This document shows, in pieces, positions 1 to 64,000 of a DNA stretch of 64,000 bases (position 1 is its first letter; every line of letters begins with the position of its first letter). A program made the position numbers and the translations under genes. This stretch comes from Eledone cirrhosa. Lineage: Eukaryota. The notes under the pieces are model-generated. The model saw only the letters and a program-made list of their open reading frames with translations. It had not been told where the DNA came from and ran no database searches. The stretch is taken from positions 189,782,001 through 189,846,000 of the forward strand of contig OZ024742.1 in the NCBI GenBank assembly GCA_964016885.1, given 5' to 3'.

Positions 1-16
1 GTCTTTGAGGCATTGA

Positions 17-90
<74 letters not shown>

Positions 91-103
91 ATATATATAT
101 ATA

Positions 104-277
104 TAAGTATAAAGAAAGTGCTCAAGTGCAGAAATTCTATAAGGATAGCTTATAAAATAGGATGAAAACCCTTAAAAGACAGAAATAGAAGTTGTCATCA
201 GCTGCTATGTCACCATCACCCTGTTTTGTAAGCTATCTTTATAGTATTTCTGCGCTTGAACACTTTCTTTATACTTA
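104..277. repeat. Fold-back (inverted repeat) element between (TA)n tracts; same family as 59389-59603
   Basis: Left arm TAAGTATAAAGAAAGTGCTCAAGTGCAGAAAT...GATAGCTTATAAAATAGG is the near reverse complement of the right arm CCTGTTTTGTAAGCTATC...ATTTCTGCGCTTGAACACTTTCTTTATACTTA. Confidence 0.85.
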
Positions 278-670
278 TATATATACATATTTCATTCAGC
301 TGATTGGTTCACTAGTTTTGAATATTTTCTATGGCTCATAAAGCAAGTGTCCTCATACGTTTGCCAATGACTTCATGTTGAAGTATGTTTATCCAAGCCA
401 AATATAGTTATATATTTTTCTTAATTATCAAAGGCTAATGTACTCAGTATCAGATAAGAGTGTCTCTGTTAGATAATAATGTGAGTCTAGACATTATATG
501 AAATTATTTCTAAATGTTAACAGTAGAGGAGACATGAGAATAGGTGAGAGACACACATTATAAGGGACACTACACAGTATTTGAATGAAATATTAAAGAA
601 TATTAATGTAGTGCAAGTTAAGGATGCAAATAATCTGATTGATTGTATATATATATATATATATATATAA

Positions 671-801
671 GCCAGATCAGTTCCTGTATGAGCAAGGCAT
701 GGTCAGCCGACCAGACACTGCCCACAACAGGACAACCCGTCTAACCCATGCTAGCGTGGAAGAACGGACGTAAAACGGTGATGATGATGATGATGATGAT
801 G

Positions 802-803
<2 letters not shown>
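671..803 (+). mobile_element. 3' part of RTE-tailed SINE/non-autonomous element with (GAT)n tail
   Basis: ACCCGTCTAACCCATGCTAGCGTGGAAGAACGGACGTAAAAC followed by (GAT)n; near-identical reverse copy at 45431-45570. Confidence 0.8.
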
Positions 804-849
<46 letters not shown>

Positions 850-1630
850 TTGGCGGCTGAGATAAAGGAATACTCAATACCAAAGTAGAGATTTAATATT
901 CATTTCATTAAGGCTAAACAGTAAGTCTTGTGAGTAAGGAGTTTCGCCTTTTTATCACAGTCATCAGACAAGATCTCTTCTTCGAATTCCAACATATTTT
1001 GCCTAGTTTTTCTTAGTAACCTATTCACTTTACATATATATCTATATGTGTGAGTATTTATGTATATATATTTTTACATATATATATATATATAAATACA
1101 TTATCGGAGGAAGCTTTTAGCGATACTCCGGCCAAATCCCAACTCACTCAACAAACAGGAAATAAGTGAGTATATTCCTAATTAAACGTTCGGGGTGCTA
1201 ACTAATTGTATTGCGTGGAAAATTGGCTGTATTATTTCATATGAGACATATCAAATATATCTCTTCCCAGACGAACGTCTCGTTTCATTATAAGATTCCT
1301 ACAAATTTGGGTGAAATTATACCAATTTATGCAGAAGCTTGTATAAGATCAACAGATACATATTCAAGTGGGCTCTTATAATTCATCAGTGGGTGCCCAC
1401 ATAATACTAATATTCATAATCTAACCAACATCAGTATTTAGCGATAATCACCATAAGGTTGCTACTCCAGCAGTTCTAAAGAAATACTCAAACTGATTCA
1501 AAAATGAGGAAGTATATTACTGCCAAAAAAATAATACATGCGCAGGACAATGAATTCTAAAAGGAATTCAGGCCTATATATATATATGTATGTATATATA
1601 TGTATATGTGTATATATGTATATATATTTT

Positions 1631-1675
<45 letters not shown>

Positions 1676-1807
1676 GTGAGGTTTTTTTTACAAATTGAAA
1701 AATAACCGAGGTGTCCTACACGAGTGAAAGTATAAAGAAAAAGAGATGAAATCGAAAATGCAACTGGAGTCTTATTTTTTTTTAAAATATATATATTTAT
1801 TTGGTTC

Positions 1808-1843
1808 CTTTACCGGTTTCGCAGTTTTTCTGCTTTTCAAAAG
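1808..1843 (-). ncRNA. Minimal type-I hammerhead ribozyme motif (U3-A8 variant), left-arm copy
   Basis: Reverse complement reads CTT-TTGAAAA-GCAG-AAAAA-CTGC-GAAA-CCGG-TA-AAG. Confidence 0.75.
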
Positions 1844-1924
1844 TAGAGTTGAGATGGAGGGTCTGTGGTTTTTCTCACATCTGGTATATGTGAGAAAAAC
1901 CACAGACCTTCCATCTCAACTCTA

Positions 1925-1960
1925 CTTTTGAAAAGCAGAAGAACTGCGAAACCGGTAAAG
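1925..1960 (+). ncRNA. Minimal type-I hammerhead ribozyme motif (U3-A8 variant), right-arm copy
   Basis: CTT-TTGAAAA-GCAG-AAGAA-CTGC-GAAA-CCGG-TA-AAG: stem I CTT/AAG, stem II GCAG/CTGC, palindromic CCGG loop, UA cleavage site. Confidence 0.8.
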
Positions 1961-2024
1961 GAACCAAATAAATATATATATTTTTTAAAAAATAAGACTC
2001 CAGTTGCATTTTCGATTTCATCTC

Positions 2025-2085
<61 letters not shown>

Positions 2086-2144
2086 GTGTGTGTGTATATA
2101 TGTATATATATTTTTTGCATATATATATATATATATATTTTTGC

Positions 2145-2176
<32 letters not shown>

Positions 2177-2182
2177 GTGTGT

Positions 2183-2760
2183 ATATAAATGAATTAATGA
2201 TAGGGATAAACACTGATACAAGTATACATGTGTTTGCATTGCCAATGACCAAGTTAGCTAGATTGAAAAATACTAATTAAAATAATACGGTTTGCCTGTC
2301 TCGATTTAAAATATTAAATCAATAAAAACAAACCTATATTGGCAATAGCCATGATACCTGGACAAATTTTTAATTTTAAATTTTAAATTTGTTTCGCAAC
2401 AATTAAGTGAAATTTCATATTCCTGTGCTCTTCTGCAGGTATCCAGAAATTGGTAAGATTCACTTCAAAATACTTAAGAAGACTGAGTGAAATGTGTTGT
2501 TGAACGCACATGTGTCGCAGTGTCTAGCACGTCCTATACTCGTGTCGCTAAAAATAGTAGTCGGTTTTATGGGACTAAAAATTAGCTCAACGCCTGGAGC
2601 CTTTTTTCAATCTAGCTAACTTGGTCATTTGCAATGTAAACACATGTATACTTGTATCAGTGTTTATCCCAATCATATATTCATTTGTATTACACGGCTC
2701 AGAAATATTCCTTTCTTTGAGCTATTTAATTGTAAACGACTATTTGAGTTTATAACTCTA
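2183..2760. repeat. Fold-back element: ~88-bp arms (2183-2270 / 2603-2690), ~330-bp spacer, right-hand tail
   Basis: GGGATAAACACTGATACAAGTATACATGTGTTT...GACCAAGTTAGCTAGATTGAAAAA recurs in reverse complement; TA-rich tracts on both sides. Confidence 0.85.
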
Positions 2761-2840
2761 TATATAATATGTGTGTATATATATGTATATATATTTTTAC
2801 ATATATATTTATACAAATATATATATATATATATATAGAT

Positions 2841-3260
2841 GGAGGCACGTGGCTTAGTGGTTAGAGCATAGGCCTTGCAATCAAAAAGAACTCTAGAGCA
2901 AATATTTATTAAAATAACAGATTAAAGTTTAAGCAAAGAATCGCTGCTTTCGCCCTTAACAGGATCTTCTGAAGATCCCGTTAAGAGTGAAAGCAGCAAT
3001 TCTTTGCTTAATCTGTTATTCTAATAAATATATATATTGCTCCAGTTTACTCAGCTGTAGAAATGAGATGATAGGGACTGGGGTCCATATCATTCCACTG
3101 CAAAGTGGTCATGGAGGTGCCACGGCACAAAAGCACCCAGCACTCACTGTAAATGAGGTTGGTGTTAGGAAGAGCATCTAGCTGTAGAAATCAAGCCACA
3201 ATCAGTTCCCGTCCCACCCTTGCAAGCAGGGAAAAGCGGACGTAAAATGATGATGATGAT
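2841..3260 (+). mobile_element. tRNA-derived SINE (family A) interrupted by a palindromic element
   Basis: Head GGAGGCACGTGGCTTAGTGGTTAGAGC at 2841; body resumes at ~3036 (ATTGCTCCAGTTTACTCAGCTG); RTE-type tail and (GAT)n; collinear with 3913-4248. Confidence 0.85.
2902..3031. repeat. Spacerless palindrome centred at 2970 with a partial hammerhead-like core; family also at 14834, 17795, 48388, 49206
   Basis: ...GCTGCTTTCGCCCTTAACAGGATCTTC-T-GAAGATCCCGTTAAGAGTGAAAGCAGC... Confidence 0.85.
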
Positions 3261-3432
3261 ATATATATATATGGTATTGGTGCTCTCAAATAGTGATGTA
3301 TACATGAATGTATGTATAGTATATTTGGCAATATACTGTATGTTTAATTAAAAACATTTAGAAGACCATTCGCTATTAGTTTTAAAGAAGTGACTATGTC
3401 ACTTATTTATATTTTCAGCAAAAGCTGGGAGA

Positions 3433-3477
3433 GTGGCTGACAGCTGTTTCTCGCTGCTTGGCGTTTATCAAAACCAC
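3433..3477 (-). ncRNA. Type-I hammerhead ribozyme motif (U3-A8 variant)
   Basis: Reverse complement: GTGGTT-TTGATAA-ACGC-CAAGCA-GCGA-GAAA-CAGCTG-TC-AGCCAC. Confidence 0.8.
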
Positions 3478-3769
3478 GCACTCACCTGCCTTTGCTGAAA
3501 ATTATAGAAGCTGGATTCTTATAGAATTCCAGTAATAATCAGGAGCTGATTACACAGAGCGATTGCTGGTCCAACCAAAATTAGGAACATACGGTATATT
3601 GCCAAATATACTATACATACATTCTTGTATACATCGCTATTTCAGAGCACCAATACTAATTGCTAATTTTTGTTGGACTGGCAATTACTCTGTGTAATCA
3701 GCTCCTGATTATTACTGGAATTCTATAAGAATCCAGCTTCTATAATTTTCAGCAAAGGCAGGTGAGTGC

Positions 3770-3814
3770 GTGGCTTTGATAAACGCCAAACAGCGAGAAA
3801 CAGCTGTCAGCCAC
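3770..3814 (+). ncRNA. Type-I hammerhead ribozyme motif (U3-A8 variant), predicted cleavage after C3808
   Basis: GTGGCT-TTGATAA-ACGC-CAAACA-GCGA-GAAA-CAGCTG-TC-AGCCAC: perfect 6-bp stem I, palindromic CAGCTG, GUC triplet. Confidence 0.85.
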
Positions 3815-3912
3815 TCTCCCAGCTTTTGCCGAAAATATAAGTAAGTGCTTTAAAACTAATAGAAAATGGTCTTCTAAATGTTTTAATTAAACATGCAGTA
3901 TATTGTCAGTAT

Positions 3913-4248
3913 AGGCACATGGCTTAGTGGTTAGAGCCTTGCAATCGAAAGGTTGTGAGTTCAATTCTCAGACCAGGTGATGTGTTGTTTCCTTGAGCAA
4001 GACACTTTATTTCACATTGCTCCAGTTTACTCAGCTGTAGAAATGAGATGATAGGGGTCCCTATCATTCCACTGTAAAGTGGTCGTAGAGGTGCTACGGC
4101 AAAAAAGCACCCAGCACTCACTGTAAATGAGGTTGGAGTTAGGAAGGGCATCCAGCTGTAGAAATCATGCCAGAATCAGTTCCCGTCCCACCCTTGCAAG
4201 CAGGGAAAAGCGGACGTAAAATGAAATGATGATGAAAATGATGATGAT
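3913..4248 (+). mobile_element. Full-length tRNA-derived SINE (family A): A/B-box head, CORE-like body, bipartite RTE-derived 3' part
   Basis: Box A TGGCTTAGTGG; box B GAGTTCAATTC; CORE-like TTGAGCAAGACACTTTATTTCACATTGCTCCAG; AGGAAGGGCATCC motif; tail matching the 3' end of the RTE at 7180-7218; (GAT)n. Confidence 0.9.
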
Positions 4249-4259
4249 TCATTCATATA

Positions 4260-4301
<42 letters not shown>

Positions 4302-4303
<2 letters not shown>

Positions 4304-4496
4304 AAGGACGATTTGTTAAGCATTCATTACATTTATTGATTGGTGATGAGCGTTTCGCTATTGATCAGCTCAACTTTCAAGTATTATTATATTATTATAT
4401 TACACTCTGTTTAACTCTACACCTCGCCACTGACGTGAACCTAAACATCGAGTGCTTACCTGGGTGAACCTACAGTAACTTCATGTTACACACCCT

Positions 4497-4499
<3 letters not shown>
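4302..4499 (+). repeat. Short element between (TAA)n and (TA)n, related to 49395-49515
   Basis: Shares TATTATTATTA(C/T)ACTCTG and GGTGAACCTACAGTAAC plus a terminal hairpin with the 49.4 kb copy. Confidence 0.55.
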
Positions 4500-4581
<82 letters not shown>

Positions 4582-4632
4582 GAGAGACGTAAAATAAGAA
4601 AATTATAAAATTAACTTACTTACTAAAATATC

Positions 4633-4714
4633 ACTTCCAACTAATTAGTTTCTGGAATGGAATAAATATATTTTCCGAAGAAGATACAGAGAAGCATTCC
4701 GTCGTCAGGGAAGT
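4633..4714 (-). ncRNA. Type-I hammerhead ribozyme, canonical core, long loop II, in a solo element (4583-4928) between (TA)n tracts
   Basis: Reverse complement: ACTTCC-CTGACGA-C-GGAATG-[35 nt]-CATTCC-A-GAAA-CTAATTAG-TT-GGAAGT; 6-bp stem I, 6-bp stem II, 8-nt palindrome. Confidence 0.85.
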
Positions 4715-4927
4715 CTATTCTCATCTAAGTATCCAGGCAAAGCGTGGACACTGGAAACTTATTAAAAAATAATTCAGTGGATAGAAAATAGCAAAGCGTG
4801 GACTGAATTCCTAGCCATTGAGAAAATCACTGCCTCTGCGTCAGTGGCAAATTCAAAAAGAATCAATCACGTGACATCGAGGTCAATCAGTGGAAAGTGG
4901 TTTGCTAATAAGACAGCGGCCTGCCTG

Positions 4928-4990
<63 letters not shown>

Positions 4991-4999
4991 TACATATAT

Positions 5000-5039
<40 letters not shown>

Positions 5040-5252
5040 GTTCCTAATTTCTATACCTTTTATTACACTGGAATTAATAATCCTAAGCATATAATTTACC
5101 AAAATCTTGGTGGTTCTCAGCAAATAGGAAATGTGACAGGGATACTTCTGCTTGTCTATTGTACACCAATTGAATTTCTATTTGGTTTTCTTGTTATTCG
5201 GGTAACTTATCTATTCTTTAGTTAGTTTAATCAGTGGGTTGTTATTTTATTG

Positions 5253-5293
5253 TCAAAAGTCTTTCATCACACGTTCTGTGACCTTCTCAATGA
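5253..5293 (-). ncRNA. Hammerhead-like motif (U3-A8 variant) in solo element ~5040-5370
   Basis: Reverse complement: TCA-TTGAGAA-GG-TCACA-GAACG-TGTGA-T-GAAA-GACT-TT-TGA. Confidence 0.6.
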
Positions 5294-5444
5294 TTATACT
5301 TGTTTCTCTGTGTCTTCTCTTCCTTTTCATATCGTTATATTTACTGCCTTGTGTCAGAGTAAGTAAAACATATGTATATATATATATATAGAGAGAGAGA
5401 GATAGATAAATATACATGGGTGTGTATGATTGTGTATAGAAGAT

Positions 5445-5852
5445 TATATTAATAAGAAGAATTCCAACTTTGTCTGATTTACTCGTTTTATTTACAATCC
5501 TTTGAAATTTATAATGGTATTATAATGAAATAGTATGATAGAATATTAAATGTTAAGTGTTAATTGAACAAATACTTTCATGCTTTCGCAATCTTCAGGT
5601 TCATAATGTGTGGTGACAGTCAAGTTTGCAAATTTCAACTGTGAAAATTGAAAGTTGAAAATTGAAAATTGAAAATTGCAAACTTGACTGTCACCACACA
5701 TTATGAACCTGAAGATTGCAAGTACTTGTTCAATTAACACTTAACATTTAATATTCTATCATACTATTTCATTATAATACCATTATAAATTTTAAAGGAT
5801 TGTAAATAAAACGAGTAAATCAGACAAAGTTGGAATTCCTCTTATTAATATA
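5445..5852. mobile_element. Penelope-like fold-back element, ~180-bp arms (5445-5631 / 5676-5852), spacer of GAAAATT repeats
   Basis: Near-perfect arm complementarity; hammerhead motif in arms; long (TA)n on the right. Confidence 0.85.
5566..5602 (-). ncRNA. Minimal type-I hammerhead ribozyme, canonical core
   Basis: Reverse complement: GAAC-CTGAAGA-T-TGC-GAAA-GCA-T-GAAA-GTAT-TT-GTTC. The right-arm copy (5705-5731) has a GTAC loop but a 10-nt deletion. Confidence 0.8.
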
Positions 5853-6190
<338 letters not shown>

Positions 6191-6348
6191 TTGAAACACG
6201 TGTCAATAAATTCCTTTTAACTGAACTGTATCCATTTAAATCCTTCTATTTTCTCCGGATTACTTTTGAAACTACAACTGGAACCGTCGAGCAAACTCTA
6301 CGTGAGCTGTCTATAATATTCATATTACAACACTACGGAAAATACTGT

Positions 6349-6384
<36 letters not shown>

Positions 6385-6386
<2 letters not shown>

Positions 6387-6790
6387 GTTATATGAATAAT
6401 ATATTTAGAAGATTTATGAATTAGTTGAAAGATTCTTTGTGTTTTTAGATATATCAAAAGTACCAAGAGGACATAGTATGGACATACGCAAGCCTAGATT
6501 GTACAGATTAGGTATTAGACGGAATACTCTTAACCACAATGTGACAAATGCTTGGAATAGTCAACCAGATGATGACATGGTAAGTCTGAAAAAATAAATG
6601 GAAAACAAAATTCCTATGCAAAACACCTCACTGCTTTGAGTGTTGACTTAAAAAAACAGCTTGATTATTTTAATGGCTTCCACAAGACAATGTGAACATC
6701 TTAGAAATATGCATGGATAGCTGCAACTTGTTATTTATAAAGACAGTTTAGTTATGCTTAGATGTTGGTTTTTATTTGATAATGATTAAT
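6385..6790 (+). mobile_element. Degenerate CR1/L2-type LINE 3' fragment
   Basis: From 6463 translates PRGHSMDIRKPRLYRLGIRRNTLNHNVTNAWNSQP, then a LKKQLDYF-like stretch; resembles the CR1/L2 ORF2 C-terminal RGH..K...R..F..RV...WNSLP motif. Confidence 0.6.
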
Positions 6791-6812
6791 TTAACAATAA
6801 TTTTAAAACATG

Positions 6813-7148
<336 letters not shown>

Positions 7149-7155
7149 CTTGTCT

Positions 7156-10100
7156 CATCATCATCATCATCATCATCATTTTATGTCCGCTTTTCCCTGC
7201 TTGCAAGGGTGGGACGGGTCTTATTCAGCACAGCATCTCTCCACTCATCACGGTCCTTCGTCATCTCCATCGTGAGCTTCAATGATCTGAGGTCTGTTCT
7301 CACCACCTCCGCCCATGTTTTTCGTGGTCTACCTCTACCACGTCTTCCTTCAACTGGCATTTCCTGGCACTTCTTCACCCATCGGTCATCCTCCATGCGC
7401 ATCACATGTCCATACCACCTCAGTCTCTTCTCCTGTACACTGCATTCTATCCCTCTCAGACACAGTTTCTCTCTCAACACATTTATGCTGGGTCGTTCGT
7501 GCATATTTACACTGCACATCCAACGGAGCATGCTTGCCTCATTTCTCTCCAGCCGTCGTATATCCTCTGCAGTTGCTGCCCATGTCTCACTACCATGCAG
7601 CATCGTGCTCCTCACACAGGCATCATACAACCGGCCTTCCGTACGCAGGGAGAAACCCTTCTTTGTCAACAGAGGAAGCAGCTCCCTAAACTTCTACCAA
7701 CCCGTCCTTATTCTAGATACTATGGCCTCGGAACACCCTCCTCCCATGCTAATCTGATCTCCTAGGTACCGGAAGCTATCCACCACTTCTATAGCGCCCT
7801 CCTGCATCTGAAAAATGTGTCTATCAATGCGACTTCTACTGTCTAATTTCCCTGTACATCTACTGCATACATATTTCTCCCTACCTGTTAGTTTGCCTGC
7901 TATCCCGCTACATCTCTTGTGTACCCAGGGTCTGCATTGTGTGCATTTTATAGAATTTATGCCAGTTCCTTTTCTGCATATCGAACATGGCCATTTCCCT
8001 GGCAGAATCAGGGTTTTGTCCTCTTTTCTACTCATCAACACTTTTGTCTTAGCTAGGTTCACTCTCAGTCCTCTTGCTTCCAACTGCTGTTTCCATAGCC
8101 AGAATTTATTCTCTAGCTCCTCTGCTGATTCTGCTATAAGAACCAGATCGTCAGCATAGAGAAGTTCCCATGGACAGCCAGTCTTAAACTCCTCTGTTAT
8201 GGCTTGGAGGACTATAATGAACAAGAGCGGGCTGAGGACTGAACCTTGATGTACTCCTACTTGTATCTGGAATTCCTCACTAAACTCCATTCCTACCCTG
8301 ACTTTACTGAGAGTACCTCTGTACAAAGTTTGCACTGTCCTCACAAGCCATTCCTCAACACCTAGCTTCCTTAGGGACCACCAGATGACAAATCAGGGTA
8401 CCCTATCAAAGGCCTTCTCTAGTTCAACAAAGGCTAAGTATAGTGGCTTATTTTTCTCTAAGAACCTCTCTTGCAATTGTCTCCCCAAGAAGAGGACGTC
8501 TGTTGTACTCTTCCCAGGCACAAAACCAAACTGCATCTCATCTAGTTTGACCCTTTCTCTAATTAGTTGTGCTAATATCCTTTCTGCCACTTTCATAACC
8601 TGATCCATCAGTTTTATACCCCTATAATTGGTCCTCTCCAGAGCATCCCCTTTACCTTTGTAGCAATTTATGAGAATACTGCTGCACCAGTCTTTGGGTA
8701 TGACACCACCATATATAGCCTGATTGATGATGCGTGCAACCAGTTTAGTGCCTACGTCCCCTGATGCCTTCAGCATCTCAGCAACTATTCCCGATGGTCC
8801 AGCAGCCTTATCTTTTTCATTTCCCTAATCGCCTCTTGGACCTTATATTCGTCAATCTCAATAGCTGGTCCCTCTGTCGGATCTACTAAGGGTAATTTCT
8901 CTCTCTCCCATTCGTTCTCCACATTCATCAGTCTCTCATAATGACATTTCCAGGCCTCCTTTTTCTGATCCTTCGTGACACTAAGTACACCGGCATCATC
9001 CCGGACACATTTATCTCCAACAACATCCTGATTTGTATTGACACACTGCCTTGCAATGTGGAACACCGCACGCCTCTGATCTTCCCGTCGCAGAACATTG
9101 GCAAACCTCCTACTCTCCGCCTCCTTGCATGCTAAGTACACCTGACGTCTAGCTTCTCTCTTAGTGGTTGTATATTCCTCCCTGCTCCCACCCTTTTTCC
9201 AAGCCTTCCATGCTAGTCTCTTGTCTCTACTGGCCTTATCTACTGTGCTGTTCCACCACCAGGTCACTCTCTGTCTGGTTGGAGCTCTGCTCCAGCCACA
9301 AGTTTCATCAGTAGCCTGCAGCAAGTTGTCACGTAAGAAATTCCAGTTATTATCTATGTCATACATCTCTCAATCGACTTCTTTTTCGTCATATACAGCT
9401 TGAAGGGCTTTCCTAAATTTGTATTTTAGTGAAAGGTCTTTTAGCTTCCAGACCTTTCTTCTCCACACCTTCCTGTATGTTTCATTCCATCTCTTGCTTA
9501 CTGAGATATCGCTAACGACTAACCTATGCTGTGGGGGTACATTCTTCCCCAGGGTATGCCTTGGTATTAGACACTATCTGCCTGTCCTGCTGCCTAACTA
9601 ATAAGAAGTCAATCTGGCTTATGTGCTCACCAGATTTGTAGGTTATTAGGTGATTGGCAGGTTTCTGGAAGTTTGTGTTGCAAATAGTCAATGTACCATC
9701 ATCACAAAATTCAAGAAGTCTCACTCCTTCTTCATTTCTTGAGCCGTAACCGTGCCCACCATGTACCCCAGTGTAACCATCCTGGAGCTGTCCAACATGA
9801 CCATTGAAGTCCCCTGCTAGCATAACGATGTCTCCGTCCTGTGTCATTGCAGTTGTTTGTAAAAGTTGCTCATAAAAGCAGTCTTTCTCATTTTTGCCTA
9901 GGCCTGCTTGGGGAGCATAGGCTGAGATGATTGTCAGTAGTCTCCTGCCTACAACTAATCTAAGCTTAATTATTCGATTACTAACTCGAACTACCTCTAT
10001 TGTCTTATTGATCCATTTCTCAGCCAGGAAAATGGCTACTCCCCCTAACCCATCATCCTTACCTACCCAGAATAGCTTATAGCTTATAGCTAAGACGTTT

Positions 10101-10430
10101 GCCTACGACTAGTCTCGCAGAGGCACCTCTCCATCTCACCTCTTGCATGCAGCACACATCCACATGCTTTCTCTCCAGCATCTCCGCTATTTCAGCAGAT
10201 CTACCTCTGAGAGTGCCAACATTAAGTGTTGCAACTCTGAGATGCGACGTCTTCATATTTTGTTGTTCTTATTTGTTGCTGTGCTGATAAGCGTTTTGGC
10301 ATTGATACACTGGTTGGATGCCCTTCCTAACACTAGCGCCACTTTACAGCATGGACTGGGTGCTTTTATTTGTGCCACCAGCACTAGAGAGGATGTCTTA
10401 CTAGACTCAAGGGCCCTCTCTACCCCTCCA
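7156..10430 (-). mobile_element. Near-full-length RTE-clade LINE (family 1), degenerate
   Basis: Single APE endonuclease + RT reading frame in pieces; (GAT)n tail at 7156-7179; 5' UTR with GTTAGGAAGGGCATCC motif at ~10316-10331. Confidence 0.95.
7181..10256 (-). pseudogene. RTE APE endonuclease-reverse transcriptase ORF with several frameshifts/stops
   Basis: MKTSHLRVATLNVGTLRGRS (start), LAGDFNGHVG, SQIDF, NYRGIKL, QFGF, EKAFDRVP, GVHQGSVLSPLLF, LLYADDL, LRWYGHVMR, GRGRPRKTW. Confidence 0.95.
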
Positions 10431-10786
10431 TTTTATAGCATGGTCATTAAAAAAAAAAAAAATAAATAAAAAAACTTATTGACACGACACACACACACTC
10501 ACACACCAACACTCATGCATACAAACCACAAACACACACACGCCACTCACATACCAACACTCATTCATGCATACAAACACACACACCACTCACAAACACA
10601 CATATATATATATATATATTACTGGTAGTACTGATACAAATACAAAATCAAAATCATGTCAACTGTTGACTTTTCCCAGTCCAGTTCAGTTTTTATATAA
10701 TAATAATAATAATTGTTTGCTTTATGCTGGTAATGGTGGTGGTGGTGGTGAATGGTGTCAGTATGGTGATGGTGGTGGTGGTGGTG

Positions 10787-10850
<64 letters not shown>

Positions 10851-11369
10851 ATATATCCATATTTATACATGTTTTTCTGCATATATATGTGTGTGCAGAA
10901 AACAGTGATTGATTACTTACATGTGTTCAATTATAAATTTTAGTTAATTGACTTTGGCATGTAAATTTAAACTCAAAAATTATTTTGATAAAATGCCATT
11001 GTTTTATAAGGGAAATCAAAGTTGGAATTTTTTTTTAATTAGTATTAATAAACTCCCATTAATTAAATGCATGTTTATGTGCTAGAATATTGTGATTGGA
11101 TTCTACAGTATTTGACATTTTTCTTTTTGTATTATATTTTGGTTAAATTAGGAATATATCCAGTTTTAGTCAGCTAAATTTATTTGCACACACATATAAT
11201 TACTCTTCTAAGACACTAAGTCATATCGTTTCTGAAATCAGCTTCATAGTCAGCATTCCACTTAAATCAGCTCAATTTGTCAGACAAATTCTTGATCCAT
11301 TCAAATTCACATTTGGGATTCAGATTTAAATATGCCATATGTGAATCCATATCTAATATCATTATACAT

Positions 11370-11560
11370 AATTGTTTCTGTGTTTGGCACAAGGCCAGTT
11401 GGCTAACTGGGCCCATTACTGGTACTTTATTTTATCAACCTTGTAATGATGAAACTCAAAGCTAAGCTTGGCAGGATTTGAACTCAGAATGTAAAGGGCC
11501 ATAACTATATGCTGAAGAGGCATGTTGTCCAACACGCTACCAATACTGTCAATCCACTGT
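11370..11560 (-). mobile_element. Diverged SINE family B
   Basis: TGGCACAAGGCCAG...TACTGGTACTTTATTTTATC...GGATTTGAACTCAGA. Confidence 0.7.
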
Positions 11561-12499
11561 CCTAATAAACATACATTTACTCTTAGCAATAAACAGTGTG
11601 ATTAAGAAAAAGACATATTCACCTATATGTAATATGTAATAAATACATCTATATATCTAACCTTCATGTGAGTAATTTAAACTGTGATCATGTCACAACT
11701 ACCTCAGGAAAAGAGTAGGGGCTTTGAATGCATGCATTTCACTGTCATTACAGTTTGTCAGCACTCATTTACACACAGATGCTGAAAGTATGAAAGACAA
11801 TATCATCTTATAAATTTTTGCGAACAAACTATTCATATTAAGGCTATTTTGCATATAGTTCAAGCAGAATTGACTTTTATTAATAAGCAATTTCACTAAC
11901 ACAGAGTGACTCAGGTAGATAAAGGAAGATATGAACACATGTGCAATATGTTTACATATCATAAAAATACATTGATATAGCTGTGAGTATCTTAAGCTAT
12001 GATTGTATCACTGTTACCTCATCTTTAAAGTAACATATGTTTATTTTACAGATACATATTATATGTGGCTTCATATATACCTTTATGCTAAAACAATCAC
12101 CAAAACCTACATTTTCTTGACATTTACAACACTAAGAAAATAAATATTTAATTTCTGGTCTGAGTTCCTTAACAGAATGTGACTGCTTATCTAAACAAAT
12201 CATTTCCTTTTCTCATGATAGCCAAGTACTGTTCCTCAGTGTTCTCTTTTTGTGGCAGTGCATTTTAACTGGATGTCCTTCCTGTTACTAATTCTTTCAG
12301 TTGTCTCATACATGGATATGATGCACATTATTGTAAAGCCAGGGTATACACAGTATGCAGAATGGTGCATAGACTATTCTAATAATGTCATGCAGGACAT
12401 ATATTAATTATGGCAGGATTTGCATAAATACCACAAAGCATTTTATCCAATGCTCAAATGATGCTACTAGTCCATCATTCTTAACCTTATTAATTATAG

Positions 12500-12726
12500 T
12501 ATAAATGTGATGTGTATGGCTGGTGGATGCTGGGTAAAAATGTACTGTGATATGCTTGGGAGATGCTACAGTATAGGGTGGCAAAGAAAAACCTGAGGAC
12601 AGGTGGTTTGAACTAATCTCAAAATGCTGAACGAAGACACACTATATGTAGATGGTATCTGTGCTGGAAAGGATATATCCAATCTATACAAGCATGGAAG
12701 AACAGATACAAGATGATGATGATGAT
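12500..12726 (+). mobile_element. Old RTE 3' relic with (GAT)n tail
   Basis: AAGAAAAACCTG...CAAGCATGGAAGAACAGA followed by (GAT)n, resembling the RTE 3' ends in this window. Confidence 0.5.
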
Positions 12727-13619
12727 AAATTATTTGATAATTAAGTGAATTTAAAAAAGCATATTTTAGTTGTGCAAATTAAGATTTGAGGTTGACAATC
12801 AAAAACTCACAACTGCTGAATATTAAATATTAATGCATTGGCTTTTCATCAAGCAAAAGTAACTTTTTTATTTGCAATTTTCCTGAGAAAATATTATTTT
12901 CCTTTCACTCTCCTCTCTCTCTTTCTATATCTCTTTCTCTCTCTCGCTTCCCTTTTTTACTCTGCCTCTCTCTCTCTCTTTCTCTCCCTCTCTCCCTCTC
13001 TCCCTCTCTCCTGCATGTGTGCAGTTTTTTTCACTCTTTCCACAAGTACATATTCCTTTAAGATCCATAACTACTTACAGTTAATTTGTATTTCATCTCA
13101 ACTCTTCAGTTAAAAATGTCTCAAGTAAAATTATAGACTGTGTCTAGAGTAATATATCTTAATTTAGTAACATACCTTTATACGTAATTATTATCTAACA
13201 TTAAATATAGAAAAACTCGAAATAGTAACCTACCAATATCAACTTCTATGAGACATTATTTTATCTTAAGAAATACATATTGAGTGTGTTATTAATTAAA
13301 GGAAATTTATGATTTATATTTCCATGTGAATTGAAAAACACTTGAAAAGAGACATATGTTTCATCTTTTATATAAAACGTGTATTTTTTTTACTATATAA
13401 AGTGGATGAAAGGTTTTGTTTTGAAATGTTCATAGCATATCCTTTTGAACTTTATCCTTTACCTATTCTACCATGTTTGAACTTGAACTTAAAAAACAGC
13501 CCAAATCGTTTTCCCAAAGTATAATTTTATTTTAAATATTTTGTTTGAACATAGCTATGAAAAAATATTAGTTTAAAGATAACCGCTTCTAGTTGAATAA
13601 ATCAGCATATGTATGTGTC

Positions 13620-13706
<87 letters not shown>

Positions 13707-14441
13707 ATATGTATATATTATATATATATATATATATCTATATATATATATATATGTATATATACAAAGCTAGTCAAAGAAGAATCAATACAGCCTCAGT
13801 AATTTTCTTACTCTCTCAATGATATAATTAAATTTGTATTGTTGAAAATACAAACCTATATATATATATATATCAATGTGCACTGGAATGAATGGTATCA
13901 GCAATAATGTACCAAAACCATAGTGATTTCCAGAGGTTGACTGAGAAAATGAGGCTGTCTCTCTTCCTATTGTATTTTTCCATTGCCTTTGTCCTGTGCA
14001 CCCCCTATTTTGAATATATATATTCAAACTACTGCAGGATGAATTTTCAGAAAATATACTGGTTTTATGTCTACCTGTTCATACTTTTGTAGTGCTGACT
14101 AATTAGAGTGAGCAATTCAGTCTCAGAATACAAAGCGATGGAATATATACTGAAAATATTTTTTTTCAATGTTCTAACTATTCTGCTGGATTCCCTGGAT
14201 TCGTATTTTAGTCATTCTCAAAAAATATGAAAAGCAAAGTTTTGACGGACTTTTGTGAAATTTGAAATCAGAGTGTAATATGAAGGAATAAATTCCACAA
14301 ATCAATTGGTGTGCATATATATATAACAGAGTTTTGTAGCTTGCTTGAAGCATTGTTTAATAGGAAACACAAATTTAAATGTTGAAGACCAACACAGTGT
14401 GTATGGAGAATGTTAAATTGTCAAGATAACAAAATCTTGCC

Positions 14442-14645
14442 TTAGCAAATTTAACGATCCCAAATATTTTTCGATTTAAAAGCCCATTATCAAGAGACTT
14501 GAAATCGATTGGATAGGCTTGTTTTCATTTAAATCTGCTCCCATACAAACAAGTGTATTCGATCGATTTTAAGTCTCTTATAGGGTCACGCCCTTGATAA
14601 TGGGTTTTTAAACCTGAAAATATTTTGGATCGTTAAATTTGCTAA
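14442..14645. mobile_element. Diverged fold-back element with hammerhead motif; tails at 14325-14441 and 14646-14710
   Basis: TTAGCAAATTTAACGATCC... / ...GGATCGTTAAATTTGCTAA; inner arms AAGAGACTTGAAATCGAT / ATCGATTTTAAGTCTCTT. Confidence 0.8.
14591..14628 (+). ncRNA. Minimal hammerhead motif (U3-A8 variant)
   Basis: CCC-TTGATAA-TG-GGTTT-TT-AAACC-T-GAAA-ATAT-TT-TGG; the left arm has GGG at the stem I 3' strand. Confidence 0.65.
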
Positions 14646-14969
14646 TATTACATCAAAGTTGACTATACAGAATGACCAGTTCTATCCAGTGGTGAACCAA
14701 CAAACCTAAATATATATATATATATATATATATCTATTTCCCATTCTACTACCCTAAGTATTGAGTACTCTGGTGCGTTATGGTCCATCTGGTTCCTTAC
14801 CACAATTCCTTCATTATATATATATATATATATGAGTTTCAGATGATCCCACTTAGAGTGAAAGCCAAAATTATTTGCTTAATCTTTTAAACTGTCCTAA
14901 TTATGTATATATAGAGAGAGGGGGAGAGAGAAAGAGAGAGGGGGGCGGAGAATGAGAGAGAGAGAGATC

Positions 14970-15575
14970 CAGTTCCTCACATATCCATGTATCTGAAAAC
15001 TTGGACACAATACATGTTGTATCCTAAAGTCATTCAGGGTTTCAGCTCTTACAACATTCATCCTCAACCACCAATGAGACCTGACTGTGCCCAAATGGTA
15101 TATACACTAATGACTCCACTGGTCATAGCCATGTAAATGCTGACTCTGCTGCTTTCCACTCTTCCATTTCTGTGCTTCCTCTATCTTCTTCCCCTAAACA
15201 ACAGTTAGTTACCACTACAAGAATGTGGTGTTTTGTCACCTCTGTATAGTCTCAACATGAACTGAATGATATATATGATGGAATTTTAGCCACTCTCCTA
15301 GGTCAACTTTTATCACCCAGTCTTGTGCTGTGGTGAGTAAACCAGTCAAACAGTTCTTGAGTCTTCTCATCAGTCATTAAGCCTGCTTAAACAGAAACTT
15401 TCTAGCTGAAACATGTGTGCCTAATGTTTCTAATCTTCTTGCTGATTGCTTCAGTGAGGATTTTGAGAACTTGATCTTGTCTCCAGTGATAGTGCCTCTC
15501 ACCCAGTGCTTTGAAGAATCTATTGAACATACACACAAGGGTTATTCTTTGAAACACAGGAGACATGTTGGTGTT
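14970..15575 (-). mobile_element. Degenerate HERO-like (R2-group, restriction-like endonuclease) non-LTR retrotransposon 3' fragment
   Basis: KALGERHYHWRQDQVLKILTEAI resembles the HERO-type KAL.EGRY.WRHDQVLK motif; downstream sequence resembles a decayed endonuclease domain and 3' UTR. Confidence 0.65.
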
Positions 15576-15660
15576 TGTTTTATATACATATGTGTGATGT
15601 GAGTGTGTGTGTGCACATATATGTATATGCACACATACACACACACAAATATATTTGTAT

Positions 15661-15751
<91 letters not shown>

Positions 15752-15783
15752 CAAATATATTTGTGTGTGTGTATGTGTGTGTA

Positions 15784-15823
<40 letters not shown>

Positions 15824-15829
15824 TTATCA

Positions 15830-16340
15830 TTATCATCCTTTAACATTCATTTTTCTACACTAGTATGGGTTAGATGAGTAGATGAGTTGTCCCATTGTGA
15901 GGCATGTCATATCAGATAACTGTATCTTGCTCTTACAGAACTACTTCTGGTTTGGTTTCTATGACTGGATGTCCTTCTTAATGCCAACTACATTTACAGT
16001 GTGGACTCGGTGCTTTTTATCATGGCACCAACACAACCACTTTACAGTGTGGACTGGAAACTTTTCGTCATGTCACCAATATGACCACCTTATAGGGCAG
16101 ATTTGGTGCTTATTTGTCATGCCACCAGCACACCCACCCTGCAAAGATACCTGAGTGCTCTTTGGTTATGTTTCCTTATAGGGAGAACTAGATGCTCTTT
16201 TGTCATGGTACCAACATGAGCACCTTATGGTGAATAGGGGCCTTTGTTGTGCCACCAATATGACGACCTTTCAGGATGGACTGAGAGCTTTTAGCCATTT
16301 CAGCAGCATTGTTGAGAGCATGTTCAGCTTTCCATGCTTG
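15830..16340 (-). mobile_element. RTE-related non-autonomous element with an internal ~48-bp tandem array
   Basis: RTE tail (TTTAACATTCATTTTTCTACACTAGTATGGGTTAGA), GGATGTCCTTCTTAATGCC motif, then about 6-7 diverged ACCACTTTACAGTGTGGACTGG...GTCATG.CACCA units. Confidence 0.7.
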
Positions 16341-16710
16341 TATTCATGAGTTAGTCAAGAGCTGTGCATCAGATGTGGAAAGAGGGGTAGGATAGGGGTG
16401 TATGTAGGGTGGAGATTGGCAATTTTGGCCTAGGGTGGGGTTGGGGTGGGATGGCGTTGGGTGGTGTAAGTAGGGTGTGGATTGGTGAGGTAGATCTAGG
16501 GTGGGGTACTTAGCTGGTGAAGGGTAGAGTATTAAAACATGGGAGGCATATGGAAGGGGGAGAAGTGGTGCATACTAGTGCATACTAGAGGCCACTAGAT
16601 TTTATTTCCTCCCATGCACATGGGAAGGTAGGTCTTTAGTAGTTCTAGTCCTGTAGAAGCCATTTCTATATTAAATTTGATACATATATAAATAAATATG
16701 TATATATATA

Positions 16711-17788
16711 TAAGAACATAGATTTTACATGTGGCCGGTGTTCTGGGACAATAAGTAGCAGCAAGTGCCCACAAAATACTAGCTCTTTCAACTGCGCAGA
16801 GGGTTCTATAGAAATAGTGGACAGCTTCCGTTACCTGGGTGACAAAATCAGCAGTGGGGGAGGGTGCTCTGAAAGTACAGTAGCTAGAGTCAGAACTGGG
16901 TGGAAAAAGTTCAGAGAGCTTATACCACTATTAGCCGCTAAAGGGTTCTCCCTAAAAATGAAAGGCAGGCTGTACGATGCCTGCATACGAACAGCAATGT
17001 TGCACGGCAGTGAGACCTGGGCATTGTGTGCAGAGGATATACGCAGACTAGAGAGGAACGAAGCTTGCATGCTCCGCTGGATGTGTAATAGTAATATACG
17101 TGAACGACAAAGCATAAACGAACTAAGGAAAAAATTAGAAATAAGAGGGATCAGATGTTGTTTACTAGACAGAAGGCTACGTTGGTATGGTCATGTGATG
17201 CGCATGAAGGACGATAGCTGTATAACAAAGTGCAGGGCAATAAAGATAGACGGTAGCCACGGAATAGGCAGACCCAGAAAAACCTGGGACGAGCTGATAA
17301 ACTCCGACCTCACACACTTACACCTCACCAAGACAATGTCACTGGACCGAGACCTTGGGCGGTACTCAGTAATAGAGAAGACCCGCCTTACCTAAATACA
17401 AAGTAAAACCTACTACAGTCAGTAGGCATCTCTAACAAAATACACCCCGTCCCACCACCCCCACCCCATCCACACCGCCCCCTTCTATGTAAAGTTATGT
17501 CGGTGCCACACCATCCAGGCCGAAACAAATGAGATTGTGTAGGTGTCACGACAAAAAAACACACAGTCCACGCTGTAATGTGGCCGTGTAGGCAACACGG
17601 TAAAAACCTCCCAGACCCACACTGTAAATGTAGTTGGTGTTAGGAAGGGCATCCAACTGTAGAAAACCTGCCAGACAGTCCTATGCGAGCAAGACAATCA
17701 CTCTTGCCTCAAGTGGGAAAACCCCTGTCCAAACCCATGCAAGCGTGGAACACGGACGTTAAACGTTGATGATGATGATGATGATGAT
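16711..17788 (+). mobile_element. 5'-truncated RTE LINE (family 2); ORF C-terminus 16817-17395
   Basis: DSFRYLGD..., LHGSETW, LRWYGHVMR, GRPRKTW; highly similar to 36954-38025; (GAT)n tail. Confidence 0.95.
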
Positions 17789-17794
17789 ATATAT

Positions 17795-17905
17795 ATTAAA
17801 ATATTCATTTTAATAAATATTTGCTCTATGGTCTTTATAAATTTTTATATATATATTATCCTTATCAAGCCCACTTCAGATTTTAGTCTTCACATTTATT
17901 ATTAT
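17795..17905. repeat. Tail fragment of the 48388-48606 fold-back family
   Basis: Reverse complement matches TGAAGACTAAAATCT.AAG.GGGCT.GATAAGGATAA...TAGA.CAAATATTTATTAAAAT at 48392-48477. Confidence 0.7.
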
Positions 17906-17947
17906 TATATGTATATATATATAATATTATATGTATATATATATAAA

Positions 17948-18134
17948 GGGCGATGAATTGGCAGTATCGGTAGAGTGTCGGACATGCTTTCCAGCATAGT
18001 TATGTCCCTTTACGATCTGAGTTCAAATCCCGCCGATGCTAACTTTGCCTTTCATCCTTACGGGGTCGATAAAATAAAGTACCAGTAATATACTGGGATA
18101 ATTGCTGGCCTTGTGCCAAAAGTAGAAACAATTA
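17948..18134 (+). mobile_element. tRNA-derived SINE family B (Meta-like central domain)
   Basis: TGGCAGTATCGGTAGAG head; GAGTTCAAATCCC box B; CTTTGCCTTTCATCCTTACGGGGTCGATAAAATAAAGTACCAGT; at least 6 near-identical copies in the window. Confidence 0.85.
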
Positions 18135-18205
18135 TATGTATATATATATTTCATATTATTAAGAAATAGATTCACTAAATCACTGACTGAATATATATAT
18201 ATATG

Positions 18206-18248
<43 letters not shown>

Positions 18249-19551
18249 TTGTGTGTGTGTATGCATTCGTATACAGAGAGAGGTAGAGAGAGATCAGGTA
18301 ATGAATCTATTTCACTATATCATGTTTACATCTTATTTCACATCTTTTTTATGAACTATAATTCCTTAACTGCTTTATAATTCATTGTTGCCTACAGAAA
18401 TATCTTCTCGCTTCACTGCTTCCCTTTTCAATCATATTTCATTTTTAAAAAAATCTTTTATCGAATTTCCATTTATATTTTCATGACACTGGTTATCTTG
18501 AGCTTTCAGTATAAATGTTTCCATTTGATCCTTTACTAAATTAAATAAATCATCTCTTTATTCTGTGTTATTTTTCTCATGTTGTCTTATAGTTTCAACA
18601 TTTAAGTAATATTTAACTCTCAGGAGATTGTGATATTTTTCTCTCATTTCATCTTATGTGATATGTTTTTGTCTAACGTCTTTGATACCAAACTCCCTGA
18701 AGCCATACCTGGTTTTACAATACAAACTTGTTCATTTTAAAGTGTTTATATCTATTCAAAATCCTCCCATCATAATTTTATGCAAGAATGCTTGTTAATT
18801 TCTTCTCCAAACATTATCTTCATAATGAGAAATTTAATTATATTATTAAATCCTTTCAAATTCCTGATTATTTTTTAAATTATATGAAAATCTTAGGCAG
18901 CGCCTTTCATTAGTGATATGGTAATGAAAGAGTTATTAATATTTCTTTCACCCCATATAAAGAAATGATTATTATCATAATAGTACTTTATTCAATATAA
19001 ATAGTGAGTTTGAGTCAGAGTTATTATTTTAACATCTATTTTTCCATGTTTGTACAGGCTAAAGAAATCCCATAGTTTATCCATTAAACAATTGAGAGTG
19101 CAAAACTCTTCCCTGAATAGGGCAAACACCCAGCTACTGCTGGTACTCTTTTTCAGCTGAGTAAACTGGAGCAATGGGAAATAAAGTGCCTTGGTTGAGA
19201 ACATAATGAAACTGGAGCAATGGGAAATAAAGTCCATTGGTTAAGGACACAATGCATTAGCTAGTATGAGAATCAAAACCACAACCTTATGATTGTGAGC
19301 TCATACTCTAACTACTAGGTCATCTATCTTCATGCTCAAAATAGTAACTCTAAAAAATTACACTTTCAGTTTCCTTTCTGCAAACAAGAGTATTTGATAT
19401 CATCTGGTTTTGTTCCATTTGTTTTGTAATTCACTCTCCTAAACACTTTCGAATGTTATCAGTACACATGTCAACCTCTTACTTATCGATTTTATAATAT
19501 GTTCATCTTATTGGCATATATTATGAAGCCTAGAAGTGTCTAGTGAACACA

Positions 19552-19880
19552 GCATGGCCAAATGGGTAAAAAGTTTACTTTGCAATAAGTAGGTCCCATG
19601 GTCACTCCTACTGCAGGACATCTTGGGCAAGTATCAACGAGGTTGATCCAAACTCTGTAAATAAAATTGGTTTGATGAAAACAGTTTAGAAATCTGTCAG
19701 ATGGATGGTACTTATAATTCTAAGAGCCAGCCTTGTCACTGTGTGACCTTAAATCTCCCTGAGAATTACATTAAAGGTACACGTGTCTGTGGAATCCTCA
19801 GCCACTTACAAATTAATTTCATGAGCAAGCTCTTCCATTGATTAAACAACTGGAACACTCATTGTTTAAATCAATGAAAG
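19552..19880 (+). mobile_element. Old tRNA/CORE-type SINE (family C)
   Basis: Decayed head; TTGGGCAAGT; body (CCAGCCTTGTCAC...TGTCTGTGGAATCCTCAGCCACTT) shared with 22425-22738, 57440-57690 and 63330-63560. Confidence 0.55.
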
Positions 19881-19974
19881 TTCATTCCATTCTTTTCATA
19901 GTGTCTATGAGGTATTACACCAAATTTAATTGTGTGGTAAGACCACAGGTAATGTAAATTTAACTAAAACTTAA

Positions 19975-20409
19975 CCATTTCATTACCAAACCACCTCAAA
20001 CTGCTCCAGTTTCTGTAATACAAATATGTTTGTGTTAACATGTTTCTATTCATCTAAAAGAATTCGATCATAATTTTATTTAAGAGCCTGTATTAAGAAA
20101 AGTTCTAAATGCATGCTTAATAATGAGAAATTTAGTTGTATTTGGCAGTATCGGTAGAGGGTCAGACACCATGCTTTCTAGCATAGTTACGTCCCTTTAC
20201 GATCTGAGTTCCAATCCTGCCGAGGTTGACTTTGCCTTTCATCCTTACGGGGTCGATAAAATAAAGTACCAGTAATGCACTGGGATAATTGATGGCCTTG
20301 TGCCAAAAGTAGAAACAATTATTACTTTTTTACACATTCTTGCTTATTTTCAATAATTATTTGAAAACGATATGCAGTGTACTTTATTAGAAATATAATA
20401 ATGGATAGG
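19975..20409. mobile_element. TTAA-flanked MITE (diverged) with nested SINE B
   Basis: TTAA-CCATTTCATTACCAAA ... ATGGATAGG-TTAA; body similar to 20802-21045. Confidence 0.6.
20142..20322 (+). mobile_element. SINE family B
   Basis: Near-identical to 17948-18134. Confidence 0.85.
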
Positions 20410-20801
20410 TTAATAAAATTGTGGATAAATAAATGAATATATAGATAAGTGAATAGTAAAACAATGAAAAGAGAAAAAGATTAGTATAGAAAGTACATAT
20501 ATGTCAGAAAATTTGTATAATAGATTTTTGACAATTTATTAATACTATAATATACTCTAGAATAAACCTATGGATTTTAGCTGCCATTACATGAGTTAAC
20601 TAATTGAGATTAATTAGATATATTGGACAGTCATAAAGACTATCTTATTGTTTATATAACTTCATTGCAAATAGAAAGAAGTGATTGGCTAGACTATAGT
20701 TTCAAATGTCATTATATTTTCATCAGCAACTGTGTAACATACTTTATACTAATCACAGTGAAGTTGTATTTAAAGACACTATCTCTAAGTACTTTTATTA
20801 A

Positions 20802-21045
20802 CCCTTTCAATACTAAACAGCCTGAAACTACTCCTGGTTCCATGATACAAAACTATTTGTTTTAAAGTATTTATGTTTATCTAATAGCCTTCAATCATAA
20901 TTTTATATAAGATTCTATGTTGATTTATGTTCCAAACACCAGATTAATAATGAGAGAATTAGATATATTACCAAATTCCTCCAAATTCTTGAATATTTGA
21001 CAATTGCAGGCAGCATCTTTTATTAGAAATAAAATAATGAAAGGG
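20802..21045. mobile_element. piggyBac-like MITE (TTAA TSD, CCCTTTCA...TGAAAGGG termini)
   Basis: TTAA|CCCTTTCAATAC ... ATGAAAGGG|TTAA; relatives at ~18735-18935, 24040-24480 and 24626-24858. Confidence 0.75.
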
Positions 21046-22024
21046 TTAAATGCGTACAAGAAAATGCAAGGAAATGCTTTTACTTCATAAAATGGGGGAT
21101 ATTTAGTAGTTTCTTGAATGATCTCAACAGTAAATATGAAATTGAAGTTTATTTTTCTGTATGGATCCCAGATTATACAATAAAGACCAAATACAGCCAC
21201 AATTTGTATATTAGTATATAAAAAGCAATATATATTTGAAAAGAATGAAAAACAATTTAATAAAACATGGGAGGAGAAGACCTGCACACTTAATCACATG
21301 CCATAACAAAGGGCACTGTATTTGTTCTCTAATGATTTTTTAAACAAGCCAGCAAACTCATAGCATTACCATGGTGAAGGTGAAGGTGCTGGAATTATCA
21401 AGCACCCTCACGGGCATCACCCTTCAGTATGGGGAGCTGACAACAATGACTAAAGACTCACTGTCAGCATTTTAGTTCCTCTGTTTATTTATCGTACATT
21501 TAAACACAATTTCTATAATGAACATGATTTACTGAACACAATTTATATAATAAACATGATTTACAAAAGAAACAAATCAATAAAAATTAGCCATGAAAAG
21601 GTGAAGATATACAAACTCAGTTTCACACTACAACAAAGAATGATAATGGTTCTCTCTATAAATGCTTGATGCAAGCTAAAACAGTCACAGCATTGCTACA
21701 GGTTGTAATAGCATTAGAATAGCCAAGCACCTTCACCAGGATCACAACCTGATACATCAGTAAGGGAAGCTGAAAACAATGATAAAAACGTCATTGTAGA
21801 TGGCCCAGTGAAAAGTGTAATTTCAATTGATTTAAATAAAAAGAATAAAGTGGTTTATTGTCCATGTAATCACTTACCCAAAGGTTATTATGTTTTAGGA
21901 CATTTTTTTGTGGTAATTTCAAATGTTTTTTTGTAAATACATATTCTAGTGATTTCATTTTTAAAATTTTATTTTATTTGTCAATATTCAAAAAGTCAAC
22001 ATATCTTCACTTGTATTTCTTAAT

Positions 22025-22119
<95 letters not shown>

Positions 22120-22424
22120 ACCTTTTTTATAAATGTTTCATTCAAAAGATCTTCCAAATTTAATAGACTTAGTTGATATTGTTATATTTTTAAACTTTTA
22201 TTTTGTAAAAAACATGCGTTCAGTTCATTTTATTTTATTTGTTAAATGATCCACCTTGTATTTTTTACTCTCAACATTTTTATTATTATTATTTCAATAT
22301 CCTTTTTGATGTTTTCTTTTTATTTTATTTTACTTGGTTTGTTCCTTCTTCATATCACATCATTGCAAATGATATTTCAAATTAAATAACAATTAACAAA
22401 ATCTTTCAAAATATATGTGTTGCA

Positions 22425-22738
22425 CCTCTGTCAATTCCAACGATGAGGCTTCTAGTTGGTTTGATCACTGGTACAACCTGCTTGTGAAATTAACATGCAA
22501 GTGGTTGAATATTCCACAGAATTATGCACCCTTAACATCTTTCTGAGGGAGCTTCAGAGTGACACAATGTGTGATATGGCTGACCCTTTGATCTGCATGT
22601 GCAACTCATCTTTGCCAGCTGGGTGGGCTGGAGCAATGTGAAAAAAAGTGTCTTGCTCAAGGACATATTGGGCTGCCAAGAACGGAACTCATGACCTTAT
22701 GATTGTGAGCCAAACACCCTAACCACTAAGCCACAAAC
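22425..22738 (-). mobile_element. tRNA/CORE-type SINE (family C)
   Basis: CCCTAACCACTAAGCCAC (head, reverse complement); AAAGTGTCTTGCTCAAGGAC (CORE-like). Confidence 0.7.
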
Positions 22739-22913
22739 ATTTACTAAAAAGTACATATAAGACTTGAAAAGCAAAACATTGGTTATTACCAAGTCAAATT
22801 GTCTCTAGAAAACCAAAAAAAAAAAAAAAAAATGTCATGGTGAGAAGCTTATAGCGATTCCATTTTCATTTAGTGTAAGATTTTCATTGTGTGATTAACA
22901 CTTTCCCTTCCAG

Positions 22914-22939
22914 ATGAAAGGTTTCTTCTCCAGTGAGAG
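22914..22939 (+). other. Candidate 26-nt micro-exon (MKGFFSSE[R/S])
   Basis: GATTAAC branch-like motif, CTTTCCCTTCCAG acceptor, GAG|GTGAGT donor; only one frame is open. Confidence 0.35.
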
Positions 22940-24625
22940 GTGAGTGAGTCATGTCAGGGCCATATTGAAATTGCACATCTCACCTAACAGACAGCTGGTG
23001 TGACCAACACCATATCAGGAAGTATTCCCCATAATAACATCTTAACTGTTGTCTTCATAAATTTGGAATTAATAAAAAAAAAAAATTTTAATGACAATCA
23101 GAAATGCAGCTACATATATATGGAAGATCATTGAAATCAAAAATTATTTAAGCATTAGCTTAAAACATCTTTTTAAAAATTACAATTAGCAGTGACCTTC
23201 ATAACTATACAAACATTTTCTAAAACATCACTTATAATATTTCTGAATGGATAATTAAATACATCTCAGAGTCTTAGGCCATGCTGGGGCATGACCATTA
23301 TAAGTAGAAAGAAAATGTTTTTTTCTTTTTAATTTTGACTAAAGTAAGCAGAATTGTGGCTATTAACAATTTCATTTCAATATTATTTAGCAGTATCGGT
23401 AGAATATCAGAAAACGTGCTTTGCGGCATAGAGTTAATACAATAGTTAATACAATAGCAAGCATTATTCTAAGGTCATTTATATAGGGGATAGACTTGTG
23501 GGCCCCATGACATGAGGTTCATTTTTAGGCAAAATTTCACCAGATGCCTCTCCTGGCACAACACCAACCCTTTTAGTTGCCTCATAAGATTTGCTTCATA
23601 CAACATGTGTACCTATGATAAACTAGATGCACATAAAATTGCTGTTCAATATTTACAAATAATGAATTTAAAATGTTTATCTAAACCTCTTTACAATTAA
23701 ATATTTACTCTTCATTACTATTCCTAAATCTTCTAATATATTAGGACAATCAATTACTCATAACTAAAAGGACTTTTAAAAACTAAGTACAAGATATCTT
23801 AAAATAAATTGTGAATATAATCCCAAACATGATTAATATGATTTTACATATACTTTCTATGCTGGCATGGGTTGGATCGTTGTTACAGTCAGTGTCAATG
23901 CTTATTTGGAGTTACTACCATTACTATCGTCCTAAAAGGATTGAGAGACCACATATCATTTGTACATTTTGTACATTCCAATTTTGTGCATAGTTTTTTA
24001 AATATATTTAATTAACATATATTCAACTTGTCTGTGTTAACTGTTAAGATACTAAATTTCTTGAAACCATGCCTGGTTCTATGATTCAAAATTGCTTTAA
24101 AATGTTTATATTTATTTAAACACCTTCCATTATAATTTTACATTAGAACCATTGCTAATTTATATTCCATAAATCAGAAAGTTAGTTATATTACTAAATA
24201 CCTACAAGTTCTTTTATTATTTTCACAATTATTTAAAAATCATAAGCATTGGCACATTAAAAAATATGACAATAAAAAGATTCAAGTGTTTATATTTATC
24301 TAAAAACATTCCATCATAATTTCATGTAAAAAACTTTTGTTATGTTATGCTCCAAACACTAGCTTGATAATGGATGAAGTTAGTTATATTACTAAATACC
24401 ACGAGATTCTTAATTATTTTCAAGATTAGTTGAAGTTCATAGGCAGTATCTTTCATTAGAAATTTGGTGTTAAAAGGGTTAAAAGACCCTGTGGTAAAAC
24501 AGCAATGCTCTAGCTGTAGGTCAAAACAGAGAGCAGCTCAATTAGTTTAAACTGGTTATTATTAAGGTGGGCACATGTATGAAAAGGTGCAAAATTTCCC
24601 TTTGTCTTTCATGGCTGTTAATTAA

Positions 24626-24858
24626 CCCTTTTACGACCTTATTTTTAATGAAATACACTGCATTTCAATTATCCTTGGAAGGATTTACTAAAATAATTAT
24701 TTCACTATTATGATTGTAATTGTAAGATAACTTAACAAAGGTTTCTTATATATAATTATACATGCTGGAAGATATTAATTTAGATAGGAACCCCTTAAAA
24801 TGACTGGTTTTGTTTCATAGAACAAGAGGCAATGTTGAGTGGGTTGGTATCAAAAGGG
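24626..24858. mobile_element. piggyBac-like MITE, opposite orientation to 20802-21045
   Basis: TTAA|CCCTTTTACGACC ... GGTATCAAAAGGG|TTAA. Confidence 0.7.
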
Positions 24859-25064
24859 TTAAGGTGAGGGTGACAAACCTCCCTTTGCTCTCCTCTCACT
24901 CCAGTTGCTGAAATTTAGTGCATCCTGACTTTTACCACCAAGGATGTCTACTTGTGATCCTCTAACAGAGAGAGAAAGCAGTTTAAAGCTACATTACAGA
25001 AATATGTAATGCATAACAGGCACTGATTTAACAAATTTACATTAAGCACATTTATGCATAGCCT

Positions 25065-25335
25065 ATCTCAGACTGTGTGATGCATAATGTCCTTGAGCAA
25101 GACACTTTATTTCATGTTGCTCCTGTTTACTCAGCTGTAAAAATGTGTTGCAACATCGCTGGTGCCAAGCTGTATCGACCTTTGCCTTTCTTTTGGACAA
25201 TATCCAATGGAGAAGGGAGACTGGTATACATGAGCAACTACTGGTCTTCCACAAACAACCTTGCCTGGACTTGTGCCTCAGAATGTGCAAATCCCATGGT
25301 CATTTGTGACTGAAGAGGGTCTTTACCCTTACCTT
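25065..25335 (+). mobile_element. 5'-truncated CORE-type SINE
   Basis: GTCCTTGAGCAAGACACTTTATTTCATGTTGCTCC; similar to 47672-47820; ends in CTTTACCCTTACCTTA. Confidence 0.7.
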
Positions 25336-26766
25336 ATATTACACCAAATAACTTGAATATTGAACCCATGTGTGTTGTGTGTCTTAGACAGTGAGGTACC
25401 ACAATGAATACTGCAAAACACTTAGGCTGTCTTTCTTTAATATCTTGACTATCCTCCTTACAGTAGATTAAGAGGGGGTTGGGGGAAAGGTCCATCCACC
25501 ACAGATGGCACAATCACAAGCTATGCCAATGTTCCATTACTTTAGCAGTCATTAACAATAAACCATGTTAAAAGTCGAAAAATTAAAAACGAAAAATAAT
25601 TACTTTTATTGCTTATTTTAAAAAAATGCAGGTATATTTCATATACAAGTTCTATTTTATGGAAATTTTACTTCTGATGTAGTTTAATTTCTTACATATC
25701 CATAAATTTGGTTTATTGTATGAACATAGAAATATATATATTGTACACTTTGGAAAGGTGTTTGGTTTTAGAAATAGCATCTAGCCACATAGTTCTTGCC
25801 AAACAATGAAACATATGAGAAGGATGAAATCTCCAGAAGTATCAAGTTGAGCAGTAGCTTCAAATAGGAATTGATACTGATTGTAATGATATAACCAACC
25901 CATGCAAACATAGAAAATAGATGTACAATGATAATAATGATAATAATAGTGGTGATATAAGTATGTTAAGAAACTAATATATTAATTCCCTGTATGGGTG
26001 CACAACCTACTGGTTAAGGTAAGGTCTTACAATCATAAGTTCATGGGTTTGATCTTTGGTTGAGGTGGAGGGTTGTGTCTTTGAGCAAGGCAGTTTATTT
26101 CATATTTCACCAGTCCACTCAGCTGAAATCATGAGTAGTAGCAGCTGAAGATTAACCTTGCAATGAGCTGGCATCTTTTCTAAGGAAGTTTTGTACTTTC
26201 TGTCACTTAACAGCCCATGGAAATTATATAAGTTTCAGTCTGTTTAGGCTTGAGAAAGACTTTAATTTTTAACATTTCTTCCTATTTGAATAAAATATCA
26301 TTGTAGTATTTATTTGTAATTCTACATTTTGGAAGTATAATTTTCTATTGTTCAGACTAGGAGTTCATTACAAAATAAAATATCATTTACATAACCATAA
26401 TCTACACTTTCAAAAATGTATCTCTGCAAAATGTTATTTAAAAATAAGCACCACAAAAACAACACACCAAAATATCATTGTGGTATTTATTCTACATTTC
26501 TCCATTCTGAGTGTAAATCCTACTGAGGTCAACTTTGCCTTTTATCCTTCCAGAATCTGTAAAATAAAGTATCAGTCAAGTACTGGGTTTCTTTTAATCA
26601 ATGTTGCTCTTCCCCCAAAATTTGCTGGCCTTGTGTCTAAATTCAAAATCAACAATAATTCCTTGGTGACAGTTTGTGAAGTGTGTTAACTGACCTCTTT
26701 ATTCTGCTTCCCTTACATATGCAGGTGTTGTAGGGTGATAATAAAATCCTGCTAATCTAGTGCTGT

Positions 26767-27047
26767 GGAGGCATGTGGCCTAGTGGTAAGGGTGTTGGAC
26801 TAACAATCATAATGTTGTAGGTTTAATTCCTAGGTTGTGTGTTGTGTTCTTGAGCAAAAACTTCATTTCACATTGCTGCAGTATACTCAGCTGAAAATGA
26901 GTACCAGCAGTAGCTAAGGTTTTAACCCTGTGATGGAGAGGCGTCCTGTCCAGGGGGATCTCTTGTACTCTCAGTCACTTAACACCATAAGACCAGGATA
27001 AGCACCATCTCATGAACCTCCTGGCTTCAGACAGACATTAGAGTTTA
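26767..27047 (+). mobile_element. tRNA/CORE SINE family D
   Basis: GGAGGCATGTGGCCTAGTGG head; AACCCTGTGATGGAGAGGCGTCCTGTCCAGGGGG; similar to 27973-28260 and 30800-30980 (-). Confidence 0.8.
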
Positions 27048-27688
27048 ATCTTGTGTTGCACAGGATAAATTATCAGATATACCTGCTAGCAGAGAAAATG
27101 GACAATAAACGATGATGTTGATGATGCAACTTAATATCATTTATTTTCCAAACTACAATTTCCAGCTATATTCAATTGATAGTAGAGGGCTAAGCCCCAC
27201 CAAACTATCTTCATTTTAGCATTATACATGATTTTCTTTTCTTTGACAAATCCAATGACCCCTTAAGGATCAGGTGTTAATTTATATGTATACTAGCAGT
27301 ATTAGCCATCATTGCCCACGTTTATATGATCTATCAGAAAAAGTTACATAGCCTATGAATTTCTCCTTGAAAAGATGTACCCCTATACAAAATCTTTGTT
27401 AACTAGATGTGAACTGTAACCTGTGGCCTACAACATTCATACATATATCCACATCGGATACAGACAACACATGCCAGGACAGCCCATCATCTCCTTCAAG
27501 ATGACAGTAGGGACCCTGACTAGACAGTACTGCATGTTTTAGGGGATTGCCCCCTCAGATGTTTTCCCAGTGGCCTGGAGGCTATTCATTATACTGCAAA
27601 TGATGCCTTCGTCTGGCTCACCAGTCTTGACCTGCCTCTCTAGTAGAGCTACTGTGCATATGTCATATGATAAGAAGAAGACTTTTAC

Positions 27689-27719
<31 letters not shown>

Positions 27720-27734
27720 GTAATAATAATAATT

Positions 27735-27912
27735 AATTGTTTCTACATTTGGCACAAGGCCAGCAATTACCCAGTACATTACTGGTACTTTATTTTATCG
27801 ACCCCGTAAGGATGAAAGGCAAAGTTAACCTCGGCGGGATTTGAACTCAGACTGTAAAGGGACGTAACTATGCTAGAAAGCATGGCGTCCAACCCTCTAC
27901 CGATACTGCCAA
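27735..27912 (-). mobile_element. SINE family B
   Basis: Reverse complement of the family B consensus. Confidence 0.85.
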
Positions 27913-27972
27913 TATAATTAATAACTAATTAATATATATATATCTATATCTATATCTCTCTATATATATATT

Positions 27973-28260
27973 GAAGGTGCATGACTTAGTGGTTAGAGCA
28001 TTAGGCTTGCAATCTAAAGGTTGTGAGTTCAATTCTCGGACTGAGTGATGTGTTGTTTCCTTGAGCAAGACACTTTATTTCACATTGCTCCAGTTTACTC
28101 AGCTGAAAATGAGTACCAGCAATAGCTGGAGGTTTAACCCTGCGATGGACAGGCGTCCTGTCCAGGGGGGAGTCTTGTACTTTCAGTCACTTCACGCCAT
28201 GAAACCGGGATAAGCACTGGCCAAATGAGCCTTCTGGCTTAAGACAGACTTTAGACTTTT
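27973..28260 (+). mobile_element. tRNA/CORE SINE family D
   Basis: Same head and CORE as family A, with a different 3' half (AACCCTGCGATGGACAGGCGTCCTGTCCAGGG...GAAACCGGGATAAGC) and an AGACTTT repeat tail. Confidence 0.85.
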
Positions 28261-28289
28261 TTTTTAGACATATATATATTTTGGTTGTG

Positions 28290-28499
28290 TATGTGTCATA
28301 ACAAAAAGCACCAAGTACTCATTGTAAATGTGGTTAGCGTTAGGAAGGGCATCCAGCTGTAGAAACCATGCTAAAATCAGTTCTGTATGAGCAAGACATG
28401 GTCATCTGAGCTGGCCTATTTCACAGCTGAACAACTCATCTAACCCATGCTAACATAGAAAAATGGCCGTTAAACAGTGATGTTGATGACGATGATGAT
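28290..28499 (+). mobile_element. RTE-related SINE 3' half with (GAT)n tail
   Basis: GTTAGGAAGGGCATCCAGCTGTAGAAA ... TCTAACCCATGCTAAC. Confidence 0.75.
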
Positions 28500-28847
28500 A
28501 TATATATGTGTGTAATCAATACACAACTGCCACCACAAGTGCATGGCACACATTTTTATGCCTTAGTGTGAAAAACGTAAAATCACATACACTGCATTGA
28601 AAATAAAATATATTTTAGAGAAAGTTTGAAACTCTAAAACATGATATTTAATCAAATACTTATTTACCTTTATGTTCAAAATATTTTTCAGTGGATATAT
28701 ATATTATATAGATAGATAGATTCTTTATAAAAAGAGAGAAAAAAGTCTTCTACATATTGAAATCATAAGTTGTTTAGAATTGAATAAAATATTTATGTAT
28801 ATATGACATGAAACAGAAATCTTTGTTTCATATTCCAATGTATATAA

Positions 28848-28879
<32 letters not shown>

Positions 28880-29449
28880 GATAAACAGATATCAGTTAAT
28901 AAAGAATATATAGATCATTTTCAAATATCTAGAGAAGAATCTAAATGAGCTTTATAAATCAACCAACTCTTCTTTTATTCTTTTACTGGTTGTGGCCATG
29001 CAGGGGCATTGCCTTAATGGAATTTATATCAACTGTAGTACTTATTATTTCAAGACTGATGCTTATTTTATCGATTCCTTTTTTTTTAACCACTAAGTCA
29101 TGGAACATACACAGAGACATATAAACACAGACATGAGGACATAAACACATATACATAAGAATCATTTATATATCATATTATATATTTATGCTTATACATG
29201 GAACAAAGGCATTACCCAAGGTTCAAAGCCCAAATTTGCCCATGCCTCCAGCAAAATAGGGACCTTTCTACAGGTGCTCATGCGAGTTTATAAGATACTG
29301 TTTGAACACTGTTTTCCTTTTTCCTTTTCACATTTACGGATATTGCTACATACACATATACACATACATATATATATCATCATCATCATCATCATCATCG
29401 TTTAACGTCCATTTTCCACACTAGTATGGGTAGGACATATATGTATGTA

Positions 29450-29484
<35 letters not shown>

Positions 29485-31126
29485 GAGAGTCTTCTTAAGT
29501 TTCCACCTGCTAACTTTCAGTTACAAGACATTGGTCAACCCGAATTGCCATGTAGTGGAAATGAAACTGAAACCATATGGTTCCAAAGTGAGCTCTTTAA
29601 ACGCACAACCATACCTTTGTCTGTTCTTTTTTTATTTAGTTCTTATATTAAGGCATTGATGGACAAAAAATGTTAATATCAGATTGGTAGGTTTAATCTG
29701 TCAGCCTGTTTAACACCATCCCTTACCATAGGGGGTTGTTTTACTGAGTCCACTTTGTTGCAAGCAATTAGGCAAAGTCTCTGATTTGAAGATAAAGCAT
29801 TGATGATAATGGATACACTGACAGCTTTAGTGATGACCATTCAGTTGTTTGATAACTCTTTTTTTGACTTGAATGACTAATGTATAAGTGGTCGAGTATT
29901 CCAAAATTGAATTTAACCTTAACTAATTCTCAGGCAAAATCAGCATAGCACAATATGTGACAAGACAGGAGCTAGATTCCACACAGTTTTCTGTCTTCCC
30001 AATTTCACTCACTAAGAGCCTCATGATTGCAAACCAAAATATCTTAGTCATTCAGCCATACCTAGGTCTACTCCAGACAATAAGAATCAAATCAAAGTTC
30101 ATGTTTAACATTCTGTGTGATTTTAATGGAGGAGAATCTGGTAAATGTATCTAATAGTTTGCTGATCTAATTGCTTTCAACAAAGGCTTACTATATTATA
30201 TAACAGGGTGGGGTTGAACCTAGGATCTCATGATTGTGAAGGAAGTTCTTAACCACTCAGCTAGGCCTGCATCCACTAAAACTTTAGAAAGTGAATAAAA
30301 GATTACATTTTAATATAAACATTGTCAAAAAATGTCAACTATAAAAATAAACATGTATATATAAAAAAATTTTTTTAATTTTAACTATTTTCGGTAGTAA
30401 TAAAATTCTTTGTTTTGAATGATCTTCCATGTTAGCTGGTGTCACAAGCTCACAAGCAACATAGTACTTGGCACAAATCATGGACATGTTTTATAAGTTG
30501 TTTTGCATGGTTTTGCTTTTTGCTTGATTTATGAATTCCTTGGAATTTAATGGTAATTTTTTTTTATATACAATAGTTGCATAATTTTATTTGTATTATT
30601 TAATGTTTAAAATATATACATTTTCTAGTAATTCAATAATAATATAATATACAAATATAATAGTAGCAATAAGTTTAAGCTTCACTGTGATAAAGGAATA
30701 AATGTAAACATATTTCTTATCATTCTCTTCATACACAGAAAAACATAGAAGACTTCTTGTCTCTTGTTTTTCTCTGCACTATCAACTGTTTCTAAAAGTT
30801 TAAAGTCTGCTTTGAACCCAGAGGCTCATCAGGCTAGTGCTTATCCCAATTTCCATGGTTAAAAGCGACTGAGTGTACAAGACTTCCACCTGGACAGGAC
30901 ACTGATCCATTGCAAGGTTAAACCCCCAGCTACTGCTGGTACTCATTTTCAACTGAGTATACTGGAGCAATGCAAAATGAAGGAAAACTAGGAAGACCAC
31001 TAATCAAAGTAAAATTCAAGATATATTTTGGTGCTTTGACTATAAGAAATAGAGAATATTATTACACATATCCACTTATATTAAGAACCAAATAGTTCCT
31101 CCAGATATCTGATACAGAAAAAATCT

Positions 31127-31322
31127 AAATTTGTTTATCGCTACCAAAATAATTTATGATGAAGAGAAAATTATTAAGCTTGATATTATGAATAATGAAA
31201 ACATAAACACATTTAAAAATATATAAATTTGTTTCTAACCACCAAAATAATTTATGACTAATGGAAACATTTTAAGATTGATATTACAAATAACCAAAAT
31301 ATAAACATACTTTAACAGTATA
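31127..31322. repeat. Diverged tandem duplication, ~98-bp unit x2
   Basis: AAATTTGTTT...ACCAAAATAATTTATGA...TTAAG.TTGATATTA...ATAAACA occurs twice. Confidence 0.7.
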
Positions 31323-31529
31323 AAATAAAATTAAAATGTTTTAGAAGAATACAGCAACACAAATAGAACATTAAATTTTAAAAGTAACAATAACAAAGAT
31401 ATTGAAATATTACCTTGGTAATATTAAATTACTCTTTATATTTCGGGAAATATCCACTTCTCAAAGTATTTAAGGAATTAAACAATACTGAGAGTTGCAT
31501 TTGCTTAATATGGTAGCATTTTGCTTAGA

Positions 31530-31564
<35 letters not shown>

Positions 31565-31567
<3 letters not shown>

Positions 31568-31773
31568 GGTCTTCATAATTATGAACTGGACTCCACCAGG
31601 TGGCAAATGGAAGAGGGGTTGCCCTAGGATCCCCTGGCAACGAACATTCCGAAAAGACCTAATGGAAGCCAACATCACTTGGCATGGATGCAAAAAAGCC
31701 ATCGCTGATCATGACCATTGGCGAGTACTTACTGTTCGATGCGCCAAACGGCACTGAAGAACCTAAGACTAAG
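31565..31773 (+). mobile_element. 3' fragment of a third RTE family with CTAAGA tail
   Basis: MNWTPPGGKWKRGCPRIPWQRTFRKDL...DHDHWRVLT matches the RTE C-terminal W.P.GKR.RGRP..TW motif; tail CTAAGACTAAGA. Confidence 0.75.
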
Positions 31774-32643
31774 ATATATATATATATATTGGTTTCATTG
31801 TTTTAATTCACCCTTAATATAATCTTTTACAAATCATGTATAAGCAAAACCTTGAAAACTTTTCTTATAAATGGTTCCATATATGCTTCATGTTTATATA
31901 TTTGTGCAAATCTCTCGAAAAACATAAGATATAATTACCTCATATTCTTTCAACTAATGAACTTAGCTATGTTGTGGCTGTGTATATCAAATAAAGCATA
32001 ACAAAGAAAAAACAATTTGTGATTTGGACGTTGAAAAATTGATATGTCACAATAACTATTCCATTATTTGAAAGCAAATGAAGTAATTACTCCTGAAAAG
32101 AAGACAAAAAGAAACCAGTTTGTTTTGACACAAGAGGTTATGAAATAAATGTCACAATCATTCAATGTAGTGATCTATTTTGTCAACTGTCATTTGATGG
32201 TTGTTGCACAGCTGGTGTTCTGTTCACACATTCACACTCCATTTGCTGTTTTTTTGTGATGTTAGCTTTCGATTGACTGCTCAAACTACCATTGTGTTGG
32301 TGCATAACCCATTTTGTTTTCAATTCTCTCTCTCTCGATCTTTCACTCTCTCAATCTCTCACTTTCTTTCACTCTCTTTCTCAATCTCTTTCTCACTCTC
32401 TCTCACTCACTCTCTTTCAAAATCTCTCTCTCTCCATTTCTTATTCAAAAGAATCACCAAAGATGGTGTTTCAGCTCTTCTGACTAAACTCTATTCTTTT
32501 AGGATACTTAATATATTCTGCTAAAGCCTTGCTTATTTTTTTCTCACATCAGCATGAATGCATCCAGTGCTGCCATAATAATAAAAGTATATATCACTCT
32601 GACAAATATTATCAACATATGCAGACATCTATTATGTATAAAA

Positions 32644-32686
<43 letters not shown>

Positions 32687-32691
32687 GTGCA

Positions 32692-32726
<35 letters not shown>

Positions 32727-32846
32727 GCATATATATTAAAAAGTAAACAGAAATAATAAACCAAATGACACAATACATTGAATATATATATATGTGTGTG
32801 TAAAAAGTAAACAGAAACAACAAACCAAATGACACAGTACATATCA

Positions 32847-32904
<58 letters not shown>

Positions 32905-32917
32905 TTATGTTTATATA

Positions 32918-34005
32918 CAGGGCTGCTCAGTTCTTTGAGGACATATTTTGATAGCTCTAATGTTTTTCTAAATTGTTCTGATTATCATTTCTTTTCAGAT
33001 AAATGATGACAGGCTAACTCAGCAAATGAAAAGGCACACTGTATTTATTGCCTTAAAGACAGAGCATAGTGATTTAGGGAGTGCTTGCTTCCTGAAACTT
33101 TGCATGATTATTTGGTGTGAGATATTGCAAAGTGCTGGAAACTGCTGATGAGCATCCTACAACAGTAACCTGCTAAGGCTCCTAATACCATAAGAATATT
33201 ACTAATGAGCTCAAGGTTTCAAGTTACACCATTGGAAGAATTGTGCATCAGGATCTACAATACAAAGCATATGTGATGATGGGAGGCCAACTTATGTGTG
33301 CAAAGACAAAAAATAACGATCTGATCAGCACAAGGGGCTTGTTGAGCAAGTTGACGCATCAAAAGCCTAAAATGCTTTGGTTTTTATCTGATGAGAAACA
33401 TTTTGATCAGGTCCAAATTTTCAACCGAAAGAAGAGCAGATGGTTATGAAGGGACCCTAACAGTTTCCAACAGTCATGCACACGAAGTTTCTGGCAATTG
33501 TGATGGTTCTGGGAGTCATGAGCAATGAGGGAGAGGTTATACCTCCTCACTTCTTTTTTCAGGCTTAAGGGTCAATACTACCAATTATATAGAAGTGTTG
33601 GAGAGGGCTGTGATGCTTTGGAAAGAGACCAAGAGCAAAGGAAGACTATACATCTAACGACAAGGCTCATGTTACCTCAAACATATTGCTCCTCAGCTCT
33701 CCTGAACTAAATCTGTTAGTCTACTAACTATGGGACATAGTCAAGAAGGAAGTCAATCTTTAAACTCTGTCATAACTAGAACAATGTCCAAAATAGATAA
33801 AGATCATCTACTTTGAGCTTGTCAATGTTTCAGACGTCCTATTGAAGCATTTGTTGACGCTAACAGCAAATTCATTGAGGAAAAGTGTCAAGAAGTGTCC
33901 CAAAATTATTCATGCCAATATTTTCTCAAATAAACTTCTTCTTTCATGACTTATGCATCTTTTAGTAAATTCATGGAAATGTCCTCAAAGAACTGAGCAG
34001 CCCTG
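32918..34005 (+). mobile_element. Tc1/mariner DNA transposon relic (maT/DD37D-like), 27-bp perfect TIRs
   Basis: TIR CAGGGCTGCTCAGTTCTTTGAGGACAT at 32918-32944 and its reverse complement at 33979-34005; TA on the left flank; fragments LSDEKHFDQ...NR...RWL, PTVMHTKF..VMVLGVMSNEG, SSPELNLL.Y. Confidence 0.9.
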
Positions 34006-34046
34006 TGTGTGTATATATATATATATATATACATGCATACACACAA

Positions 34047-34093
<47 letters not shown>

Positions 34094-34180
34094 ACACACG
34101 CATGTATATATATATGTATATATATAGGCATATGCATACAGATACACACACATACACACACACTCAGATATATATAATAT

Positions 34181-34254
<74 letters not shown>

Positions 34255-35725
34255 GACTCATGTGTGTCTATGATTGAAAGGTTGTTTTCTGGTAGCATCT
34301 GTATGTGTATGAGTGTGTAATAATATAATATAACATACAATATAATTATATTTCTAAATATCTAAATGTATTTGAGTGGTGTTTGTGTATTTGTGCATTG
34401 ACATTTGTTTTGAAAAAGAAAACCTATTTTGTGTCACAAACTGATTGCCCGCCTTCAATTTGTTCCTTGCTTATGTGTTGGTCACACCAGTATATGCACC
34501 CCCCGTCCTTCAGTAATAATTATTCTGCTATCTGCTTCTCGTTCAATGATGGTTTTTTTTTTGTTGTTTTTTTTTGGTATATCAGATCTTGATCTTGCTA
34601 TGATGATTTTTTGCTTTTCCAGGTTTAAAAAAATATAACCCAAATGAAACTAAGACAGATCGATGTTGAATTATTGAAACCAATATTTTTTTTATTTGCC
34701 AGTATCTATGACTTCTATGATGGGTTCCATATTTTTTGACATGATATATATATATGTATGTATATATATATATTCATATATGTATATATATATCATTATA
34801 TATATATATATATACATACACATATATATGTATGTATATATATATTCATATATGTATATATATCATTATATATATATATGAATATAGATACATACATACA
34901 CATATATATATGTATATATATATCTATATGTAATGATATACATATATATATGTGTGTATATATAAGGTTTAACCTAACCATACATCTGGGTGATGTGGTT
35001 AAGCTTACTACCGTTATTGTCTTATTTTGTATTGTATCTTTTTTTAAATTTGTTTTGAATTATGTTTTCCTAATTTTGTACATCTTGTATTCCTTATGTT
35101 TTCTTTTGTTTGTTAATCTTTTAAATAATTTTAGTTTTAACCATATCTAAAGTTTTTCCTTTAAGTGTTTAAACTAATTATACATTTATATATAAATATA
35201 ATATCAGCCAATACATACAGGAAACAGTTATGTATTCCGAGCAGAAAACTGCATCTCTACCTCATCAGCCACCTTTCTGGTGTCCAATTTCGTGCATTAA
35301 AGTGGCATTACACTTGTAATTCCAGTTTGTGCAACAGATTGGAGAATCACTCTTTAGTTATGATACAAGAGAAATAATATACTTTTTGATAGTTTAGTCT
35401 AACACTAAATATGAACTGATCGAAGGAGTCAAATACTGTTTGAAGAATCAAAGTACCATTTATTATTTACATTGATTGTTCACTTGAATATTTCACCATT
35501 ACAACTGCCTTTACAAAAGAACTCTGAGAAGCCAATTGTATTAGTGAAATTTCAATGTAAACTGCTGGCTGATATATTTATATATCACAAACTATTTCCA
35601 TAGATTGAGAGTTCTTTCAAATTCAGCTATTCTTTAACAAACACCTCTACACTACACTATATATATATATATATATAATGAATATAAAAACAAATAACCA
35701 GGATTAAATTACATTAAATTATTTA

Positions 35726-35790
35726 ATTGAATGTTTCTATCAATACTTTAAGAAATTCCATTTTTTCCTCTGTACTGATTTCCTCAGAAT
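35726..35790 (-). ncRNA. Type-I hammerhead motif, canonical core, long loop II, in solo element ~35678-35825 between (TA)n tracts
   Basis: Reverse complement: ATT-CTGAGGA-A-ATCAGTAC-[25 nt]-GTATTGAT-A-GAAA-CAT-TC-AAT. Confidence 0.7.
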
Positions 35791-35930
35791 CTATTAAACA
35801 ACATAAATAACACAATTATTTTCCAATATATATATATATACAAATGTAGCAAAAATGACCATGGGAAGTAAAAAAGAATAAAGTACTCTATCTAGGGCTA
35901 GATAGGCTATTATTATTATGATTAATTTCA

Positions 35931-36120
35931 TACATGTATTGCACTACCTTAGGTTTCAAAGCCTAGGTATTGCAGCAACTGCTGACTATACACAGTGGTG
36001 CAAAATACATGAAGCAGCCTAAGTCTTACACTGCTGCTTCAAGCATTGTGCACTGCCATGTACACCCTGCATTTACTGCCATACCTAGATCTTGTAATCT
36101 AAGGTAGTACATTACATGTA
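35931..36120. repeat. Diverged fold-back/MITE-like element
   Basis: TACATGTATTGCACTACCTTAG...CTAGGTATTGCAG versus CTGCCATACCTAG...CTAAGGTAGTACATTACATGTA. Confidence 0.7.

Positions 36121-36124
<4 letters not shown>

Positions 36125-36209
<85 letters not shown>
36125..36209. repeat. (TG)n microsatellite
   Basis: Directly visible. Confidence 0.95.
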
Positions 36210-36212
<3 letters not shown>

Positions 36213-36554
36213 AATCATTTACATTTTAATTGAAATTTTTTTCAAACATCATTTTGAATAAAACATTTTTAATTCATTCAAATATAATACTTTCAGCAAG
36301 ATTAATTATTATACCTTATTTGAAACATTATATATTTAAAAAAATGAACCTGATATCATAATATAATTATTCATGTTAGTCTCATATTCTCTGAGGTTTA
36401 CTTTTTAATCCAGTAATTACATCACCAATATAAAATTGACATAATTATTATTGTAATCATATATTTTTTAATCTAAAGTTAAACTATTTAAATTTATGGC
36501 CTCATATTAGTCTGACAAATGACATTATATGAGACTGTGTATTGAAACTAAAGT

Positions 36555-36793
36555 AATTGCATTGAGATGTCATTTTAGCCTTTCCATTCAAAATTACAAA
36601 AATAATATTAAACTCTCTTCACATTTATCATCCATTTTTTGGTGTCAAACCTGGTGGAAATGTCATTGGCCATGTGACAAAGTGTAACAAAAGTTTTGAC
36701 ACCAGAAAATAGTTGATAAATGTAAAGTGAATATCACAGCTTTGAGTGTGTTTTTGAATAGAATGGTTAAAATGATTCTTTCACAATGTAATT
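36555..36793. repeat. Old diverged fold-back element
   Basis: ACATTTATCA...TGGTGTCAAA versus TTTGACACCA...TGATAAATGT; outer arms CATTTTAGCC.TTCCATTCAAAA versus TTTTGAATAGAATGGTTAAAATG. Confidence 0.6.
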
Positions 36794-36953
36794 GGTTTTT
36801 AAAATTATTCAAATTTAAATTGCTTGTTTTCCATTTCTTTTAATTTATTTAATGAAGTAATATCTCAGGATTTAGACTACAGACATTTTGTTGTTTATAT
36901 TTAAAGGATTAACTTGAAATATCATTGTCAATATTTCTAGAAATTTTGTGATA

Positions 36954-39900
36954 CATCATCATCATCATCATCATCGTTTAACCTCCATCTTCCCCACTAG
37001 CATGGGTGTGGACGGGAATTTTCCCACTTGAGGCAACATTGGTTGTCTTGCTCAGGACTGTCTGGCGATTTTTCTACGGCTGGATGCCCTTCCTAACACC
37101 AACCACGTTTACAGTGTGGACTGGGAGGTTTTTATCGTGTTACCTACACGGCCACATTACATCATGGACTGTGTGTTTTTTTGTCATGACACCTACACGA
37201 CCTCATTTATTTAGGACTGGATGTTGTGGTACCAACATAACTTTACATCGAAAGGGGTGGTGTGGATGGGGTGGGGGTAGTGGGACGGGGGTGTATTTTG
37301 GTAAGAGGTGCCTACTGACTGTAGGTTTTGCTTTGCACTTAGGCAAGGCGGGTCTTCTGTATTACTGAGTACCACCAAAGATCTTGGTCCAGTGACATTG
37401 TCTTGGAGAGGTGTAAGTGTGTGAGGTCGGAATTTATGAAGTCATCCCAGTTTTTTCTGGGTCTGCCTACTCCGTGGCTACCGTCTATTTTGATCGCCAT
37501 GCACTTTTTTATACAGCTGTCGTCTTTCATGCGCATCACATGACCATACCAACGAAGTCTTCTCTCGAGTAAACAGCATCTGATCCCTCTTATTCCTAAT
37601 TTCTCACTTAGTTCATTTATGCTTTGCCGTTCACGTATATTACTATTACACATCCAACGGAGCATGCAAGCTTCATTCCTCTCCAGTCTGTGTAGATCCT
37701 CTACACACAATGCCCAAGTCTCACTGCCATGTAACCTTGCTGTTCGTATGCAGGCATCATACAGCCTGCTTTTCATTTTTAGAGAGAAACCTTTAGCGGC
37801 CAATAGTGGTATAAACTCTCTGAACTTTTTCCATCCCGTTCTGACTCTAGCTACTGTACTTTCAGAGCACCCTCCACCACTGCTGATTTTGTCACCCAGG
37901 TAACAGAAGGTGTCCACTATTTCTATAGAACCATCTGTGCAATGGAATGAGCTAGTATTCTGTGGGCACTTGCTGCTACTTATTGCACCTGAGCACCGGC
38001 CACATATAAAAGCTATGTTCTTAGTTAGCTTACCTGTGATCCCACTACATCTTTTATGCACCCTTACTTTGCATTTGGGACATAAAATGGAGTTTCTCCC
38101 TACTCTTTTCCTACACACTGAGCATGGCCATTTCCCAGATGGGACCAGTGCCCTATTTTCCTTCCTACATACTAGAACTTTAGTCTTAGACAGGTTAATT
38201 TTAAGGCCTTTTGATTCTAGGCCATGCTTTCATGTTTGGAATTTCTTCTTTAGTTCAGCCATTGATTCAGCTATAAGCATTAGATCATCAGCGTATAGGA
38301 GTTCCCATGAGCAGCCGGTCTGGAACTCCTCTGTTATAGCCTGAAGGGCAATAATAAATAGGAGGGGGATAAGTACGGAGCCCTGATGAACACCAACTTT
38401 TACGCTAAGCTCTTCACTATATTTGTTGTTAATTCTAACCTTGCTGACTGTTTCTTTATACATGGCTTGTATAGCTCTCACAAGCCATTCATCAACACCT
38501 AGTTTTCTGAGAGCCCACCAGATAATGGGGTGTGGGACTCTGTCAAAAGCTTTCTCCAAGTCAACAAAAACTAAGTATAGGGGTTTACTTTTAGCTAGGT
38601 ACTTCTCCTGTAGTTGTCGTACAATGAAAAGAGCGTCTGTGGTACTTTTTCCTGACACAAACCCAAACTGCATTTCATCCAGATCAATTCGCTCTCTGAT
38701 TAGTTGCACTATTACTTTTTCTGTGACCTTCATGACCTTGTCAATTAATGTAATGCCTCTATAGTTTCCCCTATCTAGGGCATCTCCTTTACCCTTGTAG
38801 CAGTTAATGATGATGCTGCTATGCCAGTCCTTCGGTACGACCCCATTCTGTATGACTTGGTTTACTATCTGGGTGACCATAGTGTGTCCCACCGTTCCAG
38901 ATGCTTTCAGCATTTCAGCAACTATTTCCGAAGGCCCAGCTGCCTTGCCCGTCTTCATATCTTTGATTGCCTTACTTATTATACTACCTTCAACTTGCAC
39001 TGCTGGTCCCTCTATTGGATCGATGTGGGGGAGACTGTCTTTCTCCCATTTATTCTCCTCATTTAGTAGCCTTTCGTAGTGACACTTCCAAGCTACCTTC
39101 TTATCAGCGTCAGTGATGGCAAGTACACCATCATCATTAAGGACACACTTCTCCCCGACAATATCACAGTTTTCCTTGACATATTGCCTAGCAATCCTGA
39201 ACACCTCACGTTTTTGGTCCTCACGTTGTAGAACATGCTTGAACTTTCTTTCCTCTGCTTCCCTTCTTGCGAAGTACACTTGTCTCCTAGCTTCCCTCCT
39301 GGCCACTTGATAGTCTTCTCTACTTCCCCCATCCCGCCATACTTTCCAAGCCTGCTTTTTGGCTTTGATTGACTCTTCCACCTTACTGTTCCACCACCAC
39401 GTTACTCTCCTCCTGCCTATAGGTCTGCTCCAGCCACAGATTTCATCTGTCGCCTTCAGCAGGTTAGCTTTCAGGAATTCCCACTGTTCCACTATATTGT
39501 ACGACTCTAATTGCTCTTCCTTACTGTCAAAAGCATCATGTAATATGCTTTTAAATTTATTACTGGCTGTGGGGTCCTTTAACTTCCATATTTTTCTCCT
39601 GAGGATAGTCCTCCTCTGTTGTCGAGTATGTCTAGTCCTGACTACGAGATCGCTAACTTTGAGTCTATGTTGAGAGGTGCATTCTTCATGGGGGAGGGAT
39701 TTAGTGTTTACAACAGACACTCTGTCACGTCTTCTGGTAAGGATATAATCTATCTGACTGGTGTGTTCCCCTGATCTATAGGTGATCAAGTGATTGTCTC
39801 ATTTTTTGAAGTTAGTGTTACAGATAGTTAGGTTATTTGCGTCACAGAATTCCAGGATTCTGGAGCCTTCCTCATTTCTAGTACCAAACCCATAGCCTCC

Positions 39901-41250
39901 ATGGATTCTGTCATAGCCGTCACAATGTTGTCCAACATGACCATTTAGGTCACCAGCAATAATTATGTAGTCACTGTCGGTTATTTGGGAGGTAGTGAGC
40001 ATTAATGACTCATAGAATCTGTCTTTTATAATGCTAGGCAGTCCAGATTGGGGTGCGTACGCAGATATTATTGTCACAGTAGTTCTATTTAGGACAAGTC
40101 TTATTTTAATTATTCTGTCATTCACTCTATTTACGTCTATTATCTTATCTTCCCATTTTTCTGCTAGCATGATTCCTACTCCACCCAGCCCATTGTCATT
40201 TCCCACCCAGAAAAGCTTATAGCATCGTTTTTTACCCACAATGAATCTAGCAGACCCACCCTCCACCTGGTCTCTTGGATACAGCAAACATCAACCTCCT
40301 TACGTTCAAGCATTTCTACAACCTCGTTAGAGCGACCTTTTAAGGTGCCTACATTCATGGTACCAACTCTGAAGTTTTGGATTGTGTTTGGTGGGTGGGA
40401 ATGGTGGGGCACAGGGATGGGTGAGGGAGATGGGGTTATGTTGGCAATCTGCGGCCGAAATAAAGAGGAGGAGTCCTTGCATTCTCGTCCGGCAGCATGA
40501 GGTGAATTTGTCTTTATCTTTGGCATTGTCACTGAGTGTCCAGATTTTTCAGACTCTCCAGAATTCCGTAGTCCATCCATCATATCGAAAAGCAACCAGG
40601 TCTAAACTTAAGAAGTGATAGCATAGGCCGCTGATTTATGATTGGTCCAAGTAATAATGGTGGCGAGTGGGAGGGGTATAGGGTAGTTAGCGAGAAGGTT
40701 TAAATAAAATCCTCGAATTTTGGGCATAATTGAACAAGCATATAACAGTAATAAGAGAAGAATTATGGGATTTTAAAATACAAGAAGATTATTTTGAACA
40801 ATCAGACAGAATTATAGAATAGCATTGAAAAAAAGCAAAGATTGGATTCTGGACGATGATACGGATAGATGAATGGACCGGGGGAAGATGGAGAGAAGAG
40901 AAAAAAAAATGGCATTGTACATTACATTTCACAGAGGAGCGAGCGAGCGGTCTAGCCAATAATAAGGGATTGACAAATTCTGAGTTTCGTACCTCGCAAC
41001 AGGTTTATTTTATATTTGGAGAGAGAAGGAAGGGATTGAGAGAGAGAACCAGCAGGCGCGTATACGATATATAAGGGGGGGGGGGTGAAGAATAGGAGGT
41101 AGCAGGAAGGTTATTTTATATAATCCTAGAATTTCGGCCATAATTAAACAAACGAGAAGGTTATTTTAGAAAATGAGCGAGAAGGTTATAAAAAAGCAAA
41201 GATTGGATTCTGGACGATGATCCGGATAGATGAATGGACTGGGGGAATAG
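36954..41250 (-). mobile_element. Near-full-length RTE-clade LINE (family 2)
   Basis: (GAT)n tail at 36954-36975; ~380-bp 3' UTR; APE+RT ORF; ~650-bp 5' leader with an internal duplication (5' boundary approximate). Confidence 0.95.
37339..40595 (-). pseudogene. RTE APE-RT ORF with about 3 lesions (frameshifts near 40280 and 39795, nonsense at 38230)
   Basis: RVGTMNVGTLKGRS, CIQETRW, SAYAPQSG, AGDLNGHVG, SQIDY, DLEKAFDRVP, GVHQGSVL, LLYADDL, CPKC..RVHKRC, LRWYGHVMR. Confidence 0.95.
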
Positions 41251-41705
41251 GTTTAAAAATAAAAATACTTAAATTATTTACTGTAAAAAAAAATGCTTTG
41301 TGCGAATCAATATAGCATTGAACAAAATGCTTTGTTGTATTTGTTCCAGTTCATTACTTCTTCAGTTCAAACCTCACCAAGGTCAAAGTTGCCATTCATC
41401 ATTCTGGGTCAATAAGATAATATACTAGTAAAGTACTGGGTAAATAAATGGTTTGTGGGTTGATATAATCAGCTTTACTCTCCACTCAAATTGCTGGTGA
41501 AAGGGTAGTGAATTGACAGAACCAGTAGAGCACTGAGGAAATTGCTTTGTGGTATTTAATTATATCTCTTTATATTCTGAGTTTAAATCCTACCACAATC
41601 AACTTTGTCTTTCATCTGTCCAAGTTTGATGAAATAAAATACCAGTCACATACTGGTGTCAATATAAATGACCTTTCCTCCTCCTGCCCACCCCTACCAA
41701 TAAAT

Positions 41706-41883
41706 AATTGTTTCTATTTTAGGCACAAAGCCAGCAATTATCCAGTACATTACTGGTACTTTATTTTATTGACCCCGTAAGGATGAAAGGAAAAGTTAAC
41801 CTCGGCGGGATTTGAACTCAGACTGTAAAGGGACGTAACTATGCTAGAAAGCATGGCGTCCAACCCTCTACCGATACTGCCAA
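41706..41883 (-). mobile_element. SINE family B
   Basis: Near-identical to 27735-27912; older + strand copies precede it at ~41330-41690. Confidence 0.85.
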
Positions 41884-42309
41884 ATGCTGGCATTTTACTT
41901 GAATTAAAAACTATTATTAGAATTTGACAAAAGATTGCAAAAAGTATCTTGGGATGCTGTGCTGTGTCTATATTATCACTGCTCCATGATTCTGGTGGAC
42001 AGAATGGTGAAAGTGTTACCCTAGAGAATGAAGATGGAGAGAGTTGTACTGAAAGAGACAGTACAACTGATGGGGGCTTATATTTGTGGATAGATATCTC
42101 CATTCCAATCGAAATGAGTATGATGATGGTTTGGAAACTGAGAATGCCAGATGTTTCTATAGCTATGGGTTCGACAAAAGACCTATCAAAGAGTGACTGG
42201 TATTTAAATTGTATTTTTTATTGATCCTGAAAGGATGGCAGAGTAAGTGGACCTTGATGGGATTTGAACCAAGAGCAAAATCAAATATTCAGCACTCTAA
42301 CAACTCTGC

Positions 42310-43100
42310 CAAAATGTTCACAAATTGCAATCAGAACTATTGCAGTAGATGGAATAAAATCATTCAACATCTGAGTACACTAATAACTCTTGTTATGTTC
42401 CTATTCAACAACCTAGTTAAACATTAATATATTTTCTCAATACCTGATGCCAATATTCCACACATATTACATAGATGTTTTGTATACTTCTCTTTTAACA
42501 TGAAGAACAACATTTATGCTAGCTACAATCATAACCATCGCAGCAGATGGAATTCAAGTTTGTTGCACAAATATCTTATGTCACTTTCACATTTGATAAT
42601 ACCTCATCATCATCATCATCATCATCATCATTTTATGCCTGTTTTCCATGTTGACATGGTGGGATGTGTCATCAAAATCTGGAATGAGACTGGTCAGAAG
42701 AATACGTCCTGCTCATATGTTGCATATTTGGTATGGTTTCTATGGCTGAATGTCCTTCCTAATGCCAGCCACTTTATAGAATGTACTGGGTACATTTTAT
42801 TGTAACACAAACACTAGAGATATTATTAAGTCCTTGACAATACCAAAAGGTTCTCTCTACATTACATTTTCTCAGTTTGCGACAAACCATTAATAAGTAT
42901 TCTCAATACTTCATGCCAAATCCATACATATTAGACAAGAGCTTTGTATGCTTGTCTGTTAACATATTGAAAACAATTTCCCCAAGTTATAATGAAAACC
43001 AGCACAGCAGATGGAATGCCGGCTTAGTGGATTGATAACTCTTACTATATTATGTTCACGTTTGACAACACAGTGAACCATAAATAATCATTTTTAATGC
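42310..43100. repeat. Diverged ~200-bp tandem repeat (3 or more units) interrupted by a SINE at ~42605-42860
   Basis: CAG(T/C)AGATGGAAT at 42343, 42541 and 43005; TTCTCAATAC...ATGCCAA...ACATATTA and ATAACTCTT...TTATGTTC also recur. Confidence 0.7.
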
Positions 43101-44883
43101 TTCTTTCCATTCAAATATTCATCAAGGATATTGCTTACAAATGCATGCAAAGTTTTTATTTTATTTTAAACTAACTAAATAAGAAATTCATGATATGGCA
43201 TTGAAATAAATGCCAGTTCAGCTGTTGGAATTTATCAGATAATTCTAAGACAGCAAACAGGCAGAGCCATTAGGGTGTTGAATAGAACAACTTGTGGCAT
43301 TTGTCCCAGCTCTCTGTGTTCTGAATTATGATAGGTTTAATTTTAAATATGAACACTTTAAAACAAACAGCTTTCTGTCATAGAACCAGGGGTAGTTTCA
43401 GAGTATTTTGGTATTAAAATAGTTAAAAGAAACCATTGAATGTTTGAAGGAAATCCCTTACAATCCAAAATTCTCTCTTTCTTAGATATAGGTTTTTGAA
43501 TGTTTGAAATTTCCATTTTTTCATTCATCCTTATCTTTAAAATTTTTTATCAATTTTTCACCATTTCGGCCACTTTTTTTTTTATTATTTATCATTTTCT
43601 TTTTTGTTGTTGTTCTTATAAAGATGGTTTTCAAGAAAATATACAGAATAAGTTCGAAAGTATCTCCATATAACCATCAGCATTTTTGTATCATTTCAGA
43701 GATTTGTTTTTGTTTTTTTTCTGAAATATTTCTTTAAACTTTATATAATATATTGATTTTGATGTGGTAAGTAGGTGGGTAAGATCGATATGTAGATAAG
43801 TAGAGACTTACTTAGTTCCTCCTGTATAGTCAACTTGTGCTTTCAGCAGCAAGAAGTCCTTAGTTATCCCAGTGTGGTACTTGGTCATCTGCCTCTTTTA
43901 ATCTGATGTTACACTATTTTAAGTCTTCTTTGAAAGTATTACACTATGTAGATAGATATGTAGATAAGTAAGGGAGATTGCTGTTTTATTGGTGTTCCTT
44001 CATAGTCCCAGTAGACAGAATGGCAAATGCATTACCCTATAGGATAATGAGGCAAACATGCTGAAAGAGATAGTCCTACTCATGGGGTTCATACTTGCAG
44101 ATAGCCATCTCCATCTCAATCACAGTAAGTAGGAAGATATATTGACTTTATAGCCGATGCGGGTTTTGCTGCTATGTATTTGCTAATATATTCCTACGAT
44201 GGGTTGATATGAGTGATTTCATTAGAATTCTTTATGTTCTGAGTTCAAATATTGCTATAGCCTATTTAGGTGGTAGACTTGTTCCATTGATCAGATTAAA
44301 AACACCACCTGGCCTTATGTAGCTTTAATAGAGTCCACTCTATTGCAAGCATTCAGGTCAGGTATCCATTTTGAGGATATAATTCCCCCTCATCTTCTCC
44401 AGTTTGGGAAACTTTCATACTGTTCAGGGATGCTCGACTAAAACGTAATATGGAAGTAAATGGAACCTATATAGAGACTAAAGTCATGATGAATAACCTC
44501 AAGAAAATAAACATCTTGAAGGAGATAACACAGGATTGTGATGACTGGCAATATTGTTATTACTGTTAGTACTAGTATGGTAAGGCTAAATGTAAATGTG
44601 GTGAGCTATCAAAGACTTCGTGGATTGGAGAAATGGGCTAACAAATGAACGGGTTACAGGGGAATATTTTGACTTGTCAAGGACCTCTCTAGTACTGGTT
44701 CTACAATAAGAAAGATCCAATACACTCTGTGGATTGGTAGTGTTGGGTCCATAATAAAATTCACCCAGTACAATCTGACCATAATCTGGTTATCTGACCA
44801 TGTCTTGTCTCAAACTGTCATGACATATTCAACACATGCCAACATGGACCCTTGCAAGCAGGGAAAAGTGGATGTAAAATGAC

Positions 44884-44925
<42 letters not shown>

Positions 44926-44931
44926 ATATAT

Positions 44932-44984
<53 letters not shown>

Positions 44985-45002
44985 CATACATACATACATA
45001 CA

Positions 45003-45038
<36 letters not shown>

Positions 45039-45430
45039 TTCCTCCATAATATAACTGTGTAATTTTACTTCCTGTATTTTGATTTGTTCCATTTTTTAAC
45101 TACATACATACCTGCCTACCTACCTACCTACCTACCTACCTATATATACATACAATGAGCATGGAAAATACAAGAGTGTAAACTAGTGTAGCATAAAATA
45201 AGATAAGAAAATTATTGGAGTGTTCCACTGAGGCAGATGACAGTTCACAGCAACATTGCATGGTGAATTTTTTTCTTTTGAAATATAAATGAAATATGTG
45301 GTAAAATTTAAAACTATTTTATTTTGTGTTTCTTTTTTTCTTCTACTCCAGTATTTCCAGCACACATTATACAAGCTTTCCTAAATTAATCTTAAATACA
45401 CACAAAAATAAATAAACACACACATATATG

Positions 45431-45712
45431 CATCATCATCATCATCATCATCATCATCACTGTTTTACGTCCGTTCTTCCACGCTAGCATTGGTTAGACG
45501 GGTAGTCCTGTTGTGGGCAGTGTCTGGTCGGCTGACCATGCCTTGCTCATACAGGAACTGATTTGGCTTGATTTCTACAGCTGGATGCCCTTCCTAACAC
45601 CAACCTCATTTACAGTGAGTGCTGGGTGCTTTTTCGTGGCACCTACACGTCCACTTTCCAGTGTGGGCTGGGTGCTTTTTTGCCGTGGCACCTCCACGAC
45701 CACCTTGCAGTG
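45431..45712 (-). mobile_element. RTE-tailed SINE/non-autonomous element
   Basis: (CAT)n, then reverse complement of 671-803 plus GGATGCCCTTCCTAACACC. Confidence 0.85.
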
Positions 45713-45764
45713 GGAGGGTGTGGGGGCATCATATATATATATATATGATGAAATATTGTATATA

Positions 45765-46340
45765 ATATATAACGTTGAAAGAGATAGAAGGCTAAACAAT
45801 GCAAAATGGACTGTAAGATGAGGTAACGAAAAGTAAAAGTTACCTGGTAATCTTTGTTTTGTTTTTGTTCTTTTATCTGTCCAATTTTTCGGGACATAAA
45901 AGTCCCTTCATCGGGGTTTAAGGAACTTTCAATGGATAATGTTCCAATTTCCTCTCTTTGAGGTAAAATTTTGATTTTGATTTAATTTTTTATAAGTCGT
46001 TTTCAAGCGGTTTTTTATGGTTATTTCTCTTTCCACATGAATGATGTAAAATGTAGAAAGAGAAAGAACCATAAAAAAACGCTTGAAAACGATTTAGAAA
46101 ACTTTAAATCAAATTCAAAATTTTATCCCAAAGAGAGGATATTGGAACGTTATCCACTGAAAGTTCCTTAAACCCTGATGAAGGGACTTTTATGTCCTGA
46201 AAAATTGGACAGATAAAAGAACAACAATAACAACAAAAAACTAAACAAAGATTACCAGGTAACTTTTGCTTTTCGTTACCTCATCTTACAGTCCATTTTG
46301 CATTGTTTAGCCTTCTATCTCTTTCAACATTATATATATT
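45765..46340. mobile_element. Penelope-like fold-back element, ~275-bp arms (45765-46038 / 46051-46340)
   Basis: Continuous arm complementarity; hammerhead-like core; TA-rich flanks. Confidence 0.85.
46173..46208 (+). ncRNA. Hammerhead-like motif: canonical CUGAUGA core, atypical stem III
   Basis: CC-CTGATGA-A-GGGAC-TTTTAT-GTCCT-GAAA-AA-TT-GG; the left-arm copy has GTCCC, giving a perfect stem II. Confidence 0.6.
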
Positions 46341-46351
46341 TATATATATGT

Positions 46352-46747
46352 CCCAGAAAACCCTGGGACTATCTGATAAATTCCGACCTTACACACTTGC
46401 ACTTCTCTAAGACGATGTCACTGGACCGAGATCTTTGGCGCTACTCAGTAATACCAAAGACCCGCCTTGCCTATGTACAAAATGAAACCTACAGTCAGTA
46501 GGCACCTCCTAACCAAATATACACCCCAATCCACTATCCCTACCCTATCCTCCCACTCCGACCAACATAACCCTCTCTCTGTAAAGTTGGTACCACAACA
46601 TCCAGTCCAAATAAATGAGATAATGAGATCGAGATCGTGTAGGTGTCACAATAAAAAAAAAAATTGTGCCTCAAGTGGCACAACTCCCGTCTAACCCATG
46701 CTAGCGTGGAAGATGGACGTTAAACAATGATGATGATGATGGTGATG

Positions 46748-46749
<2 letters not shown>
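46352..46749 (+). mobile_element. 3' fragment of RTE family 2
   Basis: PRKPWDYLINSDLTHLH..KTMSLDRDLWRYSVI.KTRLA plus a 3' UTR with an internal deletion and (GAT)n. Confidence 0.9.
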
Positions 46750-46811
<62 letters not shown>

Positions 46812-46825
46812 ATATACACACATAT

Positions 46826-47130
46826 TATATAATTAGTTACAACAGTGACATATACAAGTACTTAAGTTTTGTTGGGTTAGACACCGCAACTCATTAAGCC
46901 TGTTATAAAAACAAAGATGATCACTAAAGATTAAATGTAATCTCTTTGGCAAGAATATATAAGAGCTTTAGTGGCTATCTTTGTTTTTATAATAGGTTGA
47001 ATGAGTTGGAGTGTATAACCCAACAAATCTTAAGTACCTGTATATGTCACTATTGTAACTAATTATACATAACTCACCCTATGGACTGAGTGCTCTTACC
47101 CTTGGATATTTCTACCAAACTATTACAACA
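46826..47130. mobile_element. Fold-back element (~105-bp arms, 46826-47067) with right-hand tail to 47130 and degenerate hammerhead
   Basis: Arms are complementary; right arm reads ATAGG-TTGAATGA-GTTGG-...-CCAAC-AAAT-CTTAAG-TA-CCTGT. Confidence 0.8.
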
Positions 47131-47149
47131 ATATATATATATATATATA

Positions 47150-47334
47150 TGAGGGGCTACCGAAAAGTTCCTATTTTTGGGTAAAAGAGAATACAGGAGG
47201 ATTAGTTAATCAGGATTTTATTCAGCATATTCCCCTCTCAGATTCACACACTTATTGCAGCGGTAAAGGTAACAGCTCTAAGCTCTACCCTTTTGGGATA
47301 TCCTTAAAGCCAGGAACTTTTCAGCACCCCCTCG
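47150..47334. mobile_element. Mariner-type MITE
   Basis: TA|TGAGGGGCTACCGAAAAGTTCCT ... AGGAACTTTTCAGCACCCCCTCG|TA imperfect TIRs with TA TSD. Confidence 0.75.
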
Positions 47335-47345
47335 TATATATGTGT

Positions 47346-47532
47346 GGAGTGGATTGGCAGTATCGGTAGAGGGTCGGATGTTATGCTTTGACGTATAGAG
47401 TTACCACCCTTGCCATTCTGAATTCAAATCCCGCTGAGGTTAACTTTGCCTTTCATCCTTACGGGGTCGATAAAATAAAGTACCAGTAATGCTCTGGGTA
47501 ATTTCTGGCCTTGTGCCAAATGTAGAAACAAA
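47346..47532 (+). mobile_element. SINE family B
   Basis: Matches the family B consensus. Confidence 0.85.
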
Positions 47533-48128
47533 TATTAGTTATAGGATAAATTAATACATCTTAATCATGAAGAACATTTTTAATTTTTACTATATGTATT
47601 TCTCACATTATATAATCCATATATATACATACATGTATTTATATAGAGAACCTTCCAGGTATTTATATATCTAGGTTGTGAGTTTGATTCCTGGACTGTG
47701 TGGTGTGGTGTGTCCTTGAGCAAGACATTTTATTTCATGTTGCTCCAGTTCACTCAGCTGTAGAAATGAGTTGCAATGTCAATGGTGCCAAGCTGTATCA
47801 GCTTTTGCTTTTCCTTTGGACACAATATTACACTATAGGCTAACAATGGTTTTAAAGTCCAATGTTGATATTAAATAAGAGGTAAGCATTTAACAGTAAT
47901 TACAACTAATCTTCTACCCCTTATATAATATCTCCAGTGGATTGTGAAACCATTGGTAGCATATGATGTAATAGGATTAATAAATATTAACTCTACTACA
48001 GGACATACAAGTTTCTGCTTCCTTCTTCATTATGTTACATACAAGCACACTCACATAAATACTTATATACATATACATATATATATATATATTTATATAT
48101 GTATGTGTGTGTATATATATATACATAT

Positions 48129-48168
<40 letters not shown>

Positions 48169-48173
48169 ATAAT

Positions 48174-48357
48174 AATTGTTTCTACTTTTGGCACAAGGCC
48201 ATCGATTATCCAGTGCATTACTGGTACTTTATTTTATCGACCCTGTAAGGATGAAAGGCAAAGTCAACCTCAGCGGGATTTGAACTCAGATCGTAAAGGG
48301 ACGTAACTATGCTGGAAAGCATGGCGTCCGACCCTCTACCGATACTGCCAATCCACC

Positions 48358-48358
<1 letters not shown>
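48174..48358 (-). mobile_element. SINE family B
   Basis: Matches the family B consensus. Confidence 0.85.
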
Positions 48359-48387
<29 letters not shown>

Positions 48388-48390
<3 letters not shown>

Positions 48391-48606
48391 TTGAAGACTA
48401 AAATCTAAAGAGGGCTCGATAAGGATAAATATATATCAAATATATATAAGAGCCGTAGAACAAATATTTATTAAAATAATAGATTAAAGTTTAAGCAAAT
48501 AATCGCTGCTTTCACCCTTAATGGGATCTTCTGAGTTTCAGAAGATCCCGTTAAACATGAAAGCAGCGATTCTTTACTTAAACTTTAATCTGTTATTTTA
48601 ATAAAT
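48388..48606. mobile_element. Fold-back element (arms 48466-48534 / 48538-48606) with left-hand tail; same family as 2902-3031
   Basis: GCTGCTTTCACCCTTAATGGGATCTTCTGA-GTT-TCAGAAGATCCCGTTAAACATGAAAGCAGC. Confidence 0.85.
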
Positions 48607-48616
48607 TAATATATAT

Positions 48617-48940
48617 GGAGGCATATGGCTTAGTGGTTAGAGCATTGGCTTTGCAATCGAAAGGTTGTGAGTTCAATTCTCAGACCGGGTGATGTGTTGT
48701 TTCCTTGAGCAAGACACTTTATTTCACATTGCTCCAGTTTACTCAGCTGTAGAAATGAGATGATAGGGCCTGGGGTCCCTATCATTCCATTGCAAAGTGG
48801 TTGTGGAGGCACCACGGCAAAAACACACCCAGCACTCACTGTAAATGAGGTTGGTGTTAGGAAGGGCCTCTAGCTGTATAAATCAAGCCAGAATCAGTTC
48901 CCGTCCCACCCTTGCAAGCAATGATGATGATGATGATGAT
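48617..48940 (+). mobile_element. SINE family A
   Basis: Collinear with 3913-4248; tail partly deleted; (GAT)n. Confidence 0.9.
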
Positions 48941-49105
48941 ATATATAATGTGTGGTAGTTTGCTTGAAGCCATGTGGAATATGAGATACAAATATAAATA
49001 AGCAGTGCATGTGATTATTTGGGAACCAATCAATGTGTGTTTGGTAAAAAGGCCAAGAGTAGAAGAAGAAAAAAGAACACAATGATATATATATGTGTGT
49101 ATATG

Positions 49106-49208
<103 letters not shown>

Positions 49209-49280
49209 TTATTAAAATAACAGATTAAAGTTTAAGCAAAGAATCGCTGCTTATATATAATATATATATATATGTGTATG

Positions 49281-49343
<63 letters not shown>

Positions 49344-49810
49344 TGTATATATATATATATATATATATGTGTATATATATATGTGTGTGTAATGTAGATC
49401 TAACCTTTTTATTATTATTATTATACTCTGCTTAGTACAACACCATTATACCTACTGGAAACTACTCATCAACTCCTCACTTTGGTGAACCTACAGTAAC
49501 GACGTTGCAATCACTATATATATATACATATATGCATATATGAGAAAGTTAGAAGTTTCACAGAACGTGTTTGACTGTAGGAAAGTAGTGTAGCTAATAG
49601 ATCATATAAATTCACTTAAGGGACAAAATGGACATTAGCACCTTTGTTAAGGGATCTTATGTGCTCTATAATTTAGATGACTTTTCTATTATCAAAAGAA
49701 TTCAATGAATTTTCTAAATTTCTCATAGGATTCAAATTCTGTAATATTATATATATAATCATCATTTATTGGACGTTAAGTAATGTTGATGACAATGATA
49801 TATGAATATA

Positions 49811-49849
<39 letters not shown>

Positions 49850-50339
49850 TTCTTCTTGCTTAGTAATAAATTACTATAAACGTCAGCTTTCGGGAGTGCA
49901 TTTAGTAAAATTTATTCGATATTGTCATAGTTTTCATAATAAGAGCTATATGAGATAGTAATTATATCGATACTAACTCTCAAAAATGTTTAATTTCAAG
50001 AAAATCTATTCTCTGATCAACCCAGCATTACAACTATTGTATGATCGATGTATTTTTAATAATTTCTTTCTAAAAGATGTTGAGAAAATTATTATTTATT
50101 ACATATTGCTGTTACAAATATTTAAACTATATTTGTGAATTAGATTAATCTTAGAGTTAATTAAATTCTCTTACACAAAAATGGCTTTAGTGTGCTCTAA
50201 GAAGAAAAATAAAACGAATTTAATTATATCTAATGAAAACAATTTCCATTATATTATACAAAATACATATTTTAAAATCAGGATATTTAACATTTTGTAG
50301 AAAATGTTATATATATATAGATACATAGCTAGATAGATA

Positions 50340-50921
<582 letters not shown>

Positions 50922-51211
50922 ATTATGTGTCTCTCTTTAATTATATTTCCGAAAATTAACTTATAAATGCACAGAATGTTCATCAGAGATATTGTATCCA
51001 TCACTGCTTCAACAAAAATCTTATTCAGTGCTGTTACCAAACATATTTACATGAACTTGTTTTGATTGTTTATAAAAGTATCTATTGAATTAATTAATAA
51101 TTATTATATCTTATTATACATACAAAAACATTCCTTTTTCTCCAAACAACAATTTTTATTATATTGTAATAATTTTAAGATAAACAAGTCCGATAAATAG
51201 TAGTAATAACG

Positions 51212-51254
<43 letters not shown>

Positions 51255-52542
51255 CAACAACAACAACAACAACAATTATGGTAATAATAAATACTTAATT
51301 CCTTTTAATGATTTAATAATTTAGTATATTTCAACATCTTGTTTGACTAGCAAATTTCTATTCTATATCCTGAAAAGAAAATCATTACATTTGCAGACTA
51401 GAATTCATAAAGACTGATAAATATAAAAGTTTAAAAATTACTTGTATATAATTCATTTTTCAGGCTATCAGCATATCGGCACATCAGCATATCAGCATAT
51501 CAGCATTCTTAGCATGGTTTGGGGGAGCTTCAATATTTCTTTGAAAATGTTCAATTTAAAAATCAATCATTTCCTACATATATAGTGTTTTCAGAAGGAT
51601 GTAATCAATGGAGGAGCAGGAGGAGGAGAAGGAGGAGGATAAAAACAAATAAGGAGTTCATATTCTACTATTTATCCCTGAATGTGTTTTACTTTCTTGT
51701 TGATAACTTCATAATGTTTTATTTGTGTAGCATTCATCCTTAACAGTACGGACAACAAGTGTCTCAATGTCTGACTGTATACAAACTGAAGTTGTACAAG
51801 AAAGCCAAGAAAGGTGTGTGATTTTTCTCTTTCTGACCATTGTGAACAAATATTGCATGAAGATTTGTGGTCTTTAACACTGGATTTCACTTTTATCCAG
51901 CTTGAAGTCATCTAACAATCTTCATGCTATCTGCTCCTCTTTATCTGGACTCCTATTCTGCTTTCTGTGACATATCTATCAATATATATATATATATATC
52001 TAGCATTCTATCATGTCTTCGTGACGTGTGGCTTTAATGATCTCTTGCATGCTACTGTAAAACATGACCACTCTTTGGTCACTTCTTTCCTTCTTGTTGG
52101 ACAAAAAAATTAACGTCACTTTCTGTGTCTCTCGTCTTTTTAGTCCTCTTTCTCATTACATACTCATATGGACACCACCAACATTTTCTGTGCTTTCTTT
52201 ATTGGGTATCTCTTCCTGAATTACTATATTATATATTTTTCTGCTCATAATGCTTCTTTTAGAACTGATTTGTATATTTTTCCTAAAAAAAATTGCTTGA
52301 ATATACTTCCTGTGAATCATACCTTGTATATAATTAGATAATGTCTGGTTCTAAAAAAAAAAAAAACATGGTGCTTCTGCTTGACATTTTCCATTTGCAA
52401 CGTATCTTAATAGTTCTTTTCCATAGAGGAAAATAGTCACTTTCTTTGATGATGATGTACTAACATAACTAACTGCCAACCTCTCTTCCTATAATTTTTC
52501 TCATCACTGTCCTTCCTAGACATATACATACATATATCTATG

Positions 52543-52622
<80 letters not shown>

Positions 52623-52720
52623 CATATATATATATATGTATATATATATATGCATACATATAAATATAAGGCTTGAAAGCATGCTGCTCCTACTTTAACA
52701 TTTCTGAATGCCTATACTCA

Positions 52721-53260
<540 letters not shown>

Positions 53261-53524
53261 TTATGTATGTGTCTGTGTATTTGCTTGTGTGTGAGTGTGC
53301 ATGTAAATATCTCTCTCTATCTGTCTCTTTTTTCTCCCTCCTACACTTCATTAATAATGGGATCCATTACACTTACAACATTTTCGTTTTTAAGAGTATT
53401 TATTTAAATAACTTGCAAAAAAAAATTATTAAATATATATTACTTTTCTTTTCACTACATTTCAGTAAATTTTCATTTTCCCACACAGAGACATATTTCT
53501 GTTTGTTTGTTCTATGAGTTTATG

Positions 53525-54120
<596 letters not shown>

Positions 54121-54184
54121 GAAATTGTTGGTGCAAATGAAAGAAAAGAGCAATCAACTCATACTGTGGAAGTTGCAAGTATTC

Positions 54185-54348
54185 ATATTAACAGTGGCTC
54201 TTATTTATGCATTTCTAATGGTTTCATAGAAGGGAATGACTTTATCTCTTTCAGATGCTTTTAAACATTTAAAAGCATTTAAAGGCATTAGGTGTATTTA
54301 TGTCTATGAACCCACTGGAAATGCATAATTAAGACAAACTGTTAATAT
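54185..54348. repeat. Diverged fold-back element (~46-bp arms)
   Basis: ATATTAACAGT...TTATGCATTTC...TTCATAGA versus TCTATGAA...GAAATGCATAA...ACTGTTAATAT. Confidence 0.75.
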
Positions 54349-54479
54349 ATATATAAACACACACATATGTATATTATATATATTAGATAGTGAAACAGAG
54401 CTTCCACCATATTTTTCACTATCTAATTTTCAAATCCTCCGCTGTTTGTAAAAACAACACTAAGCTTTGTATCTTATAT

Positions 54480-54540
<61 letters not shown>

Positions 54541-54563
54541 TTTGTAGTAACTGGCCATAATAA

Positions 54564-54595
<32 letters not shown>

Positions 54596-54708
54596 GGATA
54601 TATATATATATATATATATGCATTTGTAGTAACTGGCCTTAATAATTGAATATACACTTATACGTACTTACATACACACACATATATACATGCATGCATG
54701 CATATATG

Positions 54709-55284
54709 CATGGTGGCTGCCAACTCGTTTTCGAGTATGGCCACTACTTTATATCCATGTAGGAGAACCCCTACCGATGCGCTGAACGAGTGTGACTTTT
54801 TAGTCCAGTCAGCAACTTGTAAACTCTGGTACAAACACTACACTTGTGACAATTATTGACACATAGTGCTGGGCCCATGGTACCATGTGATGACAAGTGC
54901 AGAGATCTCCAGATATAAAGCAATGCCTGTGCCGTGAAGCTTTTATAGTGAGCAAAGGCACTGCACAAAGCCAGTCCCACTCTCTTAACCAAGATGATAT
55001 TTACCAAAAAGAAGAACAAATCAACATCATTGGATACCATCAGGGTTGCAGGTGTTATATCAGAGTTTTCCTTCTCCTAGAATTCTGCCTTGACAAAGGC
55101 TAAGGGGTCATCTCTCCCAGTGATTTTGGATGGCCATTGACTCTTAGGAGCCCCTTTGCCTTTTGACAGGTTTTGTTTTTAGTCCTGCAGGATGTCCGGG
55201 GTTGCCAGTTTAGTCGCCAACGACCTGACCATGAGACAGATTGTACCGGGATACATGTTACCAGTAGCACCGACTGGTGACCTG
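54709..55284 (-). mobile_element. Non-autonomous bipartite RTE derivative (5' UTR + C-terminal C2H2 zinc-finger remnant), copy 1
   Basis: HKCSVCTRVYKLLTGLKSHTRSAH; 5' motifs GGTCGTTGGCGACTAAACTGGCAACCCC and CTAGGAGAAGGAAAACTCTGA; flanked by CATA-type repeats. Confidence 0.75.
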
Positions 55285-56375
55285 ACATACATATATTCAT
55301 ATATACATATACATATATACATACATATATACATACATACATATATACACATGCATACACATATACATACACATGTACATACATACATACATACGCACAC
55401 AATACATACACACATACATACATACATACATATTTTGCATCAATAAATCAACAGTTCAATGACTGATGCCAGTAAATGAAGAAAATATGAATAAAAGAAG
55501 AATGAGTAAAAGTTATTTAAAGATAAGAAAGTAAGAAAAAAAATTATTTATCAGAAATATATTCACACTTCTAAGTATTTATTTGTTTTAGTTTTGTTAT
55601 GTTTTTTCTCGGTAATTTTATTTAACATGGACTGAATAGATTGACATGAAACATACATATACTTTTTAACTTCATAGTGCATCTTATTCCTGTTAAAGAT
55701 AAAGATCTATTTATAATCAAACTCAATACACTGTTGAAATAATAAAACGCTATTTTCTATATCTAAATATCATAAATTGTTGTAAAAAAAAAATTTCTTT
55801 TATTTTTCATAATTTGTTTTGGTTTAATTGATTAATTATGATATAGATAATCTGTTAAACAACTATGTGTTAGATCCTCATCACTGCACAAAATATATTC
55901 TCTTTTAATTACATGTTATATATTATTATCTACGACATTTGTTATAAAGCGCATATTTACATTCTCCTCTTCATTTTCCTTATAACATGCTCATGTTCAT
56001 ATTGAAAAGCATTCTATGGCTACCCTTTCTGTTTTAGGTCCCAAATGGAAAATATTGTATGAATGCAAATGAACATTTGAATAAAATAATCAATACATTT
56101 CTCCCATGTGGACAGATGCATAATTAAATTATATAAAATATTTCTATTTTAGACATTTTCTTTCACAAAAGTTCTTTTATCTATTTTACAAATATTAATA
56201 TAGGCTAATATTATTAATATTATGGCTGTATGGCTGTGTGGTTAAGAAGTTTGCTTCACAACCATGTGGTTGAGTGTTCAGTTCTACTGTGGGCAAGTAT
56301 CATGTCTTCTACTATGACTCCAGTCTGACCAATACCTTGTTAAAGAAATTTGGTAGATGGAAACTGCATGAAAGC

Positions 56376-56418
<43 letters not shown>

Positions 56419-56489
56419 ATTATATATATATATACAACACATATATATAATATTTATATTATATATATATACAACACATGTATATAATA

Positions 56490-56835
56490 AGGTGTGATAG
56501 TTTGCTTGAAGCATTGTGGGATAAGAAACTGAAAAGTGGGGTATGTGTGTTTAGAAAGCTGTACAATACAAGTCGGTTAGATTACCAAGGTAAAAGGTTG
56601 GGAGGGAATTGAGGGAGTTGAGGTACGTAATGGGTAATTAATCTGAAAGATTTGGGGAATAATAGATTGCTAAGGTAACTTTCAGTTATTCTTCCTTTTC
56701 TTTTTTTCCTTCTTCTCTCACTTTTTCTTTTCTACCTCAACTCTTTCAATTCCTGCCCAACTTGTTACCTTGGTAATCTAGCCCACTTATATTGTATGGC
56801 TTTCTAAACACATATACCCACAATTCAGTTCCTAT
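56490..56835. mobile_element. Fold-back element (arms 56521-56625 / 56733-56835) with PLE-type tail on the left arm only
   Basis: TATGTGTGTTTAGAAAGC...TAGATTACCAAGGTAA...GAGTTGAGGTA versus its reverse complement; tail motif AGTTTGCTTGAAGCATTGTGG at 56499-56519. Confidence 0.85.
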
Positions 56836-56850
56836 ATATGTGTCTGTGCA

Positions 56851-56858
56851 TGTGTGTG

Positions 56859-56950
<92 letters not shown>
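56851..56950. repeat. (TG)n microsatellite
   Basis: Directly visible. Confidence 0.95.
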
Positions 56951-56951
<1 letters not shown>

Positions 56952-57439
56952 ATGATGCATGTGGTGCAAGTTTGTTCATATTTACACCATTATAAAAAAA
57001 CTACTCTTTAATTCATATCCCATGACTTTGTAGTTCAGCAAGAAGTGGCTGAAAAAATAAGTACTGCAGTTCAGTTGATTACAAAAACTCTTCATAGCAG
57101 TGCCCCAGCATGACCTCAGCCAATAACTAAAAACCATTAAAAAAATAAAGAAAGAACAAAAAGCCCCTGTTAAACGTCTTATAAAAATGGCAGTCATTAG
57201 AACGTTGGATTAAATTTCTCAATATTTCGTTTAACTCTCTGTGCTTAGAATTCAATGTTGATAAATGTGTTACTACTTCAGGTGTGGTAGATTGGCAATA
57301 TTGTGAAAGAGTTGAACAGGTTGCTTTGTAGTATCTGCACTTCTGCCAGGATATGGAACTAACAAATAGTATTAGAAATGTCCACTGGACCACCGTTGCT
57401 TCTGATGATGACTGTTCTAATCATTAAAACAGCAGAATA

Positions 57440-57690
57440 ATCTGCCTCTGGAATTAACATGCAAGTGGCTGAGAGTATTCCACAGATATTTGTGCTATCA
57501 TGGAGATTCGGCATATGAAATGTGTGGCAAGGCTGGCCTTTTGAATTACAGGTACCATAATCGCCAGTGGAGTGGAGTAGAATGGAGCAATGTAAAATAA
57601 AGTATTTTGCTCTAGTACATAATGTGCCACCAAAAATGAAACTTATGATCTTACAGCTGTGAGCCAAACACCCTCACCATTACTCCACAA
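57440..57690 (-). mobile_element. SINE family C
   Basis: AATTAACATGCAAGTGGCTGAG.ATTCCACAGA...GAGCCAAACACCCT.ACCA shared with 22425-22738. Confidence 0.65.
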
Positions 57691-58021
57691 GACTTTACAT
57701 CAGATATATAAAGAGCAATAGAATGATAGTTCTGTGGTTCTTTCTTTATTTTTTCCTAAAATCTATATTTTCAGAGTTTTACTGTCATATCTTATATTTA
57801 TAATTTCTAAAGTAAAATATGTTTTTTTTTTAAGAAGGATATCCTACTATTAAAACTACAATAAAATATTTTAACAATTTTTTTTTTAATTGATTTTTTT
57901 TCCTGAAGTATATTTTCAGGGTGTTTTTTCAAGCACTTGCCATATATTGTATTGTGGTCCAAACTCATATATATATATATTTATACATACATACATACAT
58001 ACATACATACATACATACATA

Positions 58022-58584
58022 CATGGTGGCTGCCAACTCGTTTTCGAGTACGGCCACTACTTTATATCCATGTAGGAGAACCCCTACCGATGCGCTGAAC
58101 GAGTGTGACTTTAGTCCAGCCAGCGACTTGAAAACTCTGGCACAAAGACTACACTTGTGACCATTATTGACACATAGTGCTGGGCCCATTGTACCATGTG
58201 ATGACAAGTGCAGAGAGATCTCCAGATATAAAGCAATGCCTGTGCTGTGAAGCTTTTATAGTGAGCAAAGGCACTGCACAAAGCCAGTCCCACTCTCTTA
58301 ACCAAGATGATATTTACCAAAAAGAAGAACAGGTCAACATCATTGGATACCATCAGGATTGCAGGTGTTATATCAGAGTTTTCCTTCTCCTAGAATTCTG
58401 CCTTGACAAAGGCTAAGGGGTCATCTCTCCCGGTGATTTTGGATGGCTATTGACTCTTAAGAGCTCCCTTGCCCTTTGACAGGTTTTGTTTTTAGTCCTG
58501 CAGGATGTCCAAAGTCACCCTCCTCACCAAGAAACCTTGGTGGGGTTGCCAGTTTAGTCGCCAACGACCCGACCATGAGACAGG
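58022..58584 (-). mobile_element. Non-autonomous bipartite RTE derivative, copy 2
   Basis: Highly similar to 54709-55240; HKCSLCARVFKSLAGLKSH; (CATA)n on both sides. Confidence 0.8.
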
Positions 58585-58650
58585 TATACATACATACATA
58601 CATACATACATACATACATACATACATACATACATACATACATACATACA

Positions 58651-59023
58651 TACTGGGATATGTTAGTAACTGCCTCAATACAAATCTTGAGAAGCTAGGC
58701 TTCACAGGAACAGAAAGAACACAACTAGTTAGAAAATTACAAGTACAATCCATTAATGGAACAGTAAAAATATGTAAAACATTCCAAATATTTTGCATCT
58801 AATAACTGCATATACACATGTACAGATACAAAGCATATACACATGCACACATACACATCCACACATACAATAACATCCATATCTACACATGCATGCATGC
58901 AGACATACATACATATCTACCTAGTTGATGTTGTGTAAATTCCAATGAGAGAGTCTTGTGTCTATGTTAGAAACCGACTCTCTCTCTATTGGTAAAACTT
59001 TGTGAAATTATAAAACCAGAAGA
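58651..59023 (+). mobile_element. 3' fragment of an R4/Dong-like (restriction-like endonuclease) non-LTR element within (CATA)n
   Basis: LGYVSNCLNTNLEKLGF...LVRKLQVQSINGTVKICKTF* resembles the GALG.....L..LG......LQK..L.GT.KI C-terminus; (CATA)n on both flanks. Confidence 0.6.
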
Positions 59024-59388
59024 ACATACATACATACATACATACATACATACATACATACATACATACATACATACATACATACACCCACATGCATGCA
59101 TACATATATACTGGGTTCTGATGTAGTGATATTAATAGCTCTCAAAAAAGGAAGAACTCAATGTTTATAATAGAGTAATTATATAGGTTGATTTTTATTT
59201 ATATTTTCTTACATATGTATGCTATAATGGACTTTATGAAATAACATCATCATTATCCACTTCTCCATAGCCAATTAATATTCTATATTTGTTCTAATCA
59301 AAACTGAATTTTAGTTGAACCCTCAACCTCATTGTTCCTGCTTGTTCTACAGTATACATATTAAGAAAAACATACATATATACATATA

Positions 59389-59603
59389 TAAGTATAAAGG
59401 AAGTGGTCAAGTGCAGAAATGCTATTAATATAAGTTATAAAATAGAGTAAGACCCTTATAAAATGAAAAAAGAAGTTGCCATCGGCCGCTATGAAAGAAT
59501 GGACCTTGATGCCAACATTTTTTCCTTTTTTTTAAGGCACTTCACCCTATTCTATAAGCTATCTTTATAGCATTTCTGCACTACAGCACTTTCTTTATAC
59601 TTA
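59389..59603. repeat. Fold-back element, same family as 104-277
   Basis: TAAGTATAAAGGAAGTGGTCAAGTGCAGAAAT... / ...ATTTCTGCACTACAGCACTTTCTTTATACTTA. Confidence 0.85.
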
Positions 59604-60309
59604 CATATATATATTCTCAGTGCTTAAAAGCTGTAAATTCGGTTGTGTATATTGTTTATATATACATATATATCTTTAAGTCGTTTGGAAGCCTCGACAA
59701 TGCAAATGGGTAAATCTCCGGGTAACAAGATCCGGTGGTGGAGAGAGAGATGTAAGTGAGTGTACGTTGAGATGCGTGGCGTGTATAAGACGTGTAGAGG
59801 AATGAAGGAAAGAGTATAAAGGATAAAATAAAAATAACAACACGAGAGAGAGTTACCTTGGGAGAGATTTAATTGTCCCTATATATTTTGGATTCACATC
59901 CATCAACTGGGGGTTTTTTCCGGGGTGGGGGAAAGGTTGTCTGTCGGAAAGGTGCAAAACGTGTCCTCCGATGTTTGTTGTTTTGAATATCTGAGGTATT
60001 CAGCAGAGCGCGTGCGCATAAAATGGGGTCGGTCGGGCAGAGGTCAGCGGCCGAAGTAGTTCTTTCAATTGTGGGAGTGGGGTGGCGCTAGCTGTCAGTC
60101 CATTCTCTGCTTGTTTGTTAAATGTTACTGTGTGTGTGTGTGCGTGTGTTGTTGTCTCGCTTGAGTGTGTGTGCGTGTGTTGTTGCCTTGTTCCTCTGTA
60201 TTGGCAGTGTAGTATGTTTGTATGGTGGAATGCTACTGTGTGTGTGTGTGCGTGTGTAGTTGTCTCGCTTGTGTGTGTGTGTGCGTGTGTTGTTGCATCG
60301 TTTGTTAAC

Positions 60310-60830
60310 TTAAACCAACCACCTCATTTCGCTTCTCTCGGATTGATTGTTTATTTGCGGTTACAGGAGTTTGATAAAAAGTGCTTCCTTGATACGTAAC
60401 GTGCTGACGTTTCTTTCAGTCGCTAGAATTGTGACAATGGGCCTTCCGTCTTTGTTTCCGCATTTGTCTATGTGTTTCCGGAAAGACGAGGCCCTGGTTT
60501 TAGTGTGTTCCTTATCCGGATGTGCAAAGGTCAGATTGTGCTAGCTATATAATATTGGTTGCACCTGTCACATTCTATCTTATACACGACGTATGTGCGT
60601 AGGCAACAGTTCGCATGGCGTATCGGGTAGTCCCTGAGGGAGCACGCGTCAGTTGATTTCCCGGGTTTCCTGGAGAGGCATCTTCGCAGGGAGGGGCCCG
60701 AGTGGGCCAGGTGGATGTCGAGGGCCTCCCTCCATATAGCCTTGTGGATAGCATTGGTGGTATTCTCGCCCAGGTGTGGCATTTTAAGGAGGTACTTGCT
60801 TTGGGTGCCTCTCTGTCTCTTGTGTCTGGT
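60310..60830 (-). pseudogene. Penelope-type linker + GIY-YIG endonuclease relic (2 stops, 1 frameshift)
   Basis: MPHLGE...GPSLRRCLS...C...VVYKIECDRCNQYYIASTI*PLHIRI/EHTK...SSFRKH...ILATERN...LRIKEALFIKLL*PQIN; the GIY-YIG R, E and N catalytic positions are recognisable. Confidence 0.85.
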
Positions 60831-61294
60831 GTCAACCGCAAATAAAGAATCAATCCTAGAGAAGCGAAATGAGGTGGTTGGTTTAAGTTAGCAATCGATG
60901 CAACAACATACGCACACACACACACAAGCAAGACAACTACACATGCACACGCACACACACACACAGTAGCATTCCACCATACAAACATACTACACTGCCA
61001 ATACAGAGGAACAAGGCAACAACACACGCACACACACACACTCAAGCGAGACAACAACACACGCACACATACACACAGTAACATTTAACAAACAGGCAGA
61101 GAATGGACTGACAGCTAGCGCCACCCCACTCCCACAATTGAAAGAACTACTTCGGCCGCTGACCTCTGCCCGACCGACCCCATTTCACGCGCACGTGCGC
61201 TCTGCTGAATACCTCAGATATTCAAAATAACAAACAGCGGAGGACACGTTTTGCACCTTTCCGACAGACAACCTTTCCCCCACCCCGGAAAAAA

Positions 61295-61330
61295 CCCCAG
61301 TTGATGGATGTGAATCCGAAATATATAGGG
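61295..61330 (+). ncRNA. Hammerhead-like motif with variant core CAGUUGA (mirror copy 59877-59912, - strand)
   Basis: CCC-CAGTTGA-T-GGAT-GTGA-ATCC-GAAA-TATA-TA-GGG. Confidence 0.7.
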
Positions 61331-61766
61331 ACAATTAAATCTCTCCCAAGGTAACTCTCTCTCGTGTTGTTATTTTTATTTTATCCTTTATACTCTTTCC
61401 TTCATTCCTCTACACATCTTATACACGCCACGCATCTCAACGTACACCCACTTACATCTCTCTCTCCACCACCGGATCTTGTTACCCGGAGATTTACCCA
61501 TTTGCATTGTCGAGGCTTCCAAACGACTTAAAGATATTTACCTATTATTCCACAATGCTTCAAGCAAACTTCAATACTCTCCCATACATATATATATATT
61601 TTTTTTTCTTTTCCTTCTCTTCATAACTCTATTACACAAGATAAAGAACTACAATAAACTTAGACTACCCAAGTCACACATTTTGAAATACAATAATTCA
61701 GTTAATAAAAAAAAGGAAATATACTGTTTAATAAAAAAGAACATCGCTGCAACCAAAGTCATATAC

Positions 61767-61801
<35 letters not shown>

Positions 61802-62969
61802 ACACCATCATCATCATCATCAACATCATCATCATTGTCATCATCATCATCTTCAGTGTTTAATGTCCATATTCCCTGCCAGCAAGGGTTGCATGGTTCT
61901 CCACAGACCAAGTCAGTAGTGAAGTGAAGCTAGTTCCTAGTCCACCAGCACAAGACATGGTGTCGTGTTTTTGACACAACTGAAGGACCTTCACAACCAG
62001 TTATGTAATATCTAACCAACAAAATTCTGAAACTTATCGTTCACTCTGATTGATTGACAAGATCCCAGACCTCAATTGCTTGCCGAGTGGAGTGGACCTT
62101 GTCAAATCAGACCAAGCAAACAATGTTTTCAGCAGTCTTTCCATTGCTGACACTATCTACCAGTTGCAACTCCTGGCAGAAAGAGCAACGTGAAATAAAA
62201 TGTCTTGCTCAAGAACACAATACATCACTCAGTCCAAGAATGGAACTCACAACCTCACGATTGCAAATCTGACTCTCTACCACTAAGCCACACATCCAAA
62301 ACTTGTGACTAAGTAAAAGATCCTACAGGAACCAAAAGTATCACATCTCAACATAATCAAATTATCTATTTATCATCTTCATTATTATAACTCTTAATGT
62401 CAGTGATGTAGCTAGAATGGGTGCAACCTGGGGCAGCCCTTCAGTTTGCTGCCCCTGGGCCTCCACAAAAAATACATATTTCCCACTGACTCACTCTTAA
62501 AGTTATATGTTATATATTAACTAGTCTGTTTACAATTACAATATTAGGCTCCAGCATTAAAAGAATACTTATAGCCAAAAGCACCACCCCCATAAAACTG
62601 TTGCCGAGGGCAGACTGCTATGATACTGCTTAATGTACTGCATGAAATCACATTAGCAGCACTATGACTGCATCATATTAACAATTGAAAACTTTACTCT
62701 AATACTGCAAATTTTCACAACAATCTATCCACTAGTAAAGATATGATAAACATTTGAATTAACAAAACTGTTTCTATATGTTTTAATATTTTCTACTAAA
62801 TCATTACAGAATGTTAAGAGGTAATATTAGTTTTTAGGGTATTAAATAGCATGTTTGTCTGTATTTACTCTGGCATTCTATGCTCAGTTCAAAATTCAAT
62901 GAGGCCAACTTTTTTTTTTATCTTTTCTGAGTTGATAAATAAAGTACCATTTCAGTACTACTACTACTA

Positions 62970-62972
<3 letters not shown>

Positions 62973-63002
<30 letters not shown>

Positions 63003-63030
63003 CTTCTTCTTCTTCTTCTTCTTCTTCTTC
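62973..63030. repeat. (CTT)n microsatellite preceded by (TAC)n
   Basis: Directly visible. Confidence 0.95.
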
Positions 63031-63651
63031 CATCACTCTCCTCTTATTCAGCTGTAGTCAAACCTGAAGAGTAATTATGGGCACCACCAGATTTTAAATG
63101 ACACACTACTTCAACTCCATGAGGAGTTCAGAGATCAATAACCAAAGATCAGTAATCAATGAAAGTAGAACAGGTTTATAATACATGTTTCAATTGTTTT
63201 CAGTCATATGTAACTTCAACAATGGTGGTCCTCATTCTCATATCTTACCTTGCCACCAGTAGGTTAGCAACTGCTCTCAATGTCCAAGAATAAAGACACA
63301 TTGTTGCTAACTTCATCTTAATTAATAGGTATGAAAAGCCAAATAAAATGTTACACCCTTATAACAGTTCTGACAACAAGTATTCCAGTTGTTCAAACAA
63401 CAGGCTGGACTGTTCGTGGAATTAACGTGCAATTGGCTGTGTCTTTCACAGACACGAGTACCTTTAATGTAATTCTCAAAGAGATTCCACTGCATTATAC
63501 AGTGGGTGACATGACTGGTCCTTGAATTACAAATACAGTCAAACCGACAGGCACAAAAGAGTTTTCATCTACCCAGCTTTACTCACAGTGGGATTGAAAT
63601 CAGGACCTAATAATTGCAAAGCAAACTCCTTAATCATTCAGCCATGTTGCG

Positions 63652-63985
63652 TCCATCATCATCACCATCATTACTGTTTAACGTCCATTTTCCATGCTAA
63701 CATGGGTTAGACGTGCTGTCCCTTTGTGAGACAAGTTAGGTTGGATGACCATGTTTTGCTCATACAGAACAGATTTTGGCTTGATTCCTATGACTAGATG
63801 CCCTTCCTAATGCCAACCACATTTACTGTGTGTACTGGGTACTTTATGTCATGACACCTACACGACCACTTTACAATGTGGGCTGGGTGTTTTTGGTTGT
63901 GACACCTACATGACAACTTTACAGTTTGGACTGGGCGCTTTTTGTCATGCCACCTACACAAGCACTTTACAGTATAGACTGTTCA
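63652..63985 (-). mobile_element. RTE-related non-autonomous element with 48-bp tandem units
   Basis: (CAT)n-like tail; TTTAACGTCCATTTTCCATGCTAACATGGGTTAGAC; GATGCCCTTCCTAATGCC; about 3.5 units of ACCACTTTACA.TGTGG.CTGGG...GACACCTACA. Confidence 0.8.
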
Positions 63986-64000
63986 CACTATAATAATTCA

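What the first reader, a model, noticed from the sequence alone, without database searches (positions are those of the whole stretch)
59670..61590. Key element: 1.9-kb fold-back whose spacer is a Penelope GIY-YIG endonuclease
The minus-strand copy runs from ~60830 through the linker and GIY-YIG into a ~640-nt 3' region. The plus-strand copy starts at ~60833 in the last codons (QPQIKN, where the left copy has *PQINN) and alone carries the tail. This fixes element polarity, shows that the ribozyme-like motif is on the sense strand, and shows that the palindrome is two differently 5'-truncated cDNAs joined head-to-head. The arms are highly similar and contain internal (CA)n/(TG)n runs, so the element also disperses microsatellites.
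Basis: partly seen in the sequence, partly recalled or inferred. Interest (0 to 1): 0.75.

Follow-up and report, generated by a model that had tools for sequence, protein, structure and literature searches.

The report
Head-to-head Penelope retrotransposon insertion
This 1.9-kb hairpin is a broken, two-ended copy of a very common Penelope-type jumping gene, a layout already known for these elements; its sister copies carry the short end 'tail' on exactly one side, likely because both DNA strands are primed at two fixed start points, and the family's hammerhead RNA motif has core changes predicted to stop it cutting.

Summary
Two copies of a Penelope-like retrotransposon end join head to head at 60833: arms are 97.5% alike, the 467-base spacer is the element's linker and GIY-YIG endonuclease (here broken by two stops and a frameshift), and only the right copy has the 44-base tail. 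The family has thousands of copies in this genome; siblings carry RT plus GIY-YIG. Inverted truncated copy plus one-sided tail is textbook for these elements, and the scan found it before on other DNA. New here: (1) 31 of 31 resolved head-to-head insertions, chosen without regard to the tail, have exactly one tail, on either arm; partner arms share rare variants, so both likely come from one template. (2) The sense-strand hammerhead-like motif keeps the layout of relatives' hammerheads but has CAGUUGA for CUGANGA family-wide (98 of 100 listed, no canonical copy), predicted inactive. (3) The '3' region' also holds the next unit's 5' end: the start codon lies in the tail. The microsatellite-dispersal claim is weak; the strong pattern is insertion into (TA)n. 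Raw long reads across this junction were not available. New member of a known kind.

The parts
59670..60833 (-). Longer 5'-truncated copy of the Penelope-like element; ends without the tail
60833..61581 (+). Shorter 5'-truncated copy, inverted; ends with the tail
60310..60833 (-). C-terminal 174 codons of the ORF: linker with C-x4-C-x6-C and GIY-YIG endonuclease; broken by a stop at 60533-60531, a one-base deletion near 60513, a stop at 60363-60361, and YIG read as YIA
   Evidence: (family reads have one more base at 60513)
60366..60832 (-). Unpaired spacer of the fold-back (part of the longer copy only)
60833..60833 (.). Head-to-head junction, one base shared by both copies
60906..61077 (+). 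CA-rich imperfect repeats of the 3' untranslated part (mirror in the minus copy at about 60121-60290)
61217..61219 (+). Family hot spot of 5' ends; likely the start of the element's RNA (inferred)
   Evidence: 12 of 66 mapped 5' ends fall here
61295..61330 (+). Hammerhead-like motif: 3-bp stem I, core CAGUUGA, one extra base, 4-bp stem II, GAAA, palindromic UAUA, UA, predicted cut before 61328; non-canonical A4 and U6
59877..59912 (-). Same motif in the minus copy, with G12 changed to A at 59889 (ends placed by offset)
61538..61581 (+). 44-base tail; holds the ORF's likely start codon at 61555 and its first nine codons (MLQANFNTL)
   Evidence: relatives' proteins begin with similar residues
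59662..59673 (+). Left copy of a 12-base candidate target-site duplication (last 4 bases shared with the element end); weak, low-complexity
61584..61595 (+). Right copy of the candidate target-site duplication, 2 bases past the tail

Best explanation
This is one dead insertion of a high-copy, endonuclease-bearing Penelope-like retrotransposon, made of two 5'-truncated copies joined head to head, likely formed when the element's protein cut both strands of a TA-rich site and primed reverse transcription from each strand, one at each of two fixed start points on what is likely a single RNA. Shown: the anatomy, the family, the (TA)n targets, the one-tail rule and the shared variants of partner arms. 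Inferred: the start point beyond the tail gave the right arm, the start point before it gave the left arm; the two cDNAs stopped at different places and were joined end to end with one base of overlap; the spacer is what only the longer cDNA reached. The hammerhead-like motif is most likely a relic that no longer cuts (inferred from mutagenesis of another hammerhead), and the family spread without it.
For: [quoted passage not shown] One-tail rule: 16 of 16 head-to-head insertions from the first 100 matches (binomial 1.5e-5), 5 of 5 more in L031-L060, 10 of 10 resolved among 12 fetched's list; two insertions picked as likely both-tail exceptions also have one terminal tail. Tail on the shorter arm in 10 of the 16, on the longer in 6. 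One template: the window arms differ at 15 of 691 bases against at least 2.9% to any of 27 other copies and share two variants seen in none of them; over 24 pairs, shared rare variants run 5.57 per kb against 0.12 for non-partners. Targets: 27 of 29 terminal ends run into (TA)n. In vitro, a lizard Penelope-like protein cuts and extends both strands, starts at two internal sites that bracket the tail, is predicted to dimerise, and does not need hammerhead cleavage (PMC11167929). Hammerhead: 98 of the first 100 of 2459 matches read CAGTTGA, none CTGA, no canonical-core copy in the genome, while relatives at 30-43% protein identity have CTGANGA in the same layout; all single and double mutants of the CUGA turn except the C3-G8 swap had low activity in one type III hammerhead (PMC9901934).
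Against: The genome data do not separate two primings from a fold-back that is trimmed later: shared variants and near-exact palindromic centres (L138, L047, L032) fit both. 16 of the 43 shared rare variants come from one locus and 12 of 24 pairs share none; gene conversion between arms was not excluded. The candidate duplication is a 12-mer found 77 times in the window. Two of the 31 tails are incomplete (46 and 50 of 53 reference bases; L068, L044). The sample is the first 142 Mb of one chromosome. Nine of 66 5' ends lie within -19 to +6 of the predicted cut, though none exactly on it, and part of that sample was chosen for holding the whole motif. In vitro the lizard protein showed no strand difference in start site, so the coupling itself is not shown there.
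Confidence: 0.62

Rival explanations
1. One cDNA is made from the RNA, folds back and copies itself into a hairpin, and the endonuclease then trims the tail from one arm as it resolves the intermediate into the target.
For: Explains shared variants and centres where both arms end at nearly the same base inside the ORF (L138 at 2616/2616). PMC8557442 says the tail most likely results from endonuclease-mediated resolution; PMC3846280 reads junction palindromes as self-priming, possibly on an antisense template.
Against: Needs an extra, unobserved trimming step whenever the longer arm lacks the tail (10 of 16). Two RT start sites bracketing the tail and extension of both strands were seen directly in vitro. 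Several junctions carry extra or non-adjacent bases, more like end joining.
Confidence: 0.25
2. Two independent insertions (or a later duplication) landed back to back and were homogenised by gene conversion.
For: The family is abundant and favours TA runs, including those beside older copies; some loci are complex (L137, L141, L029).
Against: Among the first 100 matches, close opposite-strand neighbours are all head to head, none tail to tail; junctions join element to element with no target DNA between; independent events would not give one tail in 31 of 31.
Confidence: 0.05
3. The hammerhead-like motif is an active, protein-assisted variant whose A4/U6 core is tolerated, and it processes the element's RNA.
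For: All other core features are kept (C3-G8, G5, A9, extra base, G10.1-C11.1, GAAA, palindromic loop, UH); near-invariant in 80 sampled copies; contigs of two other labelled organisms list no change at 61298-61304; the lizard hammerhead cuts only with protein.
Against: Invariance is expected in a young family and is no sign of selection; changes at A6 lower activity (PMC3088659) and no double mutant rescues the turn; the commonest 5' end lies 111 bases upstream of the predicted cut and 0 of 66 ends fall on it.
Confidence: 0.12
4. The palindrome is an assembly or fold-back read artefact.
For: Inverted repeats of these elements trouble assemblies (PMC8557442); no read set spanning this junction was shown.
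Against: Arms differ by 15 substitutions plus indels and by the tail; the same ordered layout recurs in over 30 loci with different junctions.
Confidence: 0.02

Closest known systems
Inverted-pLTR insertions of endonuclease-bearing Penelope-like elements (PMC8557442 fig. 2 legend and passages; Adineta Pen2a_Av, PMC3846280 passages)
   Same: 5'-truncated copy with an adjacent inverted truncated copy, head to head; tail at one end only; short target duplication; pLTR and tail overlap the ORF start; (TA)n targets.
   Different: Tail is 40-44 bases, slightly over the 30-40 quoted; the papers say 'often' or 'optionally' one end, here it is 31 of 31 and on either arm.
PAc (Poseidon of Anolis carolinensis), PMC11167929, abstract and main text read
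   Same: Single RT + GIY-YIG ORF, AT-rich targets, two end points bracketing a tail near the ORF start, hammerhead-like motif upstream with an AUG opening stem II.
   Different: Here that AUG (61304) opens only a 16-codon frame and the ORF likely starts in the tail; the linker has cysteines, which Penelope/Poseidon lack; the hammerhead core is non-canonical.
Minimal hammerheads of metazoan PLEs (PMC4209133, results and discussion read)
   Same: Short stem I, extra base between 9 and 10.1, G10.1-C11.1, palindromic minimal helix III.
   Different: A4 and U6 in place of U4 and A6; the variants reported in the parts read are U3-A8 and stem changes.
Nematis / Neptune clades (linker cysteine motif; PMC8557442 passages)
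   Same: C-terminal endonuclease with CCHH, LGPKF and DKG motifs, cysteine-bearing linker, (TA)n bias; groups with a Haemonchus protein at SH-aLRT 100 apart from linker-less relatives.
   Different: Linker reads C-x4-C-x6-C, not the full CX2-5CxxC; no named reference sequences were in the tree, so the clade name is tentative and partly recalled.

Membership tests
EN+ Penelope-like elements (C-terminal endonuclease) | One ORF with RT followed by a GIY-YIG endonuclease | tested here: met
   Siblings L003, L020, L081: RVT_1 above cut-off, GIY-YIG at or just under it; window pieces are 87-93% identical to L081. The window copy itself lacks RT and gives no Pfam hit.
EN+ Penelope-like elements (C-terminal endonuclease) | [quoted passage not shown] | tested here: met
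   CDRC between VVY and YI(G/A), KEH and RKH downstream.
EN+ Penelope-like elements (C-terminal endonuclease) | pLTRs in partial tandem or inverted arrangement | tested here: met
   Direct units 3.33 kb apart (L069/L081, L080) and over 30 inverted insertions.
EN+ Penelope-like elements (C-terminal endonuclease) | 30-40 base tail at one end | tested here: met
   40-44 bases, one end in 31 of 31.
EN+ Penelope-like elements (C-terminal endonuclease) | Short target-site duplication | tested here: inconclusive
   12-base match at both ends, but the word occurs 77 times in the window.
EN+ Penelope-like elements (C-terminal endonuclease) | Match to the CDD profile GIY-YIG_PLEs (cd10442) | not testable with these tools
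   No CDD library offered; Pfam and an alignment of relatives were used (that alignment includes a family member).
PLE minimal hammerhead ribozyme | Stems I and II, G10.1-C11.1, GAAA, UH cut site, palindromic helix III | tested here: met
   Plus copy fits the descriptor that also finds six canonical hits in 5 relatives' loci plus L085's family; 0.2 variant hits per shuffled set.
PLE minimal hammerhead ribozyme | CUGANGA catalytic box | tested here: not met
   CAGUUGA in 98 of 100 listed, CGGUUGA in 2; 0 canonical copies; no such box in either strand of the plus copy; no Rfam hammerhead hit.
PLE minimal hammerhead ribozyme | Self-cleavage | not testable with these tools
   Needs an in vitro assay.
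Nematis clade | RT phylogeny with named Nematis references | tested here: inconclusive
   Quick tree of 26 unnamed or loosely named rows (25 of 77 hits plus L081); groups with a nematode protein; long branches flagged.
Nematis / Neptune clades | CX2-5CxxC linker motif | tested here: not met
   C-x4-C-x6-C here and three-cysteine forms in close relatives; the nematode and coral rows keep CxxC. PMC8557442 calls the Nematis linker 'reduced'.
Naiad/Chlamys; Hydra | N-terminal endonuclease (Naiad/Chlamys); loss of CCHH and DKT for DKG (Hydra) | tested here: not met
   Endonuclease is C-terminal, CCHH and SDKG present.

The most novel reading that the evidence does not exclude
The family carries a working hammerhead with a core not found in my searches (A4 and U6 for U4 and A6) that cuts only with the element's protein, and its strict one-tail rule records a protein dimer that primes both target strands from one RNA at two obligately different start sites.
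Probability: 0.1. Interest if true: 0.62.

Novelty: new member of a known kind. Interest (0 to 1): 0.27.

Why it matters
The locus itself is an ordinary dead transposon copy. Its family is useful in two ways. How Penelope-like elements build inverted ends and tails is an open question; a 31-of-31 one-tail count, with the tail on either arm and both arms from one template, is a constraint that the existing in vitro system can test directly (are the start sites on the two strands coupled?). And a family with thousands of copies and a probably dead hammerhead is a natural case for the idea that these ribozymes are dispensable; PMC8557442 calls canonical hammerheads universal outside Naiad/Chlamys, and standard descriptors would miss this motif.

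Tried and rejected
Pfam on the window's three broken pieces: no hit. Rfam at E up to 5: eight matches, all far below their cut-offs, no hammerhead. Apparent exceptions to the one-tail rule (L046, L055, L078, L079) came from internal pLTRs or a 3-base deletion and resolved to one tail; L069 was a direct tandem that I had misread, and was dropped; L132 and L139 have one end cut short and L029, L006, L016 one end unseen, so they are not counted. A spliced start joining the 61304 AUG to the ORF was considered: the only in-frame acceptors read GAG, so I prefer the AUG in the tail (by eye). Hammerhead cleavage as the source of 5' ends: 0 of 66 at the cut, inconclusive. ADAR-type A-to-G scars, a lead from earlier findings: none in 123 arms (highest 5 of 87 A; window arms 2 of 220 and 1 of 216). 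A displaced CUGANGA box, as in permuted hammerheads: none in the pLTR; the one sense-strand match per unit lies inside the RT region. Sequencing runs: no RNA holder listed; reads and contigs laid on the junction show the family but no listed piece spans it. The duplication coordinates printed were mis-indexed and are replaced. The careful tree did not finish; the quick one is cited. The 2026 retrozyme preprint had nothing relevant in the passages seen.

Full report
Observation. The fold-back is real. The minus copy (60833 down to 59670) and the plus copy (60833 up to 61581) align with 688 matches, 18 mismatches and 15 gap columns and share one base at the junction. The 467-base spacer reads, on the minus strand, as a cysteine-bearing linker and a GIY-YIG endonuclease broken by two stops and a one-base deletion. 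Pfam does not recognise the broken pieces; they are 87-93% identical to a sibling frame and align to a profile of 23 relatives that includes that sibling.

Family. The window lies in a 3.0-Gb animal genome rich in (TA)n, probably a cephalopod (my inference from size and repeat content; no call names it). The spacer finds 1770 candidates, of which 40 were scored: the window and 39 copies at 95-96%. A 26-mer near the end has 1915 exact matches and the hammerhead-like motif 2459; these count ends, not insertions. [quoted passage not shown] A protein search gave 77 relatives, best 50-55% identical, most unnamed. A quick tree of 25 of them plus L081 groups the family with a Haemonchus and a coral protein, apart from linker-less rows; with the reduced linker this suggests a Nematis-like clade, a tentative and partly recalled label.

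What the ends are. Family ends fall in two classes, 9-17 or about 53 bases past a fixed anchor. The extra 40-44 bases are the tail; in internal copies it runs on into the ORF, and it holds the likely start codon (61555), whose peptide resembles the N-termini of relatives. So the '3' region' is the 3' untranslated part plus the 5' end of the next unit. 12 of 66 mapped 5' ends sit at 61217-61219, likely the RNA start (inferred; the sample holds some alignment breaks and is partly selected for the motif). 27 of 29 terminal ends run into (TA)n. Internal CA runs are short: 7 units in the window, median 8 in 60 copies, up to 38, so seeding of CA microsatellites is real but small.

One-tail rule. From the first 100 anchor matches I fetched 17 close neighbours; one was a direct tandem, and the other 16 head-to-head insertions each have exactly one terminal tail. 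Five more in L031-L060 and 10 resolved of 12 from an independent list agree: 31 of 31, at most 0.5 to the power 31 if ends were independent (my arithmetic; one search gives 1.5e-5 for the first 16). Two loci picked as likely exceptions, L082, L002, L004 and the window agree as well but are not counted. The tail is on the shorter arm in 10 of 16; there each arm holds sequence that the other lacks.

One template. The window arms are each other's nearest neighbours (15 of 691; at least 2.9% to 27 others) and share two private variants. In 24 of 32 pairs that could be analysed, partners differ at 24.6 per kb against 40.4 for non-partners and share 5.57 rare variants per kb against 0.12; one locus gives 16 of the 43 and 12 pairs give none. 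Gene conversion was not excluded.

Hammerhead-like motif. At 61295-61330 the sense strand has stem I, a seven-base core, an extra base, stem II, GAAA, a palindromic loop and UA, the layout of PLE minimal hammerheads (PMC4209133). The same descriptor finds six canonical hits in 6 of 46 related metagenome loci, one variant hit, and 0.2 variant hits per shuffled set. This family reads CAGUUGA: 98 of 100 listed, 2 CGGUUGA, no canonical copy in the genome. The minus copy also lacks G12. In complete pairwise mutagenesis of one type III hammerhead every single and double change of the CUGA turn except the C3-G8 swap had low activity (PMC9901934); an A6 change lowers activity (PMC3088659). I read the motif as a relic; cutting was not tested. 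Paper searches did not show this core, and 13 and 60 no count of the one-tail rule; the library is partial and supplements were not read.

Mechanism. Best reading (0.62): both strands of a TA-rich site are cut and primed on one RNA, one at each of the two start points that bracket the tail, and the two truncated cDNAs are joined head to head. Both-strand cutting and extension, the two start sites and the dispensability of the hammerhead are shown in vitro for a lizard element (PMC11167929); their coupling is my inference from the count. The main rival (0.25) is fold-back with later trimming, close to proposals in PMC8557442 and PMC3846280. Independent insertions and artefact are unlikely.

Comparison and verdict. 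The inverted truncated copy, one-sided tail and (TA)n bias are described for these elements, and Penelope families are reported as recently active in an octopus genome (PMC13282606). Earlier notes of this scan describe the same layout in other genomes and one-RNA origin in this genome; none matched this family's end by sequence. Papers seen: PMC11167929 and PMC4209133, parts 1-2 of 4; PMC3088659, passages and section 8; PMC8557442, PMC3846280, PMC13282606, PMC9901934 and the 2026 preprint, passages only. Verdict: real, a new member of a known kind, interest 0.27.

Noticed in passing
window 37342-39798 (-) and 7068-10102 (-): Two broken LINE-type copies: RVT_1, endonuclease (Exo_endo_phos_2, under cut-off) and PHD-finger hits; RTE-like is my recalled label.
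   Followed up: partly
window 16649-17392 (+): 248-codon open frame that looks like another piece of the same LINE type by eye; no Pfam hit.
   Followed up: partly
window 15985-16137, 45609-45712, 63816-63981: A dispersed 48-base tandem repeat family, 2-3.4 units at each place.
   Followed up: no
window 59378-59448 and 59544-59614: A separate 71-base inverted repeat (83%) about 55 bases left of the element.
   Followed up: no
window 61304-61354 (+): A 16-codon upstream frame whose AUG is formed by positions 9, extra base and 10.1 of the hammerhead-like motif, followed by a splice-donor-like AG/GTAACT and a 140-base AG-free pyrimidine-rich stretch; possibly a 5' intron.
   Followed up: partly
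L137, L141, L143, L029, L079: Insertions with internal inversions or jumps between ORF segments, still ending in one tail where both ends are seen.
   Followed up: partly
L055, L135, L136, L138, L047, L032: Near-symmetric insertions whose two arms end at almost the same 5' base, three at the 61217 hot spot and one inside the ORF.
   Followed up: partly
L008 (sense 2680-3465), L018 (sense 2936-3415), L025 (sense 2449-3465): Other mobile-element-like frames directly after the family's end: a different RT with YVDD, a mariner-like transposase piece, and an unknown frame (labels by eye).
   Followed up: no
runs X4 and X5: Contigs of two other labelled organisms hold the same family end with no listed change in the motif core.
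   Followed up: partly
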